This document shows positions 1 to 51,567 of a stretch of 51,567 nt of DNA, piece after piece. The DNA is from Bacteroidota bacterium (GTDB lineage Bacteria; Bacteroidota; Bacteroidia; Cytophagales; Amoebophilaceae), in contig JBCCTJ010000001.1 of NCBI GenBank assembly GCA_039198585.1, positions 1 to 51,567 on the forward strand, given 5' to 3'. The position numbers were made by a program, and so were the translations under genes. The first letter of the stretch is position 1, and every line of letters begins with the position of its first letter. The notes beneath the pieces were generated by a model. The model was given only the letters and a program-made list of their open reading frames with translations, made no database searches and had not been told where the DNA came from.

Positions 1-1
1 A

Positions 2-229
2 ATAGAAAAGGCGTGGCAAGAAGAGAAAGAAGCACTCCAGAAAGAGCTCAATGAAGCCAAGCAAACCATAGCGGATGAGAAAGCTAACCTAACAGCAACC
101 CGATCTTCCCTAGCAAGAGTCAAATGGATCGCATGGATTGCTTCTTTCCTGACAGTAGGTATGCTAATGAGCTTACTCTATCAGCATAAAAAGCAAAAGA
201 ATGAAGCTAATCATCTAACAAATTATTAG
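2..229 (+). CDS. 3' end of a CDS entering from upstream: coiled-coil protein with a C-terminal transmembrane anchor (partial)
   Basis: The frame is open from the window edge to TAG at 227-229. The translation ...EKAWQEEKEALQKELNEAKQTIADEKANL... is followed by the hydrophobic segment WIAWIASFLTVGMLMSLLY close to the C-terminus. Confidence 0.5.
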   Translation: MEKAWQEEKEALQKELNEAKQTIADEKANLTATRSSLARVKWIAWIASFLTVGMLMSLLYQHKKQKNEANHLTNY

Positions 230-255
230 CTTCAATAATACATCAAAAAAATAAC

Positions 256-1329
256 ATGACTTCACCTTTTAAATTATTACACTATTGGCTCTTGCTAGCA
301 GGGTTATTTTTATCAAGCATCCATAGTACAAAAGTCACCATTCCCCAAGAGCAATCAAGTAGGATTCATCCCAAACAAATAGGGTTAGCTCACGCTACGA
401 AAACAAAAAAGACCATCATAGCAACAGTACTCATCACTACAGTCACTACTGTGATCACTTACTTTGCTTATCATCTATCCAAAGGAAAAATTCAGCAAAA
501 AGAGGAGGATCATCTATCAAAAAAGGGAAATCATAACCCAAATAAGCTGCTAGAAAACAACCAAGAAGGAAAGGCTAAACAGACGGAAACGACTAACCAG
601 GCTACAGAGAGTGAGAATAGTATGATTAGCCAAACAAAAAGAGAGGATTTGCTTAAGCAGCTGAAAGAAAAAGCAGGTAGCAAGGATGGGAAACCATTGA
701 TCTCTGTGCATGGACTACCTAAAAAAAGAGATACCCCTATTTGGCTTTTTCAAAATGGCTGTTTTCGAATTCCTCATACTTCCCATTTCAAGGGCATTCT
801 AACCACTTACAGGCTTTTAGCAAAGGCTGGTTATACCCAAGTGATAATCAAAATAGCACCCTCTCATCAAATGTGGATCAATCATAAGTGTCAAAGAGAT
901 CAACATAGGCAAAAAGAAAAAGGAATGAGCTATTTAGTATGTCCCGACCACAATACACGTGCTCAACTGATCACATCGCTGCTTGACAATCTCCAAAAAG
1001 TAGGGACAATCACTACCCAAGAACGTAACAAGATTGAAGTGGATGGCAAACTAGAAAAAGAGAATAGTGATGACTGGACTAGAATAGTAGACAAACTACG
1101 AAGAGATCATCCAAAAGTAAAAGTAATTTACTGCTGTGGGGAAGACCTACTGCAATACACAAACAGTGTTATCATTCAAGATCAAATCGCCTTTAAGAGA
1201 AATGTAGCCAGCGGCCTATCCAGTACGGCTATCATCACAGGAAAAGGCAACTACAGACAAGCACTCAAAGAAAGTCTGCCTGACTATTATGTTATGCTCC
1301 AAGCTACCTTCCCCGATCTTAAGTTATAA
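256..1329 (+). CDS. Membrane-anchored protein with a C-terminal NMNAT/NadD-like nucleotidyltransferase domain
   Basis: N-terminal signal-like segment plus a TM (TIIATVLITTVTTVITYFAY) and a Lys/Glu-rich linker. The C-domain motifs are GCFRIPHTSH (GxFxPxHxxH type), PKVKVIYCCGEDLLQY (compare PKVKLLCGADLL of eukaryotic NMNAT) and GLSSTAII...SLPDYYV (ISSTxIR-like, Arg not conserved). Confidence 0.55.
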   Translation: MTSPFKLLHYWLLLAGLFLSSIHSTKVTIPQEQSSRIHPKQIGLAHATKTKKTIIATVLITTVTTVITYFAYHLSKGKIQQKEEDHLSKKGNHNPNKLLENNQEGKAKQTETTNQATESENSMISQTKREDLLKQLKEKAGSKDGKPLISVHGLPKKRDTPIWLFQNGCFRIPHTSHFKGILTTYRLLAKAGYTQVIIKIAPSHQMWINHKCQRDQHRQKEKGMSYLVCPDHNTRAQLITSLLDNLQKVGTITTQERNKIEVDGKLEKENSDDWTRIVDKLRRDHPKVKVIYCCGEDLLQYTNSVIIQDQIAFKRNVASGLSSTAIITGKGNYRQALKESLPDYYVMLQATFPDLKL

Positions 1330-1367
1330 TAAAGATCCGTAGTCAACCATGGATCGATCAAGTTGAG

Positions 1368-3470
1368 TTACCTCACAGTGATCGTTAGTGCTCCCTGATC
1401 GTCAAGCCAGTGAAATAGATTTAAACGTTTTTGTTCGGCAGAAATACATGCTCCTAACACAACAACTTGGGGGAGCTTCCCCTGATAGTGCGTCAAGTGC
1501 TGGGCAACCCTAACTGCCTGATGAGAAGAGATGATCCAAATATCGCTGACATAAGGGATAGGTAACTGAGTAGCTAGCAAAGATGGGAGTAGCCAAACAA
1601 TTCGTCTGCCTTGCCAAGTGAGGTAACGAACACCCTCCTCACAGGAAGTAACCAGCAATGGATCATTTACACAGTCAGCCCACCGATACCATTGAACTTG
1701 CTGAGTACGCATAGCAGCCATACTAGGCACCACCGCATGCTGAAAGATAGCATCATGCCGCTCAAGGCTGCCCTCTACTAAAAAGAGACCTTGGGTTCCT
1801 CTATAGCAAGCTATTACCATGTGGGGAGAGAGGCTATAAATAATGATTTTGGCCTGTCGCTGACAACAAGCATAATCATAAGCCCATTTACTCAGAAAAG
1901 CTAAGAGCAAAGCAAATGCAGTCCAAGTGTAATATTTTTTGCGACAGATGATTCTCTGCAAACCCGCTAATAAACTTCCATAAAGTAGGAAGATTGTGCT
2001 CAAAGGCCAATAAATAGCATCGATGTAAGCAGCAGGAAGCGACCGAATAAGCCGCAGAGCAGCATGTATGCTTGTCAATAATTTGACAAGCAAAGCAATA
2101 AGCCATCGATGGAGTAACCCCAATGAGCAAGAAAAATTACTCAGTAAGCTGATGAATAGTAGAGGAGTAAGTAAGGGAACGACCAGTGAGTTAGCAAGCC
2201 AGCTATAGAGAGGTATTCCATGAAAATAATAAAGAGTCAAAGGAAGTGTGCCTATCTGTATAGTCAATGATAAGACAATGAGCTGCCACCATGCACGCAG
2301 CCACGGATGATGAGGTAAATAGCTATTCGCAAGCAGCGGCACATAGAGGGCAATCATCGAGGCTACGGCTATAAAAGATAGCTGAAAGCTCACACTGAAA
2401 AGTAAGTAAGGATTGTAAAGCAATAAGATCAGCGCAGTAAAAGCTAAGATATTGGTCGGTATGATATCACGTTCTAGCCACTTGCCTAGCTGATAGAAAA
2501 ACAACATCACCATAGCACGCAATATAGGAGGAGCTAAGCCTGTAATCAAAGAATAACCTAGTAGAGCAGTCCATGTAATCCTCAGCTGGTATTGCATGAG
2601 GCAAGGCAAAAGAAGGCTCAGCCAGTAGATTAGCAGTAACAAAAGATAGTAGAGCAAGCCTACATGCAGCCCAGAAACAGCTAGGATATGCATCACACCT
2701 GTCTCAGTATAAAGAGCTTTTATTTCTTCATTGAGCTCAAGACGATTTCCCCATAGCATCGCTACAACAACAGCTGCTATATCAGGATCTTCGATGCTTT
2801 TTTGTATGATATTTGTCATTTTTTGCCTCCATAGATGAAGCCATCCAAGCAGAAAAACCTTAGGGGAGGAAGAGATGATCATCCACTGCTTAGTGGATAA
2901 ATGATGCTGGTGAGCAATCCCTTTGCTTTGCCAGGCAAGGGCCCAGTTGGTCATATAAGGATTGCGGTTTGGTACAACAGAAGTAGGAGCACCTTGGATG
3001 CGTAATCGCTGACCATACGCCATACGCTTAGAAGCACCCCAGCCACTCATAGCTATTTTCCCAGAAGCTTTTTGCCACTCCCCATCTATTTTGACCTGTT
3101 TGACAAGCAGTGTAGTCCTGTAATGACGACGACGCATGATCACTGGCGCCACAATCACTGCCTCATACTCCTCCATTCTAGGAAGGCAATGGACAAAGTG
3201 ATCTTGCTGCTCGAAAGGATCTTGACGAGCTAGCAAATAGTAGCCGCCAGCAAAAAGTGTACATAGCATACAGATCAAGGCAAGGATGCGATAGCAGGGC
3301 TTATACAAAGAGAGTACTACTTGTATGAAAAAGAGACTTCCCAAGCAATACCAACTGATCAGCCGATAGCCAGGCAAGCAGTAAGCAGTGATAATGCCCA
3401 TCATATAGCTAGCAAGTAAGGGGAAAAAGGGAGTACGCCACCGGGAATAGTCAAAAAAAGAAAGGATCAT
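1368..3470 (-). CDS. comEC: ComEC/Rec2 family DNA internalisation channel protein
   Basis: 700-aa polytopic membrane protein with the hallmark motif HILAVSGLHVGLL and the typical N-terminal DUF4131-like region. Confidence 0.85.
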   Translation of the reverse strand: MILSFFDYSRWRTPFFPLLASYMMGIITAYCLPGYRLISWYCLGSLFFIQVVLSLYKPCYRILALICMLCTLFAGGYYLLARQDPFEQQDHFVHCLPRMEEYEAVIVAPVIMRRRHYRTTLLVKQVKIDGEWQKASGKIAMSGWGASKRMAYGQRLRIQGAPTSVVPNRNPYMTNWALAWQSKGIAHQHHLSTKQWMIISSSPKVFLLGWLHLWRQKMTNIIQKSIEDPDIAAVVVAMLWGNRLELNEEIKALYTETGVMHILAVSGLHVGLLYYLLLLLIYWLSLLLPCLMQYQLRITWTALLGYSLITGLAPPILRAMVMLFFYQLGKWLERDIIPTNILAFTALILLLYNPYLLFSVSFQLSFIAVASMIALYVPLLANSYLPHHPWLRAWWQLIVLSLTIQIGTLPLTLYYFHGIPLYSWLANSLVVPLLTPLLFISLLSNFSCSLGLLHRWLIALLVKLLTSIHAALRLIRSLPAAYIDAIYWPLSTIFLLYGSLLAGLQRIICRKKYYTWTAFALLLAFLSKWAYDYACCQRQAKIIIYSLSPHMVIACYRGTQGLFLVEGSLERHDAIFQHAVVPSMAAMRTQQVQWYRWADCVNDPLLVTSCEEGVRYLTWQGRRIVWLLPSLLATQLPIPYVSDIWIISSHQAVRVAQHLTHYQGKLPQVVVLGACISAEQKRLNLFHWLDDQGALTITVR

Positions 3471-3508
3471 TTGTTTATTATTGTATGATTATAACAATAA
3501 TAAACAAA
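3470..3508. repeat. Perfect 15-bp inverted repeat (hairpin, 9-nt loop) abutting the comEC start codon
   Basis: tttgtttattattgt (3470-3484), loop atgattata, acaataataaacaaa (3494-3508). It lies 60 nt downstream of the stop of the 3569-6259 gene and overlaps the last base of the comEC ATG (3468-3470 on the minus strand). Confidence 0.6.
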
Positions 3509-3568
3509 TATGATCAATTAAGATGCTATACTGCGTACTACTTCTACCAAGCCACAGTGAAAGAGATG

Positions 3569-6259
3569 CTAGGCGCTTAACTTACTAGCACGCCTATTTT
3601 TGCTGAACCAAGAAGTTACGTATCGGGTAAAAGTAGGCAATAATAAATCGATTATTTGGATCCCAAAAGCACCGATCCCGAACCCCCAAATAAGCAATAA
3701 GAAAAATTGATAATAGGTATTTTTTGGAAGATTGGTATCTTTTTCATCTGCATGAGTAGTATGTAAAGCAGCTTGAACGAGATCATCAGTAGATAGTTCG
3801 ACTGGATGCTGAGTAACCTGAAGGTTTATAGGCTGTTTTTTATGAAGTATGCTCGGCTCGATGACCTCAATAAGCTCGCCAATGGTAGCAGTAACGCGTT
3901 CCATGATCTGATTCTCTCCTACAATGTAGACCTCTTGATCTTGTATTTGGTGAGTAATATGCAGTTGTACAATCTGCTTAGGACGATACTGATCATGCAT
4001 CAAAGTAAGTACTTGTTCCAACTTTGTACTGCCTGGCAGCCACCCTATTTCAACACTAGTAGGATATTCGGGAGCATCAGCAGCATATTCCATGAAAACA
4101 GTGACATGGTAGTATTGAATGTTGGGCTGCTTAGGCTTGGCTCCCGAAGGAGCAGCCGATACTGAAGGATTGCTTTGATTTTTCAATCTTTCTTCAGCCT
4201 CTTTTTTTTTGAATAAATGTTGCTGATACTCTTCTTTGAGCTTACTGATTATAGCATCTTTTTCTTGGACAGCAGCATTCATGTTTTGTATTACTTTTTC
4301 TTGCTGGTGGATAGTTATATCTTTTTTCGCAATAATAGATTGTTCATTTTTGTCTACTAATACAGTATTTTTTTCTTCTAAAGCTCTCACTTTTAATTTT
4401 AATGTTTCTTTTTCTATTGATTGTTGAGTAATCAATGTTTTGTTTTTTTGCAACTCATCCGTTAATTTTCTGATCTGCTTCTTATGTTGGCTATTGAGTT
4501 CCTTAGTATTTTTTTGAAGCTCCCATTCAAGCTTATTCTTTCCTTCTTGCTTTTTCAATTGTTTTTCGTTCTTTTGTATTTCCTGCATTTTTTTCTGTAC
4601 ATTATTTACAATCTCTTCTTGAATTGAAATAAAGACTTTCTCATTGAGCTGATCATTGAATAATAATCCACTTTCAACATTCCATGCTGCATTATATCCT
4701 TGCCTAAAAGCTTCTTCAAAGCCTTTTTGACAAGCAGCTTGTCTGATTTGATTCATAATCCGATCTTGATTTTCTTTATCTAACCAAGGCTGACTTTCCA
4801 AGTATAAGCCTAACGGCGTAATCATCAAAAACCGAAATTGATGCTCTTTTGCTAGATCCTTAAACTTGTCTTGTTCTTCATTTCCTTTGTCTTGACCTTG
4901 ATCATATGCGTATTGTGAAAAAGCTTCTTTGAATACGCTTTTGTATAGGTTTAAGAGACGATTAAGTTCCTTTTTTTGTTCAGCTTCATCTTTCTTTTTC
5001 ATAGCAAGATTAGCTAATGTCGTGACTAGCTCTTGATCTGTCACAAACTTACCTGCACGCATCTTTCCCCACGCTGCACTGGCCAAAATATATTGATTAT
5101 CTGATCTTTCTCGTTTCAAGTTATTATAATGGATTACTTCATCTAGTGAATCTGTACTTGGTGCTCTGAGCACAGTAGGAGTATACTGTATGAGGTCATA
5201 ATCTTTTTCCAGGGGCATAACGTTAGTGTTACCAAGTTCATCGAGGGAACTAGGATCAAAAATATTGGTTTTCCTCCTTTGTATTACTGGAGTGCGATTA
5301 CTTGCAATGTTCCAATTATCTTGGCTATCACCTTGATTATTTGCACTAAATATCTCTTGATAACTTTCAGCCTGCTCTTCAAGTAGTGCTATCTTATTTG
5401 TTAACTGCTTGTTTTTGCTATTAACATCACTTAGGGCATATTTTAGCTGAGTTATTTCCCAAGAAAGTTCTTTTTGTTTTTTTTCTAATGTCTCTTTTTG
5501 ATGCTGAAGTTGAACATGGGAATTTAGTCGAGCAAGTGCTTCTTCTTTCATTTTTTCTGAACTGCTTAGGGCTTTTTTAAGATTTTTCACCTTGTTATTG
5601 AGCATACCTACTTGTCCTTCTAATATTTCTTGTAAGTTCTCTGATTGTTTACTTTCAGGCTCATTAATCAGCTTATGGACTTGAGCGACTAGACGATCCG
5701 CTAGATCTGAATTCTTTGTTTCTAGTTCTTCTATTTGTTTTTTTTGTTGTAAAAACCGTGCTTGATTTTGCTTGTATTCAGTAGCAAGTAGTTGATATTG
5801 TTTTTTTGCCAACTCCAAACTTTGCTCAACTTGTATATAATTATCCAAAGTGATATAAGTCTTACTAATGTAAGACTTAAGCTTATTTTTTAAATTTTCT
5901 GAAAAATTTTTTAAATCAGCAATATCAATATCTGAGAACTCTTCTTGAGGAAAAATTTCTTGCAAAATAGAGATTACTTGCTGATTCGTCTGAGTTTGGA
6001 TCTGAGTTTGGAAAAGATTTTGCCATTCATTATTTGAACCTATACTTTTATTTTCATATCCTTGCTCCTCATAGGAATCAGAAAGGTTATTGAACACAAC
6101 AGTGTTCGTATCACTTGGATCATCTGACCCACTGAGTGAAGTAGCAGGAGCTATGAAGAGCAGACCCAAAAAAGCGAATTGAGTAAAAAAGAGGGAAAAA
6201 CTACGACACGGAATTTTGAGTTTAGCTAAGAGCAAGGATGTATAGTTAATAATTTTCAT
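3569..6259 (-). CDS. Large (896 aa) secreted or tail-anchored coiled-coil protein, function unknown
   Basis: N-terminal hydrophobic signal (FAFLGLLFIAPATS), several hundred residues of Lys/Glu/Gln-rich heptad-like sequence, a compact C-terminal globular region and a terminal TM (FFLLLIWGFGIGAFGIQIIDLLL). Confidence 0.7.
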   Translation of the reverse strand: MKIINYTSLLLAKLKIPCRSFSLFFTQFAFLGLLFIAPATSLSGSDDPSDTNTVVFNNLSDSYEEQGYENKSIGSNNEWQNLFQTQIQTQTNQQVISILQEIFPQEEFSDIDIADLKNFSENLKNKLKSYISKTYITLDNYIQVEQSLELAKKQYQLLATEYKQNQARFLQQKKQIEELETKNSDLADRLVAQVHKLINEPESKQSENLQEILEGQVGMLNNKVKNLKKALSSSEKMKEEALARLNSHVQLQHQKETLEKKQKELSWEITQLKYALSDVNSKNKQLTNKIALLEEQAESYQEIFSANNQGDSQDNWNIASNRTPVIQRRKTNIFDPSSLDELGNTNVMPLEKDYDLIQYTPTVLRAPSTDSLDEVIHYNNLKRERSDNQYILASAAWGKMRAGKFVTDQELVTTLANLAMKKKDEAEQKKELNRLLNLYKSVFKEAFSQYAYDQGQDKGNEEQDKFKDLAKEHQFRFLMITPLGLYLESQPWLDKENQDRIMNQIRQAACQKGFEEAFRQGYNAAWNVESGLLFNDQLNEKVFISIQEEIVNNVQKKMQEIQKNEKQLKKQEGKNKLEWELQKNTKELNSQHKKQIRKLTDELQKNKTLITQQSIEKETLKLKVRALEEKNTVLVDKNEQSIIAKKDITIHQQEKVIQNMNAAVQEKDAIISKLKEEYQQHLFKKKEAEERLKNQSNPSVSAAPSGAKPKQPNIQYYHVTVFMEYAADAPEYPTSVEIGWLPGSTKLEQVLTLMHDQYRPKQIVQLHITHQIQDQEVYIVGENQIMERVTATIGELIEVIEPSILHKKQPINLQVTQHPVELSTDDLVQAALHTTHADEKDTNLPKNTYYQFFLLLIWGFGIGAFGIQIIDLLLPTFTRYVTSWFSKNRRASKLSA

Positions 6260-6361
6260 ATTAATTGTCTCACAAAATTACAAGATTTGACTTAGTAAAG
6301 CAAAAGTTTAGTGAAAAGTTGAAGATTACTTATCAAAAATTGTAAGTTGCACCTTAAACTT

Positions 6362-7228
6362 ATGGCAACCAATAAAAGCACCCTCAATCGCATTAATACA
6401 GTAACGCTCACTAAGCAGATCACTCAGACCATGAAAATGGTAGCTGTCTCTAGCTTGGAAAAGCAAAAAAAAGAAGCAGCAATTATTGAGATGTACTACC
6501 ACTCGCTACAAGGGCTTGTATCTCAACTGCATCCCACTTCATCCTCCTTCGATTTACCGTACATCAAGGTAAGAAAAGTCGAGAGAGTATTACTCATAGT
6601 ATTAACAACTGACAAAGGGCTTTGTGGCTCCTTCGGGAGTAGTGTATTGAGTAGTTTGACCCATGAGCATGAACAGCTCCGCAAGGAGAAAAAAGATGTC
6701 ATGCTGCTTCCTATAGGTAAAAAGGGAGTAGCATTTTGTCAGCATCATGCGCTGCCCTACTTAGGGTTATATGGTCAAAATAATAACAAAAGTAGCTGGT
6801 CAGCGAGGGTCAAAGAAATCAGCGATCTTGTGCTCAATGCTTACATAGAGGAGAAGTACGATGAAGTTATCTGTCTCTATCAATCACATGCCGTAAGTCC
6901 TAGTCGGGACAATGTAACAGTAGAGAAACTCTTGCCAGTGAGTATGGCAGCACAAAGTAGGAGTAGCCATACTAGCTATATCATCTACGAGCCCAACCCA
7001 GTAGTAGTACATGAGGCAATCTATCCCCAGCTAGTGCGCACTAAACTGGCCCACATGATAGCTGTAGGGCAAACAGCTGAGCAAAAGGCAAGGATGATGG
7101 CTATGCATCAAGCTACGGACAATGCCGAAAGACTACTCAAAGAGTTAAAAACCCTCTATAATCGCACAAGGCAAGCCAATATTACGGGAGAGATCAATGA
7201 AATCAATGCGGGCACGTTATCACGCTAA
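6362..7228 (+). CDS. atpG: F0F1 ATP synthase subunit gamma
   Basis: The N-terminus MATNKSTLNRINTVTLTKQITQTMKMVAVSSL and the C-terminus RQANITGEINEINAGT match AtpG signatures. The ORF track starts at TTG 6347; the ATG at 6362 is the likelier start. Confidence 0.85.
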   Translation: MATNKSTLNRINTVTLTKQITQTMKMVAVSSLEKQKKEAAIIEMYYHSLQGLVSQLHPTSSSFDLPYIKVRKVERVLLIVLTTDKGLCGSFGSSVLSSLTHEHEQLRKEKKDVMLLPIGKKGVAFCQHHALPYLGLYGQNNNKSSWSARVKEISDLVLNAYIEEKYDEVICLYQSHAVSPSRDNVTVEKLLPVSMAAQSRSSHTSYIIYEPNPVVVHEAIYPQLVRTKLAHMIAVGQTAEQKARMMAMHQATDNAERLLKELKTLYNRTRQANITGEINEINAGTLSR

Positions 7229-7239
7229 TATAGGCAATC

Positions 7240-7581
7240 ATGAAAAGAGAACGTATCAAAAAGTTAGTGCATACAACGCTTAGTCGTTACTTTCAAAAGC
7301 ATCTACAAGGTTTGATGACAACTATCACGGAGATATCCATCACACCTAGATTGGATATCGTGAAAGTATATGTAAGCTTCCTATCGCCCAAGCAGGATAT
7401 CGACCAGGAGAAGTTTTTACAAGAGTCGGTAATCCCTCACACGTGGGATATTAAAAAAGAACTGGCCTATCAACTCAAGAATGCTGTACGGACAGTACCG
7501 AAAGATATACGTTTTTATGTAGATAGTACCCCAGAGAAAGCAGCTGCCATGGAAAGCTTATTGCGTACTTTACGCAACTAA
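7240..7581 (+). CDS. rbfA: Ribosome-binding factor A
   Basis: 113 aa. The pattern ITEISITPRLDIVKVYVSFL matches the RbfA KH-like fold signature, and the size is typical. Confidence 0.8.
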   Translation: MKRERIKKLVHTTLSRYFQKHLQGLMTTITEISITPRLDIVKVYVSFLSPKQDIDQEKFLQESVIPHTWDIKKELAYQLKNAVRTVPKDIRFYVDSTPEKAAAMESLLRTLRN

Positions 7582-7583
7582 TA

Positions 7584-7831
7584 GGTCGCGGGGGAGTCAG
7601 AAGTAGAGAGTTTTTTGCTCAAAACCACTTCATTTGAGTTCTAGACAAGGTTTTCCCTTGATACTCATAAACAAAAAAGAGTGAAATTCATCGCTTTTTG
7701 CTACTTTTTTTCATTTTCAGCGCAATTTTTACAGTTGGACGCAACTATTTTTATCTGAAAAATATTAACAGAGTCGCTCCTACAGTTACTTTTTTAATGA
7801 TTGCTACAGTTTCGTATTATACTGAGTGCCC
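7584..7831 (+). mobile_element. MITE-like repeat, copy 1
   Basis: Alignable by eye to 29601-29836. Shared blocks include gtcagaagtagaga, aaaaaagag..aaa.ttc, attttcag, gcaactatttttatct and ttaatgattgc.a.agtttcg. The ends are imperfect inverted repeats (ggggagtcag / actgagtgccc). Confidence 0.7.
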
Positions 7832-7896
7832 TTAGGTAAAAAAGGGCTATTCCAAATAGCTGCTACCAACTATGGATGATCGATATCAGCTTCCTT

Positions 7897-8589
7897 TTAT
7901 CCCTCTTCTTCATCTATCTTAAGTAAGTGAGGAGCGCGAGCCCGTGTGCGTGCAATGCTTTGTGTGAGCTTCCACTCATCAATTTGTTGCGCATTGCCTG
8001 TAAAGAGCACAGTAGGTACTGTTAAATCTCTGAAAGAAGCAGGACGTGTGTAAATAGGAGGTTCCAAAAGTCCATCTTGAAAAGAATCATTCAATGCTGA
8101 AGAAGCATCTGAGAGCACACCAGGTATCAGTCTTACTACAGCATCCACAACAATGGCAGCAGCCAGCTCTCCTCCTGAAATGACATACTCGCCTATACTA
8201 ACTTCGTGGGTAATAAAGTGTTCTCGTATCCTTTCATCCACACCTTTATAATGTCCACAAAGTAGCATTAAGTTTTGATCTAGGGAAAGCCTATTGGCCA
8301 TAGACTGGGTCAGTTTCTCTCCATCAGGAGCCATATAAATAATCTTGTCATAGTTTCGTGCTGCCTGCAATGCCTCAATACATCGCACAATAGGCTCCAC
8401 CATGAGCACCATACCAGCGCCGCCACCATAGGCATAATCGTCAATTTGGGCATGTTTGCCTAGTCCATGAGAACGTAGATCATGAATATGAATAGCTACT
8501 TGCTGCTTTTCAATAGCTCGTTTGACAATAGAATGACTAAAAGGACCTGAGAGAAGGCCGGGCTGACAAGTAATGATATCTACTCTCAT
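7897..8589 (-). CDS. trmD: tRNA (guanine37-N1)-methyltransferase
   Basis: MRVDIITCQPGLLSGPF..., DDYAYGGGAGMVL and GHYKGVDERI are TrmD signatures. Confidence 0.9.
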   Translation of the reverse strand: MRVDIITCQPGLLSGPFSHSIVKRAIEKQQVAIHIHDLRSHGLGKHAQIDDYAYGGGAGMVLMVEPIVRCIEALQAARNYDKIIYMAPDGEKLTQSMANRLSLDQNLMLLCGHYKGVDERIREHFITHEVSIGEYVISGGELAAAIVVDAVVRLIPGVLSDASSALNDSFQDGLLEPPIYTRPASFRDLTVPTVLFTGNAQQIDEWKLTQSIARTRARAPHLLKIDEEEG

Positions 8590-8613
8590 AGTCTATAGTG
8601 ATTCAAGAAAATG

Positions 8614-8687
8614 TAGCGAAGGAGAGACTTGAACTCTCGACCTCTGGGTTATGAATCCAGTGCTCTAACCAACTGAGCTACCTCGCC
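8614..8687 (-). tRNA. tRNA with CAT anticodon (elongator Met or lysidine-modified Ile2 type; not initiator-like)
   Basis: The reverse complement GGCGAGGTAGCTCAGTTGGTTAGAGCACTGGATTCATAACCCAGAGGTCGAGAGTTCAAGTCTCTCCTTCGCTA folds as a cloverleaf. It has a 7-bp acceptor stem with G-U pairs and a TTCAAGT T-loop. It lacks a C1-A72 mismatch. Confidence 0.85.
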
Positions 8688-8862
8688 AAGCCACAGCAAT
8701 AATATCACTTCTCATGCAAAATAGTAAGTTGGGAGCTCAAATTACTCTTGGCTGCTGGATATAGAGGTTCCTCGTTTTAATAAGAGTCAGTTAATCTAGA
8801 GGAAATTTTTGTGCTAATAAGGGAAAAATAGTTAGATTTGCCCATTAATAAAATAGTAAATT

Positions 8863-9207
8863 ATGGTTTCTATTATTATCAGTACAGTAGCTTTAGGTTT
8901 GGTAGTCATTTTGCTTGTCTTGGTAACACTGCTCCAAAAGCCCAAAGATGAAGGGCAAACACCACTCGGTAGTACTGGTCTTGACAACTTGGTAGGGGTA
9001 GCGCAAACTTCTACATTATTAGAAAAAATTACGTATTTTTTAGCGTTTCTTTTAGTAGCGCTTGTTTTAACCACATCCTATCTAGTCAAGCAGGAATATG
9101 GCCGTGAAGAAGTGCATGTTACCTCCAAGTATTTAAAGCAATACGAACAAGAGCTTCCTATAACAACAGAATCTTCTACGCCGGACCATACAACAACTGA
9201 AAAATAG
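8863..9207 (+). CDS. secG: Preprotein translocase subunit SecG
   Basis: Two-TM small protein with LLVLVTLLQKPKDEG...G..LLEKITYFLAFLL, the SecG pattern. Confidence 0.75.
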   Translation: MVSIIISTVALGLVVILLVLVTLLQKPKDEGQTPLGSTGLDNLVGVAQTSTLLEKITYFLAFLLVALVLTTSYLVKQEYGREEVHVTSKYLKQYEQELPITTESSTPDHTTTEK

Positions 9208-9338
9208 CTCTGCCGAGATAAGCAAGAGAAGTCTATATGTATTGGCTTACTCTTTTTCTGAGCTGAGGATAGAAAATCATTAAAAAAAATAGATTATCTC
9301 CAAGCAGATTTAGCAGGATCGTGTAAAGTGTCAAAAAA

Positions 9339-9545
9339 GGAGCAGGCAGGAGAATGCAAAAATGTATAAATCATTAAAAAAAGCTTTATAGGGAAATCTA
9401 TTAACATCCTTCTAGATAAAAATTGTAAAAGTAAGGAAAATCGGTGAATTTTACCTCTTTTTTGCTTATGGACATGAACGGAAACCCTTCTGTAGAACCC
9501 ACATGGGATGTTTGTAAACAAAACGTCTCTACTTCTGACTGCCCC
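9339..9545 (-). mobile_element. MITE-like repeat, copy 2 (inverted orientation, shorter)
   Basis: The reverse complement starts ggggcagtcagaagtagagacgtttt. It contains aaaaaagaggtaaaattc, tttttatctagaa, ttaatagatt and ttttaatgatt in the same order as copies 1 and 3, and it ends ...ctcctgcctgctcc. Confidence 0.65.
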
Positions 9546-9737
9546 AAAAAAAGATAAGTTGCAGCCAAGCAAGATCATCTTCTTTGGATAGGTAAAGCAA
9601 AGATAAGTTGTTTAGTTTTTGCATTTTTAATGAGTCAAGCGAGCAATCCACATCTTATAGAGATTCAGCCAGTCGTCTATTCATTGCTATTTGTAGGCAA
9701 GTTGCACGAGTGATCAGCATCGTGTTTGAGCTGACTA

Positions 9738-10808
9738 TTATTGGGAATTTCGCTTGTAGTAACGTGGATCTGGCTCCAGATAAGTGCCAAAAAGTCTATC
9801 CATCAAGCCTCCTGAATAGTTACCTCCTCCCACTTGATGATGCTCTTCATGTCTTGCATTGAAGTTAGAGTGAGTAAAATTAGTATGGAACATCGAAATA
9901 GTTAGCCAGAGTAATAATAGCTTCTTAGAAGATCTTGTGTAATACATCCCCAGTACAGAAGGAGCGATATTGACGAATATATGCTCCAGAGGATGGCAAT
10001 AGAAAGCAGCAGGTCCTATAGGAGTAGTCCACTCATGATGTACTTTGTGCAAGCAATAAAGTCTTTTATTATGCAAAAGTCGATGTAAGGCATAAAATAA
10101 TACTTCATTAGCTAGATAAATTCCAAACAATCGCAAGAAGCTAACATACCATGTATTATCACATTCATTTTTAGGAAAATCATAATCTTTAGGAAAGAAA
10201 AAAGAAATGAGTGGATAACTTACCAGCTGATTGATCATAACCTGGACAAGCGTACCTACTGTAGAGGGTGGAGATGGCTGCATTGAGTTGAGCTTATATT
10301 TGTCAAACAGTTGAAAATAATCAGTAATAACAAAAAAAATGGAAGATCCCCAAAATGTAATCAGATGAAAGACATAAATATCAATATCTTCTACAAAAGT
10401 TTCCCAAGAATTAATTTGAAAATTAGGCCATTTTTTAGAAAAGTACATCCACGCTATTGTAGCACTCACAAGTACCACATCAGCCAGTATTCTATTGCTA
10501 ACTAGAGGGATCACTGGGTAGTTTTTGGGTAGCCGATTCGGCCTAGGGAATTTCGGAGGGTTTTTTTGCTGCTTGCTTAGTTCTTTTTGAGTCATGCTCG
10601 CTTGCGTAGATAAAGAGTCTATTGGGTTACCTCCATGTGCAGTTAAAGAAGAAAAACAAGTAATGATGCCTAGGATCATCATGCTACTTAGTAGTATATT
10701 TTTCTTGTAAAGAGTACTAGTAAAAGAAAATCTTTTAGGAAATTGAATGAATATTCTCTTTTCTTCTTGAATAAGATCGACAAAAGAGCAAGTTGATTGA
10801 TAGATCAT
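9738..10808 (-). CDS. Fatty acid hydroxylase / sterol desaturase superfamily protein with an N-terminal anchored extension
   Basis: Histidine boxes HRLLH, HKVHH and HEEHH with interspersed TM segments. A roughly 110-aa N-terminal extension carries a hydrophobic segment and the Pro/Lys-rich stretch KNPPKFPRPNRLPKNYP. Confidence 0.75.
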   Translation of the reverse strand: MIYQSTCSFVDLIQEEKRIFIQFPKRFSFTSTLYKKNILLSSMMILGIITCFSSLTAHGGNPIDSLSTQASMTQKELSKQQKNPPKFPRPNRLPKNYPVIPLVSNRILADVVLVSATIAWMYFSKKWPNFQINSWETFVEDIDIYVFHLITFWGSSIFFVITDYFQLFDKYKLNSMQPSPPSTVGTLVQVMINQLVSYPLISFFFPKDYDFPKNECDNTWYVSFLRLFGIYLANEVLFYALHRLLHNKRLYCLHKVHHEWTTPIGPAAFYCHPLEHIFVNIAPSVLGMYYTRSSKKLLLLWLTISMFHTNFTHSNFNARHEEHHQVGGGNYSGGLMDRLFGTYLEPDPRYYKRNSQ

Positions 10809-11089
10809 AATATGTGTAATGCAAATGGTAAAAATTTCTAATGCATGAGCATGTAGTTTGCAAAGCTAATTATCTGCTCCTAAAATTAAGGATTTCTCTT
10901 CAATTTTTTTCATAACAAAGTGTAACACAAGTACAAACCACACACCCTCCTTTTATTCAGGAAAAAAGTGTAGGATTCTTAGCTTAGAATGTCCAATTTA
11001 TGAGCCCAATTATCCTATTGTTAATAAAAAACATAGTATTGCTATAGAGCAAGAGTACAGTAGTCTCTAATTTTTTACACTAAACTAAA

Positions 11090-12067
11090 ATGAAAACAAC
11101 TAACAAAGTCAATCTTCCTCCTTTTATAATCAATGCACTTGCTAAAAACAGTCAAGAGCTGGAAGAGCACAAGAATGACGAGATGAGGAATGTAAACTGG
11201 GGCAAAAAACTATCCGGTATTCCACTAGCTTGGCAAAAAACAATGGGAGAAGATGTAAGAGTAGCCGTACTAGATACGGGGATAGACAGTAATCATCCTG
11301 ACTTAAAAGATGTCATTGCAGAGGTACGCGATTTTACAGGAGATGGCATTGAAGATATGAGTGGGCATGGTACTCACTGTGCAGGAGTAATTGCAGGACA
11401 GCCTATACAAAGTGAGTTCGTAGGTGTAGCTCCTAAAGCAGAGTTGATCATCGGAAAAGTATTAGATAACAAAGGACGTGGTAATGGAAAGTGGATCTGT
11501 GAGGCATTAGAGTGGCTTTTAGAAGGTGTAAAATCGGGATCAGATTATGCACCCGATATTATTTCCATGTCTCTAGGAGGTTATTTCCGATCGAAGAAAC
11601 TTTTTAAGGTCATTCATGAACTTACTGCCCTAGGTGTGCATATTGTCATTGCAGCAGGCAATGAAGGATCAGCTTATCGGAATAGCATTGGTGCACCTGC
11701 CTGTTATAGTTGTGGCATTGTGGTAGGAGCTTGTGATTCGAATGGAAATCCTTCAGGATTTTCTTCGCGGGGAGGAGAGATATTTTGTTTAGCTCCAGGA
11801 GATGAAATTTGGTCTACTTATCCTGGAGGAGGTTATGCTTGCTTGAGTGGCACTTCGATGGCAACCCCTTTTATTGCAGGATACGCAGCGTTGATTGTGG
11901 CTTATCACAAAATGAATCCCAATACAAAAACACCGATTCATAATGTCCATGACCTGAAGCTTCACTTCTTTAAGGATTTAACCCATCCTGGATGGCATAC
12001 GAACAATGGAGGCTATGGAGTATTACAAATATTTAAGCCTTTTTTTGACGTAAATCCTTTTGACTAA
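11090..12067 (+). CDS. Subtilisin-like serine protease (peptidase S8), cytoplasmic type
   Basis: Catalytic motifs VAVLDTGID (Asp), HGTHCAG (His), AAGNEG (oxyanion Asn) and GTSMATP (Ser) are all present. There is no signal peptide and no propeptide. The short N-terminal tail contains NLPPFI. Confidence 0.9.
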   Translation: MKTTNKVNLPPFIINALAKNSQELEEHKNDEMRNVNWGKKLSGIPLAWQKTMGEDVRVAVLDTGIDSNHPDLKDVIAEVRDFTGDGIEDMSGHGTHCAGVIAGQPIQSEFVGVAPKAELIIGKVLDNKGRGNGKWICEALEWLLEGVKSGSDYAPDIISMSLGGYFRSKKLFKVIHELTALGVHIVIAAGNEGSAYRNSIGAPACYSCGIVVGACDSNGNPSGFSSRGGEIFCLAPGDEIWSTYPGGGYACLSGTSMATPFIAGYAALIVAYHKMNPNTKTPIHNVHDLKLHFFKDLTHPGWHTNNGGYGVLQIFKPFFDVNPFD

Positions 12068-12087
12068 ACCATCAAAACTAGTAACAT

Positions 12088-12711
12088 ATGATCGTAAAAA
12101 AAATCGGTTTAATAACTAATGATCGTATTGATGAAGAAAAAGTAAGATCAGCAAGTGGAAAAAATATCAAGATCATCACTATAGCTCCATTATCTTATCT
12201 AAATGAAATGGTAGATAAGATTCTGATAGAGGAGGTAGATGCACTGATAGTAGATTATGATCTTAGAAATGATCATCATACTTTATACCAAGGGGCAGAG
12301 GTCATTAGAAGAATAGAAGAACAAAAGGAGGGTTTCCCACTCTTTTTAATAGTGGATGATCAGGGAATCGAACAAGCGGAAAAAGAGGTAGATAATGTAC
12401 ATCTAGTTTATGGAAAAGAGAGAGTTTTTACCAACGTAGGTCGCTTTTTAGAGCGAATTAGTAGACAAATCGAAAAAGAGAAGCAGAAAATACAAGCGCA
12501 AGAAGCAAGATTATTACAATTGATGCATCGAATTCATAGCCTGTCTGCACAAGAAGAGAGTGAAATAAACGCACTGAATTTTAGCCTAGAAAAAGGGATA
12601 AATAAGCGAAGGGCTAAGGATTTGAGTGCTATTACTTCATCCAGCCAGAAGAAACTCGCTAATATTCTTGCGAAAACAGATGAAATTCTTCATACGCTGA
12701 ACAAGTCATAA
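12088..12711 (+). CDS. Receiver-like alpha/beta domain fused to a coiled coil (putative adaptor or sensor)
   Basis: The N-terminal ~100 aa have an alternating beta/alpha pattern with acidic positions GLITNDR, ALIVDYDL and PLFLIVDD. The C-terminal half is heptad-rich (EKEKQKIQAQEARLLQLMHRIHSL...). The gene starts 20 nt after the S8 stop and overlaps the next gene through TAATG. Confidence 0.5.
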   Translation: MIVKKIGLITNDRIDEEKVRSASGKNIKIITIAPLSYLNEMVDKILIEEVDALIVDYDLRNDHHTLYQGAEVIRRIEEQKEGFPLFLIVDDQGIEQAEKEVDNVHLVYGKERVFTNVGRFLERISRQIEKEKQKIQAQEARLLQLMHRIHSLSAQEESEINALNFSLEKGINKRRAKDLSAITSSSQKKLANILAKTDEILHTLNKS

Positions 12712-13283
12712 TGTACTCTTTTAGAAGCAAAGCACCTAGGAGAACCTATGTAGGCCCTGAGCTCAGTCACTATAGAAAATATAAAAAACAACTGCGTAGT
12801 GATTTTAATGGACGTTGCGGATATACAGACTGTCGAGATTTTTGGTTTGGAGGAGTTTCTACCTTTCAAATTGATCACTTTAAACCGAAGTCGAAGTACC
12901 CAGACCTAACGACAACCTATGACAACCTAGTATATTCTTGTTCTTTTGCAAACAATGCCAAAGGAAGCGACTATAACGATGAGCTTTACTTAGATCCCTG
13001 CAAGATTGACTATAATGATCACTTTGAGCGAGATGATTATGGACAAATCCTCCCAAAAACTAGTTCGCAAGCAGCGCAATATATGTATAAAAAAATGAAG
13101 CTTTATCTAAAGCGGTATGGGATCATTTGGACCTTAGATCAGCTACAAGAAAAAATCAAAGCTGTTCATAGAGCGATTGAAAAAGTCAAAGAAGAGGAAA
13201 AGAGAAAGGTTTTACTCCAGCTGAGTTATGACCTTTCGCAATCTTTACAAGAATACCTTGACTATCTTGCTCTTAATCAGTAA
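12711..13283 (+). CDS. HNH (His-Me finger) endonuclease, TIGR02646/PtuB-like pattern, with a C-terminal coiled coil
   Basis: RCGYTDC...FQIDHFKPKSKYPDL...YDNLVYSCSFANNAKG is followed by a helical Lys/Glu-rich tail. The start ATG at 12711-12713 overlaps the upstream TAA at 12709-12711. Confidence 0.7.
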   Translation: MYSFRSKAPRRTYVGPELSHYRKYKKQLRSDFNGRCGYTDCRDFWFGGVSTFQIDHFKPKSKYPDLTTTYDNLVYSCSFANNAKGSDYNDELYLDPCKIDYNDHFERDDYGQILPKTSSQAAQYMYKKMKLYLKRYGIIWTLDQLQEKIKAVHRAIEKVKEEEKRKVLLQLSYDLSQSLQEYLDYLALNQ

Positions 13284-13483
13284 AGATGAATATTGTTTAG
13301 TTTCCCAACTTTGTACCTCCTATTAGCTAGGGATTCAACTGAGCTAATTAAAGTATCATGAAATATTTTTTTGAGATAAACAGAATATTTTGATATTCAG
13401 CCTTTACTTATTAGTTTCGAGGCTAAATAACTACTCTACTCATTAATTTTTATTTTTTGTTACTAATAACATAACGTTTCAGG

Positions 13484-14539
13484 ATGATTAACTACATAGC
13501 CACATCGCTTCAAAAAAAACTAGGCAACTGGGGATATCCAGTATCTATCGCTAACTATAAGATTGTACTATTCGCTATCACAACACTACTAATTGGTATT
13601 ACTAGCTATTTACTGGTAACCTACTTCTTTAGCCTACTATCAAAAAAATATGATAGTATAAGAAAAGTAGAGAGAATCAAACGTCGGATCACTTTTTTGG
13701 TTACTCTTATTTATTTTTTTCAAGGAGTATCTATGCTACCATTAAGCGTCGTGAGTGGTCTCTTAAGTCAGATTATTTGGTTGCTTCACTTTGTAGCTTT
13801 TAGTCTCATGATACTGATTGCCAATCAGCTAGTAGATATCATATTTGGTGTCTTAAATGATCAGTCTCAGCAAGAGTATGGTAATCAGTCAGGTATTCTA
13901 AGTATTTTGAAGAGTATAGCGAAAATAAGTACATTCAGCTTAATCATTATACTAGGGCCTAGGTTCTTTGTTATCTATGATCTATCCAGATGGCTTTCTT
14001 CTTTTACTATAGGAGCTGGTACACTAACTGCCATTGCGGCTTTAGCTTCTAAAGATTTAATTAGTAATTTTTTTGGTGCTTTAGTGATCATGATCGGTAA
14101 GCCTTTTAAAGTGGGCGACTGGATTATTATCAATAAACTAGCAGGTCGTGTTGTTAAGATTGATATTCGATCTACAGAGTTACGTACGGCACTTGGTACT
14201 TCCATTCATATTCCGAATGGGATGTTTGCTAGTAAAGATTTGGAAAATTATGGGCACGTATCATCAAGCCCTATTCAAATAACTATTGCGCTCATTACAA
14301 TTACAGAACAAACACTTGCTACTTTTTTAAAGGATATCCAAGATGTAATCAAGCAGTATAAGTTTCTAGTACATAAGCATAGCCATATTTATATGACCCA
14401 TGTAACTTCTAAGAACGCTAAAATTAATTTTCACTTAGCTTTTCAAGCAACTAAGACAGTAGATATCATCAAGCACACGCAGTATTTTTTGCATGAACTG
14501 CAAAGAATAGCTAAGGAAAGGAAAGTAGTTATTGAATAA
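13484..14539 (+). CDS. Mechanosensitive ion channel (MscS family)
   Basis: Multi-TM N-terminus and the conserved pore/beta-domain motif FGALVIMIGKPFKVGDWIIIN..GRVVKIDIRSTELRT..G..IHIPNG. Confidence 0.85.
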   Translation: MINYIATSLQKKLGNWGYPVSIANYKIVLFAITTLLIGITSYLLVTYFFSLLSKKYDSIRKVERIKRRITFLVTLIYFFQGVSMLPLSVVSGLLSQIIWLLHFVAFSLMILIANQLVDIIFGVLNDQSQQEYGNQSGILSILKSIAKISTFSLIIILGPRFFVIYDLSRWLSSFTIGAGTLTAIAALASKDLISNFFGALVIMIGKPFKVGDWIIINKLAGRVVKIDIRSTELRTALGTSIHIPNGMFASKDLENYGHVSSSPIQITIALITITEQTLATFLKDIQDVIKQYKFLVHKHSHIYMTHVTSKNAKINFHLAFQATKTVDIIKHTQYFLHELQRIAKERKVVIE

Positions 14540-14661
14540 TCTATCCTTTGGGAAGAAGCTGAATATATATCTATCACAAATGAATAAGCGAATAGAATAA
14601 GCAGCTTAATTAATAGGTGTTATAAGTAAGGCGATTTTTCCTTATTCGAAGAAATAAAATG

Positions 14662-15057
14662 GGTAACTTATAATTGATTATGGAAAATGAAAAAAATTAC
14701 TATTGTATCTAACTTTTAAACCACAAGAAATTATCACAAAAAACAAGTAGAAAAAAATCTATGCAGGCCTACCCAATCTCTTTCAAAGCGAGGATGATCT
14801 TAGCCTAAATGAGTTCTGAATTACTGTAATTAAGTCCCTGATGATTTTGCAAAGAGAAAAGTCTCTAAAAGGGTAAGACACTGAGAATGGTAGCTACATA
14901 ACAAATTTTAGATCACTCAGGACCAACAGACTACAAATTAGCATACCAAAATCCCGGAATAGGAAGTTCAAGCCTATGTCATTAGAACTAATCAATGCAC
15001 AGAAAGATCAGCTTAACCAACTATGCGTTCTACTCTATGAAACAGGATTATTATCTA
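14662..15057 (+). mobile_element. IS256-family element, 5' fragment only (copy A)
   Basis: It begins with the terminal repeat ggtaacttataattgattatgg, followed by the leader aaaatgaaaaaaattactattgtatctaactttta. It is collinear with the reverse complement of 42900-43359 and 26900-27324. Homology stops near 15057, within the N-terminal third of the transposase. Confidence 0.75.
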
Positions 15058-15164
15058 GGAACCTATAATTGATTGAACTTAGTTATACATTATTGCGTTC
15101 TCAAGAAAAAAGTAGTAATTCTTACTTGTTAGAATTAAGTAAAAGCTAAATAATAACTAGATTA

Positions 15165-15839
15165 TTAGTTCTTCATCTGAGGTTTTTTAGCCGAGTAAAA
15201 GTGGATAATTTTTTTCGTTGAAAAATAATACTCTTTAAAGTAGGCATCAATAGAATAAATATGATGTTTTGCAGGTATAGAAGCTAACTCTCCTGATAGG
15301 TCGCCGCCTTTAAAACAAAGCACGCCATTAGGAATAGTATGCTTATTATAAGCAGCAATCATCTTATATGTCCACTGATGTACCCTAGACAAAGTAGTAA
15401 CTGCACGAGTCACGATAAAATCATACTTTCTTCCGATCATGCTCTCTACTCGTTTTGCTTCTAGTGCTACATTTTTTAGCTGGAGAGACTTCACGATAGC
15501 GCTTGCTACTTTGATCTTTTTAGCAATACTGTCTACTAAAGTAAAATGTGTATCAGGAAATAAGATAGCAAGTGGAATACCTGGAAAGCCCCCCCCTGTT
15601 CCTAGGTCAAGAATATTAGTATGAGGTAAAAAATGGATAATTTTAGCAAGACTAAGACTATGCAATACGTGATGTAAGTACAAATGATGAATATCTTTTT
15701 TAGAAATGACATTAATACGCTGATTCCATGTATAGTAGAGAGGAGCTAGTTGAGAAAACTGTTCTTTTTGGTTCTGACTAAGCTGAGGAAAATAGTCATA
15801 AATTAAGTCAACTCCTTGTAAAAGTTGTGTAGTGTGCAT
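15165..15839 (-). CDS. rsmG: 16S rRNA (guanine527-N7)-methyltransferase
   Basis: ILDLGTGGGFPGIPLAILFP SAM-binding motif, with RsmG/GidB size and layout. Confidence 0.85.
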   Translation of the reverse strand: MHTTQLLQGVDLIYDYFPQLSQNQKEQFSQLAPLYYTWNQRINVISKKDIHHLYLHHVLHSLSLAKIIHFLPHTNILDLGTGGGFPGIPLAILFPDTHFTLVDSIAKKIKVASAIVKSLQLKNVALEAKRVESMIGRKYDFIVTRAVTTLSRVHQWTYKMIAAYNKHTIPNGVLCFKGGDLSGELASIPAKHHIYSIDAYFKEYYFSTKKIIHFYSAKKPQMKN

Positions 15840-15849
15840 AGTCGTTTAA

Positions 15850-17640
15850 CTAAGAAATAATCAAGTCTAGCTTTTGCTTAAGAGAGGCAATAACGGCGTT
15901 GTCAGTCACTAACTTCCTCAACTTTTCTCCTCCTGTGATACTACTCTTCGTAGAGCCAGTACTGGAAGGGTTAGTTAATTCCGCTTTTATTACAAGTTTA
16001 GGATTTGCTAATTGTTCTCTACAATAAAGGGTCAAATCTTTTTGAATAGATAAAAGCTCTTTTTCATGTAAAGGATTATACACTTGAATGATAATGCTGC
16101 TATCTTTGATCACGATAGGAAGAGAAAACAGGGTCACTGCTTTATTTTTTTCTTTTTTAAGCTTTTTTGCATAGTTCTTCCAGTGATTCATAACCTGTTC
16201 TTTTACTAATACACTATTAGAGCTATGATCACTTGCTGGTTTGGAAATGTTATGATGACTAGGAGGTGAAAGAGAAGCTTCTTGTATCTTTCGACTTAGT
16301 TTTTGTAAGGAAGGGGTTGCTTGACTAATGGGAGCAGCACTAATCGCTTGGTTATTTTTTTTTAAAGTAACGTTATCATTATTCAAATATTTTCCTGAAT
16401 TTGCTGTATAGACAGCAGCTGATTCGGCTACTTCATGTTCAGGTACTGACTCTTTAGTCGATAATTTGGCTGGGGAAACAAGGGGAGTAGTAGCTTGATG
16501 AAATTGCTTAACAGGCTGTTTGTCAACTATTTGTGTATGGTTGATTTGCACAGCTTTAACTAACACCAGCTCAATATAGAGGCGTGGAGAATAGGTAGCT
16601 CTGTAGTGGATAGAAGCTTCATGGAGCATAGTTAAAAGCTTATAAAGAAAGGCTTTATCGTTAACACGAGCAAATTTTTGGTATTGGTTTTGAAGGTGAC
16701 TTACCACATTCAGGAGCGAGATGGTAGTATGGGATTTTGCAACGAGAAGATTACGTAGATGCTGACTCCATCCAGTGAGAAATTGCTGCCCATGTAATCC
16801 AAGACGCATTACGCGATCATAAATTAGAAATGCTTCTTCGATGTTACCTTGATCAACAGCATCTGTTATATCAAAATAAAGAGATTCGTCAACTAAATGA
16901 AACTGCTGCAGTGCACGCTGATAAGTAATTTGCTGATCTACTTGCGATGTAGCTAATAAGTCAAACATAGAAAGAGCATCGCGCATTGATCCCCCAGACT
17001 TTTCGCTGATCAGTTCAAAAACAGGTAACTCTACGTTAATCTTCTCTTTCTTGGCTATCTTATTAAGCTCTTCGATAATATCTTTTTGCTTAATGCTATG
17101 AAAGTCAAATACTTGACACCGAGAGATGATGGTAGGAATAATCTTATGCTTTTCTGTTGTTACTAAAATAAAAACAATATGAGGGGGTGTGTCTTCTAGA
17201 GGTTTCAGTAAAACATTCAGGGCTGCATTGGAAAGCATATGAGCTTCATCAATAATAATTACTGTTTTTTTACCTTCGGGAGGGTGAAATCTCATTTGTT
17301 CTACGATACGACGCATGTCTTCTGCTGAATTGTGAGAAGCTGCGTCAAGTTCGTAAATATTCAATGATTTTTGAGTTTGAAACTGATAGCAATTAGTACA
17401 TACTTCACAAGGGTCCCCTTCAGGAGTGATTTTTTGGCAATTAATAGTTTTAGCGAGAATTCTCGCACATGTAGTCTTGCCAGATCCTTTCAAACCACAA
17501 AAAAGAAAAGCTTGCGCTATTTGGCCTGTTTTGATAGCATTGCGAAGTGTACCTACAACATGCTCTTGTCCTCTAATCTGAGAGAAAAGATGTGGCCGAT
17601 ACTTTCTTGAAGAGACAACAAAATTGTTCATAATAACCAA
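15850..17640 (-). CDS. dnaX: DNA polymerase III subunit gamma/tau
   Basis: RKYRPHLFSQIRGQEHVV, Walker A GLKGSGKTTCARILAK, zinc module CQK..C..C..C, IIDEAHML and SRCQVFDF. Confidence 0.9.
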   Translation of the reverse strand: MVIMNNFVVSSRKYRPHLFSQIRGQEHVVGTLRNAIKTGQIAQAFLFCGLKGSGKTTCARILAKTINCQKITPEGDPCEVCTNCYQFQTQKSLNIYELDAASHNSAEDMRRIVEQMRFHPPEGKKTVIIIDEAHMLSNAALNVLLKPLEDTPPHIVFILVTTEKHKIIPTIISRCQVFDFHSIKQKDIIEELNKIAKKEKINVELPVFELISEKSGGSMRDALSMFDLLATSQVDQQITYQRALQQFHLVDESLYFDITDAVDQGNIEEAFLIYDRVMRLGLHGQQFLTGWSQHLRNLLVAKSHTTISLLNVVSHLQNQYQKFARVNDKAFLYKLLTMLHEASIHYRATYSPRLYIELVLVKAVQINHTQIVDKQPVKQFHQATTPLVSPAKLSTKESVPEHEVAESAAVYTANSGKYLNNDNVTLKKNNQAISAAPISQATPSLQKLSRKIQEASLSPPSHHNISKPASDHSSNSVLVKEQVMNHWKNYAKKLKKEKNKAVTLFSLPIVIKDSSIIIQVYNPLHEKELLSIQKDLTLYCREQLANPKLVIKAELTNPSSTGSTKSSITGGEKLRKLVTDNAVIASLKQKLDLIIS

Positions 17641-17674
17641 AAATACAACTCCTCAAGAAGGATTGCAATTTTTC

Positions 17675-17719
17675 AAAAAAAGCCTACTAGGTAACTAATT
17701 ACCTAGTAGGCTTTTTTTG
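17675..17719 (-). terminator. Rho-independent (bidirectional-looking) terminator
   Basis: aaaaaaAGCCTACTAGGTAActaaTTACCTAGTAGGCTttttttt: a 14-bp perfect stem flanked by A and T runs, immediately downstream of the 17733-17963 ORF on the minus strand. Confidence 0.8.
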
Positions 17720-17732
17720 AAAAATAAGTTAT

Positions 17733-17963
17733 TTATTTAGCCAATACTTGATTTGCAATAAGGTCTGGAAGGACTTTTTCATTAATTTCGTCTAATCCCA
17801 TTCCAAGTTTTTGACCAAGTAACTCAAGGTTATTTACATCATTTGAACTTATACCAAAAGATACTTGGAAGTCATTTTCAGGAATGACCACATCATCATC
17901 ATATGGCAAGGAGTTACTGCCATTGATAAATAATGCTGCTGCCAATAAAATTGATTTAATCAT
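17733..17963 (-). CDS. Small secreted acidic protein, unknown function
   Basis: 76 aa with a signal-like N-terminus (MIKSILLAAALFINGSNS), followed by a strong terminator. Confidence 0.5.
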   Translation of the reverse strand: MIKSILLAAALFINGSNSLPYDDDVVIPENDFQVSFGISSNDVNNLELLGQKLGMGLDEINEKVLPDLIANQVLAK

Positions 17964-18614
17964 ATTTATAAAGTTTAAAGGTTAAATTTCGATTTCATTA
18001 TAATACCCTTTTCAAAAAAATAAATGAATTTATGATATAATGTATTACTTATAACATATATGTAGTGATATATGAAGAAAAAATAACTAAAAAAGTCAAT
18101 TGTATTTTTTAGCTACCCACAGGGTTATGCTGATCTAACATACGCTTAAAAAAGCAATATTGTTCTCTCGTATTACTTTATTGCAATAATCTAAAAATGC
18201 TATCAAGACCAACCTCTTTTGTATAGTTAAATATATTGCAAGGAATAGCTTGATCGTGCTAAAAAATCTAAAAATAACCATATAGAAATAACACCCAGTT
18301 GGCTCAAAAGGTATAAAAGTTAGATGCTTAACACAAATAATATAGAGTTCCTTATTCGTGAATGAAATTGAAAAATAAGCAATTTTTTTTCTTGACTACT
18401 TTAAGTAATACTTGCCGTTCATATTTTTAAAGTAGTAATTTATATCTAAAAAACTATAAAAATTGATTGATTCTTAAAATTTTGTTTTAGTTCCAATTAC
18501 CTCTTTCAGGTAACCTATGAACCTTGCTTTGTAAATGTAACTACATTTATTATTGACTAGCAATCTAGACCATTATACTGTATACCCAAAAGAGAGGTTT
18601 ACTACCATAAAGCG

Positions 18615-18688
18615 TGGGCGATACTGGATTTGAACCAGTGACCTCCTCGATGTCAACGAGGCACGCTAAACCGCTGCGCCAATCACCC
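18615..18688 (-). tRNA. tRNA-Val (GAC)
   Basis: The reverse complement GGGTGATTGGCGCAGCGGTTTAGCGTGCCTCGTTGACATCGAGGAGGTCACTGGTTCAAATCCAGTATCGCCCA has anticodon stem CCTCG/CGAGG with loop TTGACAT. Confidence 0.85.
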
Positions 18689-19326
18689 TTTGATTTTTTT
18701 ATAGAAAACCTGACACAAATATAGGTTAATTCTACTTGTGCTAAAAATTAACGTTTCTATTATTCGGGCAAAAAAATCATAGCATCAAAAAGAAATGCAA
18801 ATAACGCAAAATGGGCAAACGAGCAACATAACTAAATCGGAAACGGGTAGCTTGCATAACTATAGGTTAAGAAAAAAGAACAAACAACTACCGCTATTTC
18901 AGCAGAATAGTAACAGACAGTGGATACGAAAGGGCTATAAAATATATATTCTAGCACGCATATTACTCAAAGAGGTAGACGGTTTCACTACTTAGTAGTA
19001 TCATAAAGCAGAAAAATTTAGCTTTGGATAAAAGTATATTTCGACCAAAAATAAAAGCAATTAAAATATTACGTATCTTCAAAAAAGATTTCCGAAACCT
19101 TTTATACCCTCATACGATTAAACCTTAGATGTTTGGAAGACTCATAAGCATGCGGAAAAATTTTGAGAGCTAGATCAGGCAAAAAAAATAGGGAGTAATC
19201 GGGAGTCTAATCTAAGTATGCATTACGCCTTCTTATTTCATTTTGATTTGTTTGTTAAGTAATTTTAGTATACTTTTATATCTGAATAATTTAACTGCAA
19301 TTTTATAACTTTTAAACCATTTTATT

Positions 19327-20463
19327 ATGTTCAAATTTTTTACTCTAAGTTTCTTTTTGCTAAGCTATCTATTTGATGGAGGAGATACATTAAATTGTAC
19401 TAGTAACGTTGTGGACAATAGTGGTGTAGTAGGCGCTAAGGCAGCTTCAGTTATGAAAACCGATGGAACCATATATGCTACTTATTTTGATTTCACAAGC
19501 GGAGACCAAAAAACATGGTTTGTCAATTGTCAAGATGAAGACTGTATTACAAATACTAAGACCAATTTAAACTCACCCCCAGGAGTACTAGAAGCAGGTA
19601 ACAGCCTTGGAATCAAATCAGATGGATATGCGATCATAGCTTCCCAAGTTAGATTTGCTTCACGCTTCAATCGCTTACAAGTAACTGAATGTCATGATGC
19701 AGATTGTTCCTCTAATACCAAAACTCCCATAGGAAGTCTTTATGGTGGAAGCTATATCTCTTTAGCCATGAGAAGTGATAACACAGCAGTATTAACTAAT
19801 TATAACATTGTGTTTGGAAAAACATTAGATATTGTTTCCTGCTTAAATACAGCTTGTTCACTTAATGATGAAGTTACCGTGGATAGTACCATAGAAACAG
19901 GTAGACATGCTGCTCTTCGACTTGATAGTAATGGTAATCCAGTTATTGTCTATCGAGGTCCAGGTGCTAATAATTTAAGATATGCAGTATGCGGAAATAG
20001 CGATTGTACATCAGGCAATATCATTAAAACAATCCCTGGTACAGCTAATCTAGGTGACTATAACTCTTTCTTCTTAGATAACAATAATGTTGCTACTATC
20101 ACAACCTATGATTTCAGCTTATATGAATTTGTTGTTGTCTTTTGTGCTAATAGCTTATGTACCTCAGCAACTACTACTAGCGTAGGTGGCCCGTTTAGTG
20201 GACAATTTACCTCGGTAGTATCAGATAGTACCAACTCAGGCCAAGCTGCTGCTACCTATGTAAACTTGTATGAAGACAAACTTAACATAGCACAGTGTGA
20301 TAGTTCAGATTGTACAAACAATACCATTAGTATAGTAGATAATTCCACATTCAGCGGATCATTCAACACATTGCATCAAAGCCCTGTTACTGACAATTTC
20401 GTTGTTTCTTATCATATTCAAGAAGAAGACAATGAATCTTTCAACGTAGCTGTTTGCTCATAA
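19327..20463 (+). CDS. Secreted repeat protein, probable 7-bladed beta-propeller with one Cys pair per blade
   Basis: Signal peptide present. Six internal C-x4-C motifs lie about 50 aa apart (NCQDEDC, ECHDADC, SCLNTAC, VCGNSDC, FCANSLC, QCDSSDC). A half motif sits at each terminus (LNCTSN at the N-terminus, VAVCS at the C-terminus). Confidence 0.6.
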   Translation: MFKFFTLSFFLLSYLFDGGDTLNCTSNVVDNSGVVGAKAASVMKTDGTIYATYFDFTSGDQKTWFVNCQDEDCITNTKTNLNSPPGVLEAGNSLGIKSDGYAIIASQVRFASRFNRLQVTECHDADCSSNTKTPIGSLYGGSYISLAMRSDNTAVLTNYNIVFGKTLDIVSCLNTACSLNDEVTVDSTIETGRHAALRLDSNGNPVIVYRGPGANNLRYAVCGNSDCTSGNIIKTIPGTANLGDYNSFFLDNNNVATITTYDFSLYEFVVVFCANSLCTSATTTSVGGPFSGQFTSVVSDSTNSGQAAATYVNLYEDKLNIAQCDSSDCTNNTISIVDNSTFSGSFNTLHQSPVTDNFVVSYHIQEEDNESFNVAVCS

Positions 20464-20507
20464 GTATAGGAATATAGCCCTTATTGTTTTTCATATTATT
20501 GTGAACT

Positions 20508-20543
20508 AAAAAAGCTAGAACAGTCACTGTTCTAGCTTTTTTA
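20508..20543 (+). terminator. Rho-independent terminator
   Basis: aaaaaAGCTAGAACAGtcacTGTTCTAGCTttttt, downstream of the 19327-20463 CDS. Confidence 0.75.
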
Positions 20544-20615
20544 GTTTAAACAAGATTGTAGCATATGGCCGTTTTATCTAAAACTAACTTATCTTGCGGT
20601 ATCACTTCATTAAAT

Positions 20616-21266
20616 ATGACCAAAAAAAAACGATATCAAACTTTCGTTGAATACTTTAGTCATCATATGCCTGATGCAACTACAGAACTCAAGTACAATA
20701 CTTCGTTTGAACTTTTGGTAGCGGTTATTCTTAGTGCACAATGCACTGATAAGCGGATCAACCAAATCACACCTCCCTTATTCAGGGATTTCCCTAGCCC
20801 AAAAGCCATGGCAGATCAAACACCTGCTATTCTTTTCCCTTATATTAAGTCTGTATCTTATCCTTATTCAAAGGCCACTTATTTAGTTAATATGGCACGC
20901 ATACTGACAGAAAAATGGAACGGTATCATTCCAGCAAGTCGCAAGCTTTTAGAACAACTGCCTGGAGTAGGTAGAAAAACAGCCAATGTAATCTTGTCTG
21001 TTGTATACGAACAGCCTGCTATGCCTGTCGATACGCATGTAATTAGAGTAAGTAAAAGGTTAGGACTTGTTAGTAATCAAGCATTAACCCCCCTATCAAT
21101 AGAAAAAGAACTCGTAAAAAATTTGCCTACACAATATATAATAAGGGCACATCACTGGCTTATTCTGCATGGTCGCTATGTATGTTTAGCAAGAAAGCCA
21201 CGTTGTGCTAGCTGTCCTTTAAAAAGTTGGTGTTTGTATTACGAAACAATGAACACTAACGCATAA
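20616..21266 (+). CDS. nth: Endonuclease III (DNA glycosylase / AP lyase)
   Basis: ELKYNTSFELLVAVILSAQCTD, HhH-GPD LPGVGRKTANVIL, and the 4Fe-4S cluster C..C.PRCASCPLKSWC. The ORF track starts at 20565. Alignment logic to E. coli Nth favours the ATG at 20616. Confidence 0.85.
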   Translation: MTKKKRYQTFVEYFSHHMPDATTELKYNTSFELLVAVILSAQCTDKRINQITPPLFRDFPSPKAMADQTPAILFPYIKSVSYPYSKATYLVNMARILTEKWNGIIPASRKLLEQLPGVGRKTANVILSVVYEQPAMPVDTHVIRVSKRLGLVSNQALTPLSIEKELVKNLPTQYIIRAHHWLILHGRYVCLARKPRCASCPLKSWCLYYETMNTNA

Positions 21267-21293
21267 AAAAATAAAACTTATTTGATTTCTAAT

Positions 21294-21662
21294 TTATACT
21301 CTATTTTGTTTCGCTATAATAGAATGAGTAGTATGAGGAACTAACTTGAGGCGATCTTTAGGAATTAATTCTCCTGTCTTAGCGCAAATGCCATAAGTTC
21401 CTTTCTCTATTCTTTTCAAGGCTTCTTCCAGTTTTTGAATAAACTTTTCTTGCCTACGAATTTGATAATTCAAGCTTTCTCTCTCCTCAACTTCAGGACT
21501 TTCTTCTAAACTCTGAATTTTGATCTTGCCTTGACTATCACTTCTCATACGCAAGTTATCTCGGTAAGTTGCAACCTCTTTTTTGGCCACTGCCAGTTTA
21601 TTTAATATAATTTCACGAAATTCTTGTAGTTCTTTAGGGGAATAACCTTCACTAATGTGCAT
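21294..21662 (-). CDS. DksA/TraR-family regulator (Cys-poor variant)
   Basis: Coiled-coil N-terminal part and the C-terminal GTYGICAKTGELIPKDRLKLVPHTT pattern. Only one of the four canonical zinc Cys residues is retained. Confidence 0.65.
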   Translation of the reverse strand: MHISEGYSPKELQEFREIILNKLAVAKKEVATYRDNLRMRSDSQGKIKIQSLEESPEVEERESLNYQIRRQEKFIQKLEEALKRIEKGTYGICAKTGELIPKDRLKLVPHTTHSIIAKQNRV

Positions 21663-21723
21663 AATGTATTTGTTTGTAAACTATATTAACAAATTACAAA
21701 ATTTTTTCTACTAAAAAAGAGAA

Positions 21724-23244
21724 CTACAAGACAAGCTGCAACCTCTTGAGTGTAGTTCTTAAGCCAAGCACATACATAATATCAGCTAAATGAGGACCTT
21801 TATTTCTTCCTGTTAAAACTAATCGCAGTAAAGGCATCACTTGCTTAGGAGTAATTTCGCTTCTTTTAAGCTGATTTTTAAGTAAACTTTGAATAACTTC
21901 AGAAGACCAATTAGCTATACTAGTAAGTTGCTTTGCCAAGCTCTGTAAAAAAGTAAGAGCATTTAGATCAGTTTTTGATTTCCACAAAGTATTGTGTAAC
22001 AAACTAGGCTCCTGAAAAAAATAACTTCCTTCTTCCCAAAAACTTTCTGGAAAAGTAACACGCTCTTTCAATAAATCACATACCTGAGCACTATATGCCA
22101 AGCTAGCTTCTATATTTTTTTCTTGAAGTACAGGGAGTAAGTAGCGTTGTGCTAAAATATTGCTTGGAATAGATTTTAAATGTTCTTGATTGAACCAGCG
22201 CGCTTTAATAATATCAAGTCGAACCCCTGCCTTTTTAAGTCTTTCTAGTGAAAAAGCCTTAATGAGCTCATCTCGTTGGTAAACCTCCTTGTTATTATCC
22301 GCATGCCAACCCAAAAGACTCAAAAAATTAATGACTGCTTGTGGTAAGTATCCAGCTTCACGAAAACCAGGAGCCACAAGAGAAGTAATAGGATCTTTCC
22401 AGTTAAGTGGGAAAATAATCGTATCATTTTTTTCAGCAAAACGCTTACTCAGTTTCCCTTGTCCATCACTTCTTAGGAGAAGAGGTAAGTGAGCAAACAT
22501 AGGAGGATTCCAGCCAAATGCCTGATATAGTAAGACGTGAATTGGTGTAGAAGGCAGCCACTCTTCTCCCCGAATAACATGGGTTATTTTCATCAAGTGG
22601 TCATCTACAATATTGGCTAAGTGATAAGTAGGCATGCCATCTGACTTAAATAAAACCTTGTCATCAAGTGTATTGCCCTGCACTTCAATCCAGCCTCTTA
22701 CTACATCTTTGAATTTCACCTTTTCTTTAGGGTTAATTTTCATGCGCACAACATAGGGTTCACCAGCTTTCAACTTTTCGGCTGTTTGCTGAGGAGGTAA
22801 TGTCAAAGAATTACTCATTTGCATCCGTGTAATAGCATTATAGGCTGGAGCAGCTACTCCTAGCTTTTTTTGCCTCTCACGCATACTATTTAGCTCTTCA
22901 GGCGTATCAAAAGCATAGTATACTTGACCAGATTCTAGTAGCTTTTTGATATAGCATACATAAATTGTCTTTCTCTCTGATTGACGATAAGGGCCATAGT
23001 TGCCCCCCTTTTCAGGTCCTTCATCTGGGATTAGGCCTAGCCAGGTTAGTGACTCTTTGATGTATTTTTCACTGCTTGGTACGAATCTATTTTGGTCAGT
23101 ATCTTCTATACGCAACAAGAATTCCCCTCCCCATTTTTTGGCAAATAAATAGTTATAAAGGGCCGTGCGGATTCCTCCAATGTGGAGAGGTCCTGTAGGA
23201 CTGGGTGCGAAGCGCACACGTACTTTTTGAGGAGTATCAATCAT
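21724..23244 (-). CDS. gltX: Glutamate--tRNA ligase
   Basis: RFAPSPTGPLHIGGIRTALYNYLFAKK (HIGH region), LRIEDTD and KLSKR (KMSKS). Confidence 0.9.
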   Translation of the reverse strand: MIDTPQKVRVRFAPSPTGPLHIGGIRTALYNYLFAKKWGGEFLLRIEDTDQNRFVPSSEKYIKESLTWLGLIPDEGPEKGGNYGPYRQSERKTIYVCYIKKLLESGQVYYAFDTPEELNSMRERQKKLGVAAPAYNAITRMQMSNSLTLPPQQTAEKLKAGEPYVVRMKINPKEKVKFKDVVRGWIEVQGNTLDDKVLFKSDGMPTYHLANIVDDHLMKITHVIRGEEWLPSTPIHVLLYQAFGWNPPMFAHLPLLLRSDGQGKLSKRFAEKNDTIIFPLNWKDPITSLVAPGFREAGYLPQAVINFLSLLGWHADNNKEVYQRDELIKAFSLERLKKAGVRLDIIKARWFNQEHLKSIPSNILAQRYLLPVLQEKNIEASLAYSAQVCDLLKERVTFPESFWEEGSYFFQEPSLLHNTLWKSKTDLNALTFLQSLAKQLTSIANWSSEVIQSLLKNQLKRSEITPKQVMPLLRLVLTGRNKGPHLADIMYVLGLRTTLKRLQLVL

Positions 23245-23248
23245 AAGT

Positions 23249-24700
23249 TTAAGATTCTAGTTTCTTTTTCAAGAGTTTAGCTGTTTCTTGAGGATTAGCT
23301 TTTTGATGACTTATACGCATAATTTCGCCCATAAAAAAACCTAAAAGCCCCTTTTTACCACTTTGATAGGCAGCTACCTTATCAGGATAAGCAGCCATAA
23401 CCTCTTCAATCCAATCTAGAAGCCTACCTTGATTTTTTGTTTGGACCCACCCTTGCGCTTGTGCAATGGTAGCAGGATCCCCATCAGGATTTCCTATTAG
23501 AAGAGGAAACAGCTGTAAAGTGGCTAAAGAAAAACTAATGACTTCATCTGCTATCATATTAGCCAAAGCTACTATCTGATCTGAGGTGACACCAAGCTCT
23601 CGCATAGTCAACTTTTCTTGGTTAAGATATGCCTTAACAGGCCCTATAATCAAGTTGGCTATGATTTTATGATGAACACATTGTTGTGCTATTGCCTCAA
23701 AAAAAAGTCCGATCGACTTATCCTCTGTTAGCACTACTGCATCAGCAGGAGGAAGTTTATAATCATCAATAAGTTTGTGATAAAGCTGGTGAGGAAGAAT
23801 AGGCATGGCTTCATTGATTGCGATCAACTTCTCTTCTGATATAACAATTGGGCTAATATCTGGTTCTGGGAAATAACAGTAGTCAGTCAACCCTTCCTTA
23901 GTACGCTGCCACGTAGTCATATTCTTAATAGGATCATATGCTCTCGTTTCAGACATAACTACTCCTCCACGTTGGTAGATGGCTGACTGACGCTTTATTT
24001 CATGACTAGCTGCCAATCTCACATGACGCATAGAATTGAGATTTTTAATTTCTACTTTAGTATTGAGCTCACTACTTTCTTCTGGTCTTACAGATACATT
24101 AACATCACATCTCAAAGATCCTTCCTCCATATTACCATCAGAAATATCAAGGTACCGCACCAAACGTCGCAATGCCATTAAAAGAGTGTAAGCTTCTTCG
24201 GGTGTCTGGAGTACTGGCTTTGTTACTACTTCTATCACAGGTGTCCCAGCCCTATCATAGTTGATCAGTGTTACCCCTGCACTAGGAGCATGAATAGACT
24301 TCCCAGTATCTTCTTCTATATGAATTCTCTCTAATGCAATCTTTTTTTCTCCATTTTTAGTTGGAATCACGATATATCCCCCACGGCATATGGGAGTTGC
24401 ATCCTGTGTAATTTGAAAGCCTTTAGGAAGATCTGGATAATAGTAGTTTTTGCGCGCAAAATAATTTTCACGCACAACTTGAGATTCACATGCTAAACCC
24501 ATCATAAGAGCATAGTTAATCGCCTTTTTATTAGGCTGTGGAAGTGTACCTGGGTGTGCCAAAGTAATAGGACTTGTATAGCTATTAGGTGGTTCTCCAT
24601 AAGTAACAGCTTCAGGTGAAAACATTTTTCTTTGTGTCTTCAGCTGCATATGTATTTCTAGCCCTATAGTAGCTATGTAATTAGTTTCTCTTGTACTCAT
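23249..24700 (-). CDS. gatB: Asp/Glu-tRNA amidotransferase subunit B
   Basis: IGLEIHMQLKT..KMFS, NRAGTPVIEVVT and DVNVSVR are GatB signatures. The gene lies 4 nt upstream of gltX. Confidence 0.9.
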   Translation of the reverse strand: MSTRETNYIATIGLEIHMQLKTQRKMFSPEAVTYGEPPNSYTSPITLAHPGTLPQPNKKAINYALMMGLACESQVVRENYFARKNYYYPDLPKGFQITQDATPICRGGYIVIPTKNGEKKIALERIHIEEDTGKSIHAPSAGVTLINYDRAGTPVIEVVTKPVLQTPEEAYTLLMALRRLVRYLDISDGNMEEGSLRCDVNVSVRPEESSELNTKVEIKNLNSMRHVRLAASHEIKRQSAIYQRGGVVMSETRAYDPIKNMTTWQRTKEGLTDYCYFPEPDISPIVISEEKLIAINEAMPILPHQLYHKLIDDYKLPPADAVVLTEDKSIGLFFEAIAQQCVHHKIIANLIIGPVKAYLNQEKLTMRELGVTSDQIVALANMIADEVISFSLATLQLFPLLIGNPDGDPATIAQAQGWVQTKNQGRLLDWIEEVMAAYPDKVAAYQSGKKGLLGFFMGEIMRISHQKANPQETAKLLKKKLES

Positions 24701-25068
24701 TTTACAACTATTATCTAACTACAAAAGTAACTACTTTCACTAAGTAATGAGTATAGCACTTGATTTTATGAGTCGATATTAAAAATATGAATACCTCATA
24801 GAGTATTCAATTACTACCAGTACTTAGTTGTTACGACTCTAACTTGATTAAATAAAGCCATTGATAAAAAAGTAATTGTTGACTATAGCCTAATGCAAAA
24901 TTAATTTACAAAAAACTAGCATTCCGTAAGTAAAAAAACTAGCAAGTATTTTTAAACGAAAAGAATAAGTAATCCTTTGACTCATCAAAAATCATCCTCT
25001 TATCAATTCTATTGTAAATTTTGAAAAAACAGCTATCTTTGTGTCCGTAATTATTATTATACAATAAT

Positions 25069-25145
25069 GGTGATTGTAGCTCAGTTGGTTAGAGCACTGG
25101 TTTGTGGTACCAGGGGTCGCGGGTTCGAATCCCGTCTGTCACCCA
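25069..25145 (+). tRNA. tRNA-His (GTG) with encoded G-1
   Basis: GGTGATTGTAGCTCAGTTGGTTAGAGCACTGGTTTGTGGTACCAGGGGTCGCGGGTTCGAATCCCGTCTGTCACCCA. The extra 5' G pairs with C73, and the anticodon loop is TTGTGGT. Confidence 0.85.
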
Positions 25146-25290
25146 CGATACAGCTTCCTAAAAGTAAACAAGCTATTTCTAGCTAACCTAAATAAAGCAG
25201 TCTTCCTTTTTTAACTACATGAAAAGCATTGGAAATAGTTTACTAATATTTGTATTACATTGATCTTCTTTTTAATCACATTATCTATTT

Positions 25291-26208
25291 ATGAATTCAA
25301 TTTTCAGCAGAAGAGTAGTCAGAATCAAAGCCATGCAACACTTGTATGCCTATTATCTACATAAAAATGTAGCTTCTCAAGCTCTAGAAGACAAAGAAAA
25401 AAGTGCTGAAGGCTTGTTTGAAAAGGAAGTGCATCAAATACAAAAAAATATATATGCTATTTTAGACTTACTAATACAATGGCAACAAGTTGCTATAATC
25501 GATGATCAAGAAGTAAGAAATAGGCTAAAAAGTAGAATACTTGACAACCAAGACATTAAGCTGATAACAACAACTGCGTTTTATCAGGAATTCTTGAAAA
25601 AGTATGGCCGCTATTGGGAGTACGAAACTGCTCAGCTTATTTATTATCAGTCTATTAAACCGAAAAAAAAATTTTGCAAAACGAAGCTACCGTCAGCAAG
25701 CGAAGAAAGTAAAGATTTAATAGAAACATTGGTTAAAAAGATCTTTTTTAAAGAAGATAGTATACAACGAGAAATGGCTACTAGGGACCGTAACTGGAGT
25801 GAGAATAAACTTATTGCTAAGTCTTTTTTTTCTTCCTTCTTAAAAAAATGGCTTAAAAATAGGGACGAAGGGTCTCATCTACTCTCTTTTCCTGCCAGCT
25901 TAGAAGAAAATTTGTTTTTTGTCACACTCATACAAAAAACAAAACAAGAATGTGATCGATATACACATTGGATTAAGCAAAATACTCATAACTGGGATCT
26001 CAATCGAATTACACTTTTAGATCAAGTATTAGTACAGCTAGCCCTAACAGAAATTCTCTACCTTCAAGAAATTGATCCTAGTATATCTATTAATGAATAC
26101 TTAGAAATAGCAAAAACCTATAGTACATCTAAGAGCCACATTTTTATTCATGGTCTCTTAGATTCTTTCATTAAAAATACTAGTAAAAAATGGGACTCAG
26201 TAGACTAG
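25291..26208 (+). CDS. nusB: Transcription antitermination factor NusB (long Bacteroidota form)
   Basis: The N-terminal SRRVVRIKAMQHLYAY and the C-terminal LDQVLVQLALTEILYL..ID..ISINEYLEIAKTYST..S..FIHGLLD match NusB. Confidence 0.75.
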   Translation: MNSIFSRRVVRIKAMQHLYAYYLHKNVASQALEDKEKSAEGLFEKEVHQIQKNIYAILDLLIQWQQVAIIDDQEVRNRLKSRILDNQDIKLITTTAFYQEFLKKYGRYWEYETAQLIYYQSIKPKKKFCKTKLPSASEESKDLIETLVKKIFFKEDSIQREMATRDRNWSENKLIAKSFFSSFLKKWLKNRDEGSHLLSFPASLEENLFFVTLIQKTKQECDRYTHWIKQNTHNWDLNRITLLDQVLVQLALTEILYLQEIDPSISINEYLEIAKTYSTSKSHIFIHGLLDSFIKNTSKKWDSVD

Positions 26209-26532
26209 AGCAGCAAGTGTCATGTGTTCGTCAAAATCTTAGGAGGCACTTTCCCAAAAGCATTGATTGATATCATTTACCTAGATCGCTATGGAGAAAC
26301 AACTGGTATTGCCTATTCAAGTATTGAAAGATCAGTTGGAAGAATACAAAACTGTAAGAATCATGAAAAAATAGCTCTATAGGCGATTCTATTAACATTT
26401 TTTTAGATAAAAATAGTTGATCAAAACTATAAAAATACCAGAAAATGAGAAAAAATAAAGAAAATAATTTTACCTATTCTAATTCGAAGTATAATCTAAA
26501 CTTTGTCTAAGGAAAATTTAACCTTAGGCATT

Positions 26533-26660
26533 ATGAATAAGCACAGATTAGAAGCAATAAAAGCAAAAACCTTGGAGCAATTCAGACAAGGCATACCCTT
26601 ATTTGGTAAAAACAGAGTTTTTGATCCCCATAATAAAAGACTTCCTTGAACAAGCCCTAG
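26533..26660 (+). pseudogene. N-terminal fragment of a second IS256/Mutator-type transposase
   Basis: ATG at 26533. The translation MNKHRLEAIKAKTLEQFRQGIPLFGKNRVFDP..(frameshift)..FLEQALEAAE matches the GKDGxxxP...LExALEAE start typical of this family. The fragment ends where the opposite-strand IS copy B begins. Confidence 0.5.
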
Positions 26661-27324
26661 AAGCTGCAGAAATAGCTCTCTTGTATTGTCATCTTTAACA
26701 CCACAAATAATATATACGGCTTCTTTGCTATAACTATTAGCTCGTTTCAAGTTAGTAGAAAGAGCATCACGATAGATAACCTTGTAATAAGCATCTAACG
26801 GTCTTTTTTTTCACTTTTTTCGTATATCATGAAAGCTTGAGGCTAAGTTGCTAATAGTATCTTTACTAATGGATTCTCCAAAAAATGCTTCCATGATACC
26901 TGCTACGTCACGTGTAGATAATCCTCTTTGATACAATAGAACGCATAGTTGATTAAGCTGATCTTCCTGTGTATTGATTAGTTCTAATAACATAGGCTTG
27001 GACTTACCATTCCACGATCTTAGTATGCTAATTTGTAGGCTATTGATGCTGAGTGATCTAAAGTCTCTCATGTAACTACCATTACCAATATCTTGCCTGC
27101 CTTCTTGCCCTTTTAGATACTCTTCTTCTCTTTCCAAAAGCATTAGGGACTCAATGACAGTAATTGATAGCTTATCTAGGCTAAAATTATTCTAGCTTTG
27201 AAAGAGATTGGCTAGTACTACATAGATCATTTTGCTACTTATTTTTTTGTCATAGTTTCTTGTAGCTTAAAAGTTAGATACAATAGTAATTTTTTTCATT
27301 TTCCACAATCAATTATACGTTAGC
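26660..27324 (-). mobile_element. IS256-family element, truncated (copy B; 5' half only)
   Basis: The terminal repeat ccacaatcaattatacgtta ends near 27324. ORF 26811-27143 (LEREEEYLKG...RGLSTRDVAGIMEAFFGESISKDTIS) is the transposase N-terminal region. Collinearity with copy C ends near 26660. Confidence 0.75.
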
Positions 27325-27406
27325 ACCTAGAAAGTAGATCTTTACAAACAAAAAAAACAATAATAGACGATTAGGAATATTTTCTTCCAAGAGAAGAAAA
27401 AGAATA

Positions 27407-28690
27407 TCAGGAAATTTTTTTAATCATAAGATCTTCAATCAGCTTATTTGTTTCTTTTGATTGACCTTGATAGTTATGTAATAAACCTGATCGACATACT
27501 GGACATTTACAGCCAATGCCATCAATGAATTTGAGGTTTCCTTCTGAGTTTTTTTTAATGATACAATCTCTACAGAAAAGATGACTACAATCAGGATTAT
27601 TGCCAGGAAAACGACATGCTTGATACTCTGGCTTATCTTCGAACTTACCATATATATTGTCCAAGCAAATGGTACAACTTACATTCGTGTTAGGTGCCCA
27701 ACAATTGGGGCACTTAGTAGCTTGATCATCATATTCTTCGTTACAGTGAATACAACTTGTTGTCTTATTCTGCATTTCTTGCTTCTTTTCATCTTCTACT
27801 TTTTGAATATGATTAGCAATTAAGTTGTTTGAATCATTGAATTTGATTAAAAATGTTTTATTGTTTATGGCTCTAACGTTTACGCCTCTAGCTGAGCTTG
27901 TATACTGTCTTACAGTAAGATTAATGACTAGTTTATTATTTTGACTAGCATCTTTAATAATAGATTCTTGCTGGGCGGCTCTGAAGACTCTCAGTTTAAA
28001 AATAAAGTTTTCTGATTCAGGGCTTGTTTTTTCCAATATTCCTTTAAAATTTATTTGAAGACTCGCAAATCTCACACGTATATTAGAGCTCTTGTCTATG
28101 GATATCAAGAATTCTAAATTATTTACCGTTCTTCTAGCTATTTTGCCATTTTTCCTAAAAAAAGAACGTAATCGGAGCTGAGCTAATAAGTACTTTTTGT
28201 TAATGTGTATATGTAGTAAACTACTATCCTCCTTGGTGACATGGGTATTTAATTTGACTTGAATATATTCTTCTAGATTCACAATTTTACCATCTACTTC
28301 GATATTATTAATTTCTAGTTTTTGCTCCGGTAAAGGCTTAGGTACAGGTAGAGAAGCAGTATTATCCTTATTAGAAAGTATATTTAAGTTTTGTATCAGC
28401 TGGTGATTATTTTTGTTTAATATTTCAATGATTACTATAATAGTACTGACTATAAAAGTAGTGATAGAGACTAGCAAAATAGTATTAATGGCTTGTCGTT
28501 GTTTACGGATCTTCATGTTTTTTCTTTGTTTTTTATCAGAAAATTCACGATAGAAATTAACAGGTCGGTGAATATTCCTATCTTGATAAAAATTGTATCT
28601 TGCATCACTACTTCTCAGGTAAAAAGATAGATATACAAGCGCTAAGAGTAGACTAAAATTTTTTTTAACAAACACTTGATAGAGTAACAT
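27407..28690 (-). CDS. Membrane-anchored protein with a zinc ribbon and a canonical RING-HC (C3HC4) finger (putative E3 ubiquitin ligase-like effector)
   Basis: Signal-like N-terminus plus a TM (INTILLVSITTFIVSTIIVIIEIL). The C-terminus has CIHC-x10-CPNC, then CTIC-x25-CSH-x2-C-x2-C-x19-CPVC, which satisfies the RING consensus spacing. Confidence 0.75.
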   Translation of the reverse strand: MLLYQVFVKKNFSLLLALVYLSFYLRSSDARYNFYQDRNIHRPVNFYREFSDKKQRKNMKIRKQRQAINTILLVSITTFIVSTIIVIIEILNKNNHQLIQNLNILSNKDNTASLPVPKPLPEQKLEINNIEVDGKIVNLEEYIQVKLNTHVTKEDSSLLHIHINKKYLLAQLRLRSFFRKNGKIARRTVNNLEFLISIDKSSNIRVRFASLQINFKGILEKTSPESENFIFKLRVFRAAQQESIIKDASQNNKLVINLTVRQYTSSARGVNVRAINNKTFLIKFNDSNNLIANHIQKVEDEKKQEMQNKTTSCIHCNEEYDDQATKCPNCWAPNTNVSCTICLDNIYGKFEDKPEYQACRFPGNNPDCSHLFCRDCIIKKNSEGNLKFIDGIGCKCPVCRSGLLHNYQGQSKETNKLIEDLMIKKIS

Positions 28691-28824
28691 GATAAGAATA
28701 CTATTTTGCTACAAAAATAAAAAAAATTTTCGCTTTCCTAAAATGAGCACATCATTTCAGAATAATAATCAATACTTTTTCAGTAAGTTTGTAGCTTAGA
28801 TTAAGTTATTGTGAGTTCACAGTT

Positions 28825-29562
28825 ATGAAAAAAAAAGATCTTATATTTGGTATACATGCTGTTTTAGAAGCAATAGAAAGAGGAAAAAGTATTAGTAAAA
28901 TATGGATCAAGCATCCTAGCTCACATTCACTACATAAGAAAATAAGCCAACTATCTCAACAAAAAGCCATCCCCATCAGTCATGTTCCTATGGTTAAGCT
29001 GAATCGACTCATATCTGAAAAACATCAAGGTGTTATTGCCCTGGTCTCTCCTATTGTTTTCAGTTCCTTATCTCATGTAATAGAAGCAACATACGAAAGA
29101 GGAGAAATCCCTTTTATTATCGTATTAAGTAGAATAGAGGATACACGCAACTTGGGCGCAATCGTACGAACTGCTCTAGCTGCTCAAGTGCATGCAGTGG
29201 TGCTACCTCTGAAAGAGATACCACCTATTGATGGAACCACAATGAAAACATCTGCAGGTACACTAAGCAGTATGCCAATATGTCGTGTAAAAGACTTGGG
29301 ACAAGCGATTACATTCTTAAAAGAAAGTGGAATACAAGTAGTCGCCTGTACAGAGAAAGCTCAAAGGAAGTACTACAGTGCTAATTTTGAACTTCCTACT
29401 GCTCTTTTGCTAGGTGGGGAAGCAGAAGGCATAGCTGCTCATTATCTTGTAATGAGTAATCATCACATCACGATTCCTATGAATAGGAAAGTCAACTCTC
29501 TCAATGTTGCCGTGGCTACTGGTATTATATCATATGAGGTAGTTCGTCAGCGTACTCCCTAA
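28825..29562 (+). CDS. rlmB: 23S rRNA (guanosine-2'-O)-methyltransferase, SpoU/TrmH family (RlmB-like)
   Basis: N-terminal substrate-binding domain (IFGIHAVLEAIE) and SpoU motifs DTRNLGAIVRTA, LLLGGEAEGI and SLNVAVATGI. Confidence 0.8.
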   Translation: MKKKDLIFGIHAVLEAIERGKSISKIWIKHPSSHSLHKKISQLSQQKAIPISHVPMVKLNRLISEKHQGVIALVSPIVFSSLSHVIEATYERGEIPFIIVLSRIEDTRNLGAIVRTALAAQVHAVVLPLKEIPPIDGTTMKTSAGTLSSMPICRVKDLGQAITFLKESGIQVVACTEKAQRKYYSANFELPTALLLGGEAEGIAAHYLVMSNHHITIPMNRKVNSLNVAVATGIISYEVVRQRTP

Positions 29563-29600
29563 AATCATTAACCACATCCAATCAGTTTTTTGATTATCTA

Positions 29601-29836
29601 GGTCAGTCAGAAGTAGAGACGTTTTCGTTGAAAAACATTTTATATGAATTTTAGAAAATCGTTTTACTCTGTCCACAAAAAAAAGAGGTAAAGTTCTCGA
29701 CTTTTTGATACTTCTTATTATTTTCAGAATTTTTTACAATTTTGAGCAACTATTTTTATCTAGAAAAATCTTAATAGATTCGCTATACAGCTATTTTTCA
29801 ATGATTGCCATAGTTTCGCATGCTCTTGACTGACCC
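29601..29836 (+). mobile_element. MITE-like repeat, copy 3 (best-preserved ends)
   Basis: Terminal inverted repeat GGTCAGTCA...TGACTGACC. The internal sequence is collinear with 7584-7831 and with the reverse complement of 9339-9545. It has no coding capacity. Confidence 0.75.
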
Positions 29837-29908
29837 TACCTATTCTAATAGGACAAAGGATATTTGAAAGAATATTATTTTTTCTTGCTGCGCATATTTT
29901 TTCACAAA

Positions 29909-30154
29909 TTATTGTTCAAGAAGAATATGATTGATAATTTCTCCTACAGTCGCCATATTTTGCTCTTGCCCACTTAAAGAGATGTCAAACTCTGATTCAA
30001 CTTGTATAATAATCTCCTCTAAATCTTCATCATCTGCTCCTAAATCCTCTATTAAGTTTGACTCTATGTTAATTATTTGTTTGTCCACTCCTAGCTGTTG
30101 TGAAATAATTAATATTACTTTTTCTATTATGACTGGCCTTGATGCTTTTTCCAT
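29909..30154 (-). CDS. Acyl carrier protein homologue lacking the phosphopantetheine-attachment serine
   Basis: 81 aa. IISQQLGVDKQIINIESNLIEDLGADDEDLEEIIIQVESEFD aligns with ACP ...[22 protein letters not shown]. The DSL serine position is Asp. Confidence 0.7.
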   Translation of the reverse strand: MEKASRPVIIEKVILIISQQLGVDKQIINIESNLIEDLGADDEDLEEIIIQVESEFDISLSGQEQNMATVGEIINHILLEQ

Positions 30155-30265
30155 TTTTGTTGTTTAAAATAAAGATGCACAAATAAAGAAATTTTATCAA
30201 TCGTAGTGATCAATTTAACTTACATATGTATCAAATATTTCAAAAAAGTAAAATTAGTGAACAGT

Positions 30266-30795
30266 CTACCAAAGAAATATTGATCCTATTTTTTTACAGA
30301 AAAAGTCACTCAAACCTTGTTTGTAACTGAGATTGGTATCTGTCACCTCAGCTCCTTTCCATCCAGTAAACCAACTCAGATTGATCACTGATATGTCACA
30401 CCCACCAAAGTCTATTCCACCAAGTTTTGTAGGTAGTAGCGTATTTTTAGTGAATTTTGCCAAACAAAAATTAGAACGGCGGACATCGTCATTACTTAGA
30501 TCACGTCCCAAGAGGTTAACACCTGTAAATAGCACTTCTTAATATTTTTGGGGGGGGGTATTCTCAAGGTTAGCATCCGTAAAATTGACTTCTTTAAATT
30601 TTTGATTTAATAGGTTTCTCCCTTGAAGGGTTACTCCGCTAAAGTTTACATAATACAACTTCCTAGATAAAGTAAGCTGTGCAATATTAGCATCAGTAAA
30701 ACTGTCTCCTTCTAGTTTATGAGCTGATAAATCATAACGTCCGAGGTTAAAAGCCGTAAAATCAGTATAAAACAGACTTTGAGGAAAGCTAGTTG
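30266..30795 (-). pseudogene. Pentapeptide-repeat protein gene, disrupted
   Basis: Two minus-strand frames both encode pentapeptide repeats. The upstream frame reads ...FYTDFTAFNLGRYDLSAHKLEGDSFTDANIAQLTLS..VNFSGVTLQGRNLLNQKFKEVNFTDANLEN. The downstream frame reads LFTGVNLLGRDLSNDDVRRSNFCLAKF.... They are separated by a frameshift or stop near the C9 run. There is no ATG at the 5' end (a TGA lies just upstream). Confidence 0.7.
30550..30558. repeat. G9/C9 homopolymer tract
   Basis: Nine consecutive G (plus strand) inside the pentapeptide pseudogene. This is conspicuous in an AT-rich sequence. Confidence 0.9.
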
Positions 30796-30874
30796 TATAG
30801 ATTCAAAGTGTAATGGGCTGTCTAATTTTTTTATTTATTTGTAATCAAAGAAAGAATTATTGTCCAATTATTAT

Positions 30875-31770
30875 ATGGCTGCGCCCAAACAACAGAAGGA
30901 ACCCTGAGAAAAATACAACATAGTAAAGAAAGTGCTGAGAAAGTAGAAAAAAAGTTAGAAATCAATAGAAAAGCCGTGTTAAAATGAAAAATCCGTATTC
31001 TACTGTATCAACCATGGTAGAGGAAGCTATGATTGTAGCTTTTAGGAAAAAGACGCTTTTACTACACGACGATTGTTTATACCCTTTACAAGAAACAATA
31101 CCTCGTCTAACTCGTTCATCATTATATAGATGTCTAAAAAGACATGACATTAATAAAACTCCTCAAAAGGAGAGAAAAAAGGTTTACAAAAAAAGTCATT
31201 CAAAAAATATATGTAGGAATATATACATACTTGATATCACAGTCGTAGGTAGACAAGAGGGTAGAGCTTTATCTTTTTTTCGCTATTGATCGAACAAGTA
31301 AATTTGTATTTTCAAAGGTTTACAAATATCAAACAACAGCAACAAGCAAAGCATTGCTTCGGCAACTTATTGAAAAGATACCTTATAAATCAACATCATC
31401 TTAACCGATAACGGTATTCAATTCACGTATTCAAAAGCAGTTAAGTATGCTGTTAATCATCTATTTGATATAATCTGTCGCAAGCATCATATCGAACATA
31501 GACTTATTCAAGTCAGCACCCATGGACCAACCGGCAGGTTGAACGTATGAATAAAACCATTAAAGAAGCAACAGTGAAGAAATATCTTTATTTAACCCAT
31601 GAACAGATCAAAAAACATTTTCGTCTGTTTTTGGAGACCTATAGCTTTGCTAAAAAATTGAAAGCTCTGAAGGGCAAAACGACCTATGAAGAAATAGTTC
31701 GTTTTTGAAAGGAAAATTCAGCATATTTTAAATTTGAACCCAACCATCACAATATGGGTCTATACATTGA
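30875..31770 (+). pseudogene. IS481-like (rve integrase-core) transposase, heavily degraded
   Basis: Fragments lie in several frames. They include RLTRSSLYRCLKRHDINKTPQ (HTH region), DRTSKFVFSKVYKYQTTATSKALLRQLIEKIPYK, ITDNGIQFT-like and IEHRLIQV..PWTNRQVERMNKTIKEATVKKY. Near the end are AKKLKALKGKTPYEEI and NPTITIWVYTL. Multiple stops and frameshifts are present. Confidence 0.65.
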
Positions 31771-31814
31771 AAATTTTCCAATGAGAGATGGGCCCAACCT
31801 CGAACATGTAAAGA

Positions 31815-33296
31815 CTAATAGAGATCTCCTGTATTGAAGTTAAAAGTATCAATAAAGTGCAAAATAGCAGCCTTCCGAAGCAATCTTATCTTTTTCTTGT
31901 GATTGGAATTAGGGGTTATAACCTGATAGGCTATCCCTATGTACTGATTGATAGTATTACGAAGATTGGGCACCGCGGTAGTTAGTAATATCCAGTGATT
32001 GCTCAATATCGTAACGTGCAGAATATTCACTGGAGTTACTCACCATCTTTTCGAGTAAAGGTGTTGTTCCAGAACTATCAAAGCTGACTGCTTTGGGGTG
32101 AATAGGATAATCTTTCATCACAAAAGCTAACAACTGGGCCAAGCAGTCATCAAACGAGTAGCCTGCTGTAGCTAACGCATAGTTTTATTTTTGAACATTC
32201 ATAAGCACACTGGTAAAGGCGATCAGATCTTGTTACTGTCCATTGATCCACTCTTTCATATGAACTATACCTTTCATATCAAGGGAAGATATAGCAGTGT
32301 CCATATTGGTTGTAGGTATCAAGACAAGCTGCTTTTTAAGATCATTGCAGTAGATTAATATTTCCTTTTTCCCAGTAGGAAACGCCATTTTTAAAATAGC
32401 TTAGAAGCTTTCTTTTTATATGGTATGCATAAAGCCACCAGCTGTTAGTGCTTGACCAAACTGCTGATTTTTGATATGATCAATTAGTTGATCACCTGTC
32501 TTCAAAGTAACATGACGAGTAACATACTAAGCAGCAGCGCGTGGGGGAAAAGCTAGCAATGTAACTTAAAAAGATTTGCGGGTAACTTTAGTAGTTCTTT
32601 ATATCTATCATTAGGAATCTCCAACGGCTTAAGTAAGAGTTTATAATAGACCCTCTTGGAAGAAATACCAACTACTTGATCTTGGTCTTTTTTTGAGTCT
32701 GATCTCTGTAACACTGATTAGGTATTTCAGGAACCATGACCTGAGGAGAGGTAATTATATTCGGTATATACTCAAAATTATGCCTAGCTAGTTGGTAATT
32801 GAATGCATGAGTTTTTGTGTACTGTTCTTTCCATCTATACTAATTTTTACTTTTCTCTTGTAACTATTTAGAAACTGCTTATACTATAATTGTGCGAGTA
32901 GTTTGTGTAGTTTATCTTAGCTATGAATAGGATATTACGGAAGTATTTTTCTGTTTTTTCCTCATTCTTTATATCATTAACTATCTCGTTAAGAAACTCT
33001 CCTTGTTTGCTATCTTGGCTATTATGATCTTCCTTTTGCTCATATTAATCATAATAAGTAAAATAAATCGATAAACGGGAAATAGAAGAGATAAATTGGA
33101 TATTTTAACTGTCAAGTAGAGCAAAATGACCTATGATGACAGCACTATATAAAGAGTTGTTATCAGCTGGTATATGAATTGCTGCTGACTGAGGCAGCAG
33201 CTTATCCCTATTTTTTACTTTTTGCATACTAACAATAGAGAACTGAAGCAATGAAGTCCAAGCAAAAAAGAGTGCTATGCTACTAAATTTTTTCAG
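31815..33296 (-). pseudogene. Decayed gene for a secreted protein; the 5' part has an OTU-like Cys-loop remnant
   Basis: The minus-strand frame from 33296 reads (CTG)KKFSSIALFFAWTSLLQFSIVS...AAIHIPADNNSLYSAVIIG, then TAA at 33105-33107. Downstream there are only short ORF fragments in shifting frames (for example 31957-32142 and 31815-32030). Confidence 0.4.
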
Positions 33297-33584
33297 GTAT
33301 TATTGATGATGGATTAAAGAAATTAATGCATTTTACTTTAACTTATTAAAGTTTTTCAATTAAAAGAACTCGTGACTTAAGGTTGTCAAAATTTGTACTT
33401 ATGATTATATCACTTTTCACTCAAAGTATTCATTCCAGTAATAAAAGCCATTAAGATGAAAAAAGTGATCCATTTTCTGTTAGGCTGATCAAGTTTGGGA
33501 AGCGAAATGCATAGCAGCTTCATAAAAAGAAAAGCGCTTTTCTTTACAAAAGATTATTTTTTCTAATTTTTTTACTGAAATGAA

Positions 33585-36209
33585 TTAATTTTTCTTATAT
33601 CCATCGAGTATTTTTTTTGCTGCTTTAAGCATTGCAGCAATTCCTTGGTAAGACTTCCCCGAAGCAAAAGCAAAGGTAGCGCTTCCTCCTCCTTTGGCTG
33701 CTATATAGGGTGCCAAAGCCGCTAAAAGTGTTGATGCTCCTCTCTTTTCAATTCCATCACTGATAAAAATAGAAAGAACAGCTTCTTGATCTACTTGTGC
33801 AGCTAGGATAAGGCGCATAGTGGGGTAACGATTTTTTAAGGTAAAAGTAATTTGCTTAAGTGCATTTTTGTCTGGTATATGGACAGAGGCAACAGCTGTG
33901 GGCTGGATAGGGTCTTGCATCAATTGATTTTCTAACAGCTGAATTTCGCCAGTTAAAAGATTTTTTTTGAGTTTTTGTACTTCTTTTTCTATTCGCCTTT
34001 TATCAGCAATCAGCTTAGACACAGTTGCCAATGTACTAGGCCCTGGACATAGGACCGCTATCCCATTCATTTGCTCTTCTTGGTGATGAATCCATTTGTC
34101 GACTGCCTCACCAGTAATGGCTTCTATCCTACGTATACCAGCTGCTATGCCCTTTTCACTCACAATCTTACAGTAACCTATCGCCCCTGTAGCGCGGATA
34201 TGTGTTCCTCCACAGAGCTCAATAGAATAATCATCTCCAAAACGAATAACACGTACAGTAGCACCATACTTTTCATTAAAAAGAGCTGTTGCACCCATCT
34301 TTTTAGCTTCATCAAAAGGGATATCTCTTATCTCTTTCACAGAAATATTATCCCTAATCTTTCTGTTGATTTCCCGCTCTACGGCTATAAGTGTGGTAGG
34401 GCTTATAGGATCATGATGATTAAAGTCAAAGCGTAGTCGCTCTGCTGTTACTAAAGAGCCCCGCTGCTGTACATAATTGCCTACTATTTGTTTCAGTGCT
34501 GCTTGCAGCAAGTGAGTGGCTGAGTGATTGCTTGCCGTATTTTTTCTTCTGTGCTCATCTACTATCGCTTTACAAGATCGATCAGTATGCTTAGGAAGTG
34601 CTTGTGTAGTATGAATGATCAGCTCATTTTCTCGATGAGTATTGATGACTTGGATCGATTGCTCTCCCCACTTGAGTATTCCTTGGTCTCCTACCTGACC
34701 TCCTCCTGCTGGATAAAAGGGCGTAGTGCCCAAAACAATCTGATAATACTGCCTCCCTTGTTCTTGTGTAGTCCGATATCGGACTATTTTTGTAGTAACG
34801 GTAAGCTGATCATACCCTACAAAATTGTTGCCTCCTTCTGTAGTAATTACTTGCCAGTCTCCTAAATCTTGCTGGGCCGCTTGCTTTGACCTGATTTGTT
34901 GCTGTTTCATTGCTTTTTTAAAACCATCCTCGTCTATTGTATATCCTTGCTCTCTTGCTAGCAAAGCAGTAAGATCATGTGGAAAACCGTAGGTATCATA
35001 AAGTTCAAAAACCGCAGCGCCAGGCAGCATAGGTGCTTGTTTTTCTAATTGTGCAGTGAGATGTGTAAAATGTTTAATCCCTTTTGATAGTGTGCGCAAA
35101 AAATGTAACTCTTCTTGATGGATACTCTTTTGTACCAGTGATGCTTGCTCTCGCAGTAGGTTGTAATAGTTGCCCATATGATGAGCCAAAACTGGTATCA
35201 TTTCGTGAAGAAAAGGATCACGGAGGTTGAGAAAACTATAGGCATAACGCATAGCACGACGTAACATACGACGAACAACATACCCAGTTTTTTGACTGCT
35301 AGGCATAGCTCCTTCTGCAATGCTGAAATGAAGTGCACGAATATGATCTACGATAACGCGCATAGCAATATCACGTTCTTTATTTTTCCCATAACAGAAA
35401 CCACTTTCCTTTTCTATCCATTGAAATAGAGGTGTAAAAAGGTCTGTGTCATAGGTGCTTGTTGTACCTTGCAATGCCATGCAAAGACGTTCGAACCCTA
35501 TACCTGTGTCTACATGCTGTTCAGGTAAGGGGTTTAAGTGCTGATTGGCTAGGCGATTGTATTGAACAAAAACCCAGTTACCTACTTCAACAACTTCAGG
35601 ATGGTTTTTGTTGACCCAATTAGCTCCAGGAGATGCCTTTCGTTCTGCATGATTACGCAGATCCACATGAACTTCTGTAGAAGGTCCACAAGGCCCTTGA
35701 CTGCCCATTTCCCAGAAGTTATCTTGTTTCTTGGCTATAAGGATATGATCTTCAGGAAGATAACGTCGCCATATTTGATAGGAATCATCATCCTTAGGAA
35801 CTCCTTCTTCGGGAGAGCCCTCAAAAACAGTAGCATAGATTCTATTATGAGGTAGCGCATACAATTCAGTCAAGAGCTCCCACGCCCATGTAATTGCCTT
35901 TTCTTTAAAATAGTCACCAAAAGACCAGATTCCCAACATCTCAAAAAGAGTATGATGATAGGTGTCTAAGCCAACATCTTCTAGGTCATTATGTTTGCCA
36001 GAAACACGCAAACATGGCTGACTGTTGACGACACGACGATGATATGCTTCTTGATTGCCTAGCAAGATGCCCTTGAAGGGATTCATACCTGCATTCACAA
36101 ACATAAGCGTAGGATCATCATAATTGACAATCGGCACTGACTTGACCGCTTGATGACCTCTCTTTTCATAGAACTTGATAAATTCTTCTCGAATAATAGC
36201 ACTTTTCAT
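33585..36209 (-). CDS. alaS: Alanine--tRNA ligase
   Basis: 874 aa. Motifs include FVNAGMNPFK, the editing-domain HSATHLL and CGGTH, and a C-terminal DHHA1-like GGG region. Confidence 0.9.
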   Translation of the reverse strand: MKSAIIREEFIKFYEKRGHQAVKSVPIVNYDDPTLMFVNAGMNPFKGILLGNQEAYHRRVVNSQPCLRVSGKHNDLEDVGLDTYHHTLFEMLGIWSFGDYFKEKAITWAWELLTELYALPHNRIYATVFEGSPEEGVPKDDDSYQIWRRYLPEDHILIAKKQDNFWEMGSQGPCGPSTEVHVDLRNHAERKASPGANWVNKNHPEVVEVGNWVFVQYNRLANQHLNPLPEQHVDTGIGFERLCMALQGTTSTYDTDLFTPLFQWIEKESGFCYGKNKERDIAMRVIVDHIRALHFSIAEGAMPSSQKTGYVVRRMLRRAMRYAYSFLNLRDPFLHEMIPVLAHHMGNYYNLLREQASLVQKSIHQEELHFLRTLSKGIKHFTHLTAQLEKQAPMLPGAAVFELYDTYGFPHDLTALLAREQGYTIDEDGFKKAMKQQQIRSKQAAQQDLGDWQVITTEGGNNFVGYDQLTVTTKIVRYRTTQEQGRQYYQIVLGTTPFYPAGGGQVGDQGILKWGEQSIQVINTHRENELIIHTTQALPKHTDRSCKAIVDEHRRKNTASNHSATHLLQAALKQIVGNYVQQRGSLVTAERLRFDFNHHDPISPTTLIAVEREINRKIRDNISVKEIRDIPFDEAKKMGATALFNEKYGATVRVIRFGDDYSIELCGGTHIRATGAIGYCKIVSEKGIAAGIRRIEAITGEAVDKWIHHQEEQMNGIAVLCPGPSTLATVSKLIADKRRIEKEVQKLKKNLLTGEIQLLENQLMQDPIQPTAVASVHIPDKNALKQITFTLKNRYPTMRLILAAQVDQEAVLSIFISDGIEKRGASTLLAALAPYIAAKGGGSATFAFASGKSYQGIAAMLKAAKKILDGYKKN

Positions 36210-36502
36210 GATCGATATACTAAAATGGCACGTTGCTTATTAAAATAATGATAAGTTTTTAGCACTAAACAGTTTAGAGCTAACAAAAGTAGAGAAAAGA
36301 GAGAGAAGTCAAGCAATCAAGAAGAAAAATTGAGGTATAGGAATCTAGACAGGTCACCCATGGTAGCGCTTATTTTGATGATCTAGCGTATTCTTGGTAG
36401 TTACAATTATATCATGAGATACTATATACAGTAGAGCAGATAACTAAGCAGTGATAATCTTGATCTACTTATCTATATAATATATCGTTAAATGAGCAAC
36501 AA

Positions 36503-37456
36503 TCAAGCTGATTTGAACTGATAAGCAATCAACCAGTCATACAGTCTATCACTGACCCATCTTCTAATCCATAGGAACAGCTTGGCATACTTGCCTGTGG
36601 GATATCTAGTAGCGGGTTTTCTAGCTTGAATAGCTTTTATAATAGTCTGAGCAATTACAGAAGGATCAGATCCAATCAAGTGCTTTTTTTTGCTATCTTT
36701 TTGTCTTTTTTCCTTACTTATGTTTGTGAGAAACCCTTTGTAAGGACCAGCACCCGAACGTTCCATCATGGGCGCATACATAACCTCACCAAACTCCGTT
36801 TTGGTGATACCTGGCTCTATAATAATCACTCGAATGCCAAACGGTTCTAATTCTGTTCTTAGGCAATCTGACCACCCTTCCAAGGCATGTTTACTAGCGA
36901 CATACCAGCTACCTAGTGGTAGGTAGATTTTGCCTACTATAGAAGAAACATTGATGATTATACCCGATCCCTGTTTTCTCATATAAGGAAGGATTAGCTG
37001 CGTAAGACGTGCAAGGCCAAAGAGATTGACTTCAAATTGGTATCTTGCATCATCTAGCGAAGTTTCTTCTACACTACCATAAATGCCTAAGCCTGCATTA
37101 TTGATCAGTATATCAATACCCCCCTGCTCACGAATGACTTCAGCAATACAAGAGCAAATCAGTTTTTCATCTGTTATATCAAGCTTGATAATATGGATGC
37201 CCTTTTTTCGTAAATCTTCCATTTTTGCTATTCTCCTTGCAGCAGCGTATACTACATATCCTCGATTGTGCAGTGCAATAGCAGTACTTTTCCCTATACC
37301 AGAGGAAGCTCCTGTTATTAATACAACTTTTTTTCGGTTTTTCTTAACTTCTTTTTGATGATTTTTTACTGAATTTTCAGTTGAGTCAAGCTTCGCCACT
37401 ACAGAAGAATAAACAAGTGACAAAAGGGTGATGATAAAGAAAAAAGATTGATTCAT
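36503..37456 (-). CDS. Short-chain dehydrogenase/reductase with an N-terminal membrane anchor
   Basis: VVLITGASSGIGKSTA (TGxxxGxG), NNAG and YVASKHAL (YxxxK). The ORF track extends to 37546 and overlaps the upstream gene. The ATG at 37456 (MNQSFFFIITLLSLVYSSVVA) is the likelier start. Confidence 0.8.
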   Translation of the reverse strand: MNQSFFFIITLLSLVYSSVVAKLDSTENSVKNHQKEVKKNRKKVVLITGASSGIGKSTAIALHNRGYVVYAAARRIAKMEDLRKKGIHIIKLDITDEKLICSCIAEVIREQGGIDILINNAGLGIYGSVEETSLDDARYQFEVNLFGLARLTQLILPYMRKQGSGIIINVSSIVGKIYLPLGSWYVASKHALEGWSDCLRTELEPFGIRVIIIEPGITKTEFGEVMYAPMMERSGAGPYKGFLTNISKEKRQKDSKKKHLIGSDPSVIAQTIIKAIQARKPATRYPTGKYAKLFLWIRRWVSDRLYDWLIAYQFKSA

Positions 37457-37538
37457 TACTAAAAATAATACAGGTATACAGATCCTTTCCAAATAAGGTA
37501 AAAAGAAAATCCAAAATAGACAAAACTTATCATATTGC

Positions 37539-38363
37539 TTAACCACGCAATATTAGTTGTATTAAAACCCATGCTTTTTTGAGTAAACGCATAACTTGTG
37601 GTTTTGCTGAGAGCACTTGATGATAAATAAAAGAGTAATCAGTGTATTTTTTAGGTAAAGTAATAGCCCAGTTTTCTAGTAATATGATGAGAACGCTTAA
37701 AATAATAGCAGCTAGCGAAAGCCAAAAGATAGCTCCCAGTACATTGTCTATATGTACTAAAGCTGTCTCACGAAAAATATAGCACAATAGTCTATAAATA
37801 GCTCGTAGGAAAAAAAAATAGAATAGTACTAAAATAGCCAAGGCGGCTAGATTGGCTATACCTGCTAGCATAGGTATCTTCTTTTGGAGCATAGTGGCCA
37901 ATCCTCCTTGTATTATATGGCGAAAAAAATAGGCTGGTGATGTTCCTAAAAAAGATATAACCAGATGAACAAGTATACCATTTCGAAATCCATACCAAGT
38001 GGCCAAAAGAAGTATCAGAAGTAGTATCACATCAAGTAAGAAACCTATTAAACTATCAAAATTATGAAAAGGGTTCAAGAAGGCCTTCTTTTTGATGAGC
38101 TTAACTTTGTTAGATCTAGTAATTGTATTATTCGATTTTTCTCGAGTATCATTCAGCTTCTGTTGATATTGCTCATCTCTATCTAAGTGATACCTTAGCT
38201 GCTCTTGGTATGATTTTTGTATTGAATCTTTCGATTTTTCTTGTTGTATATTGATTTCTCCATTTTGACTGAGATACCGAGTAGGTACATAGATCCCATT
38301 CTGTTGGTTTGTGTTAGCACTAGAAATACAAAAAACTAAAAAAAGAAGAAGTAAAAAGTGCAT
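37539..38363 (-). CDS. CvpA-family-like membrane protein with a secreted N-terminal extension
   Basis: A signal peptide and a Gln/Lys-rich ~100 aa region are followed by four TM segments. The segment FLLDVILLLILLLATWYGFRNGIL resembles the CvpA start. Confidence 0.45.
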   Translation of the reverse strand: MHFLLLLFLVFCISSANTNQQNGIYVPTRYLSQNGEINIQQEKSKDSIQKSYQEQLRYHLDRDEQYQQKLNDTREKSNNTITRSNKVKLIKKKAFLNPFHNFDSLIGFLLDVILLLILLLATWYGFRNGILVHLVISFLGTSPAYFFRHIIQGGLATMLQKKIPMLAGIANLAALAILVLFYFFFLRAIYRLLCYIFRETALVHIDNVLGAIFWLSLAAIILSVLIILLENWAITLPKKYTDYSFIYHQVLSAKPQVMRLLKKAWVLIQLILRG

Positions 38364-38550
38364 ATTAAAGGTTAATAAATAATGACTTTTTTACATATAA
38401 ACTCCCCAAAAATAGATAAAAAGCTTGAATAGAGCAACTTTATCGTTGTAGAGTCACTAACGAATGAATAAGCGTAACAAATAAGTCAATAAAAAATTAT
38501 TTTGTAATTTTGTGAGCATACATTCTTTGCAAAGAAACTAATCTACACCA

Positions 38551-40422
38551 ATGATCATCAAAAAATGGATTAAAATCTGTCTATTGGCTTGTCTAAGCCA
38601 TACTTACATTTATCATGCCACATCTACTGGCATTGAAAAAAAAGGTTTTGGGTATTCAAGAAAACTGACTAAGCTCTCTTTAAGTAAAGACCAGATATTG
38701 AAGAAGCAACAATCTAAAAAAAATAATATCAAAGTATTGTTGGTTTTAGGAGTGTTAGGTATAGGGATGGTTATTATTTCTCTGATCATCAATCAAGACA
38801 CAAAAAATCGCCATATTGATTCCACTCAACCAGCTAGCAGCAGAGAAGATAGGGCCCCCAATCCTGCACCCAAAAAGCGACGTACCAACAACCGCAATAG
38901 GAATAAAAACAAGAAAAAAGGTGGTATTTATGTGAAAATAGATCAAGAGATTGAAACTAAAATTAAATGGTATAATGAACCATCAATCACTGCTACGGTA
39001 CAAGATACAACGAACTATCAAGATATGACTCCTTATCAGTCACCTAGCATTAGTAAGCAAGAGCTAGATACACTCATCAAACTAAAATTGGGAAATAAAG
39101 ATTCGGAAATAAAATGGTTACAAAAGATTATCAGCAAGAAAGGGTTAATTATTAAACTTGATGAATCCAAACGAATAGCTGCTACCCAACAGAGTTGTCA
39201 GTCTCGTATAACACCATCTATCACCACAGTAGCTGACGGACTGCTCGCACAGACCTCAGAAGCAGAAAGATCTAATTTTCAATTAGAGTTTAGATTATGG
39301 AGTGCACTAGAGAAATTTGAGGAGATAGCTGATGACTTTGATAGTAAAAAAAATATTGGAGGATTTAATCAAAGCAAAGATCCTACGATTAGGCATCTCA
39401 TTGCAGATTACGGTTCTTACACACTAAAAGATGTGAAAAAAAAACTGGTGAATAGTAAGTATGGTAAAAGAGTAGTAACTAAAAAATTAATAAAAAAAAT
39501 AGAAGATCTTGTACACAACATGTTTCCGAAAGAGTATCAAGTGCCGCAAATAGCAATGATTTTTTCCAATATGATATTTCAATTAGAAATGAAACTGGAT
39601 GAGCTAAAAAGTAAGGTTAAGAATATGATTTTTTTGACAGCAGAAGATGCTAAACTTTTGTATAGCACTGCACCGACCGAAGGAGAGAAAACCCAAGTAG
39701 AAAATAGGAAGCATACCTTGCAAGAACAGGAAAAAGTTCAGCAAGAACTAGATAAAATTATGCTATGTTGTGATGTAATTGCTGGTCTAGTCAAGGAAAA
39801 TCACTGCTTTGCTAGAACTATGCAGTCAATAGGTGCTATGAATTCCCTACTAGGTAACAGGTCAGTCACATTTCCAACTTCGCTGCATGCTCAGGTTATC
39901 GCATTGGTTGAGGAATTGCGAGAAAAAGCCTATGAAGCAACATGTAGTGAGCTCATTCCTACAGACCCCAGTCTACAACAAGTACATATAAAAAATTATA
40001 TCATGCAAAAACTTGCAACAATCATCTGTCTGAAGAATGGAAATGTGACCCAATTGGATGGCGATGCTAGTGACTATGGGAAAAGGATAGTACTGAGAAA
40101 AAGGACATCTACTGCCTCTTCTCCTGAAGCTATTATCAAGAGTACTTTTATCAAACATTTTAATGCTATAGAGATCATCAAAAGCGTAGGGGAGTATCTG
40201 GTAAATAAAAAAAAGAGCGGATCTATTCAGCTGAATTTAGAAGAGTATAGAAGCTATATGCTAGGACGTCTACAAGCATCTGGCTATGATACAGCGCAAG
40301 AGCAGTATATGCCCTATCTCCTTCATGAAGGAGAAGGCGGGAGATACTATATTTCACTTAATACGCGTGTTCTTGTTGCCTATTTGAAAGAAATCGGGGT
40401 GTTAATGTCTAAAACTGAATAA
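38551..40422 (+). CDS. Membrane-anchored ORFan, paralogue 1 of a tandem pair (contains a basic NLS-like tract)
   Basis: Signal-like N-terminus, a TM (VLLVLGVLGIGMVIISLII) and the basic run PKKRRTNNRNRNKNKKKG. The C-terminal ~450 aa are collinear with the next ORF. Confidence 0.75.
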   Translation: MIIKKWIKICLLACLSHTYIYHATSTGIEKKGFGYSRKLTKLSLSKDQILKKQQSKKNNIKVLLVLGVLGIGMVIISLIINQDTKNRHIDSTQPASSREDRAPNPAPKKRRTNNRNRNKNKKKGGIYVKIDQEIETKIKWYNEPSITATVQDTTNYQDMTPYQSPSISKQELDTLIKLKLGNKDSEIKWLQKIISKKGLIIKLDESKRIAATQQSCQSRITPSITTVADGLLAQTSEAERSNFQLEFRLWSALEKFEEIADDFDSKKNIGGFNQSKDPTIRHLIADYGSYTLKDVKKKLVNSKYGKRVVTKKLIKKIEDLVHNMFPKEYQVPQIAMIFSNMIFQLEMKLDELKSKVKNMIFLTAEDAKLLYSTAPTEGEKTQVENRKHTLQEQEKVQQELDKIMLCCDVIAGLVKENHCFARTMQSIGAMNSLLGNRSVTFPTSLHAQVIALVEELREKAYEATCSELIPTDPSLQQVHIKNYIMQKLATIICLKNGNVTQLDGDASDYGKRIVLRKRTSTASSPEAIIKSTFIKHFNAIEIIKSVGEYLVNKKKSGSIQLNLEEYRSYMLGRLQASGYDTAQEQYMPYLLHEGEGGRYYISLNTRVLVAYLKEIGVLMSKTE

Positions 40423-40444
40423 TATCACAACTTAATTTCATCTT

Positions 40445-41959
40445 ATGAAAAAAATAAATCTATACTTTCTTATCTTAATTGCAGGAAGCTTGAGTGCTTT
40501 GCCTGCTAATAAGCATACCTACAACCAGGGGTATAATAAGTCTTATAAGCGATTAAAAAAAGGTAAGCAGCAGCTGTCACGCAAGCAGCAAAAGTCTATT
40601 CTAGCAGGTATGATCTGTGGTGTAGGGGTATTCTGCATCTTCTTTATCACAAAAAATAATAGAGAAGCAACTCCTACTATAGCAAGTGATTTATGGTATA
40701 GCCAAGATGTAAGTTTCTTAAAGGAAAAGACGAAATACAACCGTATAAAGCGGTCTCCTCATATAACACCAGAAGAGTTAGAAGATTTTAAATCAAAAAT
40801 GGGTAACCCACAGGTAGAAGCAAAGTGGTGGCAAGATATCATACAAGCTAAAGAGGTAAAGTTTGACTTGCCCCAAACAGGATCTGTCATGCTAACAGCT
40901 AATGCTTGCCAAACACAGCTGAATGGGTCAATTTTAGACATGGCAGATAGTTTTATAGAGCACATGCGTATCAATGATGCGTATACATTTACTCTAGAAA
41001 AAGACCTCTATAATGCTTTAAAAAAATTTAAAGAAATAGCGGAAAACTTTGATAGAATCAAAGATAAGCGAGTTATTGTATCAGAGACAAGACTTGTATT
41101 TGCTGGAGATTATCATACTGACTATAGCATAGACAGATTAATGAGCTGTACTAATAATTCGGATCTAATACAACTCAAAATAGATGCTATGATGAATCCA
41201 ATCTTGGGACCTCAATACTCAAAATTGCAAATAAAAGCTACTTTTCTAATGATGATAAAAAATTTACAAGATTATCTCAATACTTTAGAAACTAACATAC
41301 GATTCGCAACAAGAGCCAATGATCAGAAAAATATACAAGAGAAGCTAGATAGAATCAGCTTGGCGTGTGATCTTTTTGTTAGAATTATTATTGGATCTGG
41401 TTGTTTTGCTAACACATTACAGAGTATTAACGCTATTTTCCAACTTGTAGGAAGTGAAGTACAAAGATCACCAGTATCTTTACATGGGATGGTTTATCAA
41501 GCAGTAGAAAAATTGCGAGAAGAAGCTTTCACAAGAACTTGTGCAGTTTTATATGGTGGAGAAGTGCATAACAGTAATCGAGCTGCTTTTCACTTAGCCG
41601 ATACGTTTAAACTACAAGGGAGAAACATCACTCAAGAAGTAGAATTGACAATACTAGAAATCAATAAAAGACGAGTTAAAAGAGAGTTTTTAAAACACTT
41701 TAATGCCAAAAAATTGATTAAAACTATAGGTCAATATATGCAAGAAAGTAAGAGGATAGGTAATATTCAATTGAATATTGATGAATATAGAGCGTACTGT
41801 ATCAAGCGCTTACAAGATGCTGGATATAATCCGGAAGAAGAGCAGTATGCTCCGTACATCCTAGATGACTCTGATACCAATCATATTGTTTTAAAATTTA
41901 ACTGGAGGGTGCTAATTGCCTATCTCATAGACATTGGCATTCTTAGGTCTGTTGACTAG
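40445..41959 (+). CDS. Membrane-anchored ORFan, paralogue 2 of a tandem pair
   Basis: Blocks shared with 38551-40422: KWWQDIIQAK/KWLQKIISKK, NACQTQ/QSCQSR, GCFANTLQSINA/HCFARTMQSIGA, SLHGMVYQAVEKLREEAF/SLHAQVIALVEELREKAY, and FLKHFNAKKLIKTIGQY...IQLNIDEYRAY/FIKHFNAIEIIKSVGEY...IQLNLEEYRSY. Confidence 0.75.
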   Translation: MKKINLYFLILIAGSLSALPANKHTYNQGYNKSYKRLKKGKQQLSRKQQKSILAGMICGVGVFCIFFITKNNREATPTIASDLWYSQDVSFLKEKTKYNRIKRSPHITPEELEDFKSKMGNPQVEAKWWQDIIQAKEVKFDLPQTGSVMLTANACQTQLNGSILDMADSFIEHMRINDAYTFTLEKDLYNALKKFKEIAENFDRIKDKRVIVSETRLVFAGDYHTDYSIDRLMSCTNNSDLIQLKIDAMMNPILGPQYSKLQIKATFLMMIKNLQDYLNTLETNIRFATRANDQKNIQEKLDRISLACDLFVRIIIGSGCFANTLQSINAIFQLVGSEVQRSPVSLHGMVYQAVEKLREEAFTRTCAVLYGGEVHNSNRAAFHLADTFKLQGRNITQEVELTILEINKRRVKREFLKHFNAKKLIKTIGQYMQESKRIGNIQLNIDEYRAYCIKRLQDAGYNPEEEQYAPYILDDSDTNHIVLKFNWRVLIAYLIDIGILRSVD

Positions 41960-42090
41960 CTGTAGCTCATCTTTTTGGTTTGGCATGAGTAGATTACAAA
42001 AGGGCAGTCAAAGGAGTATAATCTAATGGTGTTTCAGGATTCACAAGGAATTTTGAGCTTGACTACCTTGATGATAAGCTTTTTTATTAC

Positions 42091-43359
42091 GGTAACGTAT
42101 AATTAATTGTGTTTTTTGGCAAAGTATTGTAAGTTGGTTGCTGCATATTTCTGCCAATTATTGGCTTTGAAATCTTTAATAATTATAAAAATCAAATCAA
42201 GTAAATTTTCTTCTTGCTCAAAGCTAACTTTGGTTTTAGTGATCTTCCGAATTTGCCTATTCAAATTCTCAATCGAGTTGGTTGTATACATCATACGTCT
42301 GACTTCAACAGAATAATCTATATACGTCAAATAATCATCAATATAGTCCTCATCAAGAAATTGGGTTATTGTACGTACGTTCATACGCTTCTTTCCAGTT
42401 ATCTACAAAACTTTTTATCTTAGCACGAGCTTTTTGTTTACTACTTTCGGCACTAAAATTATTGAATGCTTCTTTCAAATCAGAAGAAAAAGCACTTTTG
42501 TCTTTAGGCCTTACTTTATTGAGTAAATTACGTTGTAAGTGGCCTATACATTGCTGAATATTTTTCGATCGATAAAGTTTGCTGACTTCTTCAGAAAAAT
42601 CGAGTTTACTATCCGAAACTATAATATCTACTTGTTCCACACCTCTTTTTCGAAGCTTATCAAGGGATTCTCCCCATACCTGACTGCTCTCTGTTGGACT
42701 GGGCTCTAGTAGAAGTAGCTCTCTTGTATTGTGATCTTTAACAACATAAATAATATGTATACGGCTTCTTTGCTATAACTATTAGCTCGTTTCAAAGTAG
42801 TGTAAAGAGCATCACAATAGATAACCTTGTAATAAGCATCTAACGGTTTTTTCCACTTTTTTCGTAATCATAGAAGCTTGAGTCTAAGCTGCTAATAGTA
42901 TCTTTACTCATGGATTCTCCAAAAAATTCTTCCATGATACCTGCTACGTCACGTGTAAATAATCCTCTTTGATACAATAGCATAGTTGATTAAGCTGGTC
43001 TTCCTGTATATTAATTAGTTCTAATAACATAGGCTTGAACTTCCTATTCCGGGATTTTGGTATGCTAGTTTGTAGGCTATTGGTCATGAGTGATCTAAAA
43101 TCTTTCATGTAACCGCCATTACAAGTGTCTTGCTTGCTTTCTTGTCTTTTTAAGATACCCCTTCTCTTTCCAAAAGAATCAGAGCCCCAATTACAGTAAT
43201 TGAGAACTTAGCTAAGTTAAGATCATCCTGGCTTTAAAAAAGATTTGGTTAGGACTACTAGATCATTTTTTCTACTTGTTTTTTGTGATAATTTCTTGTG
43301 GTTTAAAAGTTAGATACAATAGTAATTTTTTCATTTTCCACAATCAATTACACATTACC
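42091..43359 (-). mobile_element. IS256-family insertion sequence, full length but with a pseudogenised transposase (copy C)
   Basis: 1269 bp bounded by imperfect terminal inverted repeats: ggtaacgtataattaattgtg at 42091, and ccacaatcaattacacattacc ending at 43359. The transposase is split into fragments (42103-42384, 42353-42640 and a degraded N-terminal part). IS256 motifs are present: VDIIVSDSKLDFSEEV, QQCIGHLQRNLL and TNSIENLNRQIRK. Confidence 0.85.
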
Positions 43360-43517
43360 TAATTTTTTTCTTTGATTTTGATTGAAGAAATAGCTTTTTT
43401 CTTTAGAACAGGTAAAATTTTTACCAAAATTTGGTAAAATGTACATCTTACTTTTTTTAAACAAGGATAAATTTCCTTAGTGATTACATAACCTTATTGA
43501 AAGTTTGATGACTATGC

Positions 43518-44900
43518 TTACTCAATGTGTACTGAACCCTGACTAATATGGCTTCTCCATAAGCCTACCTGATCAGCAAATCTCCAAAAAATACCTATGG
43601 AAGTAAATAAAAATCCACAGCATATGCCTATTAGAATACCTCTCATACCTAATTGCAAATACAAGCCTAATCCATAGCCTATTGGTACGCCTAGTAAACC
43701 AAACCCTAACAAGTTAATCACAAAAGGGACTACTGTATCTTGCTTACCTCGTAAAACACAGACTCCTAGTGTGTTCAAACTACCTAGAAACTGAGCCAAA
43801 AAAGCAAAGCCTACAACAGGTAGCACTAAAGATTTGATTTGTGCAGAGGCTTTATTAAGCTCTAAAATATTAGGCAAAAAAAGTAAAATAATAATAATAG
43901 CAATGATCGAGAAGACGGCATTGATAATATAGCCCGTTATGCCAACACGAGCTTGCTCTTCGCTAACTCCCTTACCAAAAGCTCTTCCCATAAGAATAGT
44001 ACTAGTAATGGCAGATGCTAAAGAAATCATATCAGCATACCTTAGAATATCAAAAAGAATGCTTCCAGCTGATTGAACCTGAAGTCCAATAAAACCTAAC
44101 ATAATCTGAGGGAAGAAGCCAGTATAAAGTACTCTCAAGGTTAGTTCTCCGCCACCTGGTAGACTTAATATCAACAGGTTTCGAAATCGTTTATGAAATC
44201 CTGCTTTCCAAGAAGACCCTAATGACAATATTTTTCCTTTTCTGCTTACCATAACCAATATAAACAGTGAATAACCTATTAGGTTAATGAGACGTACAAC
44301 AAGTGTGGCAATACCAGCCCCCAATACGCCCAATGTAGGGAATATGCCGATGCCATAAATCAAAAAGTAGTTGAGCAATACATTAGTCGCTCCGCCTAAT
44401 AAGCTCATCATCATATTGAGACGAAAGTAACCTAACCCCTCCATATATTTTCTCATAGGCTGAACTAAAAGACTAGGTATTACAGAGGCAGTCACGGCCC
44501 AGTAAAACCGCTTGACAGCTTCTATTGCTTCTCTTGGTTGTTTAAGCTGATAGAGAATATTAGGATTAAGCCAAACAAAACTACCAAACAAAAAGGCAAT
44601 GAGAATACAAATTGTCAACAAATAAGCAAAACTATCTGTAGCTTTTCTATACTTTTTTTGTACATCTCCTGCGGCTACAATCGAAGGTAATACAGTACAT
44701 ATTCCAACACTAAAAATAATAGGAATAAAACAAAGCTGATTGACCAAAGTTGCGCCAGCTCGCTGTGCATCTCCTAAGCGCCCTATCATAATTTTATCTG
44801 CTGCAGCGATAAAAGCAAAGCTCAAGAGATTGATCATAACTGGCCATATGATAGCAAAATAGTCTTTAAAATGTTCTCGATAACTTCTGATCTGCTGCAT
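43518..44900 (-). CDS. MATE family efflux transporter
   Basis: 460 aa with 12 predicted TM segments. The N-terminus is typical (IIWPVMINLLSFAFIAAADKIMIGRLG), with the two-lobed repeat. Confidence 0.8.
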   Translation of the reverse strand: MQQIRSYREHFKDYFAIIWPVMINLLSFAFIAAADKIMIGRLGDAQRAGATLVNQLCFIPIIFSVGICTVLPSIVAAGDVQKKYRKATDSFAYLLTICILIAFLFGSFVWLNPNILYQLKQPREAIEAVKRFYWAVTASVIPSLLVQPMRKYMEGLGYFRLNMMMSLLGGATNVLLNYFLIYGIGIFPTLGVLGAGIATLVVRLINLIGYSLFILVMVSRKGKILSLGSSWKAGFHKRFRNLLILSLPGGGELTLRVLYTGFFPQIMLGFIGLQVQSAGSILFDILRYADMISLASAITSTILMGRAFGKGVSEEQARVGITGYIINAVFSIIAIIIILLFLPNILELNKASAQIKSLVLPVVGFAFLAQFLGSLNTLGVCVLRGKQDTVVPFVINLLGFGLLGVPIGYGLGLYLQLGMRGILIGICCGFLFTSIGIFWRFADQVGLWRSHISQGSVHIE

Positions 44901-44908
44901 AGGGTATG

Positions 44909-45634
44909 TTAAGAAGGTTGCCGCTCAACGGTTGTCGTTAAGAATCCTAGATGTTTTTGAGTATCTTCATAGTCTGGTGAATCTGGAAACTCTTGACTAA
45001 TAAGCTGATAGCAATTTTTAGCTTTTTCGAGTTCTCCTAAATCCTCCCAAATAGCAGCAATCTTTTTTAAGTAGACAGGTGTAATCTGACTGTTAGGAGA
45101 GGTATTCGCAGCTTTTTGGTACCAAACAAGCGCCTCCTGATAGTTGCCCATCTCACTATAGGCATCTCCTTTAATTCCCCATACTGAGAAAGATTGGATA
45201 ACTGGATTGGGGAATCTTATCTTATTTAGATACTGCACTGCCTCTTGATACATCTTGCGATCTATATAAATGAGAGCAATATAATAATAAGCCAGCTGGC
45301 CAGCTTTTGTTGATGGCCATTTTTTAGCAATAGCCAAAAATCCTGGCGTTAGATCATCACCTTGAAGAGCATTATCAAATTGTTTATTCTTAAAATACTT
45401 TTGGGAACGCCATATGGCTTCTTGTGCGTCTTGTTCGTTTCTGTTGATCCTAGCTTCTCGAAATTTGAAAAAGCCAATGATTAATCCTAGTAAAATAATA
45501 ATTCCAATAGCTGTAGTAGAGTTAATATATTTACTCAAGAGAGATTGCGGCTGTTGGTCTTTCCTTTCTCGAGTAGTTGAACCTTTACTAGACGATATGG
45601 AATTATCTACGTTTATCTTTATTTTTTTTGACAT
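44909..45634 (-). CDS. Membrane-anchored tetratricopeptide-repeat protein
   Basis: Single TM (AIGIILLGLIIGFF) followed by TPR-like units (AYYYIALIYIDRKMYQEAVQYLNK, GDAYSEMGNYQEALVWYQKA, LGELEKAKNCYQLISQEFP). Confidence 0.7.
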   Translation of the reverse strand: MSKKIKINVDNSISSSKGSTTRERKDQQPQSLLSKYINSTTAIGIIILLGLIIGFFKFREARINRNEQDAQEAIWRSQKYFKNKQFDNALQGDDLTPGFLAIAKKWPSTKAGQLAYYYIALIYIDRKMYQEAVQYLNKIRFPNPVIQSFSVWGIKGDAYSEMGNYQEALVWYQKAANTSPNSQITPVYLKKIAAIWEDLGELEKAKNCYQLISQEFPDSPDYEDTQKHLGFLTTTVERQPS

Positions 45635-45913
45635 AATCTGTGTTATTCCATTTAATTCTATTCTCTGTTATTAATTCCCTAGCATAAGTTACTTCAAGCT
45701 AATTAGGATCAATATAAAAAAGAAAAAGATTTTGCCTCGAAAGATAAATAAAAGAAAAGAAAGAACAAGCATATAAGATCGTAACTAGCAATTATATCAA
45801 GTAATTATTCTTTTGATTATCTTGATCAAGATGGTTTTTCTCCCCTAAAATTGATATTTTTTTTGATTATTTTCTTACATTATAGAATAATGTGCCTCTA
45901 TTGTTTCTACAAC

Positions 45914-47266
45914 CTAGAATATATAATGAGCAAATAAAACAATAATAGGTAAGGTAATAAGAGTTCTTAAAAGAAATATAAGAAGAATGTCCCAAAAATT
46001 CAGTGGAGATCGACTGCCGATTAATAAAGCACCTAGTTCTGACAAGTATACCAGCTGACTCACCGCTAAACATACCACAATAAAACGTGTCATAGGATTG
46101 CTTACGTGAGCGATCATCACTGCTGGAATGAACATGTCAGCAAATCCTACGAAAATTACTTTAGCTACAGCAGCAGATTCTGGTATTCTCAATAAATCTA
46201 AAATAAATATAAAGGGTCTCCCCAAAATACTAAAAAAAGAGGTATAGTTAGCTACTACCAAACTGGCGCCTCCTATTATCATAATGCTAGGAAAAAGACT
46301 AGTAATCATTCCTGTCATTTTTTTAAAATTTGAGAGACTTATGATAGATAAAGAGCTTTGTTGGGCTGCTTTTTGTTTAGCTTCTAGAATAGCGCGTTGC
46401 CACCTGCTTGCTACTGCTTCTTTTTCTATAGGAGTAGCGTGAGTAGGAGTGATTGGTTGGCTATTTTTCCAAGATAGTGGAGGGATTCTTGGTAGAATTA
46501 ATGCTGCTAGCAAGCTGCTTAGTATAACCGTTCCATAGAAAGCTAAAAAGTAATTTTCAAGATGTACCTGTGCTAGCATGCTTAAGCAAAATGTAATCGA
46601 AACTGCAGAAAAAGAAGTAACAATAATACTCACTTCTTGGTCATTATAGTACTTTTTTTTATATTCCTGCATAGCGATAAAAGTTCCTACACTACCATCT
46701 CCTATCCACGCTACTAAACAGTTGATAGCTGCTCTCCCTGGTAAACGAAAGAGAGGGCGCATGATGGGCTCTATAAGGGTACCTATGAATTCTAAGAGTC
46801 CGAAATCAAGAAGAAAAGGTAAGAAAAATGCAGATACAACCATATTAATCAACAGTGTAGGTAATAGCTTATACAGCACAAATCTTCCCGTTGTTTCCCT
46901 TATTATTACCTGCGGCCCTACCTGAAAGAATACTAGACTAACCCACAAAGCACTTAAGATACGAAGTAGTAGTGATAACTGTCCTACTACAAAATTTTCT
47001 CTTATCCATGGACTTTTGATAGTCCACGCAGGCTTTACAAAGATAACCCATAAAGTAAGCAATGCAACTCCCCAAAAAAAGGATAGAAGTATATAGGGAA
47101 GATAATCATGTACAAGATATAGGATCAAACGAGATAAAAAGGTAATGATAACCATATAGTTGCTACCTATACTACAAGGGACTAAGAAGAGCAGTATGCC
47201 ACAGAAAGAGGGAATCAGAAATCGGAGTATACTTAGCTTCTGATTAGATGTATTATGCAAAGCCAT
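45914..47266 (-). CDS. YjiH / nucleoside-recognition (Gate) domain membrane protein
   Basis: Polytopic. LLDFGLLEFIGTLIEPIMRPLFRLPGRAAINCLVAWIGDGSVG matches the COG3314/YjiH-type pattern from memory. Confidence 0.5.
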   Translation of the reverse strand: MALHNTSNQKLSILRFLIPSFCGILLFLVPCSIGSNYMVIITFLSRLILYLVHDYLPYILLSFFWGVALLTLWVIFVKPAWTIKSPWIRENFVVGQLSLLLRILSALWVSLVFFQVGPQVIIRETTGRFVLYKLLPTLLINMVVSAFFLPFLLDFGLLEFIGTLIEPIMRPLFRLPGRAAINCLVAWIGDGSVGTFIAMQEYKKKYYNDQEVSIIVTSFSAVSITFCLSMLAQVHLENYFLAFYGTVILSSLLAALILPRIPPLSWKNSQPITPTHATPIEKEAVASRWQRAILEAKQKAAQQSSLSIISLSNFKKMTGMITSLFPSIMIIGGASLVVANYTSFFSILGRPFIFILDLLRIPESAAVAKVIFVGFADMFIPAVMIAHVSNPMTRFIVVCLAVSQLVYLSELGALLIGSRSPLNFWDILLIFLLRTLITLPIIVLFAHYIF

Positions 47267-47420
47267 AGATTTTGGTTATATTGTTTTGTGTTGTTTAACA
47301 GCGGCTTTTTCAAGAAATAAGCAAGTCAAAACTTAAATAGCTTGCTCAACCCTATACATTTTTAAGCTTTTGTGCTCAATTAACTTTTATCATCAAAAAA
47401 AGATAATTATAATGATTCTA

Positions 47421-48017
47421 CTATCTAGTTAGGTCTCCTTCCCCATTCGAACTTGTCACTTTGTTAATTGTTTCTACAACTATATTGTGATTGGTATAAA
47501 TACATATATCAGCTGCTATATGCAAAGCCTCCTTAACAATTTCCATCGCTGTAAGGTGAGATGCATATTTCTTAAGTGAAAGAGCTGCTGCTTGTGCATA
47601 AGCACTGCCAGATCCTACTGTAGCAATCCCATTATCTGGTTGCATAACATCTCCTCCTCCTGTGAGAATTAAAATTTGCTGTTGGTCTATCACAACCATC
47701 ATGCTTTCTAACTTGCGTAGATAGCGATCTGTGCGCCATTCTTTAGCTAAACTAAGCGCCGCACGATAAAGGTTCCCTGCTTTTGCTTTGATTTGCGCTT
47801 GTAGTCTTTCCAATAAAGCAAAGGCATCTGCTGTAGACCCTGCAAACCCAGCCCATATTTTTCCATCAGCTAATGAGCGAATTTTTTTGACAGTACTTTT
47901 AACAACAGTATTACCTAAAGTAGCCTGACCATCTGCTCCAATCGCAATACTACCGTTGTGTTCTACTGCGATAACAGTTGTAGATTTAACTCTTTTGTTA
48001 AAATGTGTTTGTGACAT
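47421..48017 (-). CDS. hslV: ATP-dependent protease subunit HslV
   Basis: TTVIAVEHNGSIAIGADGQATLGNTVVKSTVKKIR, GFAGSTADAF and GSGSAYAQAAA. A 12-aa N-terminal extension precedes the catalytic Thr. Confidence 0.9.
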   Translation of the reverse strand: MSQTHFNKRVKSTTVIAVEHNGSIAIGADGQATLGNTVVKSTVKKIRSLADGKIWAGFAGSTADAFALLERLQAQIKAKAGNLYRAALSLAKEWRTDRYLRKLESMMVVIDQQQILILTGGGDVMQPDNGIATVGSGSAYAQAAALSLKKYASHLTAMEIVKEALHIAADICIYTNHNIVVETINKVTSSNGEGDLTR

Positions 48018-48130
48018 ATTGAAAAATTAACTTTCTGGAAAAGCACACCAAAATAGTAAGCAATTTTATGAACGATAAGCTCCTTAATTGAATTTAAAAC
48101 ATAGAACATTGAGCTTATTTTCTAACTGCG

Positions 48131-48203
48131 TGACTCCACTGGGGCTCGAACCCAGGACACCCTGGTTAAAAGCCAGGTGCTCTACCAGCTGAGCTATAGA
48201 GTC
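48131..48203 (-). tRNA. tRNA-Lys (TTT)
   Basis: The reverse complement GACTCTATAGCTCAGCTGGTAGAGCACCTGGCTTTTAACCAGGGTGTCCTGGGTTCGAGCCCCAGTGGAGTCA has anticodon loop CTTTTAA. Confidence 0.85.
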
Positions 48204-48397
48204 ATGAGACTATTAAACAAATAACCACACATCTAGTGCACAAGATTACTTATATTTCATCAAATATCAAAAAACGGGCTTCTAATAGTAGCGTCGTTAT
48301 CATAATAACGATAAAAAAATGTAAATTGGTTCGTCCTCATTAGTTATGTCCTAATTGTATTAAGTTGGGCTACAGAAACAGTGACAATCAATACAAT

Positions 48398-48832
48398 ATG
48401 AATTCAAAAGCATTTCCTTTAAGTGAAGAAGTACTTATCGTAGAAGATAGTAGAATAGTGCAGAGTATCATGAAAAAAACCATATCCTTGGTCACCAACA
48501 CAAAAATCCTGCAAGCTAATAATGGAGCTGAAGGACTTAAAATTGTAGAAGAAAGCCCCTATCTATTTAAAGCAGTTTTGCTTGACTTAGCAATGCCTGT
48601 TTTACATGGTGTAGAGTTTATGCATCACATCAGAGCACTTGATAATAATAAGGCTCAAACAGTAGTCATTGCTATTACTGGCAATCAAAGTAATCTATCT
48701 GATGCAGAAATGCAAGATATTGGACTCAATGGAGCTATTATTAAACCTATCGATATGAGCAAACTATTTGGTATTTTGGCAGAGATACCCAGTCATCCAC
48801 CTGATCATTGGTACGGAATTATCAAAAACTAA
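48398..48832 (+). CDS. Stand-alone response-regulator receiver (CheY-like) protein
   Basis: VLIVEDSRIV, AVLLDLAMPVLHG, VVIAITGN and GAIIKPID: all receiver signature positions are present. The ORF track starts at TTG 48365; the ATG at 48398 is likelier. Confidence 0.85.
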   Translation: MNSKAFPLSEEVLIVEDSRIVQSIMKKTISLVTNTKILQANNGAEGLKIVEESPYLFKAVLLDLAMPVLHGVEFMHHIRALDNNKAQTVVIAITGNQSNLSDAEMQDIGLNGAIIKPIDMSKLFGILAEIPSHPPDHWYGIIKN

Positions 48833-48892
48833 ACCGGGTTATCATAGAGTAGAAAAATAGGAATTTTGAGTAATCAACTTTATGTGAACGCT

Positions 48893-49327
48893 ATGCTCTA
48901 TCACTATACAGCAGGAGGAGTTATTGTTCGTAAAGAACAAAAACAATATTGGTATTTGGCAATTCTCAAACAACATGGTAATAGCCAAGAATGGACTCTT
49001 CCTAAAGGTCATATAGAAGTAGGAGAGAGTGCCCGGGAAGCAGCTATTAGAGAGATACGAGAAGAAACAGGTCTGTTTGATCTAAAATATATTGGTCGGT
49101 TAGGCAAGCATGTTTTTTCTTATAGTGAGCAAAATAACGATCATACAAAGTATGTGGATTGGTATTTGTTTGAAACGAATAATAGTCAAATAATACCTAG
49201 TAAAGAAGAAAATATTCTAGCAGGCAAATGGGTAACTTATCAGCAAGCAAAATCCCTTATAACCTATGCAAATATGTTACCTTTTTTGCAACATGCTTAT
49301 GAGATGTTGGTAGAAGAAGATAAATAG
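48893..49327 (+). CDS. NUDIX hydrolase
   Basis: Complete Nudix box GHIEVGESAREAAIREIREETGL. The ORF track starts at TTG 48866; an in-frame ATG lies at 48893. Confidence 0.85.
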   Translation: MLYHYTAGGVIVRKEQKQYWYLAILKQHGNSQEWTLPKGHIEVGESAREAAIREIREETGLFDLKYIGRLGKHVFSYSEQNNDHTKYVDWYLFETNNSQIIPSKEENILAGKWVTYQQAKSLITYANMLPFLQHAYEMLVEEDK

Positions 49328-49330
49328 TTT

Positions 49331-50020
49331 ATGCAAAAATACAAGGGAGGTATTTATCAAATGTCTCCATGGCTTACGTTTAGAAATAAGATATTAAAGC
49401 TAGATGCCTATCGTTGTGTGCGATGCGAACAAACATTGCACAATCGTTCACTTCAAGTACATCACAAATATTATATCCAAGGAAGAATGCCTTGGGAATA
49501 CCCCATTCAAGCTTGCTTAGTGCTCTGTCGATCTTGTCATGCGCAATATCATGGCAAAATAAGACCTAGAAAAGGATGGCAGTATATGGGATATCATATT
49601 TGCAAAAAGGGTAAAGAGAAATGCGGTAACTGTGCTACCCCTATTAAGCACTGTTATTTCCTTTTTCATCCTCAATGGGGTACTTTATTGACTGGAGAGA
49701 TATGCTGTAATCAGTTAACCAAAACTTACTATGCTTCTTCTCAGAAAAAGAAAGAAAAGAAAAGAGCTACTTACCTAGCAAACAGCAAATGGATAAAAAC
49801 AGAAAAAGCTAGAATAGAAAGAAGGTACAAAGGAAGACATATTATCATATTCGCCTATCAAGGATTTTTTTTCTTAAAAATAGATCATCGGTTAGGTAAA
49901 AAAAAATTTGCCTCTTATGTCCAAGCTAAAAATCATGCTTTCAATATTATTCAAGACGGTATTTTAGAGTTATATGAAGCAAATCAAGCTTCTTCCATAA
50001 CTTTCTCTCTTGGAAAATAA
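49331..50020 (+). CDS. HNH endonuclease domain protein with a Cys-rich central region and a basic C-terminal domain
   Basis: CVRCEQ...LQVHHKYY...LCRSCHAQYH (CxxC...HH...CxxCHxxxH) followed by CGNCATPIKHC. The start lies 3 nt after the NUDIX stop. Confidence 0.75.
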   Translation: MQKYKGGIYQMSPWLTFRNKILKLDAYRCVRCEQTLHNRSLQVHHKYYIQGRMPWEYPIQACLVLCRSCHAQYHGKIRPRKGWQYMGYHICKKGKEKCGNCATPIKHCYFLFHPQWGTLLTGEICCNQLTKTYYASSQKKKEKKRATYLANSKWIKTEKARIERRYKGRHIIIFAYQGFFFLKIDHRLGKKKFASYVQAKNHAFNIIQDGILELYEANQASSITFSLGK

Positions 50021-50147
50021 CTAGAAATTTGCTTAATAAAACACAAAATAGACATAATAGCACACCTTACTGTTGTTTTTAATTCTAAAAATTTCATTAT
50101 TGTTTATTAATGAATATTTTTCGTACATTAAAATTTAATTTATAATC

Positions 50148-51209
50148 ATGAAAATACAAATAAAATACATATTAGCCTATTTATTAATAGGCATTATTAC
50201 TAGACCATGCGGTATTACCTTTGCTTCTTCTGCTGAAGTTAATAGTCAGCAGCAACTGTCAAGTAGTGAACATGATGAGGAAACTTTGTCAGATGATCAA
50301 CAAGAAAAAACAAGAGTAATAAATATTCAGAACAGCCACAATAAGACAAATGCTAAGCAACTGGCGCAACTCTTAGAAGATATTTTAACAAAACTAAAAT
50401 CTTCTAAAAAAAACGAGTTAATCAATTCCAAAAAACTTGCAACATTAGTAAATAAGCATGAGCTTTTACAAAAAGTATGTCAAAGTACTCTTGGAGGCAA
50501 GCGGATCAAACGTGAAGATAAGTACAAACTAATTAAGCTATTTGCTAAAACATGTGACACCAAAATACTTCACAAGCAAATCAACAGTAATGATTATAAA
50601 ACAACCCCATTTCTAAAACTAAGAAATCAAAAGTGGACTAAGGGGTGTCTACTCTTACTTCGCTATCAACTTATCAGTTATGGTGACTGTCTTGTCCTGG
50701 GGGATTACTATCATTGGGATAGTAAGAATAGTAAAAAAGGTAAAGTTGCTCAAAGGCGTCTTTTTGATAAAAAGTTTTACTTGGGAGAAAATAAGAAGTT
50801 AGACGAAAAAGCTATTTTAGGAGGATTTACGCTTCTTACTAAGCATGTAGCATCTGTACAGTCAAAACGTGATTGTTCTAGAATAAGCTCTGCTCTAGCA
50901 TCTATGGTTGATTATGCAATTCGAAATAAGTTATTTCACAAAAAAATATTTGAAGACACAAGTAATAGTATAAAAAAACTATGGGAACAACTAAAAGCAC
51001 TTGAGTTTACAAGCAATGAAGATGACAATAAAGAACATACAGATAGCGATAGTAGTAATGATGAAGAAGATAATCCTCAGCAAGAGCTTGGGGAGTCACT
51101 AAAAAATATCGAAAAAAATTTATTAAAAATAGCCAAAATACCTCTAAAAAATAAAGGTATAGTCGCTGTGAAAGAACCTAACGAAGAAGTAATAACAGAT
51201 GTCAATTAG
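50148..51209 (+). CDS. Secreted ORFan with an acidic C-terminal tail
   Basis: Signal peptide (ILAYLLIGIITRPCGITFASSA). No recognisable catalytic motif. An acidic tract DDNKEHTDSDSSNDEEDNPQQE lies near the C-terminus. Confidence 0.6.
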   Translation: MKIQIKYILAYLLIGIITRPCGITFASSAEVNSQQQLSSSEHDEETLSDDQQEKTRVINIQNSHNKTNAKQLAQLLEDILTKLKSSKKNELINSKKLATLVNKHELLQKVCQSTLGGKRIKREDKYKLIKLFAKTCDTKILHKQINSNDYKTTPFLKLRNQKWTKGCLLLLRYQLISYGDCLVLGDYYHWDSKNSKKGKVAQRRLFDKKFYLGENKKLDEKAILGGFTLLTKHVASVQSKRDCSRISSALASMVDYAIRNKLFHKKIFEDTSNSIKKLWEQLKALEFTSNEDDNKEHTDSDSSNDEEDNPQQELGESLKNIEKNLLKIAKIPLKNKGIVAVKEPNEEVITDVN

Positions 51210-51210
51210 C

Positions 51211-51395
51211 TGACATCCTCTGGCCCCTAAAGGAGCGAGGTTCCCAATCGGCTATCGCCTCTTCTGTTTGCTGAAAAATCAGCAAAAGACCTTAGGATAG
51301 TTTAGGGAACATTACATACGACAATCTCACACCCGAGATAGACCCAGGGAAGTAGGCTGATGCCGACTACTCGATTGTTGAGCGCTTGGGTTAAA
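51211..51395. other. GC-enriched non-coding block (about 49% GC by hand count) with hairpins; possible structured RNA or IS leader
   Basis: No ORF. It contains the perfect hairpin tttgctga-aaaa-tcagcaaa (51267-51286) and shorter complementary pairs (cctc...gagg, gtag...ctac). It sits between the stop of 50148-51209 and a transposase start at 51451. Confidence 0.35.
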
Positions 51396-51450
51396 TCATT
51401 TAATTGTTTCAAAGTAAAAAAACAATTTTACACTTTTAAATTTTTTAATC

Positions 51451-51567
51451 ATGAATAAACAACAAAAAGAAATAAATCAAGTAACCTGGGAAGGTATAAA
51501 GCAACAAGCTGTAGAACGTATATTAGAGACAAAAGAATTATCAGGAAAAAAAGGTGCTATAACGCCC
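51451..51567 (+). CDS. IS256/Mutator-type transposase, N-terminal part (runs off the window)
   Basis: MNKQQKEINQVTWEGIKQQAVERILETKELSGKKGAITP: the GKxGAxTP motif is typical of the N-terminus of this transposase family. It resembles the fragment at 26533. Confidence 0.55.
   Translation, partial: MNKQQKEINQVTWEGIKQQAVERILETKELSGKKGAITP

Follow-up and report, generated by a model that had tools for sequence, protein, structure and literature searches.

What would a subtilisin-type protease, a receiver-fold protein and an HNH nuclease be doing side by side in a Bacteroidota genome? The three genes lie tightly packed on the same (+) strand of a 51,567-nucleotide stretch of DNA (the window: the whole stretch that was analysed), in the order S8 protease, receiver-fold/helical protein, PtuB-like HNH nuclease. 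The best explanation, which we hold with moderate confidence, is that they form a rare derived branch of the Ambrosia anti-phage family acting as a protease-gated nuclease module. There is good support for the evolutionary part of this explanation; its mechanism and a role in defence are what we infer. The features of the locus are as follows:

9738-10808, - strand: flanking FA_hydroxylase gene (Pfam 2.3e-15)
10809..11089, + strand: 5′ intergenic region, 281 bp before ORF1, presumed promoter region of the trio
11090..12067, + strand: ORF1, cytoplasmic-type subtilisin (S8) protease, 325 aa
11114..11125, + strand: L-P-P-F motif in the N-terminal tail of ORF1 (aa 9-12), candidate autoinhibitory segment
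12088..12711, + strand: ORF2, receiver-fold and helical protein, 207 aa
12088..12432, + strand: ORF2 N-terminal pseudo-receiver (REC-fold) domain, aa 1-115 (AlphaFold2, Foldseek)
12433..12708, + strand: ORF2 C-terminal helical/coiled-coil region, aa 116-207 (AlphaFold2 model)
12709..12713, + strand: TAATG stop/start overlap of ORF2 and ORF3 (read from sequence)
12711..13283, + strand: ORF3, PtuB-like/AbrD-like HNH (His-Me finger) nuclease, 190 aa, with a helical C-terminal tail
13484-14539: flanking MscS-type gene (Pfam 2.7e-20)

Re-reading the sequence gave the same coordinates as the preliminary description of this DNA, the same 20-nt gap between the ORF1 TAA and ORF2 and the same TAATG overlap, and Pfam matched the two flanking genes that it had named, an opposite-strand hydroxylase and an mscS-type gene. 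That description had also raised the prospect of a defence island; the window instead surrounds the trio with housekeeping genes, as do two of the related loci introduced below (L003 and L096). An Rfam scan of the window found four tRNAs only and no retron-type ncRNA, and phmmer (1e-5) found no GHKL/kinase homologue in its 51.6 kb. A terminator scan at the trio found none, and a sigma-70 scan upstream of it gave 15 sites against 10.1 +/- 3.5 expected from shuffled sequence, for a consensus of doubtful relevance here.

Is the grouping more than an accident of one genome? A survey for co-occurrence, proposed with the preliminary description, found the same three families next to each other in four more contigs, all divergent (L001, L003, L086 and L096), a linkage far beyond chance. 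There are thus five S8-linked loci in two gene orders; at L086 the S8 and receiver genes are cut by contig ends, and the other loci supply four full-length receiver copies. Identities within this clade are 46-86% for S8, 55-78% for HNH and 31-65% for REC, and the five S8 proteins are each other's closest relatives. The closest orthologue of the window's ORF2 is that of L001 (65% identity), and between these two loci synonymous sites are saturated and all three genes are under purifying selection. The clade is rare: five loci were found in a library representing ~15 billion proteins, so its ecological impact is probably small, and such rarity may leave room for a lineage-specific, non-defence role. 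No relatives of the trio were found on viral contigs, and matches on plasmids and one phage reached 33-42% identity only. Among the representatives there were no REC-HNH or REC-S8 fusions, and the unusually long ones (P0260, P0315, P0349 and P0356) carried no HNH or S8 domain.

The nuclease gives a first indication of where the trio comes from. ORF3 matches Pfam HNH (6.7e-5), PADLOC's PtuB (5e-21) and the retron model HNH_I-A (2e-14), and the PtuB/TIGR02646-like nature attributed to it earlier is borne out with a qualification: its matches to TIGR02646 (5e-10, 39.6 bits, cut-off 52.15) and NF041761 PtuB (31.4 bits, cut-off 150) fall short of the curated cut-offs, so ORF3 is PtuB-like rather than PtuB. 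Its solved sequence relatives are PtuB chains only (e.g. 9vh1, 9l7p, 8ee7), and the likeness covers ~30 residues around the catalytic His and no more. H56, N72, N81, K84 and H104 are invariant across all S8-linked HNH copies, and dN/dS is ~0.04 between the window and L001. For PtuB, tRNA is a reported substrate (PMC12673091), so that of ORF3 need not be DNA.

The more informative comparison is with Ambrosia. AbrR-AbrA-AbrB-AbrC-AbrD is a validated five-gene anti-phage system of Pseudomonas aeruginosa in which each gene is needed for activity and AbrC D60 is the validated, essential phospho-acceptor; its authors prefer transcriptional control through AbrC over a protein complex (bioRxiv 10.1101/2025.09.30.679545). 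The whole of AbrC aligns with the ORF2-family profile (hhalign 95%, E 3e-8, 195 columns), D60 pairing with D56 of the window protein, and it matches 111 members of the ORF2 family (phmmer, best 3e-12). AbrD matches ORF3 (phmmer 7e-10) and the HNH-family profile (hhalign 96.6%, E 6e-10), and the catalytic residues mutated in AbrD, His and Lys, are conserved. AbrB is 32% identical (E 2e-48) to the partner kinase at L002, a canonical locus of the family. The full operon (GHKL/HK, REC, HNH and N6-methyltransferase) is present at about 75 of the 80 genomic loci with an ORF3 homologue, and throughout the family the REC stop overlaps the HNH start (median -11 nt, 81 loci). At the canonical loci L002 and L004, HTH_3 genes occupy the position equivalent to AbrR, and canonical relatives lie in defence islands with TIR, AbiTii, ThsB, integrase and OLD-family genes.

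We are highly confident that ORF2 is an AbrC homologue and ORF3 an AbrD homologue, and that the trio is a derived branch of the Ambrosia family. ORF2 resembles AbrC throughout (a REC domain and a helical C-terminus, ~207-209 aa), and in both systems the PtuB/TIGR02646-like HNH gene lies downstream of the REC gene. The differences are as marked as the likeness. First, the trio is without the AbrB kinase/GHKL ATPase, the AbrA methyltransferase and the AbrR (XRE/HTH) regulator; the 281 bp 5′ of ORF1 hold no AbrR-like gene and no ORF longer than 42 aa. Second, its receiver active site is degenerate, whereas Ambrosia needs AbrC D60. Third, it has a constant S8 protease gene where Ambrosia has none, and its hosts appear Bacteroidota-like whereas those of Ambrosia are Gammaproteobacteria. 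The preliminary description had proposed an undescribed system lacking an ATPase, and both points hold in part: this S8 trio is unnamed in PADLOC 2.0, NCBIfam 20, Pfam and the literature searched, but two of its genes have homologues in a known system, and no ATPase gene is adjacent, but the ancestral partners of this HNH subfamily are a GHKL/histidine-kinase ATPase and an N6-methyltransferase.

Trees place the S8 branch within the family rather than beside it. In the HNH tree 276 of 300 bootstraps show the S8 loci as one monophyletic group within the canonical family; in the neighbour-joining REC tree it is monophyletic in 293/300, and both monophyletic and nested in 279/300. In L003, L086 and L096 the S8 gene holds the genomic position of the methyltransferase. 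No AbrB-type protein or methyltransferase is adjacent at any of the five S8-linked loci (at L096 the DNA upstream is non-coding for at least 449 bp), and the window as a whole has no methyltransferase homologue. L003 does have, 72 nt upstream, a generic small membrane histidine kinase that is complete in its H, N, G1 and G2 boxes. Its match to AbrB (BLASTP 6e-4 over 53 aa, profile 16 bits) was rejected as the sign of a truncated AbrB because only generic ATP-lid motifs are common to both.

What has become of the receiver? The N-terminal domain of ORF2 is modelled by AlphaFold2 with (beta-alpha)5 topology at pLDDT ~80 (DSSP: E4-9, H13-22, E27-31, H38-48, E52-56, H69-79, E85-89, H91-100, E107-109). 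With this domain as query the top Foldseek matches are all response-regulator REC domains (TM 0.62-0.76, target-normalised), and ORF2 gives 44 PDB matches at E <= 1e-3 in which REC domains predominate. The C-terminal model consists of three long helices (117-150, 154-178 and 184-206) and no beta strands. The fold and the helical/coiled-coil C-terminus are thus as the preliminary description had them; the "receiver-like acidic positions" that it pointed to are mostly non-canonical. The receiver quintet (an acidic pair past beta-1, then Asp past beta-3, Thr/Ser past beta-4 and Lys past beta-5) hardly varies in the parent family: about 126 of 150 representatives read D, E/D, D, T/S, K. In the window it reads T10, N11, D56, V89, K110, canonical only at D56 (last residue of beta-3) and K110 (past beta-5), and elsewhere in the S8 clade it reads T,Q,G,A,E (L001), S,N,S,A,K (L003) and A,S,D,A,K (L096). 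All four full-length S8-linked receivers are therefore without the acidic pair that binds Mg2+ and without the conserved Thr. Judging from its residues, the window protein could keep some phosphorylation, since D56 and K110 are present and D12 is nearby. Degenerate receivers were found solely in kinase-less lineages, among them an independent parallel, L097, where a GHKL fragment without the kinase core lies beside a degenerate REC and an HNH gene. Within ORF2 the two halves have diverged at different rates (window vs L001): dN is 0.12 in the helical half and 0.36 in the REC half, which evolves ~3 times faster. Two other readings of the C-terminus were rejected. JGI labels call some members of the family "HPt domain-containing", but the C-terminal helices have no His that is invariant between genomes (position 130 in 40 of 69 sequences, position 133 in nine, and none aligned in AbrC). 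A match of the family's C-terminus to the coiled-coil domain of plant MLA10 (E 2e-4) was put down to coiled-coil composition.

The protease is the newcomer. ORF1 matches Peptidase_S8 over residues 53-279 (Pfam 6.4e-47) and no second domain, so there is no Inhibitor_I9 prodomain; its N-terminus has no signal-peptide-like hydrophobic core (maximum 11-residue hydropathy 1.38). The catalytic residues are D62, H93, N191 and S256, and the VAVLDTGID, GHGTHCAG, AAGNEG and GTSMATP motifs are all present, which bears out the earlier picture of an intact subtilase with neither signal peptide nor I9. The catalytic motifs are intact in the four full-length orthologues, L096 departing from the exact AAGNEG string. 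Among solved structures its best matches are intracellular subtilisins, with 7xr8 (2.4e-46) first and then 7y6m, 6f9m and 2x8j. In the N-terminal tail an L-P-x-[F/Y] motif is kept at all five S8-linked loci (LPPF, LPPF, LPEF, LPNY, LPNF), and by analogy with intracellular subtilisins it may block the active site. A single-sequence AlphaFold2 model of ORF1 had a pLDDT of 38, too low for use. ORF1 is the best conserved of the three genes (86% identity and dN/dS ~0.05, window vs L001). Matches to defence models are generic: IetS in PADLOC (4.7e-10) is matched over the S8 core only (residues 44-163), "subtilase" PDLC03014 (5.3e-27) is likewise confined to that core, and NCBIfam NF042956 IteS gives 20.1 bits against a cut-off of 900. 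The nearest S8 proteins outside the system, from metagenomes, are at most 40% identical and lie in unrelated contexts, with TPR, PD-(D/E)XK, deaminase and SPFH neighbours and neither REC nor HNH beside them. These contexts give no clue as to where the S8 gene came from.

How might such parts work together? In the parent system the large GHKL-ATPase/histidine kinase AbrB signals through the receiver AbrC, with the HNH nuclease AbrD encoded by a gene overlapping that of AbrC and the N6-adenine methyltransferase AbrA completing the set. The S8 branch has lost kinase and methyltransferase, its receiver has decayed to a pseudo-receiver in which canonical phosphorylation is probably no longer possible, and an intracellular-subtilisin-like cytoplasmic S8 protease has joined as a constant third partner. 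ORF2 and ORF3 might form a complex through their helical regions in which the nuclease is restrained, while the protease would be kept latent by its own conserved L-P-x-[F/Y] tail. A trigger, for example infection, would then free the protease to cleave ORF2, for instance by removing an inhibitory pseudo-receiver, and proteolysis instead of phosphorylation would be the switch that activates the nuclease. Because there is no methyltransferase there would be no self-marking, and growth arrest or abortive infection would be a likelier outcome than restriction. A role in conflict or defence is somewhat probable. The specific switch, in which the protease cleaves the adaptor, is put forward tentatively, and the same caution applies to the wider idea of a rewired immune two-component system (kinase lost, pseudo-receiver kept, PtuB-like nuclease licensed by S8 cleavage), which we regard as possible but doubtful. 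If true, bacterial defence would gain its first described protease-for-kinase swap and its first S8-gated nuclease module.

Known systems share parts of this arrangement. Septu (PtuA-PtuB) and retron I-A (Ec78/Eco7: RT-PtuA-PtuB) have the PtuB-type HNH core, PADLOC's best matches being PtuB models, and in them a partner restrains the nuclease until infection; the trio is without their PtuA ABC/SMC-like ATPase, reverse transcriptase and ncRNA, and its neighbours are the hydroxylase and MscS genes. IetAS, which reportedly consists of an ATPase (IetA) and an S8 protease (IetS), is likewise a defence system built on a cytoplasmic S8 protease. IetS is ~750-800 aa long, whereas ORF1 has 325 aa and resembles it in the generic S8 core only, and no IetA ATPase is found at the trio. 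The Bacillus intracellular subtilisins (7xr8, 2x8j, 2wv7, 2xrm) are similar to ORF1 in size, in their short N-terminal extension and in having no I9 domain or secretion signal, and before processing an N-terminal LIPY/F motif keeps their active site blocked. The ORF1 motif lies ~10 residues farther from the catalytic Asp and its proline position differs; moreover, they are stand-alone housekeeping proteases, whereas ORF1 is the operon partner of a nuclease. Detocs (DtcA-DtcB-DtcC) is said to be a defensive two-component system with a PNP ATP nucleosidase effector. As in the trio's parent family, a histidine kinase and a receiver steer an immune effector, but the families and the effector are other ones, and in the trio the phosphorelay is lost altogether. 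Finally, FrzS-type pseudo-receivers (2i6f, 2nt4), among the top structural matches of ORF2, have a receiver fold without the canonical phosphorylation residues, and the FrzS pseudo-receiver leads into a long coiled coil; no sequence relationship was detected past the fold, and FrzS acts in motility and is not next to a nuclease.

Several other explanations of the trio can be weighed against a protease-gated nuclease. The one that survives best, although we think it unlikely, is a selfish toxin-antitoxin or addiction module: the HNH protein would be the toxin, ORF2 a labile antitoxin and the S8 protease the dedicated enzyme that degrades it, the module being kept since its loss kills the cell and not for any blocking of phage. 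A solitary insertion amid housekeeping genes, as seen in the window, L003 and L096, would suit such a module, as would the ORF2/ORF3 stop/start overlap, which is typical of toxin-antitoxin pairs, and the want of a methyltransferase to tell self from non-self. In addition, the trio moves as a block, since the gene upstream of it in L001 has no relative in the window. The parent family, however, is a validated anti-phage system whose canonical relatives lie in the defence islands described above. The addiction and defence readings overlap, since in formal terms many defence systems resemble toxin-antitoxin pairs.

Rather less probable is a reversed wiring: sensing or binding of nucleic acid would fall to the REC-like/HNH pair and killing to the protease, which would break down proteins of host or phage much as protease-effector defence systems do. 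That ORF1 is the best conserved protein, that its gene stands in the methyltransferase's place at three loci and that S8 proteases occur in known defence systems (with the IetS and "subtilase" matches in PADLOC) would all fit. The HNH catalytic residues, on the other hand, are strictly kept in every copy under strong purifying selection, so nuclease activity still matters, and an N-tailed, intracellular-subtilisin-like enzyme looks like a regulated processing protease, not a bulk degrader.

That ORF2 still works as a receiver, with a kinase from elsewhere in the genome phosphorylating it in trans and the S8 protease as accessory or backup effector, is very unlikely. D56, K110 and D12 in the window and the kinase with complete boxes at L003 could be read that way, but in L001 the acceptor is replaced by G and the Lys by E, in L003 the acceptor is S despite the adjoining kinase, that kinase shares nothing beyond generic ATP-lid motifs with AbrB, and the Mg2+-binding pair and Thr are gone from every full-length copy. 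Finally, a decaying Ambrosia remnant, which happens to have an unrelated protease gene for a neighbour and no function in common with it, would account for the two missing essential parent genes and the degenerate receiver signature but is scarcely credible for families adjacent in five divergent contigs and two gene orders, with all reading frames and catalytic residues intact, saturated dS, low dN/dS and S8 proteins 46-86% identical to each other when the next nearest (<=40%) lie in unrelated contexts.

If the protease-gated nuclease is the right reading, immune modularity would reach the chemistry of signalling itself: the same receiver-nuclease core would be driven by a phosphorelay in Ambrosia and by a protease in the S8 branch. 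It would also mean that a receiver active site decays once its kinase is gone, and that this happened twice independently, in the S8 clade and in L097. The trio is a compact three-gene test bed for control of a PtuB-like nuclease by a receiver fold. The Ambrosia-type family is common in Bacteroidota, beyond Gammaproteobacteria; this spread, the overlap of the REC and HNH genes in hundreds of homologues and the C-terminus of ORF2, which is modelled as long helices and not as a DNA-binding winged helix, make protein-level control of the nuclease worth testing, a possibility to weigh alongside the transcriptional model proposed for Ambrosia.

The trio consists of three same-strand genes, and their coordinates and junctions, read from the sequence, are exactly those of the preliminary description:

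11090-12067, + strand, ORF1, S8 protease (325 aa)
12088-12711, + strand, ORF2, receiver-fold (REC) and helical protein (207 aa)
12711-13283, + strand, ORF3, PtuB-like HNH nuclease (190 aa)

A spacer of 20 nt follows the ORF1 stop, and ORF2 and ORF3 are joined by a TAATG stop/start overlap at 12709-12713. The trio is flanked on one side by a fatty-acid hydroxylase gene on the minus strand and on the other by a gene for an MscS-type channel; the rest of the window is ordinary chromosomal DNA (ComEC, ATP synthase gamma, GluRS, GatB, AlaRS, TrmD, RsmG, DnaX). No defence island surrounds the trio in the window, which holds housekeeping genes and several ORFs without a Pfam match. Five sizeable ones without a match at 1e-5 lie amid the highly conserved housekeeping genes (256-1329, 357 aa; 3569-6259, 895 aa; 19327-20463, 378 aa; 27407-28690, 426 aa; 38551-40422, 623 aa), and the source organism appears divergent.

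The trio had been proposed as a candidate undescribed system without an ATPase, a view that holds only in part once its relatives are considered. Ambrosia, an anti-phage system of Pseudomonas aeruginosa, comprises AbrR (XRE regulator), AbrA (N6-methyltransferase), AbrB (histidine-kinase/HSP90-like ATPase), AbrC (REC protein) and AbrD (HNH); defence needs every gene and is abolished by AbrC D60A (bioRxiv 10.1101/2025.09.30.679545). In comparisons with the Abr sequences of that preprint's Table S1, AbrC aligned over its whole length with the ORF2 family (hhalign 95%, E 3e-8), placing D60 on window D56, and AbrD matched both the HNH family (96.6%, E 6e-10) and ORF3 directly (phmmer, 7e-10). AbrB matched the partner protein of Flagellimonas (32% identity, E 2e-48). 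Judged by these alignments, ORF2 and ORF3 are homologues of AbrC and AbrD within an Ambrosia-type family whose parent operon encodes a GHKL/histidine kinase. Parent operons were surveyed through gene contexts and by scanning one genome for each species, with genes labelled by seed proteins. At about 75 of 80 loci the operon is strictly conserved and same-strand: a large protein (770-900 aa), an ORF2-like protein (204-236 aa), an HNH (186-200 aa) and an N6-adenine methyltransferase (530-632 aa). In the large protein a MORC/BbrUII-like HATPase_c_3 module at the N-terminus is combined with a histidine-kinase core at the C-terminus.

Ambrosia was reported in Gammaproteobacteria only, with 537 instances (bioRxiv 10.1101/2025.09.30.679545), and the Ambrosia-type family is far wider than that. 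Its operon (L006-L085; for example L002 5073-10287, the canonical operon of Flagellimonas) is widespread in Bacteroidota and found in several other phyla, with examples in Morganella (L081), Gilliamella (L066), Methylobacter (L038) and Pyrinomonadaceae (L037). Small HTH_3 genes often precede it. Two loci that seemed to lack a methyltransferase have one on the opposite strand just past the HNH (L026 10603-12006, minus strand; L034 10749-12257, minus strand); the first is clearly AbrA-like (E 1e-45) whereas the second matches weakly (E 9e-6), and therefore at least two methyltransferase types serve the family. The Flagellimonas operon has a second HNH after its methyltransferase (L002 10292-10921, 209 aa), unrelated to ORF3 and matching a type IV methyl-directed restriction enzyme model (6.8e-9).

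Association with an S8 protease is rare but real. Homologues of the trio co-occur outside this genome, the same three families being linked in four further loci, which brings the S8-linked loci to five. The order is S8-REC-HNH in the window and L001 and REC-HNH-S8 in L003, L086 and L096 (the 1.2-kb contig L086 has its receiver and S8 genes in truncated form). An exhaustive profile search across 1.84 billion representatives added no close member apart from L096. Pairwise identities among these loci are 46-86% for S8, 55-78% for HNH and 31-65% for REC. Comparison of the window with L001 shows saturated synonymous sites and dN/dS of 0.05 (S8) and 0.04 (HNH); in ORF2 the REC half changes at about three times the rate of the helical half (dN 0.36 vs 0.12). 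The trio moved as a block, because the gene upstream in L001 has no relative in the window. In neighbour-joining trees (rooted on AbrD for HNH and AbrC for REC, 300 bootstraps), the S8-linked sequences were monophyletic in 276/300 (HNH) and 293/300 (REC) replicates and nested within the canonical kinase and methylase family in 276/300 and 279/300, respectively, with a Flagellimonas-type operon as sister. By these trees the S8 branch is derived and monophyletic, and the topology indicates one derived replacement event.

No curated family in Pfam, PADLOC or NCBIfam reaches threshold for ORF2. As a query it found a single relative in a word-indexed search, and it is 30-33% identical to the partners of the HNH homologues; a profile search gathered 264 members of this ORF2-like partner family. 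The AlphaFold2 model (44-sequence alignment; mean pLDDT 70, about 80 in the N-terminal domain) has a (beta-alpha)5 fold at aa 4-115 followed by three long helices, and the beta hairpin indicative of a winged helix is absent from it. The top Foldseek hits were all response-regulator REC domains, the FrzS receiver domain among them, which bears out the receiver-like fold suggested for this domain; the acidic residues offered in its favour (D12, D58, D90/D91) mostly fall off the canonical receiver positions. The receiver signature is near-invariant among 194 family members (D10 191/194, E11 189/194, D56 192/194, T89 190/194, K110 193/194), and D-[E/D]-D-[T/S]-K is found in about 126 of 150 representatives clustered at 50% identity. 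The wholesale exceptions are the S8-linked receivers, tabulated here together with P0356, the receiver-like protein of contig L097. From its residues, the N-terminal domain of ORF2 is best described as a pseudo-receiver.

Receiver signatures of the S8-linked loci and of P0356
Window: T-N-D-V-K
L001: T-Q-G-A-E
L003: S-N-S-A-K
L096: A-S-D-A-K
P0356 (L097): G-K-G-A-I

No kinase lies upstream at L096, where there is at least 449 bp of non-coding DNA. At L003 a 285-aa membrane-anchored histidine kinase (3421-4278) precedes the pseudo-receiver by 72 nt; its H, N, G1 and G2 boxes are complete, and it has generic ATP-lid motifs alone in common with the AbrB kinase core. Another derivative without a kinase, independent of the S8 branch, was seen at L097 6579-8514 (ENA ERZ19650279, a 121-kb contig), where a 130-aa GHKL fragment without the kinase core is followed by the 303-aa degenerate receiver-like P0356 and a 200-aa HNH. 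The methyltransferase is absent from this gene set, and SocA_Panacea, a DEAD helicase and an AAA_15/OLD-TOPRIM gene are nearby. Taken with the S8 clade, this context makes two independent cases in which kinase loss goes with decay of the phospho-acceptor site.

Throughout the family the end of the REC gene overlaps the beginning of the HNH gene (median -11 nt, 81 loci), which fits co-translated partners. Together with the modelled helical C-terminus of ORF2 and the lack of a Pfam wHTH match in AbrC, this suggests that receiver and nuclease may be coupled at the protein level, as an alternative to the wHTH-based transcriptional model put forward for Ambrosia (bioRxiv 10.1101/2025.09.30.679545). 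Positions 112-207 of the ORF2-family profile (window 12433-12708) weakly match the MLA10/MLA13 plant NLR coiled-coil domain (E 2e-4), probably through coiled-coil composition, not homology. Two proteins from the exhaustive search, P0315 (473 aa) and P0349 (494 aa), have the canonical signature and 250-290 additional C-terminal residues, mostly helical with one short conserved beta-rich segment; neither is an HNH or S8 fusion.

ORF1 is an S8 subtilase (Pfam 6.4e-47) without a Pfam I9 prodomain. As previously claimed, it has all four S8 catalytic motifs and no signal-peptide-like hydrophobic segment. Its best solved relatives are intracellular subtilisin proteases (ISPs; 7xr8, 2.4e-46; also 7y6m, 6f9m, 2x8j, 2wv7, 2xrm), with which it shares size and a short N-terminal extension. 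In ISPs a LIPY/F motif blocks the active site. The ORF1 tail has a candidate counterpart of this motif, as proposed: L-P-x-[F/Y] at residues 9-12 is kept in all five S8-linked loci, but it sits about 10 residues farther from the catalytic Asp than in ISPs. The next nearest S8 proteins, from metagenomes, reach at most 40% identity and have unrelated neighbours. The S8 gene (11090-12067) has a G+C of 0.41, compared with 0.36 for the window and 0.35 for ORF2, which is compatible with acquisition from elsewhere; at third positions, however, its G+C shows no such rise (0.30).

ORF3 is an HNH nuclease whose best matches are PADLOC PtuB models (5e-21) and the retron I-A HNH (2e-14). Its earlier assignment as TIGR02646/PtuB-like agrees with the PADLOC match, but its scores do not reach the curated NCBIfam cut-offs of either family. 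As a query it retrieved more than 180 full-length homologues (48-78% identity), mostly from Bacteroidota. H56, N72, N81, K84 and H104 are invariant across all S8-linked HNH copies, and four of the five keep the CxxxxC pair, with C-C-Y-T-D-C instead in L096. The solved relatives found by sequence are PtuB chains only (Septu, retron Ec78), matched weakly (E 0.016-0.08) over the catalytic core alone. The substrate of ORF3 could be DNA or RNA, because PtuB of retron Eco7 is reported to degrade tRNA-Tyr (PMC12673091).

A mechanism can be proposed in which ORF2 and ORF3 form a complex, the N-tail keeps the S8 protease latent, and a trigger leads to proteolysis of ORF2, which would be the activating step in place of phosphorylation. 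Many response regulators have an output domain that is set free when the receiver domain is removed. Growth arrest or abortive infection would be the likely outcome because there is no methyltransferase and hence no self-marking. The three-gene linkage is obligate. In the S8 branch the kinase and methylase have been lost and the receiver site has decayed, and both protease and nuclease active sites are intact and under purifying selection. A rival reading makes the trio a selfish toxin-antitoxin-protease module. In another the wiring is reversed and the protease is the effector. Residual trans-phosphorylation is a further rival, and a remnant without function is very unlikely.

The trio is distinct from Septu, retrons and IetAS. 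PADLOC 2.0, NCBIfam 20 and Pfam give it no name, and no publication describing it was found. Compared with Ambrosia, it has an AbrC-family and an AbrD-family protein and, by its sequence, lacks four defining features (kinase, methylase, regulator and functional phospho-acceptor site); this makes it a variant derived from Ambrosia rather than a member of it. The S8 clade is very rare, and its function, as yet unproven, is a prediction from sequence. The proposed exchange of a kinase for a protease has mechanistic appeal, as does its clean correlation with receiver decay, and both can be tested directly.
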